Shown: positions 1 to 64,000 of the stretch, in pieces
Numbering within the stretch: position 1 is the stretch's first letter
How the letters are laid out: each line of letters starts with the position of its first letter
Assembly (NCBI RefSeq): GCF_018350175.1
Contig: NC_058368.1
Span: 68,822,001-68,886,000 of the forward strand
Length of the DNA: 64,000 nt
Direction: 5' to 3'
Source: Felis catus
Taxonomy: Eukaryota
Program-made: the position numbers and the translations under genes
Notes under the pieces: generated by a model
Seen by the model: the letters and a program-made list of their open reading frames with translations, nothing else
The model's database searches: none
What the model was told of the DNA's origin: nothing

Positions 1-2818
1 TTCAAGAATTCTATTTGTGGAGCCTTTAATTAGCATCTGAGACCAAACTGGTGATGGCTTCTTCTTGCCATCACTGTAACTTATATGACACATATTACAC
101 GGTACTGCAATGATTTGTTGGCACTATTGGGAAGCTGGCCTTGGGCCACCAGTGTAAATGCCTGGGACATAAATGGAAAGCTCACCCTGTGGTGATCCTC
201 ATTTACCTTGCCCCCTCTGAGCAAGGGACAAAGCAGCAAATGCTTTTAGAAAAACCTGAAGGGATTCCCAATACCAGAAAAGGAGGGAGAAAAATAGGTG
301 TCCTACTTATTAGTTCATTTTCCATATGGAAAAAACATCCATGGGAAGTAGAGAGCCTTTGGACATTGGTCTCCTGGGACTCAGTATAGACTGATGTTGG
401 TTGCCAAGCAACAAGAACAAGGCTCAAGGACTTTAAGTTCCCTTCTAGCTGGGAAGCATATTTGGATGGGTTCTCAAACGAGATTTCTGAAATTTATAAG
501 GGAGGCTCAACCTTGATTTAGATCACTCAGTGTTCATGAGTCCTCTAGCATGCCTAGCCCTTCAGAATCTTGATTCTTGTTGTCGACATAGCGTCTTATT
601 CAGTATTGTTTTGTGCGTGTTCCTGTTCTCTCCCTAGTTAAATTGAAAACTCTTTTGAGGGACAGAAAGGATGCCTAAATCTTCTGAGTCCTACCTCCCA
701 GCATTCAGCATATCGTCAATAAAACCATATTAATTGATTGATTATCTGATCTACCTTTCTACTTTGTTGTCAAAGACCTTCCTTTTATTCTTCTTAGTGG
801 GCCCAAATTTAGTGACACTTGTAGAAGCAAGCTTTACCTTTCAACTTTTAACTTCCATTGATTTTTCCATTGTGCGTGCCAAAGCCTTAAATTGATTCCA
901 GTTGTTTAAAAGAGATGTATATTTTTCTTCTACACATTTTAAGGGGGAAAAACTTGAATGTGTTTTCCCTAGACTAAACCAAAACCAGATAGTTTCTCCA
1001 GAAATGTATGAATAAACAACAAAGTGGTTACTTTAGCAGCTGACATGCCATTATATTGGATTTCAGAGAGGTCAGGTACTTTCATATTTCATATGACTCC
1101 AGGTGAAAGAAAAGATATTTAGCAACAGGAAAAGGAAAAGTAAATCCACAAGCTCTCTTGTTCAGATCTGTGATATAAAAACTGAACAATTTAATGTAGA
1201 AGCAATATGGCAAATTACATTAGTCAAGGAGTATATTACTTTTAAGACAAAAGAATAATCATGACATTTTTGCTGTTTAAAGACAAAACAGTTCCCCTGC
1301 CATGATCATAGAGTCATGAATGTTGGATCTGGAAAAGACCTTAGAGAGCTAAATTATTTTCCACCCAATGCCAAGATGGTGACTCCTTTAGGGCAAGGAT
1401 TGTATTTTTTGCTTCCTCTTCAAAATGTCCACAGTGCTGAGTCAAGAGATGTGCACTCAGTTCCTTTAAGTAATAATCAATGATGTGGATCATTGCTACA
1501 GAGTCACGGCTATAGGGGGGCAGAAAGAAGATTTCAGCCTCACTTTCTGGAATTGCCTTTCTCTTTGGTAACAGCCCATTTTGACCCATAGAAGAGCTAT
1601 TATAACAATAGGTATTACATCTTTGGGGTTTTCCGTATGTCACTCATCAAAATGTCATACAAAGAGCTACACTGGTGCTTTTGTTGCCGGACCAGCATTG
1701 GCCAGCTGCCATGGTGCCTGCAGGCCCCGGTTCATAGAGAACTGTGCATTGACCTGCCCATGCAAAAATTGTTGCGAGGGCCTTACCTGTATATCACCAC
1801 AGGACAGTCACTTACAATGATTCCAGATCAATACCTTTCCGAGTTGTCTAGGAAGTCCTACCAGCTGTCACTTAAGGGTAATTAACACATCTCTCTCAAT
1901 TATGCATGCTGGTAGAAGAATTTCAAACATTTGGCTGGATAACAAATTCATCCCCTCCATTAGAGAAAGGTCATTCCTCTGGCCATCTGGATATTTACTT
2001 TTCTTTAGAAATGAACTTCATGGAATTTTCTGTCAAGAGGGGAAAATGGTGAGGACAAAGGGAATCTCTTAGTAAAAATATCTGTCACCCATTCAACACT
2101 GGCCATGCCCACAAACCAACAATCTTAAATGATACATCCAATCCTTATTTACTCCACTATTAACATACATGATGCTTAATCGGCATACTACTATGACGAG
2201 AGTTGCCTCTGATGACCCTTTATGTGATATTCTTGATCTCTATAGCAGAATATCTCTTTTACTTCCCGTGTGTTCATGAAAGGCAGCAGCAACTATGTTG
2301 TATGTTTTCTAACTAAGTTAGAAAAGAAAAGGTACTGGGAGGGATGAGATGGTGGGTAAGTTCTGACTCTTACGGAGGATAGAGGCCAGCTGGAGGGGAC
2401 ACAAACTGGTTGTAATACACTGATCAATTGCTTCCCTGTCAGCCAGGTACACAAGAAAATGCCCTGTGGGAGGGGAAGACATGCCTGAGTGGGACAAGGA
2501 AGGTGTAGTGGAGGAGAGGGTGCCTGAGATGGGCCAGGAGATGAGGAGGAAGAGGGCATTTTAGGCAGAAAGGGCCTCATGAGCGTGGGGGTGGAGACAG
2601 GAAAGTGTGGGATGTTTGGAATTTGAGAGCAGTCCAGGTGGACTGCAGCATAGAAGAATATAGGGCATGTAGGGAGATAAAATAATAATGATATGTTGAA
2701 ACAGGGTTGTGGGAGAGCCTGAACACCAAAGTGAGGAATTTGGACTTAAGCTGGTAAGATAGGACAATGAAAGATTTTGAACAGGGAGATGAAAACTTAG
2801 AGAAATGACCTTCGTGAC

Positions 2819-3235
2819 TGTTAGAGGTTGAATTCCATCACCTCACCAGATTCTTATGTTGAAGTCCAAACCCTGGATATCTCAGAAAATGGCCTTATTT
2901 GGAGATAGGCCCTCACAGAGGTGATCACGTTAAAGCAAAGTCATTAGGGTGGGCCCTGATCCAGTGGGACTGGTGTTCTCCCTAAAAAGGGAAATGTGGA
3001 CACAGAGATACGGACAGAGAGAAGACAATGCAAAGAGACACAAGAAGAAGACGGCCGTCTACAAGCCAGAGACAGGCCTGGAACAGACACTTCCCCAGAG
3101 CCTTCAGAGGGAGGGTGGTCCTGCCAACACCTTGGTCTTGAACTTCAAGCCTCCCAAACTGTGGGATAACACATTCTGTTGTTAAAGCCACCCAGGCTGG
3201 GGTACTGTGTTAGGCAGCCCCAGCAGACTCATGCA
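2819..3235 (+). mobile_element. MaLR (MLT1A/B-like) solo LTR
   Basis: TG...CA termini, MLT1-type internal motifs (ccttatttggagatagg, ctgccaacaccttggtcttgaacttc), 5-bp TSD GTGAC/GCGAC (one CpG transition). Confidence 0.85.
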
Positions 3236-3632
3236 GCGACTGTCTGTGACGTGGGCTAGAGAATGTGTGCTCCAGGCATGAAAGATGTGGCCTCAGAGGA
3301 TGGTGGTGATGGGAAATCAGAGGCGAAAGAGCCATGACAGTGCCGCAGAGAGAGGCGCTTCCTGATCAGGCTGCTGGCAGAAATGTCAAGGTGTCAGGTA
3401 CAGCAAATAATGGGCTCCTGATTCTTTGTTCACCATTCAGACTAGGCATGAAAAGGCCAGGGTCCTAGTTGGTCCAGGCTCTGATCCCAAGCTGGCCCCA
3501 CCCTCTCTCTGGCCCAGTGTGCCCATCGTAGAGGGAGGGGATTGCACCAGATCATCTTAAACTCCACATCCAAGAACGTCTTGATTTTACAATGCTAATT
3601 ACATGAGTTTTATGTTAGATACGATAAATACG

Positions 3633-3690
3633 CGTGCGTGTGTGTGTGTGTGTGTGTGTGTATGAGTGTGAGTGTGTGTGAGAGAGAGTG
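3633..3690 (+). repeat. (TG)n microsatellite grading into (GA)n
   Basis: Visible dinucleotide run. Confidence 0.9.
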
Positions 3691-5127
3691 AGCTCCAACC
3701 TGTTTCTAGGAGCAATTTGAGGGAACTTTCAGAATTCAGCATCACTGTTTTTTAAAACGGACAACAAAGTAGAAAATCAATCCGAAGGAAATGAGAAACT
3801 TATTACGGTCATCTAAGGTGAACTCACTACAGTATTGTATTTGAACTTTAACTCTGAGTTTCCTGGCAGTGAAGGCAAAGAAAAAGCATGTGCTCATTGT
3901 CTGATAAAAATCCATGTAATTTGATTAGTTCTTGAGAAAAACATCTAGATATGCTGAGTGCTCAGATAAGATTACATTTAAAAATACACCGATTCAAGAT
4001 ACATTAAGCATCACGGAAAAAAAAAAATCTATACTTCTTAATCCAATAATTCCACTTACACTGAGGAAATAAAAGGAGGGAGGGGCCATGTGGGAGAAAA
4101 CGCTTGTCACAAAATTATTTGTGAATGTGTAAAACTGTAAAACACCAAAACGGGAGAAATAGTTTAACTTAATTGTGATGCATCCAAGCAGGCGGTATAA
4201 TATAGGCATCGTAAACAAGACTCCCCAGCTGTTGAGTGGAACTGGCTGATGATAGCCTCCATGAGAATAATCAAGAGATAAAATGATTTCTTCACCAAGA
4301 TTATAACTACATAAAGATATGGAAAACATCAAAGGGAGTCCTCAAACACAGCAATAATACTAACTCTGAAGAGTGATCACCCCTTCATATATCCCAAATT
4401 TTTAATAATGTTTACAATTGAAAAGAACGAGCCACTCACATATGTTGTGCTTTATGGGATTACATTTGTTGTTGTTGCTCAGCTAAAAGGAAAGGAAAAG
4501 ATTTCAAAAACGCGAACACAACAAACTGAAATTGTATTATTTGGAAAAAGTTGTTAATTTCTTGAACTAGCTTTTGGTTTTCAGAAACGATTTTTTTTAA
4601 AACGTGAGTGGGCCCTGACAGTCATGCAGAAGCCTTCCTTGTTTGCTTCCAGGTGACTGCAGCCGGCTGAACGAAGCTCATGTCCCCTAGTCAGGGGCTG
4701 GTGATGGGTTAGGTCTATTGGTCATCTGTGCGCGGCACCCTCCAGGCCTCCACCCCTTGGTTAAATCACTTCTAGTGACCCAGCCGCCATTATTCCTCCT
4801 TCTGCTTAGCCTGCTCCATTGCTCATGACAGATACCAATCCTCTGTACCCCTCCTCTCCCTCTTGTTATTTCTTTGAAGAAAGGGAAAGAGCTTCTACCC
4901 CTGGTATTCGTCTGACTGAAACCAACTAATTATGACCAAGGACTATTTCTTCACGTTGAGTTGAAACATTGAAAATGTTTTAATTTTCAAATCCCCGTGG
5001 CGTGTGAGAACAGTCTAGAAATGAGCCAGCCTAGGCGATAACTTGGGAATGTTGGTTAGAAGAAGAGTATAGGTGCATGTATCACAGACCCGCCAGGCCT
5101 CTGGCAAAGCGCCTTCAAACGCACAAA

Positions 5128-5240
5128 AAGCAATCGATGTAATAAACCACATGAATAGAATGAAGGAGGGGGGATCTACATTATTTCAATTGATGCAGAA
5201 AAAGCACTTGAAAAAATCCAGCACCTCTCGTGATAAAAAG
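5128..5240 (+). mobile_element. Short internal L1 ORF2 (reverse transcriptase) fragment
   Basis: Translates ISIDAEKALEKIQH, matching the L1 RT motif ISIDAEKAFDKIQH. Confidence 0.75.
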
Positions 5241-6799
5241 AGGTAAGCTCCTCTTCTGTGAGTAGTATTTTTCCCTCCTCACCTCTCTTTTCTAGATTCT
5301 TTTCCCAATTTCATGTTTTTTTTTCCACAATGTCTATTATTCTCCTTTACCTGAGCAAAGTGATTATGAAATTACTTCACACTGAAGTTTTAATAGTTTC
5401 AGTGTCATTTTCATTAAAAGGCCTGGACCAAAAAGAGTGGGAGATATCCCCAGAAATGAGTCTATCATGGTGAGGCCCAGACCCAGGAAAGCAGAATGTT
5501 GCTTCTTTCCATTGTCTTACTAACTCCTCGTTTACTCCAGCAACAGCCACTGAGTTTAGAATTGAAATGTCGGTAGCCCCAACTTACATTCATTTATTAT
5601 TTATCACTTATGATGTACACATTTTTGAAGAATTCAAATTCCTTTTCTAACACTGAACATTTTTCCCAGAGCCCCTATACTCCCAATTATGTTTTTATTA
5701 TCTGTATGTTGAGAACACACCTTACGAAGGTTGCTGTGAATTCAACGAACTATTGTGTGTTTGAATCTTCATTTTATTCCCAACAATAGCATTTTATAAC
5801 CTCCGAGGCTGTTAATACATAGTATTCGCAGGACACTCTTTATTCACTCTCCAGCAGTGTTTGGTGATACATGCATCCATGTTCCCCTGACAAAAACTCC
5901 CCTCCACTGATCATTTCAAAGTCAAGTGAGTTCCAAAAAATTCTTAGAAGGAATTGCATGTACCTATATTGAAAGGAAGTCAATGACCCACTACCTCAGG
6001 ACTATGAACTTGAAAATGGAGGCTCTCAGTGGTACACCTTAAGTTCTAAAGGTCTAATGTCTCTCAGCATCCTAACATTTGCCAGGGTAAAGGTAGGTCC
6101 AACGTGTTCACTTTAAATCCTGAAAATGGAAACTGAGCTGTCAAGTTGATTATTCTGAGGCAAATTTTCGGTGCTTTTCTCTGCTTTTTCCTTCTTTTCC
6201 ACACATCCAGCTCCATGCCTGCCCTCTCACCACACCGTGTCAGGCCCCTGCACAAACGGAGAAACCCATGTTCTAAATAGTCAATGTTCTCTTTGTGGGA
6301 TACTCATCAAATTCCAAAAGAGAAGGATCTTCTTGAACAGAAGGAAAAACTGGGGGCAATGAGGTTTGAAGATTCTTTTACATTGTAAGGTGTAAATGGG
6401 GTTGGCAGAGTTTGACCGGGACTTTTCCGTGCTCTGTTGAAAAGATCTTTTCTCCTCTTGGCTGTTGTTAGAGGAGTGCCTGCAGCCTGTTGCTTAAGCA
6501 GCCCTTGATGGATGGTGCCGATGGCCTGATCGGCTGTTTGGGTCTTAAGGCCCAGGTGGAGGCTGCAGAAGAGCCACCCACGTCCTTTCAAGGAGGAGAG
6601 CGGGAAGGGTCTGGGGGCTGGCCGGGCGTATGGTGGCCCCCGTTTCTGGTATTTAAGCTCTTCGTGCTCTCCTGGCCTCCAGCCTGCTGCCTGATCACAA
6701 GAGCAGTGCTAAATGGAGATCTGTATGAGATCAGCAATATTTAGTGATTGGGAGGCTGACATAATGCACTTTCTCATAATTTATTAAAGTTGCAATACA

Positions 6800-7405
6800 T
6801 TTGAAAAATCTGTGAAGAACATGGAAACCTCGGGATAATATCGTCCAGTGCATTAACCCTCCATTGATTTTGCATCTCAATCAGAGTAAAAGCCAAAGTA
6901 CTTCTGATGACCCGTGAGGTTCTCCCCCCAATCCCCCACCCCCCGCCCTGTCTGCACCTCCCTCCCCTCACCTCTCCAGTCTTGGTTACCACTCTTGCCC
7001 TTGCTCTGCTCCAGCCACACTGTCCTGGTTGCCATTCTAGAATACTCTAGGCAAAGTCCCGCCTCAGGATCATTGTACTTCCTGTCTCCTCTTACCAGGC
7101 TTATTCCCTTACCTAAAAAGTCCTCCTCGAGACCTCCTTCAGACAGCCTAACAAAAACTGCAAAGTTACCCACCCACCCACTTCCTCTCCCCCTTAGATA
7201 TATATTTTTCCCTAGCACTTATCAGCATCATACCCACTCTGTAATTCACTTGCTGACTTTGTTCAAGGTCTGTCCTGCCCCATTAAAATGGAAGCTCCCT
7301 GAGTTTAAGGACTTTTGCTTCTTTTGCTCATCACTCTTTCTCAAATGCTGAGAGGCTTGCCTGCTACAAAGAAAGTTTGAAATATGCACTGAGTGAATGA
7401 ATGAC
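6800..7405 (+). mobile_element. L2 LINE 3' fragment
   Basis: L2-like motifs (cagagtaaaagccaaag, ctctgctccagccacactg, gaagctccctgag) ending in tgagtgaatgaatga; boundaries approximate. Confidence 0.7.
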
Positions 7406-8744
7406 TGGAGATGGTAGTCCGGGGACATAACGATTGGAAGCATCTTGCTATGACAGCTCTCCTCTACTGAGAAAATCAGCAGCTTAGGCACCGAGGTCAA
7501 CAACACTAGGTCTGGAGGCTTCCAAGTGGAGGGGGGGAGGCCAGGGGACAAGGTGCAAGAAGCTTTGCCCTTGGCTCTCAAGAGACTTGTTAGAATCCTA
7601 ACTCTACCTCCCACTAGCTCTGTGACCACTGACAAGCTGTTTGACATAGGTGACTGGTTTCTCTCAATTTAATCAGTATGTGAAAGAAAGATGATGATAC
7701 AAAAGTCCAGGGTTGTTGTGAGAATCAGGGCCAATGTCCATAAAACAGCAGGTGTATAGCAAGCCTTCATGAAAGTGAAAGCTATTCTCATACATGTTCA
7801 TCATTTGTATTAATTTGTAGCTGTTTGCATTATTGGTAAAAGTAGAAATTCACATGCTTGTTGGCGTTTTCATTTTAGGGAATACATTGAGTCTATTTTA
7901 AAACTCCTTGCAATAGTATTTTTGTCCTTATGGGAAAAAAAAAAGTCTCCTATATACACTTGTATTTCATTCCAGTGTGGATTGGTACTACTTAAGGATC
8001 CTTAAATAGGAAGAAATGGTCCCTTAAGCAGTGAAGATCATCTTCCAGTTATATCAGTTCCCCCACCTCCAAATGTCATCTCACAAGGTTTACGAGGGTC
8101 TGGCCTTGCAAAATCCGTGTGTTCCAAAGATTCATTTGTTAAACAAACATTGATGGCATACACGTTCTCCACCAGGCACTGTGCTCTCCGTGACTGACTT
8201 TTCTGAGGCAAGTGGGAGAGCTTCCCCTCAGGAACAACTAGCAATAAAGCCCTGAGACTGAGTCCTAATGATAAGAGCAGGCATTGGGTGTTAGGTGCTG
8301 CCCAAGAAGTGCAGATTGTTCCAGAAGTGCAGGGAAGGCAAAAATACATTCTCAAGGGTGGCTGGGGAGAGGTTGGAAAATGGTTCACATGGAGGAAGGC
8401 CGGTTAGACTGGGCCTTGGAAGGGAAGTAGAATGGACAGTCTGACATGGGGAAGGAGACTTAGGAATGGAAACAGCTTGAACATGGCCATAGAGGTGGCA
8501 GGAGGTCATCAGGCCTTGGGTTTCCCAGCTTCAACTGGGGTTGGGTCTAGGATGTGTGGATCTAGCAGATGTGAGCCTGGAAAGGAAGCTTGCTGTCTGA
8601 CAGTGTGGAGGCCTTGACCACAGATAAGGACATCTGGACATGATTCAGGAAGGAATGGAGTTTCTGTGAGGTTCTGAGGGGGAGGAAAATGCGCCCAGGG
8701 TCATAAGTCAGGAGGTTCATTCATGGCGGTCAGTACCTTTCACA

Positions 8745-9690
8745 TGCCCTGGCCTTCCAAATGTGCATCTCCAGACCACACCTCTCTCTTGAACTTGAGA
8801 TTCCTGCTTGCTTGAAACCCCCAACTTCAGTAAGCTACAGGCATCCCAACCTCAACATCTCCAAAACACGACTCCTGCAGTTTCTCCAAACCTGCTTGAA
8901 CAATGCCTTCTGCATCTCAGTCGATGTCAGTTCTACCCTTCCAAGTGGCTCAGGACCAAACCCTCACTGTCCTCTCACTGATCTCTTTCACGCTCCGTAT
9001 CTAGCGTGTTGGGAAATCCTGTTGGGTCTTCCTTCGAGACATCACCAAAACCCACCACTTCTCACACCACTGCCACCAGCCTGGTCTAGACCATCATGGA
9101 CCCTCTCCAGGATGACTGCCACAGCATAGCTGGTCCCCGTGACTACTCTGGCTCCCCTGTCTATTCCCAAAAATGTCACTTAGATCATGTCACTCCTCTG
9201 CTCAAAATCTCCATCCCTTCAAAGTCAGCAAAGTCTTTCCAGTGGCCTACAAGGCCCTCCGTGACCAAACCTCTGTTACTTCTCTGACGTCTTTTTTGGC
9301 TGTGCCCTGGTTCAGCGTACTCCAGGTACTGGTACAGTTCCAGGTTCCCTGGCCATAGACATGCCAAACATGCTTCCTCCTTGGGGCATTGGTATTGGTT
9401 GTTCTCTGCCCAGAACGTGCCTCTCCCAGACACAGGCCATGCCCAGCTGTCCACTCCCTTTGGGTATTTGCTGCCAAATTACTTCCTCATTTAAAAAGAC
9501 TACTGAATTTAAAAAAGGCTTCCCACCCCACTACAGCATGCCCACCGCTGACCTCACTTCCCCACCCCCCCAACCTCAGAACTTGGCATAGTCTACTCTA
9601 TAATGTACTTACTTCTAATACTCACTGCTTATTGCCTGTCTGTCCCAAATAGAAGCCAAGTTCCATGAAGACGGGGGTATTTGTGAGTTT
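8745..9690 (+). mobile_element. L2 LINE fragment
   Basis: ctccagaccacacctctctcttgaact, gatcatgtcactcctctgctcaaaa, aagttccatgaag; boundaries approximate. Confidence 0.7.
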
Positions 9691-10177
9691 TGGGTGAAAG
9701 AGCGCTGCTGGAGGGGAGGTGGATGAGGGTCTGTTGTCAGCATCGGGCCACATTCAATGGGTTGCACCAGTCTGAAGGTGACAGTGGGAATGAAAAGTGA
9801 GCCATGATGCAGGAGACCTAGTGGCCATGTATCCAGGGCCAGATAACCCCATGAGGGAGACGTGGGGCTTTGTAGTAGATGAAGCACCAGTCACAGGATC
9901 CATGCCACACGGTCCTGTAAAATTCACTGTGTTCTAGAGCCAGAAACTGTCCTTATTTATTGATCACGGAAGCAACTAGGTGAAACTGAGTAGATGAAAA
10001 TGAAGAAAATACTGGCCCTATAAAAACAGCTCTGTGCCCTGTACTGGCAGAAGTATCATACTGGGGTCATCCAAGGGAGGTAGAAACTTCCTGGGGAAAC
10101 TGCCCTCCCCTGGGGCTTTCCGCCTTTGCTATAAGCAAAGCAGAGATATGTGCCTAAAACATACGTACATAATTCTT

Positions 10178-10366
10178 TTTTTTAAGTTTATTTATTTATT
10201 TTGAGAGAGACCACCAGCAGGGCATGGGCAGAGAGAGAGAATCCCAAGCAGGAACTGAGCTGTAGGCAGGAGTCCATGCAGGACTCGAAGTCATGAACCA
10301 GGAGATCATGAACTGAGCCGAAATAAAGAGTCGGATGCCCAACCAACTGAGCCACCCAGGTGCCCT
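10178..10366 (-). mobile_element. Can-SINE (SINEC)
   Basis: Poly-T/ttta tail, (ga)n tract, ends gagccacccaggtgccc; flanking direct repeat CATAATTCTT at 10168-10177 and 10371-10380. Confidence 0.92.
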
Positions 10367-10864
10367 CTTCCATAATTCTTAAACTATAGCTTGATACATG
10401 TATAATCCATTTATCTCCCTGAAATCCAAGGGCCTCACCTACTGATTTTGAAAGCTTGCAATCTCCTCCTAACAGGATAGCTCCTGGGGCTGGGAGTGGT
10501 CATCATGCTGTTCTAATACATGGAGAGGTGCTGAGAGTGGCCTACTTTGGTTATTCCCTTCAATTATTAGTTTGATGTATTAAAATTCAACCATATTTAT
10601 AAAATGTACTCAGTCACTTTAATTGGATTTGTGAGAATGTATGATTTATGAAACATTACATAGATCCTTCCGGCTAATACTGGGCTTAACTATTACTTAT
10701 TACTGTGATTTCTTTCCTTTCTTCGCTTCATATGTATATGCATCGCAAATCTCTGTGTCTAGAGTTTCTCTAAGATAGGAACAATTCATTTTTCATCTTT
10801 GTATTCACTTGGGCCTAGCATCATCATACCAGGCATATGGTAGAAATCAATAATTTATATTCCT

Positions 10865-11335
10865 AGGGCGTGGCAGCTTTGGCATCAGGCTAAGTAGATT
10901 CAAATCTTGGATCTTCCCCAGCTGTGTGACCTGGGGCAAGTAACTTAACCTTTCTGAGCCTTAGTTTCCGCACTTGCAAAATGGGGATAAAAATGAGACC
11001 TACTGCAGAGGCTTACTATGAGCATGAACAAGATCATTCATACAGAGCGCTTAACACCATTCTTGGCATGTCATAAGCATCCACTAGACATAATTTTCAT
11101 GATTATACGAACATGTGAGATTAGCGCAGTGATTGAGAGCAGTGACTCAAGGGTCACACTGCCTGGGTTGAACTCCTGGTTCTATCTCATGCTACTTAGA
11201 TGGCCTATGACAAGGTCATTAATCTCCCCAGGACTCAGTTCTCCCATCTGTCACAAGGAGGTATTACCAGTACTTCCGTGTCTCATAGATCTGTCTGAGA
11301 CAATGCGTGTGAGCACTTAGCACAGTGCCTAGCAT
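10865..11335 (+). mobile_element. Two adjacent MIR SINEs
   Basis: MIR core gctgtgtgacctggggcaagtaacttaacctttctgagccttagtttcc...aaaatggggataa; second core ctcagttctcccatctgt...gagcacttagcacagtgcct. Confidence 0.75.
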
Positions 11336-12951
11336 GGATATAATAACTTTATTATGTACATTTATATTATGATAACTATTATAGTAATAATAATGATAAT
11401 AATAGTATACATCTACATTCACTAAATGTTTCCAAGTATTATTATCATGAAAGTATTTATCTTTTTTTAAAAAAAAACATTAGGCTCTCAAATAATAAAT
11501 TGATTCAGTTTATACATAAATCTGACCAGCAGTTTCTGGACTATCAGAAGCTTAAGTATCCAACCAGTAGCAAAAGATGGGGAACATTTGGGGTTTGCTG
11601 AGAGAAAATACGTCTTCCATAAACTGGGTATGGGGGAGGACCCAGGAGGGAAAGGGAGTAATGTCATATCTCAATGTTTGGCTAGATCTGACAGGAAGGG
11701 ACCCCAGGCTCTGAAGACAGTTCTGCCCATTGGATCGAAGAGATGCTTCCCATGAACCCAAGAGTTCTGTCTCAAAGATTCTACCCTCCTCCGTACATTT
11801 TGGAGAAACATTGAGCAGCAGGGAGCTTGAGAAAAATTAGCAGGGTGTCTGTCTACTGAGGCTGGGTTACAGTGAGGGTAAATCAGGAAAATGATCTTTG
11901 GTGGGTCTGTGGATGGGGAGCCACTGTCCCTAGTGGACCACAGGCCCCAAACTGGGAGCAGAGTTTTCCAGATGCAGAGGCCAAGCAAAGCTCCGATCAG
12001 GGAAGGAGCCTGAATGGAGGCAGGTTCTCAGGCCTGGAACCGGGAGGTGAAGGGAGAAAGCCTGTGTTATCCTATCTAGCATGAGAGAGCGAGGTCGCCC
12101 AGTGAGTGAACAAGGTCGAGAGGAAGGCAGAAAGTTGGAGCTTGGGCCACAACAGCCATGCAGCCATCAAAACTGGGGAGGCTGAGTCGTGACCAGCCAG
12201 GGCAAAGACCTAGTCTCAGTTCAGGATTTGTCTTAGGAACCTGGGAAAGAATGAACAGGTCAGGAGCTCAGAAGGGCGGGAATAACAGGAAACCTGAGCT
12301 GAACACAGCAGGCCTCTCCTCTGTACCCTCTTCTCAACCATCTATCCTCCGTGCATCAAACTGCCTGCGAAGGTGGCCTCACCTCCTGAGACCACAGAAA
12401 TGCATATCGACCTTTGTAAAAGCAACTTCAAAATGCCGGCCAAATTTACACATTTTCTTTGACTTCCCTCCTGCTTCACTGAATGACTCTCCCCCCACCA
12501 CCCCCACTCCATGCAATTTTAATATCAAGGACAATTTTTATCAAGTCTTTCTCTGTAATCAGGATATAAAAATTATCCCAACATTTCTCTTTGAAAATGG
12601 ATCTTCAGAGACTCAGTAGGCCTTTATGCATTACTAATGAGTTCTTTAGTGAAACATTTTGTCTTTTACTAAAATAAATCTCTCCTATTAAATCTTCCAT
12701 GTGAAAAATCTGATAGCATTTAAGCTGGCTAGGTTGACTTGTAGAAAATCATTGTGCTTGGGAAGGATTTAGGAGTTGTTACAGTTCATTTTTGATCAGG
12801 CAAGAAGATCTTGTTAGCCGAGTTCATGAAAAAAAGTTAGAAGACACATTTACAGACCCGAATCTTTGTGTTAGGAGATAGCAGGGTGTTTTGCTGGTAA
12901 AGGCTCAGGTCTCATGACACACTACATAATCTAGCATTTCTTAGGGGTGAC

Positions 12952-13407
12952 CGTATTAGTTTGCTCAGACCGCTCAACCAAGTACCCCAAATAGGTGGCT
13001 TAGAATAACAGAGATGTATTCTGTCACAGTTTTGGAGGCTACAAGTCTGAAATCGAGGAGCATGTCCTTGATGCGTGGCAGGGCCATGCTTCCTCTGAAG
13101 AACTAGGGAAGGATCTCTTCCAGGTCTCTCTCCCAGCTTCTGGTCATTTCAGATGCTCCTTGGCTTAGAGATGGCCGACTTCTCCCTGTGTCTGCATCAT
13201 CTTCCCCCTGTGCATGTGTCTCTCTGTGTCTGAATTTCTCCTTCTCATAAGGATGCTAGTCTAAGTGGGGTACGGCCCACCCTGATGACCTCATCGTAAC
13301 CTAATTACCTCTGTAAAGACCCTATCTCCAAATAAAGTCACATTCTAGGTACAGGGGCTTAAGACATCAATGTACCCTTCTGGGATGACACAATGTACCC
13401 TGTAACA
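12952..13407 (-). mobile_element. MaLR (MLT1-like) solo LTR
   Basis: Starts cgtattagtttgc, ends ccctgtaaca; MLT1 antisense motifs (cacagttttggaggctacaagtctgaaatc, ccctatctccaaataaagtcacattct); TSD GTGAC/TTGAC. Confidence 0.85.
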
Positions 13408-13759
13408 TTGACCATCCAGTGTCACCTCCCTAATGTCCATTGCCACACGAGGCTGCTAATTCTGTCCTAAACACAGCTCTCGTATGTTGGGCCAAAAAAC
13501 TGTTAACCGTAGTTCTTCCACTGACCTCCAGGGACAGTGGAGAGGGCACACTTTTTAGTAACTTGGGACCAGAATTTAGTCCTGGCTGACTCTGACCCGG
13601 CGTTGGATAGTACCTTCAAACCTCCTTTATTTTCCTTACCTTTAAATTAGGGGGCCAGATCACAAGAATGTTATGAAGCTGTAAGAAGCTACTGGGTCTC
13701 AAGAATGCTTTTGAAGGTGTGATACAAATGTTTCTATTGGACTTCAAGTTTCCTAATAG

Positions 13760-13970
13760 TGGCTCTGCAGAGAGCGGCCTTGGTCGCCCAGCTCTGCCAT
13801 TACTCCCTGTGTGACCTTGGGAAGTTATTTACCCCTCTGGGCCTCCGTTTCATCCCAGAAGATGAGAACATGAACAGCACCTCTGTTCAGATCTTGTATT
13901 GAAGATTAGAATGTAATCTACGAAAAGCTGCCTGGTGCATGATACGCGCGCACGCTGTTATATAAGCCTC
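13760..13970 (+). mobile_element. MIR SINE
   Basis: cagctctgccattactccctgtgtgaccttgggaagttatttacccctctgggcctccgtttc. Confidence 0.75.
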
Positions 13971-14514
13971 AGCTATTTTTATGGAGGGTGGGACCACGTC
14001 TTAGTACCCTGTGTGTAATTCCAGCCCAGCTTCTGGCATAGAGCAGATGCTCTACAAAATGTTTGTCGAGTGAATAAAGGAACGGAGGCATGTGGCTCTG
14101 CCCGCAGGGCACAGCCTGGAGAAGCCCCACACCTGTGGACAAGCCGCTATGCCTACACCTGCCCAGGCGGTTTTGTTTTTTTTTTTTTTTCTGAACAAAG
14201 TGCCGCTTCCTTCTGCTGCAGTTTGGCTCGCAGGCCGGTCCCCCGCCACCAAGTAACGCAGACCAGCCCGAGAGAAGTGTTCTCTGCTTGTGTTGCTAAA
14301 AACGAACGCACTCTTGAAAGGGCCCCCTAGCTTTCCCATCTTCTTCCACGGCTTCTTCCCCCAATCTTCCTCTTTCCCCTGCTGTCTTTTCTCATCTTCC
14401 CTTGCTGCCCACCGCTTCCCTAGGCTCAGACCATTCCTCACCCACCCCGCCCCCACCTCCTCCTGGCAGCCCTCCCAGCCCGAATACCAGCAACCAGGGC
14501 ACTCCAGCTTTGTC

Positions 14515-14842
14515 ACAAGTATATTTATAATCAGGTGTGATATGCGAGATATTTTAAAATAAATACCTCCCAGGTGGGTAGCCACCAGTCAGTGGCACCA
14601 GAGCTGGCTCAGGGAGGCCCCCTGCTGTGCAGGATTTAACACTTCCATTGCTGGGATGGGGGGGGGGGGGCAGGCACGGTGGTGGGGGGAGGTGCTAGGA
14701 TTGGGGGGGTGGCTGGAGTGACCAGAGTAGTGAACAGCGGCGGGACAGCAGCTGCTTTTTAAACTGGGACAGAAGGACTTCCAGTATTTTGATAAATAGC
14801 ACAGCTATACAGGAGCATACCCCCTAAACATCAGCCATTAGG
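14515..14842 (+). mobile_element. Ancient DNA-transposon-like (MER) repeat, same family as 36490-36760
   Basis: Internal block agagctggctcagggaggccccctgctgtgcaggatttaac and 3' block ...tattttgat...aacatcagcc resemble the copy at 36.5 kb; family not assigned. Confidence 0.5.
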
Positions 14843-16066
14843 GCTGATGGTCTCTTTGTGTCTGAATTCCAGGAAGGCCTCCGAGGGGGGGTAGGTGATT
14901 CACTACTCACTTTACAAATCAGACTGGAAAAGTCTGTAGGAAAATGAAGATGTATAATAACGTTTTATGCCTTTGGATAGATGTCACTTATTTTTAAAAA
15001 CTGGCCAGCCTCTGGAATTGCTGATAAAAATGGCAGCCAGTGTTTACTGAGCATTTACTTTGCTCCAGGTGCTGCTCGAAGGCCTTTCTAAGGCCTCAGG
15101 AATGTAACTCCCACAGAGTGGTTGTGAATTAGTCTGGCTTGTTTTAATTTGCCCCTTCCACATACATCCAACTAGAGAATCTGATAAAGATCTTAGTTTA
15201 GATGTGAAATGTCCCTTCCTTTAGAGCGATCCCTGGGCCCTAAACTAGTTGGGGCTCCCTACAGTATGTCCACACAGCACCCCTGAATTCCTCCTGTCAG
15301 GGCATGGGTCACTCGTGTTAGTCGCCCATTTCATATCACAGGGCTTGGCACATAGAAGGGGCTCGAGAAGATTTATCAAAAAGAAAAAAGGGCAATCATT
15401 GGATAATGTGCACTCTCTCTAAGAGTCCCTGTACTGCAGGTATTTGCAGGAGAGGTATAATAAATAGACTAGAAAGGTGTGCCCTTCCCCACAGGAAAAA
15501 TGCTACTGCTGTGATATTAATATTTCATACAGCTTCTGTTTCACCCATGGCCATGGTAATACACGTTAGCCTATCTAAACACCATGGAATTAAACAACCA
15601 CTAGACTGGTTTTGTGTTATGTTGATATTTTATCACAGTTCACACTAACCAATGTACCTCTGTGACAAAAGACAGTTATCTTCCAATTAAACAAAATAAT
15701 TTTCAAATAAGGCATCTGATGCCCAGATATTAGTTTCCTTAAATCTCTCGAGAACACAGGGGCAGTTTTTAGTCTCATTGATGTCTCTTAATTGGCACAT
15801 TTTCAGTTAGCATATGAACTGAAAAGACCAGTAAAAACAGGGTGTGGCTCCTTAATTAAAACTGACAAACAGCTCTTTCCAAATACATGACAAAAATGGT
15901 ACCAGAAAACTAAAACTGCACAGGCAACCAAAATCCATTTAAGAAAATAAAAATTTCAACGTGCTTTGAAATGGCAAGCTACAAACAAATAACCCTCTTT
16001 GTCTCTCTTCCTCGTTCATCACTTTTTATGTTTTGCCTACTTAAAATGGTTACAAAATTCGGTCTT

Positions 16067-16096
16067 TTTCTGACTTTTTCTTTAATGTTTGTTTAT

Positions 16097-16144
<48 letters not shown>

Positions 16145-16308
16145 AAGCAGGGGAAGGGCAGAGAAAGACGGAGACATAGAATCCGAAGTAGGCTCCAGGC
16201 TCTGAGCTGTCAGCACAGAGCCCAAAGCAGGGCTGGAACTCATAGGCCATGAGATCATGACCTGAGCTGAAGTCGGATGCTTAACTGACTGAGCCACCCA
16301 GGTGCCCC
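16067..16308 (-). mobile_element. Can-SINE (SINEC_Fc-like)
   Basis: Full body with long (GA)n; 15-bp TSD ACAAAATT(C/A)GGTCTT at 16052-16066 and 16309-16323. Confidence 0.95.
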
Positions 16309-16364
16309 ACAAAATTAGGTCTTAATGGCACTTAACAATAGTGCTTGAAGGAATAAGGCAGTTG

Positions 16365-17385
16365 TCACAATGAAGGAAACCATCAACAAAACAAAAAAAG
16401 CAACCTACTGAATGGGACAAGATATTTGTAAATAACGATGCATCCAATACGGAGTTAATATCCAAAATATATAAGGAACTTACAGAACTCAACACCAAAC
16501 TAATAATAATCATTATCATCATCATCCAATTTAAGAAATGAGCAGAGGACCTGAATAGGTATTTTTTCCATAGAAGACATCCAGATGGCCAACAGACACA
16601 CGAAAAGATGCTCAACACCAGTCATCCTCAGGGAAGTGCAAATCAAAACAACAATGAACTGTCACCTCACACCTGTCAGAATAGCTAAAATCAAAAGCAC
16701 AAGAAACAACAGGTGTTGGTTAGGACGTGGAGAAAAGGAACCCTCTTGTACTGTTGGTGAGAATGCAAACTGGAACAGCCACTGTGGAAAACTGTATGGA
16801 GGTTCCCCCCAAAATTAAAAACAGAATTACCATATGATCCAATAATTCTACTACTGGGTTTTTGCCCAAAGAAAGCAAATACATGAATTCAAAAAGATAA
16901 ATGCACCCCTGTGTTCGTTGCAGCATTATTTATAGTAGCCAAGATATGGAAGCAGCCCAAGTGTCCATCCATAGATGAATGGGTGAAGAAGATGTGTCTA
17001 TGTGTAATGGACTATTACTGAGCCGTAAAAAAAGAATGACATCTCGCCATTTGCAACAACATGGATGTACTGAGAGGGGAAAATGCCATGTAAAGTAAGT
17101 CAGAGGAAAACAAATAGGGTATGATTTCACCGATATGTGGAAGTCAAGAAACAAAACAAAGGCAGAAAGAAAAAAAGCGACAAACAAGAAACAGATTCTT
17201 GAATACAGAGAACAGACTGGTGATTGCCAGAGGGGAGGTGAGTGGGGTGATGGGTGAAATAGATAAGGGGGATTAAGAGCACTAAGTAGGTATCAAATTG
17301 TTGAATCACTACACTGTCCACCTGAAACTAATATAACACTGTATGTTAATTATACTTCCATTGAAAAATTAAAAATACAAACAAA
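16365..17385 (+). mobile_element. 5'-truncated carnivore L1 (ORF2 C-terminus, 3'UTR, A-tail)
   Basis: ORF2 remnant [37 protein letters not shown]; degenerate TSD gaataaggcagttg (16351-16364) / gaacagggcagttg (17386-17399). Confidence 0.92.
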
Positions 17386-20300
17386 GAACAGGGCAGTTGC
17401 ACTGGCATAATGGAGCCTGAGTCACAAGTCTATTGACGAGACACTGGGGATGGCCCTAAGGTCTTCCCAGCCCTCTATTCATAATAAAAGGTCCTCAATG
17501 CATATCTAAAGAGGGGAAGACTCAGAAGCATTTGAAGCACTCTCTAAGGAAGGTAAAAAGCATTAGCACTGGGGGAGAGCTCTGAATATCACCCCACCGG
17601 TACAGCAGTGGAATGACAGGCAATGCCAGTTTCTGGAAAGAAAATGCTACCATTACCACCTTTACTTGGGCCAGCCATCTACCCAGTGAGATTCAGGCCT
17701 CCTCATTCCCCCTCCTCCTCCCAGCTCCTCCCAGCTCGTAGCTGTGCAAAGGCGGGTAAAATTGGAGGTGTTGGTAGCTGCCTATCAGCATTTGTGATTT
17801 TCCCTCGTTTCCCCATCTGGCTACTTTCTCCAGCCTTCCTTCTATCTTCCCACACGTTTCCTCCATACTGTGGGAGCGAGAGATAAAGGAACACTCCCTA
17901 GAAAAGAGAAGATCAGATCATAAATATTCCCTTTTTAATCTGTCTTTAATAAGGGCAATGTTTTATGCTCTTTACCAAAAGAGAAGTGCATATATGGACC
18001 ACAAAAGGTAGATTGTAATACAAATTGAACTAAATCACTAATAAACAGAAAGTACTTATTTTAAATTCATTCATAATATTGATGATCTGGGCAACTGCTC
18101 ATTTTGATGAAAGTTCTGGTTATCATTTGCTTGTAGCGATTCCCTGAATTCAGTTTCCTCTAATTCCAAAGTCCTTATGTGGTTGTATTTTATTTGCTCT
18201 ATTATGTAGTTGGAACTAATAATACAAGGAGCTCATGTGGTTCAATTAGTTTATTTAAATTCAAAAGAAGCTTAAAAGCCTAATCTGTCACTTGCCTTAG
18301 AGTACAGCTATTTCAGCCGCATAGTTAACGTTATAAATTAGGCCCTGATGTGAATAACCGTTTTATTCCCCTACACTTTTACTTGCCCATATCCTTCCGG
18401 AAATGTGCTGCAGAAGGAAGAAAAGGGTTTAGGCCAAATGTTAAACTCAGCCTCTTGCCACCTGACAGTGACCCATAAAAATGATGGCCCAATATAAATA
18501 TCAATGAAGACCTTTATTTTTCCCCACTTTGAAAAAACCTTGAGAGGGTCTGAAATTGTAGGGAAACGGAGGCGGCGGGTGGGTCGTCAGGCCAGTTCAG
18601 TCACTTGGAAACGTCTGCTGGACATCTTCTATGCACAAGAACCAAACGGTGGTCTGACTGAATTTCTCACTTTCAAGCTGTGTACCACTGTAGGTACTTA
18701 ATAAATCCTCCTAGACTTAATCAGCTTGACTTAATTTGCCACTTCTGTTGGCGCATCTCATGCCTTGTCTGTCACATAGACTTCTCAACTGTTCTCGAAC
18801 ACGTTGGAGCTGTTGCCAACAGAAGTCCCTGGTGTCACTCTTTACTGTAACTGTTGCTGTACGTAGTTGTCCCCTTTCACTAGATTAGGGACATTCGAGA
18901 GGAAATAGATGTGGAATAGACAATGCATAGAAAATTACGATGTTTCCAGAGCAACTTCTGCTAGCTCTCCAGCTGTCACAACCATCAGAAGGGGTTGAGA
19001 TATGGGAATACGATGGCCCCCATTTGAACAGATGAAAAAATGGAGACACAGACCATTATGATGATTTGTAAAAGTTAGTATAGCCATTTGGGGATGAAGC
19101 CACAACCAGAATGTCAGGATTTTCCCACTATAATGCATATTTGCTTTTGATTCTAGATTAGTCATGCCATGTCAATCAGCCCTGGCAAGTTTCAGCAGGA
19201 AAAATACCAAAGAAAAACAGATCTGAGGCTCTTCTGAAGACAGAAATGGCCTGTGTTGGCCATTGTTCTGTGACAACAAGAATAACCAAGGGTTAAAGAG
19301 CTTGGGAGACAGGCCAGAGAGAAGCAAGGGATGGAGAGACGAAAGTAGGATTAGCGAAGTTGTTTTTAATTCCATTTATCTTTATCTACTGTGCAATGAC
19401 GGTGTTAACAGTAATAGTAATGATAAGGGTGAGGATGAGGCTGAAAATAATAAGAGTAATCATATCAAAAACTTACGGAGGGCTTACTAGGTGCCAGAAA
19501 CTGTTCGCACACTTTACAGGCATCAACTCATAATCTTTACTGAAAGTCTAGAGGTAGAACTATTGTTATGTCTGTTTTGCGGATGTGGCGACTGGAGGCC
19601 ACCAAGCCCCGTGGCAAGAAGAGCAACGCTGGATTCGGGGCCAAAGTAGTTCAGGAAAGAGTCTGTTCCCTTTACCACTAGTTCAAACGGCTCCTCCAAA
19701 AGGGTTTCCGAGACAGAACAGGTCTCAGGAGTGTCACTCCAGGACGAGAATCTGTCGTCACATCAGGGTTCCGTTAAGCTACCCTCACGCGGGTGGAATG
19801 CAAGGGAATCCGAGAGCCTCTCTCACGGCCAGCCTTGGGGTCCAAGGCAGACCCCTGGACTCAGAGTGTCCCCGCAGGCCAGTCTCAGAGCACATGCCGT
19901 CTCCCCTCGATGGTTAGTCAGCCCTTGCCATTCTACAGCTGGCCGCTCGCTGGAAAATACCACCATGTGCTGAAAGCAGGGTGTGGCCAGGACCCAACTG
20001 GGAGAGGCAGAATTCAGTAGGTCAGACTGTGTTTCCCGAACCTCCCCTGGAATGATTCCCCCCGAAAAGGATCTTTTTAGAGTCTGCGGATCCGTGGCTC
20101 AGCCCACACCAAGACACGATTCCAATTATTGCCAAGTGATATGTACCGTAGGGAACCTCGTAACTGTTTGAATTGTTATATATAAAATCCATAGCTCTCC
20201 CATGGAAAACTAATGGGACGTGTTCTGTGAGCTATTCCTGTGGGCAAAAACTCCTATTGTTAATCCCTTTAACAATCTCCTAATTAATCTGTTTTCTTTT

Positions 20301-21099
20301 TGGCTTCCATATTTTAATTGACTTTTTCAATTAGGAGCATATTAGAAAAAGATTCTAAAAATTACTTGTTTTAAAATAAGCATTTAGAAAATCTCATTTT
20401 CCAGTTACACTTTCCCCCCTCCCCCACACCGACCTGATTCTGAAATCTTTTCTTAGCCAAGGCTGCGTTTATTCGATCCCACGCCATGTAATGTAATGGC
20501 CGTGTAATTCTGATGGCTCCAATCTGTTGTTCTGCCAAATTACAGATTATAGTTATTTAGCATCTTTCCCCATTCTGTTGAGAATCAACACAGATACTCT
20601 GTATTAGAATCTTCCACGGTCACTTACTTTAATAAACTTAATTCGGCTTGAAATTTTTACTCGCTACTCCTTAATCTAAATATTCCTGGAATAGAGATTA
20701 TTGTGAAGGTAAAATAAACTGCACAAACCCTACGTAGACTCTGTCGGAATCCGCTATTCTTTTAAAATAAGCTGTCTCCAGACAATGCAAACTATAATAA
20801 AATTAAAGTAGTAAACAAAAAGTATAAAATGCAATAATCACGGTGAGATTCTGCATGTAGCTAGTATAAAACGGCGCTACTCTCCTGCTTAAAAACTCTG
20901 GGGCAATGAAGTTCAAACCCCTTAATGTGGCTCCATTTGCTGCCTGTTTTGTAAAGGTTCTCACTCCTGCTCCAACCCACACCCGCTCCTGTACTCCAGC
21001 CTCGGGAAACCATGCAAGCCCCTTGCCCCCCACCCACCCCATGTGCATTCATCTTGCACATTCTCTTCCTCTGGTTCTCCTTTTGTATTCTCTCCCCTC

Positions 21100-21145
<46 letters not shown>
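21100..21145 (+). repeat. (AC)n microsatellite
   Basis: Visible run. Confidence 0.95.
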
Positions 21146-21147
<2 letters not shown>

Positions 21148-21159
21148 AGGCACCACTCA

Positions 21160-21459
21160 CTCCTCTGCCTCATTCCTTCTCAAATCCTTTGGGTCTCAGT
21201 GTAAATGTCACTTCTTCAGCGTCCTTCCCTGACCCACCTGTCTCAATTTTGACCATCTCCCACTCTCCTGTCTCAGCGTTCTCCTCAGAACACGTATCAC
21301 AATCTGTAATTATACATTTATGGGTGTCATTATTTGGTTAGTACCCCTGTTCACCCCTAGACTGCAGGCGTTAGGAAGGTAGGCAGGGTGTTGTGCTAAC
21401 ACAATGTCTGACACACACATAGTAGGATCTCAATAAATATTTGTTGAATGAATGAATGA
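21160..21459 (+). mobile_element. L2 3' end
   Basis: Ends in ctcaataaatatttgttgaatgaatgaatga, the typical L2 terminus. Confidence 0.75.
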
Positions 21460-22449
21460 GACCCAAGCTTGAAAGTACACGAAGAACAATGGTGAATGTG
21501 ATCCAGACCACTTATGGTTTCCATACGACCTGAAGCTAAGGTCTCAGGAGCTTTGATCCCCACATCGGCCCCTCCTATGGGCCCATCTGCCTGCCCTTGC
21601 CTGGGCTCCTGAGGTTGATTTCCCTAAGACTCTTCACACAGATTCTGCAATGGCATCCTCGGATCTCCATCCCACAGAAGCCGAACGGTCCCCTTCTCTA
21701 GAGGCTGCACCCTACCTCTCTCATTTCCCCAGAAACAGTGTTTAACCAAGAACTAAAAAGGAGGAAGAGTTGAAATAAAACAAAACAAAACAAAAAAACA
21801 TCCTAGCGGCCACAGGAAGACTTTTCCAAGACATTTTTATCTTTATTTCTTGGACTAAAATCAGGAGATACTACTTTTGACACTTCTGTTGTGTTTCACA
21901 ATGACAAACAAAGACACTTTACATTTCTGCATGCTGCCCTCTCCCATTCGGTTATGACAACTTGCTATGATAATCAACAGTTTTTGTGCGATGATGCGTA
22001 TCCCACGAATCGTATGCCTTAACAAAAACTTCCTTACAAATTGTTTACTGTGTCAAATAGCTCGTTATGGTTTGACAGTAGCTTTTCCTTTAGGATTTTA
22101 GAGTCCTGTAGGATCCTTTACTAAGATTCTGCCTGGATTTTCTCAGTTCTTGAGTTAGTATGCCCCAAACATCCATGATGCAACACGCTTCAAAATATTT
22201 ACGCTAGATTGAACTACGGTGCAGGGGTGTGTCTTTAAGTATGGGTACTTGCAGAAATACCCTGTAGAACTGAAAATAATTTTAAATATAAAATACTTGA
22301 ATAAGCATAATTAAGTAGCTTTCATCAAGTTTTTAAGTAAAACTCTACTCCACAGAAGAACCAAAAAGCCAGTGCAATTAAATGTGATCCATACTTATTG
22401 TAAATAAAATGCCATATGTAAATATTTTCTCTTTTTTGGTAATATTAAC

Positions 22450-23105
22450 AACATTTACTCAACACTTACCATGTACCAGGAAGATGTACCTCTAAACCTT
22501 GTGCATATATTAATTTATTTAATCCCACAACAGCCCTTAGAGGAAAACACAATTGTTTTTATTGTACAGATTTAAAAAAACTGATGCACAAAAAATTCAA
22601 GTAATTTGCTCAAAGTTATGCAGTGAGGAGGGACAGAACCAAGTTATGTGCCTAGGAGTCTGCCTCCAGAGCCTGTGAGCTTAACCATTTCTTTATCCCC
22701 CCACCGAAGGACAGACCACTACCAAGGAATAGACCAAGGCAAATAATCTTTTCTATTCCCAAATTCTCATATATATTTTACTATATGTTAAATTGTGTTA
22801 TGCATTCTAACTATTATATTATATATATGTGCCCATGTTATTTTATCAAGGATAACACTAGATTTTAATCTTTCCTAGATTTTAACTATTGCCAAGAACT
22901 AGCTTGGTATAGTGATGTAATTGAGTCAGGAAGACCTGAATTTAGAATCCAGCTCTACCACTTACCCATTAGCTGACCTTGGGAAAGTTCCTTAATTATT
23001 TGTGAACCCCTTTGTTATTTTGTAAGATGGGGATCATGATAGCTGTTGTAAGGGGAAAATGAGATAACCGTGTATAAATTGCCTGGCACGTGGATGATCA
23101 ATAAT
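22450..23105. mobile_element. Two MIR SINEs in opposite orientation (about 22450-22690 minus, about 22900-23105 plus)
   Basis: acatttactcaacacttaccatgtaccagg...aagtaatttgctcaaag; agtcaggaagacctgaa...gctgaccttgggaaagttcc. Confidence 0.65.
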
Positions 23106-25549
23106 ACGCCTTATTCCGAATGTGTAAATGAGAACACTAGGAAATTACATTAATTCTCATGAAAAAGAAGGTCCCATCAATAAATTACTAATTTGATGTT
23201 GTAAATCATGTTCTCTTGGCTGAAAATGGTTTATACCATTCCTTAAGTGTCCTGGCTGTTATCAAAAGATAATAGCATTTACAAGAAAACCATATTTTTC
23301 TAGCCTAATCGAAATTTTTACATGTAGCTACAAAGGATTACATTAGAAGACCAGTGGGTCAAATGGACAATTAGATGAATGAGCAACACCGAAGAGCCAA
23401 ATTGGTAGAAGTGTAGACATGTCACAAATTCTTCCACCATTCCATGGAACTCTACTTTCCCGAATCCCCCGCATTGGGCCCAGCCGTATGTCTGTGCACA
23501 CAGGCCTGTAAAGGTACTCTGTATACCTCAGCCTCCAGGTCAAATGATTGTGCTGAAAGAGTGTGGATTGAGGTTGTCACAGAGGAGCCTGAGGTGCATT
23601 CTCTTCTGTACGAGAAATATCGTTCTGTTTAATCCGCCTCCACCCCTGCCGATGGGCAGCAGCTACGTCCTGTATCCCATGAACCACCTCCCATCACAGA
23701 TGATAGGAGTGTATGTGGGCACTTGGCAGAGAGGCAGCCAATCCAGAGACTGGCCACACGTCTGTGTTGTAGGAGCTGGCCCGATAAGAATGCCTCTTCG
23801 GGACTGGATTTTAGCAAACAGAAACTTGCAGGCAATTGTCAAGGAGGACAGAAAGGGAAATAAACAAAGAGAAACCTAAAGCAAGTTGGTAGGGCTGGAG
23901 GGACCCTGGGACATCACAAAACAAAGAGCGAAGTGAAGTGAGGATAAAAACTATCCCCCAAAATTGCAAACAAAAGGAGATGGAGAGAGAAAGAAAGGGA
24001 TTCCTAGACCACTTTGATTTACATTCTCTTTCATTGTGGTTTCAGTCTATCTGTCTTCACAATAGACCTTCCAATAGTTGACCGGGGATGGCAATTTCAC
24101 ACATAGGAAGCTGCATGACACCTTCACAATATGAGCCTGAGACCAAGGGGACACACTGACATATAACCATTGTTACAGAATTTTATTAGCAGAAATGTGA
24201 CCAATTCCCTCTGATGTCCCCAGTACCTGACTATGTCCTACACTCAGTGGGTGACACAACCTTTAATGCTGCTAATAGTAGAGCCTGAGGACAGCATTGG
24301 TTGATGACCACAGACCACTAGGACTGAGCCCACGACCGACATCTGCCCCCTCTCCACTGCGGTGGGGAAAGGTTCAGACTGGAGAGGGAGCCAATACAAC
24401 CAAAAGTGCAGCCGGAATTAGTGGGAGACAGAGTGAGAACTCCAGATGTTTAGAATTAGGATGACTATAAACAAATTTGTTTCTCCAGATCCACCAAGCT
24501 TGCTGTTTAAAATTATTTTTATATCTGGTAAACAAAGCCATATTCTCTTGGTTGCAAATAGACTAATTCTTTAGGGAATGATAATACTCATACCAGTTGG
24601 CTCTTGTAAAGAAGAAAAGAGTATTTGCCCTTCTTTCTCCAGAAATTGCATGAGTCACACGTTAACATGATTGTCTCGATCGGTACTTCTGGAAACTTGG
24701 GAACTCAGTATGAACCCTGCATCAGCGATTACTCTCCAAGACGGGTTTTATGCACACCTGCCACCCAATTATTATTTTTTGTTGTTGTTGTTGGGCCAAC
24801 TTTAACATCCAAATGTTACTTTAGCCATAAGCACTCTTCGGACACAACATTTGATACAGTTGTCATGGGAACAGGGCAGGGCCATGGGGTAACCACTTTT
24901 GTGTACCAAACAAATTAGCCGCAGGTAATGATCTGAGTTTATGCCTGGAGATTTCATTAATGCATCGATTACTAAGAAATGTCCACTCCTATACTTCCAT
25001 TGCGTCTCCTTTAATGATTTGAATTAGGGATATCTTCAGCCAATGTGGAACACACATTTCAAGGAATTAGTATTACTGTCCCCACTGCACACACTCAGTA
25101 CATGATTATTCATATTTGGTCATGCACAAACCAATGCAGAGCAAGTTCAAAGACTCCTTTTGATAAGTCCCGATAAATACGTTCCTCTGCTTGCCTTCCA
25201 CACTGCCTAGGCTAAGGGTCTGCCTTTCCTCCTAGCCCTCACATTCCTTTAGAGTCTGTTGTCAGAGTGGGAATCCGCTAGAAAGAACAACAGAAAAAAA
25301 AATCTCAAGAAGCTTCTCTGCTGAACAGGTTTCAGCAAGATTGATAATCACCTAATGCCTGATTCACTCCTTGTATGTTCCAAGTCTGTTCTATGTTCCA
25401 ACGGGAGGGTGCGTGCACGTGCACACGCGCACACGCCCACACTCACACACGGGTTCCTTGCCTTTGTCTACATGGAGCGATTGTGAAATGGTTGACAGTA
25501 GATGAAAACTACTCCTAACAGTCCTAAAACCAAAACATTCGTTTTACAG

Positions 25550-25714
25550 GGCCGTTGTTCACGAGAAAACTGCAAGTATCTTCATCCTCCAACACATTTA
25601 AAAACTCAACTAGAAATTAATGGGAGGAACAATTTGATCCAGCAAAAAACTGCTGCAGCGATGCTTGCCCAGCAGATGCAATTTATGTTTCCAGGAACCC
25701 CACTCCATCCAGTG
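25550..25714 (+). CDS. MBNL2: MBNL2 internal coding exon, 165 nt (second half of CCCH zinc finger 2 plus start of linker)
   Basis: ttttacag|GGC...CCAGTG|gtgagt; translates [55 protein letters not shown], the MBNL2-type sequence; phase 0/0. Confidence 0.97.
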
Positions 25715-27652
25715 GTGAGTACATCGCATCTAATGATGGGCTTGATGATTAAAGTGTTGGTACGGGCAGCGCCACATTGACCTAAAATGGCCTCGCTCTA
25801 CTTTGTCTCTGGCTACAATTAAAGCAAATAGCTTTGAAGCTAAATGGTTTCTGAAAATAGGGTTTTTGAAATTATTTAAATGGAAAAAGTGTGTGTGGAA
25901 ACAGTAGGCAAAGACAGTTTCTAAGCAGTGTCTGGGAAATCTGTGTCCCTCCCAACTCGGGCTCACCGGTAAACTCCACCTTTGAACCATCTTAGAACAG
26001 AAAGAGTTCGACATTTTCATTTAGAGTACGAAGTGATGATCTATGTGAAGAGCAGGTTTCGATGCCTAGCACGTTGTTAGCAATCTAGCAGGTGGACTCT
26101 TCCGTTCAATGGTGTCGTTTTAAGGATGAGCGAAGGGAGAAACCCGAGAGGCTGAACCATTTACCCGATGTCTTGCAGCTAATATGCTGTGTTTCGGGCA
26201 CTGGGGCTCAGACATTGGGAGCAGGGCGCTGTCTGCAGTGTGCTGGGCCTGAAGCCCCACAGCAGCCAGAGAGGAGGCTGCCTTAGCCACCCACACTCCG
26301 CTGCCTCTCAGAGGCCTGGGAAGGGTGTGGCGCTGTGGCCAGGGCCCCAAGAGTAAATGCTCAAGGGAGTTCAGGCTTTGAATATGTATTGTGTCATATT
26401 TTCTCCCTGATTTCAGTGTTTGAAAGTATTTCCTTAAAGGTCTGGAAATTGTTTTAGGAATGAGGCCCTGGGGGAAAGGAGCGCATTGGGCTTCAGTGGA
26501 ATTCATTTACATCTGTGAATTATTTGTCAAAAACAAGCTAATTTTAAAAAAACACACACACAACAAAGCCAGTAAAGTGAGAGATACTTGCTTTTTTAAA
26601 GCAGTACATACACAAAAGACTATTGTTTAAAAATTAGTCTTTATTGTGTGAAAAGTCCTTGTGATTGAAGGCTGCTAAATTAAAAAGGACGCTGCAGCTG
26701 AGATGTACTTTCTTGAGTGTCTGCGGGATGAGGTGGGGAGGGTGGGAAGGCCCTGGTGAAGGGAGAATCTGGGCAGATCCTTAGCTCTGCTGGTGCTTCT
26801 GCTCAAGAATGGTGGACAGGACAAAGTAGCCAGGACCCAGCTCTGCCCAGAGGGGGGGAAAAAATCCAGGTGCATGGGGATCCAGCAATAATAAGATACA
26901 GTCTTTGGGGGGTAGACAGAGTCATGAGAAGGGCGAGGTAAGATTCAGGCACAGGGAATTATGATTTTGAATGAGGCAAGAAATGCTACTTGGAGAAAAT
27001 CCCAAATAACTGTATCCCAAAGGATGAGTAGTTGGGAGCCTAAATGTAAGGACAACATAGACAGAGTTCTGCATACATTTAACACCAAATATAGGCATTT
27101 AAGTGGATCTGTTTAAAACCACACACACATGTATAATTCATGGTTCTCTATTGATATTCGCACATAAATTATTTTATTAAATTACCTAAGGCTAAAATAA
27201 TTTAGCTTTTCGTCTTGAATAATGTCTGTAGGAATAAATTTGGAACCACCGAGATCAACACAGTCACACAGTATTGTGTGTCTGTCTCACTCACTTTAAT
27301 CATTCACTTCTTATTTATTTAGAATTCATAAAGATTGACCCCCCCCAAAAGTGGCAATGTTAATAAGAAAAGCCCATTCCCGTTGTTAGCTGTTAGTTGA
27401 AATCATTTTTGAAAGTTATGTTTATATATTGTCTCAAATATTAATTAGAAGTTAATAATCATGATTTGTCTATGAAAAAGACATTTAATATTACATTTAA
27501 TATTTATATTACATTTCATATTACATTTAAATATTTTAGTAGAGGCTTCTAAATCACAAGAAATCTCAGAATAAAAAGTGTGATAAACTTAAAAATCATC
27601 AACTCTACAAATAACTTCAGAATCTCAGGAATGCGTTAGTGACGTCGTACAG

Positions 27653-28110
27653 CATAGTAAGCCAAATAATGGCCCTGAAAGGTACGTGGAACCTGTACAT
27701 GTCACCTCTAAGGAAACCAAGTCATCTTTGCAGATATGATTAAGTTAGGCATCTTGAGATGGGGCAATCCTCTTGAAATAAATGCAATCACAAGTATCCT
27801 TATGAGAAAGAGGCAGAAGGAGAGTTGACACATACAGAAGAGGAGAACAGCAATGTGCCCATAGAGGCAGAGACAAGTGACGAGGCCACAAACCAAAGAA
27901 TGCCAGCTGCCACCTGAAGATAGAAGAGACAAGGAATAGATTCTTCCCTGGAGTCTCCAGAGGGAGCACGAAATGCCAATACCTTGATTTGGGCCCAGTG
28001 AAACTGACTTCAGACTTCTGGCCCTCAGAACAATCAAAGGATAATTTTGTGTTGTTTTAAGTTGCCAAGTTTGTGGAAATTTCTCAGACTAGCTACAAGA
28101 AACTAATACA
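27653..28110 (+). mobile_element. MaLR (MLT1C/D-like) solo LTR
   Basis: ctttgcagatatgattaagttagg, caaggaatagattcttccctggagtctcca, ends aaactaataca; TSD TACAG/TGCAG. Confidence 0.85.
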
Positions 28111-28229
28111 TGCAGGAATTGCTTAAGACAAATAAACTGATAAACATGGGAGCAGAAGAACCACGCCATTTTTAGGTTTCCTTCTAAGCTAAATTTCTCT
28201 AAAAAAAAAAAAAAAAAAAACGGTGGATA

Positions 28230-29437
28230 TTTTTTCCACTCCCTCTGACTTCCATCCACCCTAGACCCAATCCATTGACAATCTCACCACCGCCCGCCAT
28301 ATTACTAAACCAGTGGTCACTTTTACCTTCATTGTGTTCATTTGACCGCTTAGCCATATGCAATGTATGTAATCAGCCTCTCCTTTGTGGAATGCTCCTT
28401 CTTCTTTAATCTGTATTCCTCTTCTGGAAAAGGCTGGAGATGTTGCCCATTATGTTCCTTTGCTGTATGTTGAAGCTGCTCTACATTGAGGTTCCCAGCA
28501 CTGGACATTTCTTTTATTGACCCTCTCCTTCATGGTTGCATCCATTCCTATGGCTGTAAATCATCTGCAGGCTGAGAACTCCCAAATATGTTTCCAGACC
28601 TCTCCTCTGAGCCCCAGGCTCGCATATCTTACTTCCTACTGGACTCACCTTTAAATTTCTCCCTGGAACTTGACATGGTTAATTCCAAATTCTTTATCTG
28701 ACTAAGTTCCCATTTCAGTAAATGCAACCGGCAGCTTCAAAACCAAAATTAAGCAGATTCTCTCACATCCAGTTCATCAGCAAGTCCTGTCATATCTGCT
28801 TTCAAGTCTATTCCCTTCTCGAACTCCCCAAACTCCCATCTGAGCCACCATCAATCTTTCATTCAAAATACCTTGGAAGCATTTCCTTTCTAATCTCTCA
28901 ATTTCCATTCTTGCTTTATTCCAGTGTATTCTGCATACGGCAACCAGAGGGATATTTTTAACACATAAATGCATCATACCACTCCCTTACTTAAAACCCT
29001 GCAGTGCCTTCCCATTTCATTAGAGACGAAGCCAAGTATGTAACCATGACTATGATCTATAATGTCATCTGTGGTCTGGTCCCATCAGCTCACCAACTCA
29101 TCATGGGCCACTCTTTCTGTGTTCACTAAAACCGAACTTTCAGTTCCACACATAGACAAAGCTCTTGCTTGCCTCATGGCCTTTGATCTTGCTGGAAGTA
29201 TCTATCCTACTGCTCTTCACATGTTAACTTCATCTTATGCATAAGGACTCCAAATCTATCCCCTGTGACCTACCACCAATCTCCATCACTATGAGTAAGG
29301 CCTTCTCATTTCTGCTTATCCATAAAAATAAACTGTAATTTTATTTGTTTGTTCTTTCCCATTAGGGTTTAAGTTCAGTAAATGTGCACACAGTGTCCTT
29401 GTACAATGTTTAAACCATTGAATACTTACCGAATGAA
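28230..29437 (+). mobile_element. Degraded L2 LINE
   Basis: aactcccaaatatgtttccagacctctcctctgag, cactcccttacttaaaaccctgcagtgccttcccatt; boundaries approximate. Confidence 0.65.
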
Positions 29438-29629
29438 AACACAAACCATTCTTTCCTTTTATGTCTCCAATTGACTGTATTTTGAAAGTCCCCTTAAATT
29501 TTTCCTCCTGGCAGTTTTTCCTCTCCCCAGTTCCTAATGGGAGTAATTCTTTTCCTTTCCTTCCTCACACGCTGCACCTCCCCCAACACACAACCTTCAT
29601 ATGTACACTCAAGATAAAGAAGTTGGTGG

Positions 29630-31730
29630 TTGGAACTAAAAAATGAGTTCACTAATATTGTAGGATACAAAATCAATACACAGAAATCTGTCATCTTTCT
29701 ATACACTAATAATGAACTCTCAGAAAGAAAAAATAAGAAAAATGTCTCTTTTCCAACTGCATCAAAAAGAATAAGATACCTAGGAATAAATTTAACCCAG
29801 AAGATAAGAGACCTGTACACTGAAAACTATATGAGATTGACGAAAGAAATTGGAAGGCAGCTATGCTAACTGTTATACCACCAACGCAGGATTGATGAAA
29901 GAAATGGAAGAAGGCACAAATAAGTAGGAAGATAGCCCATGCTCATGGATTGGAAGAATTGATATTGTTAAAATGTCCATTCTACCCAAAGGGATCTACC
30001 AATTCAAATAATCCCTATCAAAATTCCAATGGCATTTTTCACAGAACTAGAACAAATATTCCTAAAATTTATATAGAGTCAAAGAGACTGAATAGCCAAA
30101 GACATCTTGGGAAAGAAGAACAAAGCTGGAGGTATCATGCTCTCTGACTTCAAACTATGTCACAAAGCTATAGTAATCAAAACTGTGTAGTATTGGCATA
30201 AAAACAGATACATAGATCAATATAACAGAATAGAGAGCCCAGAAACAAACTCACTCACATAGGGTCAACTAATTTGCAATAAAGGAGCCAAGAATATACA
30301 ATGGGAAAAGTCTCTTCAATAAATGGTGTTGGGAAAACTGGACAGCCACATGGAAAAGAATGAAACTGGACCGCTTTCTTACACCACACACAAAAATTAA
30401 CTGAAAATGGATTAAAGACCTGAGTGTAAAGTCTGAAACCATTAAGCTCCTTTCCTAAAAGAAAATATAAGTGGTGACATCAGTCTTGGTGATGATTTTC
30501 TGGACTTGATAACAAAAGCAAAGACAACAAAAGCAAAAATAAACAAGTGGGACTACTTCAAACTAAAAAGCTTCTGCACTGTAAAAGAAACCAGCCACAG
30601 AATGAAAAGGCATCAATGGAATTGGAAAAACAATTTGCAAATCATAGATCCAATAAAGGGTTAATATCCAAACTATATAAAGAACTCATACAACACAATA
30701 TCAAACAAGCACACAAAATCCTATGCCCATTTAAGAAATGGGCAGAAGATCTGAATAGACATTTTTCCAAAGAAGATATGCAGGTGGCCAACAGGTACAT
30801 GAAAAGGTGCTCAATATCACTAATCATCAGAGACTTACAAATAAAAACACTATATTACCTCACATCTATTAAACTGGTATTATCAAAAAGATAAGAGGTA
30901 CCAAGTTTGGCCAGGATGTGGAGAAAAGGAAATCCATTGCATTGGGAATGTGAAATGGCACAGTCACTATGGAAAACAGTATGGAGGTTCCTCATAAATT
31001 TAAAAAATAGAATTACCACATGGTCCATCATTTCCACTTCTGGGTATTTATCCAGAGAAAATGAAAACACTAACTTGGAAAGATATCTGCACGCCTATGT
31101 TCATTGCAGCCAAGATATGGAAGCAACTCAAGTGTCCATCAACAGATGAATGGATAATGAAAATGTGATATATATAAACAATGAAATATTATTCAGGCAT
31201 AAAAAAGAATGAAATCTTGCCATTTGCAACAACATGAGTGGACCACGAGGGCATTATATTATGTTAAGCAAAATAAGTCAGACAGAGAAAAGAAACACTA
31301 TATGACTTCACTTGTACATAGAATCTAAAAAACAAAACAAAACAAAAAACAAGCTCATAGATACAGATAGATTGCTGGTTGCCAGAGGCAGAGGAGAGGA
31401 ACTGGCAAAATGGGTAAAGGGGGTCAAAAGTACAAACTTCCAGTTATTAGAAAAGAAAGAAATTCGTGAGGACGTACTATTCAGCACGGGGACTACAGCT
31501 AAGAATACTGTATTACATAGTTGAAAGTTGCTAAGAGAACAAATCTTAAACGTTCTCATCACAAGAAAAAAATTCTGCAGCTACATATGGCGATGGATGT
31601 TAATGACTTACTGTGGCGATCATTTCACAATATATACAAATATCAAATCATTGTGTTGTATACCCTAAACTAATAGAATGTTGTATGTCGGTATTACCTC
31701 AATTTAAAAAAAAAAAGAAAAGAAAAAGAA
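29630..31730 (+). mobile_element. 5'-truncated L1 (about 2.1 kb; ORF2 3' part, 3'UTR, poly-A)
   Basis: ORF2 remnants [52 protein letters not shown] with stops/frameshifts; A-rich tail 31706-31730. Confidence 0.95.
29850..29887 (-). pseudogene. Tailless 5'-half tRNA-Gly(TCC) retropseudogene nested in L1
   Basis: Minus strand reads GCGTTGGTGGTATAACAGTTAGCATAGCTGCCTTCCAA, 35/38 identical to my recalled mammalian tRNA-Gly-TCC 5' half; flanked by 16-bp direct repeat GATTGA(C/T)GAAAGAAAT (29835-29850, 29890-29905). Confidence 0.88.
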
Positions 31731-32057
31731 ATGGGGGTGGGGGAAGATAGAGATTTAAAAGCCTATACAACCCAGTCCTTGGGGACAAGGTCTTGCATTG
31801 AGTATTCTGCCCTCCAGAGATGCTTCTGGAAGTAAAGAGAGGAGGCTTAAGGGATGCCATGTTTTAAGCCTTTCAGTTTGAGTGCCAAATACCTACCCTT
31901 TGAAGTGAAAGCTTTCTAAATGTATGAACTCTCACGCTCCTGTTTTAAAAAGTCAATTGACTAAATTTTAGAACCATAAAACACCCCAGGCCACTTAGTC
32001 ATTACTGCTCAGCACTGATCCTTCCTTGCCACTACAAAATATCAAAGAACGCGTGCT

Positions 32058-32060
<3 letters not shown>

Positions 32061-32134
<74 letters not shown>
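32061..32134 (+). repeat. Compound (TG)17(AG)20 microsatellite
   Basis: Visible run. Confidence 0.95.
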
Positions 32135-32137
<3 letters not shown>

Positions 32138-33590
32138 CTTGGAACCTGGATCTACTGGTATAGTGCACTGAACAAGAAGACCAGCGTGTGAAACACTAAG
32201 GAGAGAGAAACACGGGAGCGTGAAGTAAAGAACAGAGGTTAGAAACAGCAAAGCCAGCATTTCAGAAGCCATTTTCTCCCACGAGACTCTGTAGCTCTGG
32301 TCTTCTGGCCTCTCTGGCGGCCACTCGTTCTGAGCGATGCCGGGGACCAAATGGATCCCATCTCAGACAGCCTGGCAGCAGCCGTTCTGCACAGAGCACG
32401 GGGCCGACTCCCCCGGGGCTCTAGCTGGTGGTGTGCAGAACGGAATCATCTGGAGATGCCACCTCTCTCTTTTCTCAGCTGCAGCAAAGCACTGAATTCA
32501 GACGCGAGGACGCGGTGTCAGCCCGGACTCTACCTGGGGAGTTTTCATTTGAATCCGGGATCTGAGATCCACTCTTCCAGGGCAGCGGCACTGCTGTTCA
32601 GAGCAGCCTCACCCTCCCGTCTGGAGAAGGCACCGGCTGACTGTGGGACAGGGCTCCCCGCCAAGGCTCTGGCTTTACACTCAAACACATCTGGGCGGCC
32701 GGGGTTTTTTTTCTCCCCTTTTCTGTTTTAAGAAATTACCAAAAAAAAAAAAAAAAAAAAAATCTAGGGAGTGCAGAAGAATGGAAATAGCCCCAGACTG
32801 GGAGTCAGGAGTCCTGAGTGCTTTGCCTCAGCAGCATTGACCTTGGGTGATCTATTGAGTCTATAGTCCGACCTGCTTCCACCTACTGTGATGCCACACT
32901 TGCTCCTCACGGATAACGAGAAGGTTAAAGAAGACAGTGTGTGTGACAGTGCTTTGGAAACAGCGGCTCCTATGTATGCGTAAGGCAGCACTGTCAACAA
33001 TAATAATGGAGTGCCCGTCTCTGAGAATGACTATAACTATTTTTTTTTTTACTAATCACCTTCAATCAAAAACACTGTATTAAAAAAAGAGAAAATATCT
33101 CATTGAATCTGTCCTATCAACTTTTAACTGTCAGCTTCACATGAAAGAAAACAGGTATTTTCCCCAGCCCATATTTCAAAAAGGAGAAAACATTTGCTAA
33201 CATTAAATAAGAGTTTATACCTCTATTATTATATCGCCATGCTGATTATGTGCGTGTTATAGAATCAGTGGATGATTTTGGGGGGAAAACTTTATTAATA
33301 CCAATTTTTACTCTACCCGTGACACCTGCTATTTGCTGAGTTCTGACCATGGGAAGTGGGGAAGAGGTAGCACTTTGTTCAGCCCAACTTTTCAAGTCAA
33401 CTGGTTTTACTTCCTTGAGAGAACTAAAGCTCAGAGAGGTTAATTCACTGCCTAGGATAACAGTTCACTGGCAGAGCTCGGGATTTGAATCCAGATCACT
33501 CTCGGTCTAAAATTTGTGTTTTTGTTTTGAAATAATACTCTCTCTGAGCTATGTGACAGCTATCATCAGTAAACTGCAACATTCATTTTA

Positions 33591-33810
33591 AGTTTTTTTT
33601 TTTTAATGTTTACTTTTGAGACAGACAGAGAGAGAGAGAGAGAGAGCATGAGCAGGGGAGGGGCAGAGAGAGAGGGAGACACAGAATCTGAAGCAGGCTC
33701 CAGGCCTGAGCTGTTAGCACAGAGCCCGACGCAGGGCCTGAACCCACAAACTGTGAGATCACGACCTGAGCCGAAGTCGGACGCTTAACCGACTGCCACC
33801 CAGGCGCCCC
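33591..33810 (-). mobile_element. Can-SINE (SINEC_Fc-like), relatively young
   Basis: CpGs retained; perfect 16-bp TSD TGCAACATTCATTTTA at 33575-33590 and 33811-33826. Confidence 0.96.
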
Positions 33811-34167
33811 TGCAACATTCATTTTAGATCATTAAATTAGATGAACAAGTAATTTACATTTTGGAAAGCAAAATTTTTCTGATTTTAATAGATTTATTGA
33901 TATCCAAAAAGGTTTCAGGAAATGAGTTTTGAGGTTCTGACATCCCACCGACAGTCAAGGTACAACCTGTATTTATGTCACCACACTGACCCTGGCTTCA
34001 AATGATCCACAAGAGGGAGGGTTGGGAATTTGCTGCTGCAGAAAATCAAAAACGGGCCTGTGGGGGAGGGCTGTTTTCTTTAAATGTTTACTTTGATAAT
34101 GGTCTCTGTGTTAAATTACACATTCAGTACAAGTGTTTTAATACCTATTTTCACTCTCCATCTATGA

Positions 34168-34325
34168 CAGTGGTCCCCAAACTGGGCCACACATCAGATC
34201 ACATAGTAAGTTTTTTTTAATGCAAATTTCAGGGTCCCTGCCTAGACCTATCGAGTCTGGCGATATTTCTATTTATGAAATTCCCCTCAGGCATTTCTGA
34301 TTTAGCTGGTTCTTTGAATCCCTGA
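34168..34325. mobile_element. MER5-like hAT-Charlie DNA transposon remnant
   Basis: cagtggtccccaaactgggccacacatcagatcac...aatgcaaatttcagggtccc. Confidence 0.6.
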
Positions 34326-36034
34326 TCTGTTGTGATATATGACCTTTCAGAGTTGATTTTTTTTTAATTCTAACATTAGATAGTCATACCATTTAAATCA
34401 CTTGGCTTTTTTTCAATGGCTCTAACTCATAAAAACTATAGTTACTGAAAACCGCAACTTTCTGTAATTATGGCTCAATGGGTTGAAAATGGAAAACATA
34501 CACATATAAAATTTGGGAGAAAAAAAAATCGTAACTGCCATCTATTTCCCATGTTGAGACCTCATGTTGCAACCCTGTCCCAAAGTGAATTTGATGTCTG
34601 AGCCATAAAGATCTAAGAGCTCCTCGTGGGAGGGCTATAACAGCGCTCGCAGGCCATTAGAATCACCTCTCACAGCCCCCAGCCACTTCGCTAAAGACCT
34701 CCAGAACCTCTGAGAACTCCTTGAACAAACTATCAGTAATTCACTGTTTTCTAACATGAGCATCCATAAGAGGTATTTTTCCGTTATTGCTGTCAACAAA
34801 AAATTTGTTTAATAATAAACATAGATTGTTATTTTTCCCATATGTTCAACAACTCATTCAGAGCCGTAAATAGAAAACAAGAATGTTACTCACAATATAT
34901 AAATAGAGGGGTAGCGTGACATGGCCGAGAGCACAGTTTGGTTATTAGAAAACTACATTAACACGTGATTGCAAATATCTGCAAACTGCTCCTAAAAATA
35001 AAGAGGGTAAAAGTCACCAACTAGCTAAAAAGCCAACCAACCAATAAAACCGTTCAGGGACAATTTAGTGTAAAATTCATCCTAACAAAAATCTTTAGCG
35101 TCTTACACTTTTAACATTGGTTCTAGAAAAGTGAAGCAAACTTTATTGTTCTCTTACATTATTTCCTTTCTGGAAAGCATATTTTTAGGTGGGGCTTTTA
35201 AAAATTAGCATCCCATCAACCCCCTACCGCAGTTCTTTCTTATCTCTGGACAAGGAGTGTAGCGATCGAGAAGTTTAAATGAAGTATGGTATGCCTTTAT
35301 CACTGCTGCATTGATTTTAACCTAGGAAACCAAACCAACTTTTAGTGACCAGTTGAAAAATTGGCCAATTAAAAAGTTCATGTTCTCTCATCCAACCTTT
35401 TAGGCAGGGAAGGTTAGATCTAGACACAGTTGAACTGGACCGAGAAACAGCAGGTCCATATGAACACTACATACAGGCTAGTGACAGAATGTGGGAACAT
35501 GATGCTGAATCAGAGCAAATACAGTCCCAGATAATCCCCAATTTTTGAGAATGTATGTACTCGATCAACTTGAAAATCAGGCTCTAATCAAGGTTTTTCT
35601 TTCCTCCTGTCCTTTTTTCAGATGCAAGGAGGAGAAATCAAAGATTAGGAGTCAGTTTTCCATAGGTTTACCCCCTTCTTGTTATAACATTCACTGTTTG
35701 GAATGATGAGCAATGACAGTGAGAATTATTGTTTTTTCTTGAGAAAACTTTCATAGGAATAAAAATTTAATCCGTTCCCTGTAATTAGGTTTCTATAATG
35801 TGCTCGCATGTTTTTGTACGGTTTTAGGAAGAGAGGATATACATGGATATTATTTTTTTTAAGCAAAACAAAACAGGCAATCTAATGAACTTTCACAGGC
35901 CAGCATCGATTTACGCAAGTAACACAAAGGGTCTTGTGTATGGTGAGTAAGTTTTGCTCAAATGACACTTACTGGTGATTTTTTAAAGTTTTATTCTAAA
36001 GAAATCTTTGTCCTGTGTTGTCTTCCTTTAACAG

Positions 36035-36235
36035 CCCACTTTTCCTGTAGGTCCCGCAATAGGGACAAATACGGCGATTAGCTTTGCTCCTTACTTAGCA
36101 CCTGTAACCCCTGGAGTTGGGTTAGTCCCAACGGAAATTCTACCCACCACACCCGTTATTGTTCCCGGAAGTCCACCCGTCACTGTCCCGGGCTCAACTG
36201 CAACTCAGAAACTTCTCAGGACTGACAAACTGGAG
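36035..36235 (+). CDS. MBNL2: MBNL2 internal coding exon, 201 nt (Pro-rich linker between the ZnF pairs)
   Basis: ccttaacag-type acceptor (tttaacag|CCC) ...CTGGAG|gtactt; [67 protein letters not shown]; in frame with both neighbours; absent from the ORF track. Confidence 0.96.
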
Positions 36236-36489
36236 GTACTTCATTATATTTGTGGTTTGAGATGCATCTGGGGTAGAAGTGTACTTCTGTGTAAGTGAAT
36301 GCTTATAAGATATTAATTCAGTCTTGCAAAACAGCCATGCGCACGCACACACACACACACACATTCATCTAAAAGCCATGCATTCGTAATTCTGTGGTTT
36401 CAATTTAAGGCAGAGTTATAAAGGAAATTAGTCTGTAGGATAAAAATTAGTTTAGCACAAACAAAATTCAGCTGTTTGGAATGTGTGTT

Positions 36490-36760
36490 CAGGGGCAAAA
36501 TATTTAACAACCAGTGGAACACTGAATCAATCACTGTGTAGGCCATAGAGATGGCTCCTGAAGGCCTCCAGCTGTGCTGGCATTAACCTTTCATGGCTCC
36601 TGGAAAGGTCTGAGAATGGCCAAATCAGAAGAATTTGAAACACCTGGGGACAGGGGTAGGGGTAAGTGGAACTATGACTATTGACCATTTGGTATGATCA
36701 CATTTCAATATTTTAAGAGCTAATATGGTTATATTGGAACGTTCCAGAATATCAGCCCTG
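36490..36760 (+). mobile_element. Ancient non-autonomous hAT-like DNA transposon
   Basis: Imperfect terminal inverted repeats CAGGGGCAAAATATT ... AATATCAGCCCTG; internal similarity to 14515-14842. Confidence 0.55.
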
Positions 36761-38899
36761 GTTGTACTGTTGGTAAACAGGGGAACTGGAAGCTGGGTGT
36801 ATTAAGTATTGATTGAGATATTTTCATTAACTTAAGTTCAAGTGTTCGGTAAAAGTCAAGAAAACACGTTCATATAATTATAGAAGATGATTCTTAAGTC
36901 GTGAGTCAAGCCAACCCTTACTGGGTAAAATTTCTCTTTAATCAGAGTAAGAGGATTTATCTTAGCTACTATATCCTGTGATATTTAATAGAGCACTTTA
37001 TGCACTAGTGTAAAGATTCTGATAGATTTTTTAAAGAGCTCCTTTAATTCCATTACCTATTTAAGTTGTTAGGTGATATATGTATGGTTAGGATGTACAC
37101 GGTGCTTTACGTTGGATCACTGGAAGATGTTCTTTCAATGTGCATTTGCTTAAATATTTACCCAATAAATCTTGAGGGCAATACAATGTTGCTGCCTGGT
37201 ATCAGCTTCACTCTGGAGCATATGAATCCCAAAACGAAAAGACTAAAGACCCTAACACTGCTGTTTTGATCTAGCCTGCCCCTGTGAATATAGAGCAGAC
37301 CTTTCATGGTCTAGACAAGTGTTTGGGGCTCCACCTGCTGGACCCATGGAGTGTTCAGTTCGTGACTGTGTGGTTTAGAAAACAAATTAAATCAGCTGAA
37401 TTGGGAACAAATTGTCCTCCCCAACAGGACTGGTAGACAAAGACATAGAAAAATAATTTACAACGACTTTAGCAGGTCTTCATGCAGTTCATTTCAAGCC
37501 AGGAATGAAGCCGGCTTGTCCTGCACACGGCGACCCTTGGTAAATGTTTGACGGCTGGTCTGTACCTCTGATGTGGTCTCAGACTGGAGGATTCCATTTA
37601 GAGAGGAAGGCTTACTCGGAATTGATGGGAACATCTTAGTAGTTTTTATTTGTACATTTTATGAACTAAAGATCGGAATATTGGCTTATATCCAAAGCAG
37701 GAGGAAATGATGAGCAATCTTGCGACTTCTCTGTTTACCCTTCAAACCCTCTTGGCCACTGGTCGGTGAAACTGTATTTCCCAAGTAAGTTTGACTGTCA
37801 CAAAGCTTGACTGTCACATCAGTGACCCTTCATATAACAAACGTCACTGATGGCCGAGATGCCAACCACCGCTTACTGGCTTTGGAATTAGAGCCTAAAA
37901 AGAAAATAACTTACAGTTTTACTCGTAGTTCTGTCCTGCTAATGATATTTATAAACCTAAGTGTTATGTCTATAGGTCAGTCATGTCATCTTATATTATC
38001 GATATTCAGGGCAGAATCAAGAATGCGCTTTAAATTCTAAAGAAAATTTTCTTTATACAATAAACTCTTGATGCATCGGAATTCTTAGGTGATGGAGCAT
38101 TTAGGGTAACTAAGGATTAAGGACCAAAAAAGCAATAGCAACAACACATGAGTACTTGGAACTCTCTTCCTCCTTCCCTCCACTTATTTCTTCCCCCTTC
38201 TTCCCATATTTCTCTCCTTTTTGTCTTTTCTTTGTTTTTTATCTTCTTCCGGTGCCATCAAAAATAATAATAGAGTGATTTTAAATGCAAGTTTCAACGT
38301 CTCAGCCTCGATTGTTCTGACTTATGATTATAAGCCTAAGTTATCTTTTTAGAGCCCGGGTGTCCTAGGGGAAAACAGGAGTATTCAGATTCACCCCACC
38401 CACTTGCCATCCTCCGAGAAGGAACAAGCTTGTTTCCCCCAATCCCTTCTGGAGTTGTACAGCTGTGACCTGGTGGCTTGACCTGTGAGGAAACTATCCC
38501 TCCGTGCAAAAACAAAAAAACAAAAAAACAACCAAAAAACTATGGCATCCCAGGGTTGTCAGAGTAGGAAAAGATTTGGATGTGCTTACAGATGTCCAAA
38601 TTAATATACTATATGTCGTTAAATACATATATTATGTCCTAATTATTAGAGATGTATATACACTAGCCCAGGGACAAATGGAGGCTTTGTTGATTTTTGT
38701 TATTTTAGCGAAAACTGCGCATTTTGACTTATTTTCTCAACAGAGTCCCACCCCAGCAAAGAGGGCGAAGCAAAACTCAAATTAGTTTGTCAGGGACTCT
38801 GGTTACTTGAGCTCTGCACAACAAATTTCTAGTGAAATGGCACGAAAGCCCCCATTAAAAGAAAGGAAAAGCATTTATTCCTTTTTTGTTTTTTTCAAC

Positions 38900-39720
38900 C
38901 TAAATGGCTGCGCTCGCAGAGGTAGTTCCCGGCGGCCATCAGCCTCTCTTCTGCATCGTCTGCTTCTCCCCCGTGTCCTAGGTATGCAGGGAGTTCCAGC
39001 GAGGAAACTGTGCCCGGGGAGAGACCGACTGCCGCTTTGCACACCCCGCAGACAGCACCATGATCGACACAAACGACAACACCGTAACCGTTTGTATGGA
39101 TTACATAAAGGGGCGTTGCATGAGGGAGAAATGCAAATATTTTCACCCTCCTGCACACTTGCAGGCCAAAATCAAAGCTGCGCAGCACCAAGCCAACCAA
39201 GCGGCGGTGGCCGCCCAGGCAGCCGCGGCCGCGGCCACAGTCATGGTAAGTGAGGCGCGCCCGCCGCGCACCTTCCTCCGCCCGGGAGCCCTGGGCGCCG
39301 GGCGGCGCTTTCCCCGCGGGATTCAGACGCTCTCCCAAACGATCGGGACCTAGGGAAGGCTGCTATTCCTGCTGCTCCGCTGCCTAAGTTCTGTTGTTGT
39401 TTCCCCCCCCCGTTTTGTTTTGTTTTGTTTTGTTTCCCCCTCCTTCCCTCCTTCAGCACAATAAGTAAATCCCTCGGGCGCAGGGAACCCCGGCGAGGCG
39501 TCAGCGCCCCGCCCCGGGGCCCGTCCTGCTGTGAGTCCGGCCTGCGCTGGCCTGGACTCCTCCTGGGAGCGGGCTCCGTGGCCGGCGCCGGCGGGAAGGT
39601 GGGCTCCAGAGCTTAGCGGTGGGAAATGCGGCTGAGCGCTGCGCGGCCCTGGGGGCGGGGAGGCTAGCAACAGGTGACCGGTGACGGGCTCTTCCTACTC
39701 CTGTTCCCCCCGCCCCACCC
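38900..39720. promoter_or_regulatory. Intragenic CpG island over and downstream of the 264-nt exon
   Basis: Dense CG/GCGC/CCGG and several GGGGCGGGG/CCCCGCCCC boxes against an otherwise CpG-depleted background. Confidence 0.75.
38982..39245 (+). CDS. MBNL2: MBNL2 internal coding exon, 264 nt (CCCH zinc fingers 3 and 4, Ala-rich tract)
   Basis: gtcctag|GTA...GTCATG|gtaagt; [88 protein letters not shown]. Confidence 0.98.
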
Positions 39721-39953
39721 CGTCCTTCAAACTATTCCCCCCCCCCTCCCCCGTAAATGCAATTGTCTGCAGAGCAGCCAGTCACGAAACAGATGAAAAT
39801 GGAGCTGCACTGACTGGTGCTTTAAAAGGGGGTGGGGGTGGGGGGTGGGGGCGGGTAACACAGCCTGGAGTCCCTGAGTCACTGTACTGTCCCTTAGAGA
39901 CCAGCTGTCTCTGCCACCTCCTCCTGCTCCTCCTCTCCACTCTTCCTCCTCAC

Positions 39954-39986
<33 letters not shown>
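39954..39986 (+). repeat. (CAT)n trinucleotide repeat
   Basis: About 11 perfect CAT units; intronic. Confidence 0.92.
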
Positions 39987-39999
39987 GGCTGGGGAGCTG

Positions 40000-40303
40000 T
40001 TACAGCTCCAGACTCTCAGGCCCCACCCCAGACCTTTGGGATCAGAATTCTAATTCTAAAATATGCTCAGGAGGGGTTGTATCCACATTAACAGTTGGCA
40101 AGCACCTGCCTGGAACACTGGTTCTCAAACGTGGCTATGTTTGGAATTACCTGAGGGGTCTTAAAAGATTTCAACACTGGTCCTTTCCCCCAAAGTTTCT
40201 TATTTAATTTGTCTGGGTGTGGCCTGGGCGGTGGCCGTTTTTTTTTTTTTTTTTTTTTTTTGGAAACTCTCATGGGATTCTCCTGTGCAGCATGAGAACC
40301 ATC
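40000..40303. mobile_element. MER5A-like DNA transposon remnants
   Basis: caggccccaccccagacc...atcagaattct; cactggttctcaaacgtggct...tgagaaccat. Confidence 0.6.
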
Positions 40304-40422
40304 ACACTAGGCTGTAGAAATTTCTAGTTAATTTGTTTTAACATGAGGTCTCCGGCTTATCAGAAGCTCACTTTAATATATGATAGACACTGCGCATTCA
40401 CTCATTCATTGAAAACATTTAA

Positions 40423-40624
40423 GTTTTTTTTAACGTTTATTTATTTTTGAGAGAGAGAGACAGAGCACAGGCAGAGGAGGGACAGAGAAAGAGAGAGGGA
40501 GACACAGAAGCAGGCTCCAGGCTCTGAGCTGTCAGCACAGACAGAGCCCGAGGTCCAGGAACCGCGAGATCGTGACCTGAGCCGAAGTCCGACGCTTAAC
40601 CAACTGAGCCACCCAGGCGCCCCC
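40423..40624 (-). mobile_element. Can-SINE (SINEC_Fc-like)
   Basis: Ends cacccaggcgccccc; perfect 11-bp TSD AAAACATTTAA at 40412-40422 and 40625-40635. Confidence 0.95.
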
Positions 40625-41505
40625 AAAACATTTAATGAGACCTGCCATGCAGCAGACACTTGCTGGGAGCATACACACATTAAGTGGGCTTCCTTACCCT
40701 CAAGGAGCTTGGAGTTTAGTGAGAGCAGCATTCCTTTCCGTGATGATGGAAATGCATAATGGGTCCCAGCGGGGAACGAAAGACTCGGGTGGCCAGTGCT
40801 CCCTCGGAAAAGACAGACGGGGCTTCAGAGATGAAAGGTATACTTTAATAAAACAGTATTCTGACTAGCGACTGCCACCTCACACTTGGATAACTGATCA
40901 AAATGCAAGCGTAGCTGTTACACGTAAAAAGCTCCTATTATTCAACATTCTTCCCACAAATGTTTTTAAAGGCCTGGCCCTGTGAGTGCCAGGGATACAG
41001 AGAGAAGAGCACAGAGCCTGCCCTCACGTGATGACCGCGTAGGGCGCGGTGTGTGGTCACAGAGACCCTTCCGATCGGATCCTGTTCCCAAGAGGCTTGA
41101 GCACTGGTCCTCCCTCTCCCACGGTTTCTCCTCAGAGTCTCTGAGGCTTTGGTGCTTTTGCCTCACATCTTCTTAGTCTTATGTCCCCGGACAGAACAGT
41201 GATTTTTCTGAATGTGTGAGTTTCTATATATATGCACAGCTGTATGCAACCACAAGAGAGAGAGTCTGTCGTACAATATAGAGAAATTCTCCCTCTCTTT
41301 TGTTCTAGTAAAAGAGCAGTTTGCAAAACTGATTGTAATTGGGAACCGAATGGGGGTGGGCGTGGGGAGGAGAGTAAATTGGTTACTTAATGCTGATGGA
41401 AAAGGAACTCTTCTAGTGAGCAAGTGAGGTCTTTCCTACCTTCCTCCTATGTGGAATCTGTCTTCCCATCCTCTTAGTGAAGATCTCATCCTATAAGAAG
41501 TGAAA

Positions 41506-41703
41506 GCCTGGGTGGCTCAGATGGTTAAGCATCTGACTCTTGATTTCAGCTCAGGTCATGACCTCATGGTTTCTGGGATTGAGCCCCACTTCGGGCTTGG
41601 GATGGCAGTGCGGAGCCTGCCTGGGATTCTCTCTCTCCCAATCTCTCTCTTTCTGCCCCCTCCTGTCTCTCAAAAATAAATAAAAAACTTAAAAAAAAAA
41701 AAA
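41506..41703 (+). mobile_element. Can-SINE lacking the first few 5' bases
   Basis: gcctgggtggctcagatggttaagc...(ct)n...aaaataaata + poly-A; TSD AAGAAGT(G/A)AAA at 41495-41505 and 41704-41714. Confidence 0.93.
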
Positions 41704-43995
41704 AAGAAGTAAAACTGTTTTCGTTGCAATCATTGTTTTAGGCCAGCCCCAATTTATCCTAATCGGTGTATTGACAGTTAGGCCCAAAGAACACAGTTTT
41801 TCCTCTGAGGACTGTGGTTGCAGGAGACAAAAACCCAACCGAAGTAGCTGAAATAAAAACTTTGGACTTTGTGCGGTGCCCCCCAAAGGGAGTAGAAGTA
41901 AAACAGAGATCAGGATGCCTGCATCCAGAAACTAGAAAAACAGTAGGTCTCTCTTTTTTTCTCTTTTCTGCCTCTCTTGGTGTATCAACTCTGTTTTCTA
42001 AGACCAAGTTCTCCAATGCAACATTGACCACGGCCAGACACCTATAGGGATACATTCTTATGTCTTTCCACAAGAGAGAAAACAGTATCTACTACAGCAG
42101 TTCTAATTAGAAAAACTAAAAAAGCAATGAAAGGTCATTTTGGGGGCTGTCTTCATGGTTAGAGTACGAGCGTGCTATGATTGGCTCAGCCTGGGTCACA
42201 ACAGCCATCTCTGGCCACTGGGGTAGGCGACGAGGTTCTGGGAGTATGAAAAAATTAGTCCCTCTATCTCAAATACCTGTTGATACAACAAGCCACTGGT
42301 AGTAATAGTGACCTTAGGGCTAAGCCCTGAATTTATCTGAGCCTTGACTGTATCTGGCTGTTTATTAGAAGCAGCAATTGTAATGTCCACTATCTATCTA
42401 TCTATCTATCTATACTTCAGTCACTGAAGGAACAATGCAGCCACTCTATGTCAATGGTAGGTGACTTGGGCTGGTGGGGATAAGAGAAGAAATAGGCATT
42501 TACACAAACACATCCTTCCTCAGCTTGGTATTTTAAAGTCAAGACTCCTTCTCTGTGTGCACTTCCGCGTGCCCTTCTGCGCATTTTCACATCACACTTA
42601 CCAAGATGCATAGAGGTATTGCAGTGGATGTCAGTATATGTAGTTACCGTATTTTCCCAGATAGTTATACTGTACCCAAATTTGGAGTTCTGATATTTCA
42701 GGGGATCTTGCAACATCGTCAAAGACAAGCCAAAGGAATGTAGTTTCAGAAGAAAAGCCAGCTTCTTTCTGACAATGACATGAAAATTATTGAGTCTGTC
42801 GTGTCTTTTTAGTTGAAGTGAGAGGCTCATGTGAACCCACTGAGATGCAGTTGGGTAAAGTCAAAGTATTCTTACTCTAGGAACAAGATTGCCCAACACA
42901 CGGGAAAAAAAAAACCCTCTTATTTTATTTCCTTACTTAAAAGAACAAATGAGAGTGATGATTGCAGTCAGAAGATCTTAATATTCCATTCACCTGGGCT
43001 CCATATCTGAACACAAAGAATTTCTGTAATGCAATTTGTATTATTGTCCAGGGATTTCCCCTTCTTTTGATTAATTGGACCCTGAAACACATTTAAAGCT
43101 TTGATTCCAGAAAAGGAGACATTTATTTCCTTTAGAGCCTTATTCTTTCATAATACGTCTTAAAACGTGGGCCTCATCCTCACCAGAATTTTTTTAAATG
43201 TGAAAACAAGGCAGACAGAGCGTCTCTCTGGTAATTTTCACACAAAGGGTATGTGATCTTTAAGCAAGCCGTCTTTCTTCACAATCCTACAACATGGGGC
43301 TACATGGGAGAGTCCTGTTTTGTGAAAGGAAACGGGGCCAGCTGCCGTCAGCTAGATAAGCTTCAACCGTTCAAGAAAACATGTACAGGAACTTTGAATT
43401 CCATCCTATTTGTCTACATCCCTTTCTTCCACAAGAAGGCAGCAGCTCTGATTATTGTCACCGGGGTTTTCTGACTCCTCAGAGTTGGTCTTCGCCCACA
43501 ATGCCTGGCACGGGCCCTTGGTTTGAGTGCCTTGACTCGCGGTTGAGTTGTTCTTTGATCCAGAGAAGGAAATATCTGGCTGGATGTACACAAACCTGCA
43601 GGTGGTCCAGAAAGGGCAGAGGGTCCAAAACGTTGTTGAGGCCAGCAGGAATGGATGCCAAGTGTCCGGCACATAGTAGAGGCCCAAATAAAGAACTTCT
43701 TTCTCTGCTTAGGTACCTAAGGAAGCTTCTAAGACCAGCCATGCTTGGTGATCTCTAAAGTCTAGTCTAAGCCTGAAGACCTTTCAATGTAGGTAAACAT
43801 ATGACAGCAGTCAAGTCATTCTTCTGCCTCAGAGTATCTCTGTGTTACAAAGCCATACTTTAACGTGGTTATTAATCCATACAGATTTTTTTAAGCTTTA
43901 TTCTACGCATGTGCTTCAAAGCATGAGGTGTGCAAGATACTAATATGTATGCCCAACCTTTGAAAACTTACTGTTTCCTTGACAAGACATGATAT

Positions 43996-44169
43996 GGGGC
44001 GCCTGGGTGGCTCAGTCGGTTAAGCGTCCGACTTTTGACTTTGGCTCAGGTCACGGTCTCACGGTTCGTGAGTTGGAACCTCACATCGGGCTCTGCGCTG
44101 ACAGTGCAGAGCCTGTCTGGGAGATGTTTTATTTATTTATAAATAAATATAAACTTAAAAAAAAAGGAA
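43996..44169 (+). mobile_element. Can-SINE with rearranged 3' part
   Basis: ggggcgcctgggtggctcagtcggttaagcg head; no CT tract; degenerate TSD aagacatgatat / aaggcacaatat. Confidence 0.92.
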
Positions 44170-46486
44170 AAGGCACAATATTTGTGTCTAGGAAAGATAA
44201 CTCACAGTATGCAGTGGGAAAAAAGGAGATGCTGGCCGGCTCAGTTTAGAGCTCTCAGTGTCCTCACATTCCTAGGTTCTTCTGATTTCTGTGGACATGA
44301 ACTTTCATCAGTCTAAGATCAGAAAAAAAAGAGCATTAACCTTCCAGGTGAGGATCCTAGGGAGACATGTTTATTATTTCTTCTTCTACTCGGAGACGTC
44401 ATTGAATGATGCTTTGTTCAATCAAAATTTCATTCATAAATGCCATCCTTTGGAGACATGATCACTCTTCCAGTTAGCATAGCAGACAAAATCAACCCAA
44501 CAGTAGACTTGCTTTGGAACTCCCAAGGACTGGAAAAGGGAAGAGAAGAACTGAGTCCAGAACGTTGAGACCAAACTGATTCTGAGTTTGTGTTCTCGGT
44601 GCACGTTGTGAGAACGGGCTGTGCAGCGTTATACAGTTAGCACAGACGAATTTAAGCTTAAAGAAATGCATTATCAAGCAGTGTCAAGACTCTGCAGCAA
44701 CTGAAGATCTTAAATAATGTGGTGTCATGGAAGTTACATAATGGGGAACTTCCGTCTGAAGAAAGAATATCCAGTACAAAGAAGCTTTCTTATTGTGAGG
44801 CTTTCTGGGTTTTAAAAATGTTGTAATTCTACTTCCAGAACACTCATTTTATATTATTTGATGGCCTCTATTAAGACTGCCTTCCCAAACATTTCTCTGT
44901 TGGACATTCTAAATCTCTTCTCTGCCTTCAATCCTTTCCTCACCCACTTTCTTTCTGCCTACCTTGCCCGTCTTTACCTCCTGGCACCTCTATACTTTTG
45001 ATCTCGAATCATCAAATGATGATGAAAAGACCTCTATCTGCAGAGGAAAATATCATTAACTGTTTCCCATTTTGAGAGCTTAGTAGTACCTCATATTATT
45101 GCAAATGCCATGGTTCCAGCTCAGAACTTTAGAATATCAACGTTTTGTATTGATTACACAAACCTTAGGGATTTACCTATTGTGCTACCCATTGAAAAAG
45201 GGGTATTTCATTTTTTATTTGCATTGGAGCTACTCCTTTTATTTTATTTTTATTTTCACAGAATTCCATCATAGAATTTTCCATTTTTTACAGCAATGAT
45301 CCAGGAATAGGAACATTTTTTCACCGTGGTCTAAATCGATCAATATTTGTTATTATTTCAGCTGCTTAAATGAGACAGTCTGCCCCCAAATATGGTTATA
45401 AGTTAAAAATATTATTTTACATCTAATATTTCAAGCAGTCCTTGGCTATTTTTTTTTTAGCTGTTTGCTCTTTTTAGCTGTTGTAACTTGTTCTAGCCAC
45501 GAGTTCCACTTCTCATTAACTGGGTTGGTCACTGATTATAGCTGAAATTACAAATAGAATTATTAAATAGAGATTATTCTGATACCTGAGAGCACTAAAT
45601 ACCTTTTTAAAGGGTATTTTCTTAGCATAATCCGGTAAGTTGTTTGAGATAAATTGAATTATAATTTCAAATGTAGTGGAAAACACAGAATGGATGATAA
45701 GTTAGTCATTAGAAACAGTACAATGGGATGAGAGTGGGAAATTTGACAAACTTACTACTCAAATTCAAAACTTGTTAAGTTTGGAACCTTATTCCGTGTT
45801 GCCAGATCCATGCTAGCAGAGTGAAGAGAAGAATTGAGACAATTATCCACATGATTCAGACAAAAAATTAAGATCCAAACCCAAACAGTTTTGCCCAAAT
45901 AATCTTGTGTTTGAATATTTTTTTGCCTGAATTTTTTGTCTCAGTTTGCCACTTCATTTTGTTAGGCTAGATCTTCATTGACAATTATTTTTCTGAACGT
46001 TAAAGATAATATCTTTTTTTCACTTGGATCTTCCACTTAGTACATTCGTTATTTTACGTTTGAAAACTAACTTATCAGAAGTTCATCAATCCTATGGCCC
46101 TTGAAAGTTTTGCATTTTTTTTCTGAAGCAATATAAAAAATGCTTATGGTGTGTATGCAAGCTGCTGTTTTAATTAACTTTCCTGAATTTCAAACATCTA
46201 TATTTTACTCTCTTATATGCTTTTAACTAAGGTATAGTAGATGCATTTTTGCTTCAATACTAATTTAAGGTGTAATATTCATTTCTTTAGAGAACATTTT
46301 TGTTGTTGTGCATGCCTAGTGTTTTGTACGTTGTATATTGCATTCAGAATATTTTTTTCCTTCTCACCTATCCACAATGCAATGCCGTTCCCATGATGCA
46401 CCTCTGCTTGCTGTTTACCTGTATGTTAATTCGCTTGAATCCCATTGGCCCACTGCCATCATGTGCTCGCTGCCTGTTATTAAAAG

Positions 46487-46540
46487 ACTCAGTCGACTGC
46501 CAAAGCAATGAAGCGACCTCTCGAAGCATCTGTAGACCTG
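46487..46540 (+). CDS. MBNL2: MBNL2 54-nt alternative cassette exon (nuclear-localisation exon)
   Basis: ttaaaag|ACT...GACCTG|gtactt; TQSTAKAMKRPLEASVDL, equivalent to the 54-nt MBNL1/2 exon; phase 0/0. Confidence 0.95.
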
Positions 46541-46914
46541 GTACTTTGACCTTTCACCTTTCGCTTTGCATGTAGCTTTTCAGAGAACCATCTGAGATTT
46601 GTATTACTTGTAAAAATTGGTTGCAAATGATCATTATTATTAATTAATGGAAAAAAAATAAGGTGTTTAGCCATCTCATTTTCATACGTAATATGTGAAA
46701 TAAATTAATCCTAACAAATTTTAATACCTTTTCCAAAAGAGTGAAGCAAATTTAAATTACTTGCCTCGGAAAAATGCGCATTATAATTCTTATTAACCTT
46801 TAAATCCAAGAAATTGCCGTTTAGTTAACGAAGAGAATAGGTATTAATAATAACACAAATGCTTCTTTCCCCCCTTAGAATAGTTTAACTCGTTTTAAAA
46901 GCTGAAGTCATTTT

Positions 46915-46939
46915 TTATTTTTTTATTATTATTATTTAC

Positions 46940-46994
<55 letters not shown>

Positions 46995-46998
46995 TTTT
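46915..46998 (+). repeat. (TTTA)n microsatellite
   Basis: Visible run between the 54-nt and 154-nt exons. Confidence 0.92.
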
Positions 46999-47247
46999 GG
47001 TGTTGCTTGATAGTTTTTCTTTTCCTTAGTTGAGATGCTACCGTTTTGGGTTACAGAAATCATGCTTCCGCTCTCAATAACAAATTCTCACTCATTCGAC
47101 ATTGCCGCTGTTTAAATTAAGGTGCATGGCAGAGGCATCTCCTTAGCTGTCATTTTGAAAGAGAATGTTGGACTTGATGATCTCTGTGGACACGGAAGGT
47201 GTGGTTACTTTGAGTTATACATGTCCTATCCGATTCTTTCCTCATAG

Positions 47248-47401
47248 GCCTTTCCCCCCGGTGCTCTTCATCCTTTACCAAAGAGACAAGCACTTGAAAA
47301 AAACAACGGTGCCAGCACGGTGTTCAATCCCAGCGTGCTGCACTACCAGCAGGCTCTCACCAGCGCCCAGCTGCAGCAACACACGGCGTTTATTCCAACA
47401 G
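47248..47401 (+). CDS. MBNL2: MBNL2 internal coding exon, 154 nt
   Basis: ttcctcatag|GCC...ACAG|gtacgt; [51 protein letters not shown]; phase 0/1. Confidence 0.97.
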
Positions 47402-48039
47402 GTACGTGCCCTGACAGCTCCAAGTCCCGTGTCCGTGTGCCCTTCCGGTCATGTGCTTTCTCCTCATCCCTCAAAGCTGTTCGGTGGCATCTAGTTTGCT
47501 TGTAAAGGTACAGTCAGTACAGCCTGAAGCTCATCATTGTCCTAGCTAGCTAGATACGTTTACTTTGCTTGGATGATAGCGAAAGACTGTCAGGTTTCTA
47601 AAGCCAAATATTTTAGAGAGTTGAGTGACAGACTGAACCCATGAGACGCAAAGAGCGGTCAGTTAGGCCTCTTGGTTTCTTGTATCTGCACATGCTGTGT
47701 AAAATTGTTTATGTCAGTAGGGCCTTTTTATGTGTGACAGTTCAGATTTGTCATTAACCCTGAATGACCTAAAAATAGCAATTCCAGTAAATACTAACCT
47801 TTTTTTTCTCCCTATTCCTATTCAGAGCACTAAACAAAAAACCAAGGCTGTTCAAATTAAAGCGATCTTCTTCTCATATTTTACATCCATTCTCTCTCTT
47901 TCTCCATCGTTCTCAGCTTCACCAAGTGCACAAATAGATAGGGCTCTTACTCGCAGTTTCTGAGCCAATGCCTGATAGTCTTAGCTGCTCAGGTCCATTA
48001 ACTGTATCATTCCACTAAAAGATGAATTCTATTAATCAC

Positions 48040-48185
48040 AGAATCTCGAAGTTTAAAGGATTCTTAGTGATCTCCTCATCCAGTCGATCGTTTTACAGAT
48101 GAGAAAACTGAGGCCCCCTAAATGTGAGGTGACTTCCCAAGGTGGCACAGCTAATGAGACAAGGACCCAGCACCTAGCTTCCCCG
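48040..48185 (-). mobile_element. MIR SINE
   Basis: ttttacagatgagaaaactgaggcccc...gtgacttcccaaggtggcacagcta. Confidence 0.78.
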
Positions 48186-49483
48186 TGACCGGTCCGACGT
48201 ACCGGGACATGACACCACCCGGCTTCCGTATGTGGAGTCACAGAGTTCTCCCTTACAGCTCGGCAGACATAAAACATCAGATAAAAGTGAAGAAGCAGAA
48301 GTGCGAAGCATGTCAACCCTCCTCCTTTTTGTACCCACCTCCCTGACCCCAGACCTACACACACCATATACGAACACAAAGTCATCATATATTGACCATG
48401 GTATTGACTTTTTAGTCTGTGTTAGAAGCAGGGATAATGTCCTCAAAATAAATAAAGTCTCCTCCTACTGTTTAAAAAAAAAAAAAAAAACGAAGAAGAA
48501 GAATCAGAGAGTAACTTAGGCTTTTGTGAGAAGACGGTCCATTGAGTTCTTAGTTCGGAAGTCAAAATTTTCATCCCATGATAGTGACTTGAAGGTAAAT
48601 ATAGATGAACAACAGTTTTTATCCAAAAGAGCTTGTTGGTCCTAATCCACATGGTTGGACTTTTTGGGTTTATTTTCCATTTCTTTAAATCCTGTAGCAT
48701 ATCAGGAATTAACGTGGGAGGGAGTAGAATCGCTATTTCTGTGGTATTCTTTGTGTAAAAGTTACACTTTGAAATGAATTGTCAACTTTTTAACAATATT
48801 TATTACAGTAAAGATGTAAGTTATGTGAGGAAAATGGTTCTTAGTGTTTAGTTTTCCTATTTTACTTCCGCTTTTCTCTTAAGTAGATTCATAGACCTGT
48901 GGAGTGAGTTTCTATATCAGTACTTATTGGGACTTATTGTACTTAAGGTTCTATCACAACCTTAACTAGTGACATTTCAGTGCAGGGATAGCACAGCAGG
49001 ACTTGTCATTGTAATCCACTAGATATAACATGTTTGTAAAATAATAACTAGTAGGTAAACTTACCTCGAGGTCTCGTAGGATTTCTAGAAGCGTCTTATT
49101 TTATAGACCTCGTCACTAGATATTTGAAGAGAAAAAAATCAGGGAAGAATGTACAGAGGGGTAAAACATAAAAGGACAAGTCTGTTTCTGGAGACTGGGT
49201 AATAATTTCAGAACAATTTCCTGAGAATGCCTTTGAAACCCTGGAACTTAGTCGTGTAAAAATGTGAAGGCCTCTTAACTCATATTTAACACTTCAATCC
49301 AATAATGACTGCTCTATTAAATCACTGAAAGAACCCTCACTTAAAAATGTTTCACCTGGAAACCATTTAAAGACTTCCAAAGCAAGAATGGATAACATCC
49401 TTTATGCAGTGACCTGATTATTGCTGATGAAATGATTATATCGAGGAGCGATAGGCTGTACTGGTTGCTGTGCTTGAGTACTT

Positions 49484-49497
49484 CTGCCCCCTGCTGG
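49484..49497 (-). promoter_or_regulatory. Candidate CTCF binding site
   Basis: Minus strand CCAGCAGGGGGCAG matches the CTCF core consensus; occupancy unknown. Confidence 0.5.
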
Positions 49498-50122
49498 ATT
49501 GTTTAAAAACTGTCCGTGTGTCCGGCAACCCTCAATTGTGTGCACTTTGGGAGCCGAAAAGTGGGTCCTAGCCCACTTAATTCTGTGAATTACAAGTGTT
49601 TCCATCTGTAACATGATATCAATATCATAGTGAACAACCATGTGGCTCTCGTGCTCTGAAATGGTATATCAACTTCTAAGAAGTTTTCACATGTTTTTCT
49701 TAAATGATGAAAGAGAAAATAATTTTCTCAAAAGGCAGTTAGTGTAATCTTTCCCCACTTAAACCCAGAACAGAAATTTTAGTGTTTATCTTGGCTCTAG
49801 CTTTTATTTCAGGCTTTCTTTCTCATAAACCACATTTTCAACTTAATTTTAAAATGGTAATGATAATGATCATTGTTAATCACTGTTGTCTTAAACGTCT
49901 GCAAATTAAGTGATGATGTTCAAAAATAAGTTTTGTAACTTGGCAGATGGGTGGGCCCATTATTTTTAACATGACAGATTTTGATTTTTCTATAAATACT
50001 TTATATTAATATCTATCCAATATGAAACAAAAAGCATTTCGTGTTCTCCTGGAGGCCACCCTTTACCGAAAAGTCATTCATAGTGGAATTTTGGGGGTTG
50101 TTTTTTTTTAAGATCCCTAACT

Positions 50123-50268
50123 TTTATTTCTTTTTTTTTTCCCCCACTGAGGTATCATTGACATGGAACACTATATCAGTTTCAGGTGTACAACATAATG
50201 ATCTGATATTTGTATACACTGTGAAATGATCACCACAGTATGTCTACCTACCATCTGTCACCCATAGT
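50123..50268 (-). mobile_element. L1 3'-end fragment
   Basis: Poly-T then gtttcaggtgtacaacataatgat...atacactgtgaaatgatcaccac. Confidence 0.75.
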
Positions 50269-51089
50269 GAGGTTTTTGATATGTTACTAGAACTCTCCCA
50301 ATGACACAGTATGAATTTGGATTTTAGGAATTCTTCCTCCAGACTGTGGAGATAGTAATGTAAAATATCATGCAAAATATGGGATTCCTCTCCCAAACCA
50401 TGCTAACATAATTATCACCTTGGTTGGTGCCCTAGCACGTTTGTGGTGGGTAGGACTTTTCCTTTTCTCCCTTTTTTTTTTTTTTTGATAGGGATTATTT
50501 TAATCTAGGAGCTATACTTTTTCTTTGCTATGTTAGGAAAGCAGCAAAAACCACACACACTTACAAAAATAGCAGGGTAATAATTCTTGGCATTTCTCTG
50601 ACAGGTTTATTCTGAGTTACTCTAAGTGTTCTTATAGGCATTTTCTCATTATTCTTCAAGATCATTCTGGCAGCAGCAGGCGTAATTATTGGCATTTTGC
50701 AGATGGAAAAACCGAGGCTGTGTCTATGCTGCAAAGTGGAAAATATAATTAATGGAAATATCCAGAGAACCCTAACTCACAGATTCTAGAGTTGGAATAT
50801 TTCTGCAACCAAAGCAGAGAATAGTTGAGAAGTCTTTGTTGAGAGAGTTAGTGCCTTCGTGAAATGCCTCAGCCGGTCAGAACAAAACGACCCACCGACT
50901 CTTTCCTTGATGTATTTCATTGTACTGGATGTACAGAATAACCAGAACAAGGAAAAGTGTTAGCACAAATATTGCCTAATGATCAGAAACCATAATGTTA
51001 TGTAAGGTTATCACACACCTTGGTGAAAGATTTGTCAGCATTCAGTGGAAACTGTATCTGTACCACCACAGCAGAATCTATTTGTCCCA

Positions 51090-53130
51090 CTTAATTCAGT
51101 TCTTGAACACATAGTAAGTTCTGGGTTCCAGATCCAGTAACGAGAATACAACGAAGAGGCAAAAATCAATACAATGCAGAGCGTTAAGGGCCCCTTGGGG
51201 CATGAGCAAAGCTATTTGAGAGGGCAGCAAGAGGCAATGCATTAGGGCCATCAGCATATGCAGTGGGTGGTGGTGACAAAGGATCCTGAGAAGGAAAGAA
51301 CTCTCCAAAGGAGAAGAAATTTGCTCAGGACTTTGAAAGGAACGTTTTCCCAGCGGAGGAAGAGCATCCCAGGCAGGGGAGACAGCCTAGGTTGGGGAGA
51401 GCATATTCGAGGAAGAGCAAGTTATCCGTTTTAGCTGCAGCATAAAGTATTTAAGGGGCAGGAGGAGGGTGCAAGGGCGGAAAAGAAGAGGAGAACCAGA
51501 ATCTGGCACTGAGTAAGACAGCCACGCAGAGCAAAAGCTATTTGTTCCCAATATTCATATCGTTTGTAGAGCACACAGAGAGAAAGAGAGGCTCATGAAA
51601 TTAATTTGGTTGAGCATTTCAACCACATCCTGAACTGAAGCTGAAGTGACACATTCGATCCCGGCTCAGTGTGGCTGCTGGAGCTGCTGTAGATGGTTTT
51701 CAACCCAGTGACATTCGCATCCGTGACACAAGAAAGCCCTCCAAGAAAACCCCTCCACATGGGAATGCAACAGAATTTTTATGGGCCTAACTTTGAATCC
51801 AGCCATGGTTCACTCTGAAATGAAATCATTTACAAAGTGGGTACATACATTTTAGGAAAAGGTCGATCCCACTGCACTCACTAATGGCAGAGAACACCCA
51901 TTCAACCGACCGTCCACCTACCGTGTGCCCCAAAGACCTAGACAGACAATGAACGCTGCCCTCCCAGAGTTAACAGCAGAGGAGGAGAGATGGATCTTCA
52001 AGAAATGCCCATATAAATATGTAACTTAAATGTTTTATAAATCCTATGAATGAAAAAGTAGAGTTCAATACGCTTGAAAATAGAAAACTGATTTAAATGG
52101 CATGTGGAGGTAGGTAAAAGAGCAATTGAACAGTTTTCTAAAGAAGTGACATGTGCCTTGAGACCTGGAAGATGAAAAGAGTAGGGCGAAGATAATTCCA
52201 GGCAGAGGGGACAGCTTGTGGGAAGCCCAAAAGTAGGACAAAAGTGCGATGTGTTCGGTTCAAAGAAATGATAGACTAATCTGCCCGGGTCACAGTGCCA
52301 GCCTCCAGAGAGGGGTATAGAACAAGCCAGGGAGATAGACACTGGACCCTAGGGGACCTTTATCCTAAAAGCAATGAGAAGGCAGTGAATTGTTTCCAGC
52401 GGAGAAGCGAACAGACCTGTATTTAGAAAGGTTTACTCTGACAGCAGAGTGCAGACTGGATTAGGCAGGAGACAGGAAGGCAAGCAGGAAGACCAGTGAG
52501 GACATCATTACAGGGCCAAGCCTGGAGACAATGGCGATCAGGACCGGAGAAGTGGCAGTAAGGATGCACAGACGGACAAATGCAAGATGCATTTTAGAAG
52601 CAGGATTGCTTTGGCTTTTGGGTGAGCCGGAGCAGGGAATTTCAAGAGGGAAGGCAGATGCATAAATGTGGAAGCCTTGAGCTCATAGACAGTATTTAAA
52701 TCCCGGGTTGAATGGTTATCATGAATTGAATGATGCCTGGAAAAAGCATAGAGTAGGTGAAAAGGAGCCAGAAGTGAGTCCTGAAAAACTCCAGCACATA
52801 GAGATATAGAGTATGTGTGTGTGTGTGTGTGTGCGTGCACATGTGTGTCTGGGTTATCAGAAAATCCAAGGGAAAAGACTAGTTTATTATGGAGGGAGGG
52901 GCTGAGTGCCAAATGTTACCAAGACTCAGGAAGTCAGATGAAAGTGGAAGAGTTCCTACTGATTGCACAAATACAGAGTTCTTGGTGACATTAGCAGTTG
53001 GAGGGAAGACATGAAAATGAAAGCCAAAGTGGAAAAGATTGAAGAATATGTGGGGTCGAGGAAGTGAAAATTATTGTGCAGGTAACTTTTCAGAAGTTCG
53101 GTTATGAAGATTAGAAAGATAGGGTGAGAG
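51090..53130 (-). mobile_element. Degraded antisense L2 fragments, with an embedded (TG)n near 52815
   Basis: tcctaaaagcaatgagaaggcagtgaattg, tttagaaaggtttactctgacagcag, ttggtgacattag; boundaries approximate and not continuous. Confidence 0.55.
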
Positions 53131-54552
53131 AAAGAGAAGGAGAAAGAATCCTGTCGTCAACAGAATTTTGAGATGTGCGTGTGTGTGTGTATGTGTGTGT
53201 GCTAAATCAGACATATTAGCACGTGTTTGCTGAAGAATCCATTAAAAGCCCAGTTAAATAGCTTCTTTTCCTGACTAGTTAATGTTAGCCTGACCAAAAT
53301 GTACATCAGGCAGAAAGTACCCGTCAGGTGTGAACAGTTTGGCAGAGAGAATAAAGGCCTTCACATCTCAGATTCTTCGCCTAGTATCTCAGAAGACAGT
53401 TCTAAAACCCTAAGTGTGTACATCCATTCGTTAAAAAGAATTTTCCTTTATTCATTACAAACGAATGTTCTGTCACCTACATGACCCCAACCTTCAGGTA
53501 TCTTATATTATATTACCTTGATTTTTAGTCTAAGGAACTCAACCGGAAGTAGGTCATTCATTTTTTTCGGTACTCTACAACACACATTTCTCTTCATGGT
53601 CAGAGTTTTCTGATTCAAGCACATTAATAAGACCACCCCCAGAGAAGGCAGCTATTCCCCTGGAAGGAATGAAATCTTCCCTCCCTCTCTCCACCTGGAG
53701 GCCAACCTGATTTCCTAGTTTTGCCAAAGGTCTCCCTCAGAGATCACCGACTAGTAGCCATGACAAAATCGCTAGCCCTGGTCCTAACTCAGCCCCAGTT
53801 CTGCACTATTTTGCCTCTACGATATTCAAGCTTTGTTGCCAGCACCACTTCTTTATAACGATGAATCTCGTAGCAGAAAACAGATCACATACACATCGAG
53901 GTCATTCTGTCACCAGAATGTCAGTCTTCCTAAACTGTAGGGCTTAGGAGCAATAATCCCAAATTCACATGACCTGTGAGCATTTGATTTGGAGGATATG
54001 GAATCTTAATTACTGCTTTTATTTTCACATTGTTTTTGACACGAAACAAGCACAGTTTTAATGCAGTAAGGTCAGCGTAATCTAGTAAATACAAAACCTG
54101 ACCTGGATTTAGGAATAGAATTCTATTTTGAGCCTTACCCTTGACTCACACTATGCATGACCTTGGAGTAGTTACTATGCCTCAGATTTTTCATCTGTAA
54201 AATACCTACTTCCTACCTTAGAGGATGACCTTGATATTGTCTGTAAAATACCTTGAGGTCTTAGAGGAAGGACACTGTAGCATTGTCACATGTCATTCTT
54301 ATAAGAATCATTTCGATGGATGTGAATAAGAAGTGTGAAAAGTAAAGAGTGAGCTTTGAGTAATATTGGCTTCCACTAAGTCAGATATATTTGTGTCTGT
54401 ACTAAAAATGTGAGTAACTCTAAGAGACTGTGTTAACTAACCCTACTGATTTCTGGTTGTGCTTCAATCTCACTTTGAATGTTAACTCTAAACCGCTAAC
54501 CTGTTTCTTTCCCTTTATTCACTTTTTCCACCTGCCATTGCATGACATGCAG

Positions 54553-54588
54553 GGTCAGTTTTGTGCATGACACCCGCTACCAGTATTG
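54553..54588 (+). CDS. MBNL2: MBNL2 36-nt alternative cassette exon
   Basis: acatgcag|GGTCAGTTTTGTGCATGACACCCGCTACCAGTATTG|gtaggt; (G)SVLCMTPATSI; phase 1/1. Confidence 0.94.
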
Positions 54589-55880
54589 GTAGGTTTCAAC
54601 CTTTTTTTATGTGTCTTTTATATTGTGTACAGTACCTTCACTTGCTTGAAATTTATTTCCAAGATGGTAGAAATGCTTGAGGAAATGGTAGATCTGAAGG
54701 CTTATTTGGCTTTAGAGTTAATGTATAGGTTTTTTTTTTTTAAATGTACTTGTAACTTGAAGAAAATGACCATTTCAATGTGACCAGAACAGCAGAGCAA
54801 CCACTACAAAACATAAAACCACAAGTATTGCTTTTTTAATGATCTGTATTCTGTTTCTCTTTATAGTTTATATGGTTTAGCATAAGAAAAAGAAAAGCTT
54901 ACTTTATCAGAAAGGCAGGCTAATTTCATCAGTGTTTTAAAGTTTCATAGTGGTGTGCCTTTATCTCCTCTTTGCTGTGTGTTAGAGTTATCAGAGTTTC
55001 CCAGAAGTATTTATTTTTAACAATTATGAATGGATGTATTTTGAAAACCAATGTCTGAACTGCTTTGCTTTATTATCGCTTTTTTAATTTTAAGTGTTGA
55101 CTTATTTGTGATGATGATTTGTACCTTAGCACTCCCTTAGATGTTAAATTTTAATAATCCATCGTTATCCCTACACATCCAGTGCCTTGGTACAAAAGTC
55201 CGTCTTTAGGACACGCGGATTCGTCCCATTTAGAATAAAGAGAAATAAACATTGGCCAAATTTCCCGGGCTGTTTCACAGCAACTGTGTTAGAATTAACA
55301 CCAAGGCCTCGAGTTTTTGCTCTACCATTTATTAACCCCCCAAAACCCCACAACCTCCAGCAATTTCAGTGCAAAAAAGCAGCCCCAAATTGACAAAAAA
55401 TTTCCGTCCCACCACAATGAACTCCAAAGGATGTCCTACCCCAAACTGGGCCTACACGTTGAGCCTTGGATGTTTTAGAATGACAAAAATGAATATCGTA
55501 TACCCTTACTTCATTGGACATTACATGTCGCTTTTTTAGAGGAGACCATTAGTACGTAACAACCACAGACGCTGGATTGGGAATGATCTATTGTTAGAAG
55601 TAAAATGTTTATGAATACATCAACCAAAGTGATCCGCTTTGGCCTTTCTGGGAATCACTGATTATGTTTTAAAACTTCCTTTAATTGTACTTGTAATAAG
55701 CTATTTTCCCTTTTTTATTTCTCTCCCATGCTTCCTTGCTTTGCATTGTGATTGCATGCCATCTGCTGGTTTAACCCATGATGGCTTGCTGCTCTGATAT
55801 TCACCATGCCAAAATACCACTTCTATTACCATAATGCTACACCCTCCTGTTCATTGCTCCCATGGTACCCCTCCTGAAAG

Positions 55881-55975
55881 TACCCATGATGCACAGCGCT
55901 ACGTCAGCCACTGTCTCTGCAGCAACAACTCCTGCAACAAGTGTCCCCTTCGCAGCAACAGCCACAGCCAATCAG
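55881..55975 (+). CDS. MBNL2: MBNL2 95-nt alternative, frame-shifting exon
   Basis: cctgaaag|TACCCATG...AATCAG|gtttgc; (V)[31 protein letters not shown]; phase 1/0. Confidence 0.95.
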
Positions 55976-57623
55976 GTTTGCTCCTTTTAAAGCTTTCTTT
56001 CACAAATCCCAAACTCTAAATGAGTGCTGATATTTAAAAAAAAAATTCTCGGTGAGAATTTTTTTTTCATGTTTATCCATCAAATTTTATTTTTTTAATT
56101 AGTTTCTAGCCAGCATTTATGGACAGGTTGCACTTATTTAGAGTTAACATTTACTGCAAATAATGATGTAGCTATGTTTTGTGTTGCACTGTTTGTTTTC
56201 GTACCTAATATTGTGTAATTAACCTGACAGGCTTAAATTCCTTTTAGTACAGCATTACGTATCCAGTGGTTTGTGAATTGCCACAGAGAAACTGTAAAAG
56301 CTGAGCCGGAAAACTGGCTGTATTTCGATTCGGTTCATTCAGACCCTATCACCCGCTGGGGAGGAAAAAATTTCTCCTCTGAGAAAAGGCTCCCCTTTTT
56401 CCTTCATGTCAAATTTGAGGTCTGAATGATTCTTGTCCACATCTCGCCTTGGTCATATGTGCTCCCAAACTCACTGGTCCCCACTTCACAATTTGTGTAG
56501 AGATATTGGCCTAAGAACCAGAGTGTACTGGAAGAGAAATACTAGGCACTGAGTTCACAAAGGCTGGATATAACTAATTAGGGGTGTTTAACTCTGTTGG
56601 TTTAACGCATGTGCCGGAAAGACCGTGGATGTCCTATTTCTCAGTGAGAACCAGTTGGCTGTTTCCCACTCTGTAATCACAGGCTGACCGTCACCCTAAC
56701 CCCAGCCAACCAACTTGCAAACATGTGCTCCCGCACAGGAGAGGCACATGAGGACTGGTGAGCGTAAACTCTTAACCTCGCCTAGAAAAACACGTTACTG
56801 CGCATGCCCTCCCTTCATAGAAGAGCAATGGTTTTGGTTCTGCTTTTTAGCTTAATTTTTTTTTTAAGTAAAATCGACTGTACTGATAAGAGATAAAAAT
56901 AGATATAGGAGTAGGCTGGAGGGAAGGTCTGAGCTAATGGGAGAAACTGGGAGAAATCACGTCAGGTCATAAATGCAGATTCCAGACTGCATTTTGCAGG
57001 TGAGAAGGGCCGATTCACACTTTCTTTCTATGTTCAAGTGCGTAAGTGATCCCAGTGCTATGCATCCCATCATGGAAGCGACAAGTGTGAGTGTACTTGA
57101 ATGAAGGAATAAAAGTAAAATCCCGTGATAGGTCCGACTGTGTCCTCTGAAATGTGATGAAGCGGGACAGGGATGGGGGGGGGGTCCACACGTGCTCTCA
57201 GAGGCAGATATAAACTAGTGATAACGCTTCAGCTCTCCCTCACCACCTCAAAAGTGCCACATTACCTCTAAGGAAAGCCAACTCAGCTTCCAGACAGATA
57301 TGATAAAGAATAGCAAGTAAGTTTCTTAGCTGGGAAGAAGATTCAGAAGAAAGGATGGGCTGGAAGAGGGAGAGACAATTTTCATCCCTGCTATAACTAG
57401 GTTCACAGCTATAACTAGGTTCCCTTTCATTTGCTCGTTCGTAATAAGGAAGCTGGATGTTTGGATATTTAGGTCTGAGTCCTGCCTTCTTGAACCATGT
57501 TTTTGTGGTTGTTGACAGAATTTTTGTGAGAAAGTCCTCTCCTAAAAAAACAAGTTTGAAGTATCATATACTGGCATTCATTATGATGGAATTTTACTAT
57601 ACTTTATGGCAAGTTAAGCACTT

Positions 57624-57839
57624 GGGTTTTTATTTTTTTTAACATTTTACTTATTTTTGAGAGACGTAGAGCAAGTTGGGGAGGGGCAGAGACAGAGGGA
57701 GACACAGAATCTGAAGCAGGATCCAGGCTCCGTCGGAGCTGTCGGCATAGAGCCAGACGCAGGGCTTGAACCCACCAACAGTGAGATCATGACCTGAAGT
57801 CGGACGCTTAACCAACCGACTGAGCCACTCGGGCACCCC
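57624..57839 (-). mobile_element. Can-SINE (SINEC_Fc-like)
   Basis: Full body; degenerate TSD aagttaagcactt (57611-57623) / aagctaagtgctt (57840-57852). Confidence 0.93.
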
Positions 57840-59279
57840 AAGCTAAGTGCTTCTAATGCTGAGAGATCTTTCCTAAGAATGGAAAGGAAGTCAAGATAAA
57901 GAAACACTGTGGAGTTTGGGCATAAATTCCATTCATATGGTAAATACTTAATCACATATCATAAATATTTTTTCCAGCCTGGTGATTTTTTTTTTTTTTG
58001 GCTCCCTTTCCTGGGAAAAACTTTGAGAGATTGCACACACGTGTGTGGGTTTCTGTACGTGGGAGGGTGGCAGGGGTAGGAAGCATGGGATATGCAAAGG
58101 CTAAGATATATCATTTTACAGCAGACTGTGATTGGCAAGGGAACTGACAAGTTTAACTCCAGCTACATTTAAAGAGATATTATTAAAGGAGTACCTGACA
58201 GTAGCTTCGAGAATCCTAAATCTGTGTCTTGCAGTTTATCAGATATACTAGCTGCTGGGCTCCACTTCAGTGATGAAGAAGAGAAATCCTTTAGCAGCTC
58301 TTCAGGAAGGTCAGCTTGCTCAAGAAAACTACAGAAAAAGAAATAGTCGTAAATATAAATTTTTCAGATAGAATATTTTTTACGTATTTTCAACAAGTTT
58401 CAAAGAGCGAAGCAGCCAAACAAGAACTTGGAATGTCTTCCAGTGCCCCACTATTCAGAATTTAGAGGATGCTGTTGGCCGTTAAATGACAAGTCATTGT
58501 CTTGTTAATCTCACCCTTTAAACTCAAATAGAATCATATCCATGTGAATGATGTGTCCTTTAAACAAAGTAAGTCTCAGTTTCCTCATTTGGGAGAGGGA
58601 GCCCAGCATTAGATCACCCCAAAGTCCCTTCCAGCCCTAAGATCCAGAAAACCTGTGGTCGCTTCGCTGCTATGCTGGACCCAAAGTATCGGATGTATGA
58701 AGCTAGACACTAGCGGAATGGCAAGTAGTGTTAACGATTTCAGAGTTCAGGGCACAATAAGCATCTTGCCTTCTTTTTCCTTCATGGAGTGATCTGTCTT
58801 TAACAAAAAATGCGCTAGGGTTTTGACAGTCTTTCAGTGCATTTGATCAATTTATACCGGCAGTTCAAACAGTTCAAACCTCACAGGCATTTGTAATTAG
58901 AGACAAGTCATTCATAGAAGAAAGATAGACCAAAACATCCCACGACAGACCCTCTGGTCCAGGCTTCCTTTACACGTGAGCCCGTGGTGAGCCAAGACGA
59001 ACAGGTACAAACCTCGAAATTAGGTTCTCAGGGCTGAATCAAGGGGCCAGCAATGAAAGTTTTCAATGAACTTAGACTTGTAGTTTGAAATGCAGTGAAG
59101 ACAAAATCCAAATATTTGGGGGGAAATATAAAATAATCCTTTTAGTTGTTTGACTCTGGGCATAGCTTTATAAACAAAGATGCAATGAACAAATTTATTA
59201 GCAGCTATTTCCTCTTTCAGCTAAGGTCTTTGGGCCTTACTATAGAAATTACATTACATAATCATTACCTAATAAGATT

Positions 59280-59595
59280 ATTATTTACCAACTACTTATT
59301 TTGCACAAGATACTATTCTAAATGGTTTCTCTCTCATATATGTTACATTATATATCATGCCATATATTTTACATTATATGAGAGAGGGAACGTATGTATA
59401 GATATACTCATGTAAGCCTTAATCACAGTCTTATGAGCACAGCTTTGGGCATCTCTGTTTCACAGATGGTAAGACTGAAACAGAGGTTAACTAACTACCT
59501 TAGCCAAAGTTCAACAGCGAATGAAGGGTCTTGCTGGAACTGAATCCCGGGCAATCTGACTCTAGAAGCCTTGCTCTTAACCACCGTGCTACACC
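59280..59595 (-). mobile_element. MIR SINE
   Basis: ctgtttcacagatggtaagactgaaacagaggttaa...tctgactctagaagccttgctcttaaccac. Confidence 0.7.
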
Positions 59596-60639
59596 ACCTT
59601 TCTCATAAATACACAAAAGTCAGTTCCCTCCCCAAATAAAACTATCTTTCAAGTGAGACCCAATAGCAACACACTCTGTTGCTATAGGAGGAAATGAAGA
59701 AGCCTTGCTTGTGCAGCTCAAATTATGGTGAATCCTAAGGGGGGTGGGAGTGGGGGGTGGGAGATGGCCTGAACTTGAGCTTTGAGCTAGTTATGTAATT
59801 GCCAGGTCGTGTTTGGAAACCATATAGCTGATATCCACTATTGCAATATATAACCACATATGAATATTCTGCATAATATTATAACAGTGAGTCGAGTGAA
59901 AATTACAAACAGAATTTATACACGTAAGATAAGAAGTAAGAAGATAAAAAGTCAAAAAGAATTCGTCCTTAGTCCTAGTGAAGCAGGCTTCTTTTGGGTG
60001 AAACCCTTGCCCAGACTTGACTCTTACTTCTGCCCATCAACTAACAAATGGCCTGGTAACAAGGAAGGTCAGACATGAAAATGAAAATACCATATAAAGC
60101 GGTCTGTTTCAGCCCAACAGATAGAATGTATCAATCTATAGATGCCTATATTGGGAAATATTTGATCTCAGAGTACACATTAAAAGACGTAGAGGTATAC
60201 AGCTTAGTATATGGATTGCCTAGTTTTTTTCATATTGCAAGAAATTTCATTTAACAAGAGTACAGATTGAAATTCTTATAACTTGAATTATTATAGGACT
60301 CTATGCTGTCATTGCTTTGCCATGTTTTATTTCAAACCTACATTCTGTTTCAAGAGGGGAGAAAACAGTTTCCGAACAAATAAACTTCAAGTTTTAGTTC
60401 TTCATTTATATACAGAGTTCATTCAGTTTACCTAATAACATCCTTGAAGACCCAGTTAAAATACAGTTTATACTGACAGTCTTTCCCTTCATCCTGGCAG
60501 CTAGAAGTGCTTTTTCTAGCCTCTGAGTTCTGAAAGGACTCTACCTGCACGCTCCTCGGAGCATCGCTGGAGAGAAGGAAGGCAAGCGCACACGCGCACA
60601 GGCAGGCAGGGGCGTGTAAAAGGTGAGGCCAAGGGCTAA

Positions 60640-60717
60640 CAATCTGATTGGCCAGAGCCTCAGTTTCCGGGGAGGAGGCAATCTGATTGGTCAGAGCCTT
60701 AGTTTCCGGTGGGAGGG
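60640..60717. repeat. 39-bp tandem duplication carrying CCAAT and ETS-like motifs
   Basis: CAATCTGATTGG(C/T)CAGAGCCT(C/T)AGTTTCCGG at 60640 and 60679; 29 of the first 31 nt identical. Confidence 0.9.
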
Positions 60718-61420
60718 GTGGTGGTGACTGCAGCTGGGTTTGATTCTGACCGTACAGGACGAAGGCAAAGGGTTTTGCCTGATTTGGCCAATAGAGGTCT
60801 TTAAACAGGATAGTTGACAGAACAGAAGTCTGGGGAGAGTGAACAGATAGATTTGAGGCTGGAGAGTCTATGGAGACCATTGAAAGGTTTTAACTGAGAC
60901 GGTGGCCACTGGCAAGTGGCATACTTTGTCTTGCCTTTGCCACATACATGGGGAGAGTTACTTTTAACCAAGAGAAACATAAAAACTCATCCCATGGCAA
61001 ACGCATCCAAATATTAACATCCTATGGCACAAAAAGAAATTCGGGCTGAGGTGAAAGATTAGCCACAGGAAGTCGCTCCCGTAGGACCTGAATTCAGTCG
61101 CTTCAGGGACAGCAGTTGAGTGGACTCCCTGGTCCCATGTCTCCAGCGTGCTTACTCCTAACATGTGCCTTTCCACTTCTTCCTAAATGAGACTTCAGAG
61201 CCACAGAAGCTCAAAGACCTCCCAAGCCTTTGCTCGAAAGAAAGAGCCCCTCCAGATTTGGAGTGAATACACACCGCCCATATTTCCACAGTGAGAGCTA
61301 CATGGGCAGTGAGGGCGATTATCCGTCTAATTCATTCTGGGAAATGAGCCTGTGCTAGGAAGAAAAAGTTCTTGAACTTGGATATTAGGAAGCTTTTTAT
61401 AGAGCACCCCACCAGTTAAC

Positions 61421-61611
61421 TTTTTTTTTTTTAAGTTTATTTACTTATTTTCAGAGAGGGGGAAAGGGCAGAGAGATGGAGAGAGAGAATCCCAAGCAGG
61501 GTCTGCACTTTCAGCACAGAGCCCGATGCAGGGCTCAAACCCACTGAACTGTGAGGTCATGACCTGAGCCAAAATCAAGAGTGAGATCATGACTGAGCCA
61601 CCCAGGTGCCC
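61421..61611 (-). mobile_element. Can-SINE
   Basis: Poly-T tail, gaatcccaagcagg, ends gagccacccaggtgccc; weak flanking direct repeat cccca(a)ccagt. Confidence 0.92.
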
Positions 61612-64000
61612 ACCCCCCAACCAGTACCTTTAAAGCTAGGGAAAACAAATTATATTTCTGGCAATATGTTAAAAATCTCTCAATCATATCTACAAAAAGT
61701 GATGATTCAGGTTTAAAATTATGACCTCAAAGTCTTGTCACATCTTCTAAACACTCCTCCAAAGATTAAATCCATTTAACAAAAAGTTGACCTTAGGAAG
61801 AGTTTATTGAAAATTAGTAATATACACATATAATTCTCTATGAGAACATATCTAAGTCAGAAAAATCCCATTTTCTATACATGCCAGTTATAAATTTACT
61901 GTATCTGATAATCAACTTCAATAATATCGTACCAAAAAAAAATTACATGCAACCAGATTCATAATAGTATGCTTTATCTGGCCTGCCACAAATTACTTGA
62001 GAGGGAAGAATAAAGATTAAAAGCATCAGATTTTACTTCTCACAAATAAATGTGAACACAACCTCAAAGCTATTTGTATAAAGATTTTTGGATATGTAAG
62101 TTAGCCTGTACTAATGAAGAAATCTAGAAAGGTAAGGTCATGTTTTACTTAAACTCTCATCTCAAAGAGTTTTATAAAACATCTATTATGCAAAGCCATC
62201 TGCCAGGACTATATTCAGATAAACGTAGGAGGCATTAAACACTCCCCACTATTCACCATTTGACCCATTTGGAGCCTGTTTTTTTTTCCCCCCCACAAGA
62301 AAAATCTTGGTTCTGTAAAGCATTGGTGTGGGGGAAGTGGGTTCCTGGGAGACCCTCTGCCAAAACACACGGTGGTAACTGGCCTCCAAGTATGGATGCT
62401 CGAATTCCTTTCTCACCATTTGCTCATTCCTGGGAACAGACTGTAGAAAGCAGCTGGGACCCAACTATGTTGTGCTCTAGAGAGGCCCAGAGGGCAAGTG
62501 TCAAAATCAAGCCCTTGTGAATAGTACTCAGGTGGAGAACATCCATCTCAGCATTTGACTTCCCACCGCTAAAGCTCCTTAGCCACCTTGCACGTTTTGC
62601 TCATGTCCTAACAATAGAAGGGGGTTCCGTTTCAGTAATGGATCAGGTTGCTTCAAATGAGGCAGAACTGCCATATTAAATATTTTGTGGAAAGAGGCAG
62701 CAGTGAGTAAGCATGGGGGGTGGGGGGGGGGGAGATTGGAGCCTGCTATAGCTCTAAGTAAAAAAAAAAAAAAAGCTAAATGTTTGAAACTGCAGGACTT
62801 GCATTCAGTTAACGCTATTGGCTAAAGCTGCTTGGCAATTTAAGTGCAAATTCCATGGCGCAGTGCAGCTCAGGCATCAGGATACAGAGGGAACGATCCG
62901 GGTCAGAACACTTTTGGAAGAGGGGTGGGTCTTGGATCTAGGAGAACCGTACAGAAGCAGATTGTTTTTGCTCTTCAAGAAATCAGAAAATAAGAAGACA
63001 ATAGATCTTTTAGCTTTCTGCCTCAGAGGCAGCTGCTTTGCAGGCCAAACGACCCTGAGGTTCAGTTCATAAATGTGTCTGCAGATTCTCAAAGGAAAGG
63101 CTAAGTTATGTAAGTGTCGTAATCTAGTGCGTTTTCATTTTTCATGAATAATTTACACCTCATGGTGAGAAACTTGGGTAGAATTCTTTTCTATGGAGCA
63201 CCTAAAGACATATCAGCTCCAATTTTGTGCAGCTGAAGAGAAAATGTCAAGGGTCCTTATGTGGGACTTTACTGCCTGGTGGATTGTCCTACTTATTATG
63301 ACTCAAATCCCATCCTCTTTTGCATTTTGATGGAATTTGGGGGGAATCTTTTTAGATTGAGAAGTTCTTTTCCCAGTAGTATTTTGGCTTCTGTTGATGG
63401 TAATAAAATCATGCTCAACTTTCCTAATTTGAGGTTTCCGCTTTTGAGCAGAGTGAATATGCTGTTCATCCTGTATGTGTGTTTATTTCAGCTGTAGACC
63501 TGCACGGAAAGAGACTAGCTACCACGCAGGAACTCAAATCCATTTTCAAGGGCTGAAAGATGAATGGGGTCTCATTCTTAATAAAAGTTGTTAGGAACAG
63601 AGTACAATTTTGATTTATAGGCATTTAGCTCCCCAAGTTCTACCGCTGCCGCCCGCCTTCCTGCACTTCTTACCAGCATGTTTGGGGTGTTGGCAGCCTT
63701 TCTGTGTGGGCAGATGGAGAGGAGACATCCCCACCGCTTCCTGATGAGGGGGGAGGGACAGCCAGCTGACCCGACTGTTCCTTCACTTACTGGATCTGAC
63801 GCCACCACGTGTCACAGACAGTTGCCAGTTGGTCTGGCCTCTCAGCCCCTGCTAGCATTCCCTCTGGGCCACATCGCTGGGGGTGACGACTCCAAGGTCA
63901 GACCTGGCTGAGTCTGCTGATCATTCTGGAGGCTGCCACTGTGGACAGGGGCTAGATACCAGGAGTTTACTGCCCAGTCAGAGAAACACGGAGCAATGGG

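Follow-up and report, generated by a model that had tools for sequence, protein, structure and literature searches.

The window analysed here, by which we mean the whole stretch of 64,000 nucleotides at C1:68822001-68886000, contains part of a tRNA-Gly(TCC) within a LINE copy. We think it very probable that this locus is a tailless, 3'-truncated retropseudogene of the tRNA, made by LINE-1 through target-primed reverse transcription, and that it is now a dead fossil for which a function is unlikely. It belongs to a published class and is unexceptional within it; the genome contains at least 100 sister 5' parts of Gly-TCC, which makes it far from rare. On its own the locus has little significance: it is a neutral fossil inside a LINE copy that is itself dead, and fossils of this kind were catalogued in human in 2004 and 2015. 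The family to which it belongs is more informative: its evidence for priming in the anticodon loop, obtained with controls of equal gene dosage, is a useful, incremental addition.

The insert, its host and its junctions

Read on the minus strand, 29850-29887 corresponds to the 5' part of a tRNA-Gly(TCC). It matches 35 of the 38 bases at positions 1-38 of a gene from the same genome (L003:1501-1572), which ARAGORN identifies as tRNA-Gly with the anticodon tcc at position 34. In the whole-genome search, the match of this tRNA-Gly(TCC) gene to the window segment has an E-value of 2.1e-6. This value, together with the zero matches obtained for a reversed control pattern, rules out chance similarity. 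ARAGORN found no tRNA anywhere in the window, and a permissive Rfam scan of 29750-29990 gave no tRNA match either (its two hits, both with E above 2, are due to chance), because half a cloverleaf is beyond both tools. The identity of the insert is therefore shown by its alignment to the gene of the same genome.

The insert departs from this gene by three transitions side by side, at tRNA positions 15-17 (29871-29873 in the window). A search with the insert's variant of these positions, allowing up to two mismatches, gave no other genomic match. The changes are thus private to the locus, and a variant source gene was rejected as their origin; they may reflect one multi-base event or an error of reverse transcription. 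Position 20 of the insert is T, as in the single gene on C2, and it is G in the 12 other genes.

The copy retains 35-38 nt of the 72-nt tRNA. By alignment, it ends at position 35-38, inside the anticodon loop CTTCCAA that spans positions 32-38. The part that derives unambiguously from the tRNA, of the T20 isodecoder type, covers positions 1-35 and lies at 29853-29887 on the minus strand, as given by the alignment to the gene and by the uniqueness of the variant. At the 3' end of the insert there is no A-run or oligo(A), and the tRNA part directly adjoins the target-site duplication (TSD). At the other end, tRNA position 1 is separated from the upstream TSD copy by two bases (29888-29889, minus-strand CT) that the first-pass annotation had not mentioned. 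They match no known gene flank, including the 5' flank of the T20 gene (…CCGGA), and are untemplated bases or what is left of a 5' leader. The window copy is therefore itself silent on whether its template was processed.

The host is the 3' portion of a 5'-truncated LINE of L1 type on the plus strand, with approximate boundaries at 29630 and 31730 (from the genome search and from Pfam on its relatives). It extends from the part of ORF2 downstream of the reverse transcriptase (RT) domain to an A-rich tail near 31705-31730, the 5' truncation being near 29630. This is a very abundant repeat: searching the 2.43-Gb assembly (71 contigs) with 29560-29850 gave 3,619 first-look candidates, whose matches start at about query positions 68-82. 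The identification as a LINE draws on these relatives, because in the window's own ORF piece Pfam detects RVT_1 only below threshold, as a match to the end of the domain (E 0.095). Better-preserved relatives carry RVT_1 above the Pfam cut-off (41.5 bits in L043, 51 bits in L045 and 30 bits in L038). We take the host frame to be L1 ORF2, given its typical L1 peptide motifs together with the RVT_1 matches. The insertion site is about 20 codons beyond the RT domain. The host differs from its relatives by about 20%, and its own branch is estimated at about 10% raw distance.

We aligned 29700-30050 with 12 other LINE copies, 11 of which are informative since one (L037) stops before the site. All 11 read …GATGAAAGAAATTG directly followed by AAGAAGACAC…, lack the 55 bp, and have the 16-18 bp in single copy. 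Searched with the 76-nt junction, the whole genome yields no further copy, the three candidates being the locus itself, a microsatellite-borne half and the gene. The empty site in the relatives and the unique junction identify a locus-specific insertion into a resident LINE, younger than that LINE. With three changes per 35-38 bases in the insert, and TSD copies differing at one or two positions, the insertion is old, yet younger than its host.

The direct repeats that flank the insert, at 29835-29850 (GATTGACGAAAGAAAT) and 29890-29905 (GATTGATGAAAGAAAT; both on the plus strand), are the sole direct-repeat family found by repeat search in 29780-29960 and are identical at 15 of 16 bp. These results bear out most of the first-pass annotation. 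It had described a tRNA-Gly(TCC) fragment ending in the anticodon loop without poly-A, placed between 16-bp repeats, and had taken it for an L1-type tailless retrocopy younger than the host LINE; all of this stands, as does its expectation that an alignment of the host would reveal a clean insertion plus a duplication. The possibility that the segment is part of the L1 subfamily, which it had named as contrary to its reading, does not apply, as none of the 11 relatives carries the segment.

The plus strand across the locus reads …GAGATTGACGAAAGAAAT TGGAAGGCAGCTATGCTAACTGTTATACCACCAACGC AG GATTGATGAAAGAAAT GGAAGAAGGCAC…, and comparison with the LINE relatives affects how the junction is interpreted. 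At 29906, in the right repeat copy, the window has G against T in every one of the 11 relatives; the left copy agrees with the relatives in reading …AAATTG, and their site is …AAATTG/AAGAAG. This suggests that the original target also read AAATTG/AAGAAG. The TSD would then be of 18 bp, with the left copy ending at 29852 and the right one at 29907 (with a later T>G at 29906), and 16 of the 18 bp would be identical today. The nicked strand would end in …TTG-3', a sequence able to pair with C36-A37-A38, and TT would precede the duplicated segment on the top strand. The junction bases at 29850-29852 (TTG on the plus strand, C36 A37 A38 of the tRNA on the minus strand) are, given the LINE relatives and the modal pattern of the family, common to the tRNA and the putative target and thus of ambiguous origin.

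A strict reading of today's sequence gives an overlap of 1 nt with CC before the duplication, an atypical site within the family. At the locus alone both readings are equally parsimonious, as they involve the same substitution, placed after the insertion in one and before it in the other. The 18-bp TSD with a 3-nt CAA overlap is probably correct, and is preferred to the 16-bp TSD with a 1-nt overlap solely for its fit to the modal pattern of the family: read with the base of the LINE relatives, the window copy has TT followed by CAA, an 18-bp TSD and an unambiguous end at position 35, all of which are modal. The microhomology reported in the first-pass annotation is accordingly kept in part. 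An overlap between target and tRNA is probable (the 3-nt CAA), but the CTTCCA form in which it was described is probably in part the product of the later substitution at 29906. In the 16-bp reading (nick at AAAT/GG) the CTTCCA resemblance is displaced by one base. We discarded a nick at GGAAG/AAGG with a 6-nt overlap (CTTCCA), which would leave the junction one base shorter than it is and so call for an extra indel.

The Gly-TCC family and its equal-dosage controls

A pattern of tRNA positions 1-35 with up to three mismatches has 113 matches in the genome, 13 of them full genes; the reversed control has 0. The set examined below was drawn from the 100 places listed among the 113, about a dozen matches lying outside it. 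The window copy has four mismatches to this G20 pattern and is hence outside the 113. With the whole gene as query, the best 40 of 97 first-look candidates are 13 full-length genes and 27 5' parts. The full-length genes comprise ten in the C42 array, whose units are spaced by about 5.87 kb, and three single genes, on C2, C17 and C37.

We examined 94 distinct contexts with their flanks: five gene contexts and 89 retrocopies (the window copy and 88 others). The scan for copies with the same 3' breakpoint, which the first-pass annotation had proposed, gave a uniform picture, with all 89 retrocopies ending at tRNA positions 35-43: four at 35, nine at 36, 24 at 37, 41 at 38, eight at 39, and one each at 40, 41 and 43. 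None of the 89 is full length. G20 is carried by 85 of the 89, T20 being the state of the window copy, and 13 of the 89 are identical to a source gene over positions 1-35.

A confident adjacent TSD was found in 62 of the 89 retrocopies, with a median length of 16 nt (range 10-41). The strict overlap between target and tRNA end in these 62 copies is 0 nt in one, 1 nt in six, 2 nt in 12, 3 nt in 24, 4 nt in nine, 5 nt in four, 6 nt in four and 8 nt in two. It thus reaches at least 2 nt in 55 of the 62 (chance 1/16), with a mode at 3 nt (24/62), and the modal pattern of the family is a 3-nt CAA overlap after TT. Immediately before the duplicated segment, 21 of the 62 copies have TT; counted singly, T occupies -2 in 37 and -1 in 31. 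Such T-rich bases are the top-strand mark of an L1 endonuclease site.

The 5' ends of these 62 copies are informative about the templates. There are no extra 5' bases in 25 of them. A 5' leader of at least 4 nt, ending in bases that agree with the 5' flank of a gene, is present in 13: nine share gtgca with the C42 array, three share gtgt with the C17 gene, and one shares cagcgg with the C37 gene. The templates of the copies with gene-flank leaders were therefore unprocessed nuclear pre-tRNAs, from at least three source loci. The 3' ends inform on the extent of the pairing. In 23 copies the duplicated segment starts at position 35 or earlier, with the nick at least 2 nt before A37. A37 is matched in 19 of them, A37 and A38 together in 12, and G39 in none, for a background frequency of A of 0.31. 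From this we infer that the template usually held A37 and A38, and that the pairing ends at the border between loop and stem. Pairing through A37-A38 fits the open anticodon loop of a folded tRNA.

The C42 array provides controls, since one of its tandem units (5.87 kb) contains Gly-TCC, Asp-GTC, Leu-CAG, Gly-GCC and Glu-CTC, which implies equal gene dosage there. We made the same whole-gene search for the control tRNAs and counted the 5' parts ending beside the anticodon. There are 11 for Gly-GCC (36 of 36 candidates scored), at least 11 for Glu-CTC (best 40 of 47 candidates scored) and four for Asp-GTC (24 of 24 candidates scored), against at least 27 for Gly-TCC (best 40 of 97 candidates scored), or about 100 by pattern. 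At equal dosage, Gly-TCC 5' parts are thus about ten times as numerous as those of Gly-GCC, Glu-CTC or Asp-GTC, with counts that are lower bounds. Among the four tRNAs compared, only Gly-TCC has a loop ending in CCAA, the other three having A37 C38. Gly-GCC and Glu-CTC are the tRNAs with the most abundant 5' halves, yet Gly-TCC is the most copied, which we count against tRNA halves as the source. In summary, the Gly-TCC excess, the leaders and the A37-A38 pairing suggest that a tRNA is copied or not according to its loop sequence, through pairing with the nicked target, and not according to how abundant its halves are.

Template and mechanism of the insertion

We propose the following scenario for the window locus. 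The L1 endonuclease would have nicked the plus strand of the resident 5'-truncated LINE at …GAAAGAAATTG/AAGAAG, and the freed 3' end (…TTG) would have annealed to C36-A37-A38, unpaired in the anticodon loop of a T20-type tRNA-Gly(TCC). The reverse transcriptase would then have extended this end along the RNA, from position 35 to position 1 and by two bases more, and second-strand cleavage 18 bp away would have produced the TSD. The C/T difference within the duplication, the T>G at 29906 and the three adjacent D-loop transitions would be later changes at the locus. The identity of the tRNA, the missing tail, the duplication, the empty site of the LINE relatives and the pattern across the family are seen directly in the sequences; the exact position of the nick, the role of the pairing as the priming step, and a whole tRNA or pre-tRNA in place of a fragment as template are inferred.

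The sequences of the family favour internal priming on a tRNA or pre-tRNA over the use of a cleaved tRNA half, even if no single locus can tell it apart from priming on a fragment with its 3' end at A38. The first-pass annotation had offered both possibilities; internal priming is favoured by the leaders (13/62) and by the pairing at A37 (19/23), and the half is disfavoured. If the template was instead a pre-cleaved 5' half (a germline or stress tiRNA) copied from its true 3' end, the locus would be the fossil of a tRNA half, which we regard as unlikely. Twenty-five of the 62 well-defined sister copies begin exactly at +1, like mature tRNA, but the 13 with gene-flank leaders point to unprocessed nuclear precursors, not to mature cytoplasmic halves. 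A cleaved half should have a mature 5' end, and a 3' end at a known cleavage site whatever the pairing with the target; the two extra 5' bases of the window copy, of uncertain origin, leave it neutral on the first of these. Like tRNA halves, the copy has its 3' end in the anticodon loop, but pairing through A37 in 19 of the 23 deep-paired copies, and through both A37 and A38 in 12, excludes a cut at the CpA step between C36 and A37, the usual angiogenin site. A fragment ending exactly at A38 would escape this argument, as it is indistinguishable by sequence from internal priming, but a source in halves would also have to accommodate the roughly tenfold fewer copies of Gly-GCC and Glu-CTC at equal dosage. 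The available text of a 2025 preprint invokes tRNA halves for half-length parts (positions 1-37) in L1 chimeras (10.1101/2025.02.02.635956), and according to the accessible sections of Noll 2015 no truncated-RNA intermediates were found for 5S and U2, with internal priming favoured (PMC5322556).

The same idea can be extended to the family. The approximately 100 Gly-TCC copies, that of the window included, would then be an archive of real germline fragments, leader-bearing or mature, ending at A38; we find this improbable. In a milder version, the CUUCCAA loop of tRNA-Gly(TCC) might be a specially efficient internal priming site for L1, still active in the lineage, in which 13 of the copies examined are identical to a source gene over positions 1-35.

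We also considered an origin at the level of DNA or independent of the endonuclease, with a tRNA cDNA or gene fragment used as filler in the repair of a double-strand break. In today's sequence the nick would lie at AAAT/GG, a poor site for the L1 endonuclease, and the two bases at the 5' junction look untemplated. Yet the clean duplication of 16-18 bp marks staggered L1 cleavage, and the locus fits the family of 62 copies, with the same range of TSD lengths and T-rich bases before the nick, which makes such an origin very improbable. Finally, we give almost no credence to a joint arrival of the tRNA part and the LINE as a twin-priming tRNA/L1 chimera (with the antisense half, one event and one TSD): the tRNA part is indeed antisense to the LINE, about 220 bp from its truncated 5' end, and the tRNAs of such chimeras are mostly half-length and antisense in the available text of the preprint (10.1101/2025.02.02.635956), but the LINE is colinear on both sides, the duplicated 16-18 bp are LINE ORF2 sequence present in single copy in 11 of 11 relatives, and the locus shows neither the tRNA at the LINE's 5' junction nor the non-LINE TSD around the whole unit that a chimera predicts.

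Relation to known systems

The locus fits the tailless retropseudogenes, the class of Schmitz 2004 as summarised in the available text of Noll 2015, in which a target nicked by LINE-1 primes reverse transcription within a single-stranded loop (PMC5322556). The criteria given there are an (almost) complete 5' end of the source RNA, with at most 20 nt of precursor before the element for tRNAs, a 3' truncation of at least 10 nt, an element of at least 30 nt, no terminal oligo(A), and flanking TSDs of 8-35 nt with at least 70% identity (PMC5322556). The same sections report truncation in loops or single-stranded regions, targets complementary to the terminal 2-18 nt, and a target consensus TT/WAAAAWWX(0-17); they prefer internal priming at A-rich single-stranded regions, on processed or unprocessed tRNA (PMC5322556). 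The window locus has the 5' end, the 3' truncation, the lack of oligo(A), the TSD and the truncation in a loop. For target complementarity and TT, it shows 1 nt and CC today, and 3 nt (CAA) and TT with the base of the 11 LINE relatives.

The human list of Noll 2015 contains, by text-search counts, 67 GlyTCC, 16 GlyCCC, 16 GluCTC, 15 AspGTC, 13 GlyGCC and 3 LysTTT entries, with 667 for 'trna', and the first five rows per term span about 36-38 nt (PMC5322556). The class and the Gly-TCC excess are thus both already in print or in published data; a further literature search gave no other description bearing on Gly-TCC 5' parts. Being almost free of homoplasy, insertions of this type are candidate phylogenetic markers. 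In 24 sequencing runs (13 studies, three organisms; four runs unlabelled), the share of 40 sampled words was 0.90-0.93, 0.35-0.88 (0.80-0.88 in most runs of this second organism) and 0.07-0.10, shares that cannot show the presence of the insertion.

The locus is the same in kind as the human tailless retropseudogenes, and differs from them by the species, the locus, its nesting in a LINE and the T20 isodecoder. It resembles the tRNA/LINE-1 chimeras in the tRNA segment (1-37) and in the antisense orientation, as far as the available part of their description goes (10.1101/2025.02.02.635956). These fusions, for which the preprint proposes tRNA halves and twin priming, result from a single event that places the tRNA at the 5' end of an incoming L1 copy (10.1101/2025.02.02.635956), whereas here a resident LINE was split and its own sequence duplicated. 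With tRNA-derived SINEs, such as the tRNA-Lys-derived family of carnivores (PMC13756887, in the sections available), the Gly-TCC parts share a tRNA sequence mobilised by L1 and many copies. SINEs retain both the A and the B box, have a body with an A-rich tail, and derive from master copies (PMC13756887). Unlike them, the Gly-TCC parts of 37-38 nt have no B box and no tail, and the gene-flank leaders from three loci indicate that they arise afresh from tRNA genes.

Gly-TCC insertions in the LINE family and between microsatellites

The window's Gly-TCC 5' part is not the only one in this LINE family. An independent 5' part (L028:1501-1537; G000:C18:107239335-107239371, on a contig of the same assembly) lies in another copy of the host family, where it is likewise antisense and sits in ORF2, the window's site being 45 bp further upstream. 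It has a TCCA overlap, at ...CATGGATTGGAAG. The purine-rich sense strand of the ORF2 stretch around these two sites seems to be a recurrent target.

A further 5' part of Gly-TCC (L002:1523-1557; G000:C46:57057454-57057488), which stops at position 35, is flanked by a (CCTT)n microsatellite on one side and a (CTTT)n on the other. The CUUCC loop would have a pairing partner in the purine-rich complement of repeats of the (CCTT)n/(CTTT)n type.

Substitutions and source genes

We tallied substitutions across 89 Gly-TCC retrocopies (L002, L017-L033, L073-L143, and the window copy). CpG decay at C2/G3 accounts for 16 and 33 changes, respectively. Other substitutions cluster at G9 (7, including 4 G>C), T13 (8), A14 (7), and T25 (7); these clusters might reflect modified bases misread by reverse transcriptase, or chance.

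The equal-dosage control for the retrocopy comparison was a tandem tRNA gene array (G000:C42:63407345-63477883; loci L005-L014 and L144) with a unit spacing of ~5.87 kb, each unit encoding Gly-TCC, Asp-GTC, Leu-CAG, Gly-GCC, and Glu-CTC. Elsewhere in the assembly, G000:C10:16807506-16807543 matches positions 35-72 of tRNA-Glu(CTC) at 97% and is a 3' part, not a 5' part.

Other repeats in and around the LINE

Directly downstream of the host LINE's tail, (GT)n and (GA)n repeats form a compound microsatellite in the window (31995-32200), recognised from the repetitive translations of ORFs. One member of the LINE alignment, L044, carries a tRNA-like SINE of ~200 bp with a poly-A tail, which presumably resembles the carnivore tRNA-Lys SINE family and so would suit the carnivore origin supposed in the note. 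This SINE is inserted near the same ORF2 region as the window's insertion.
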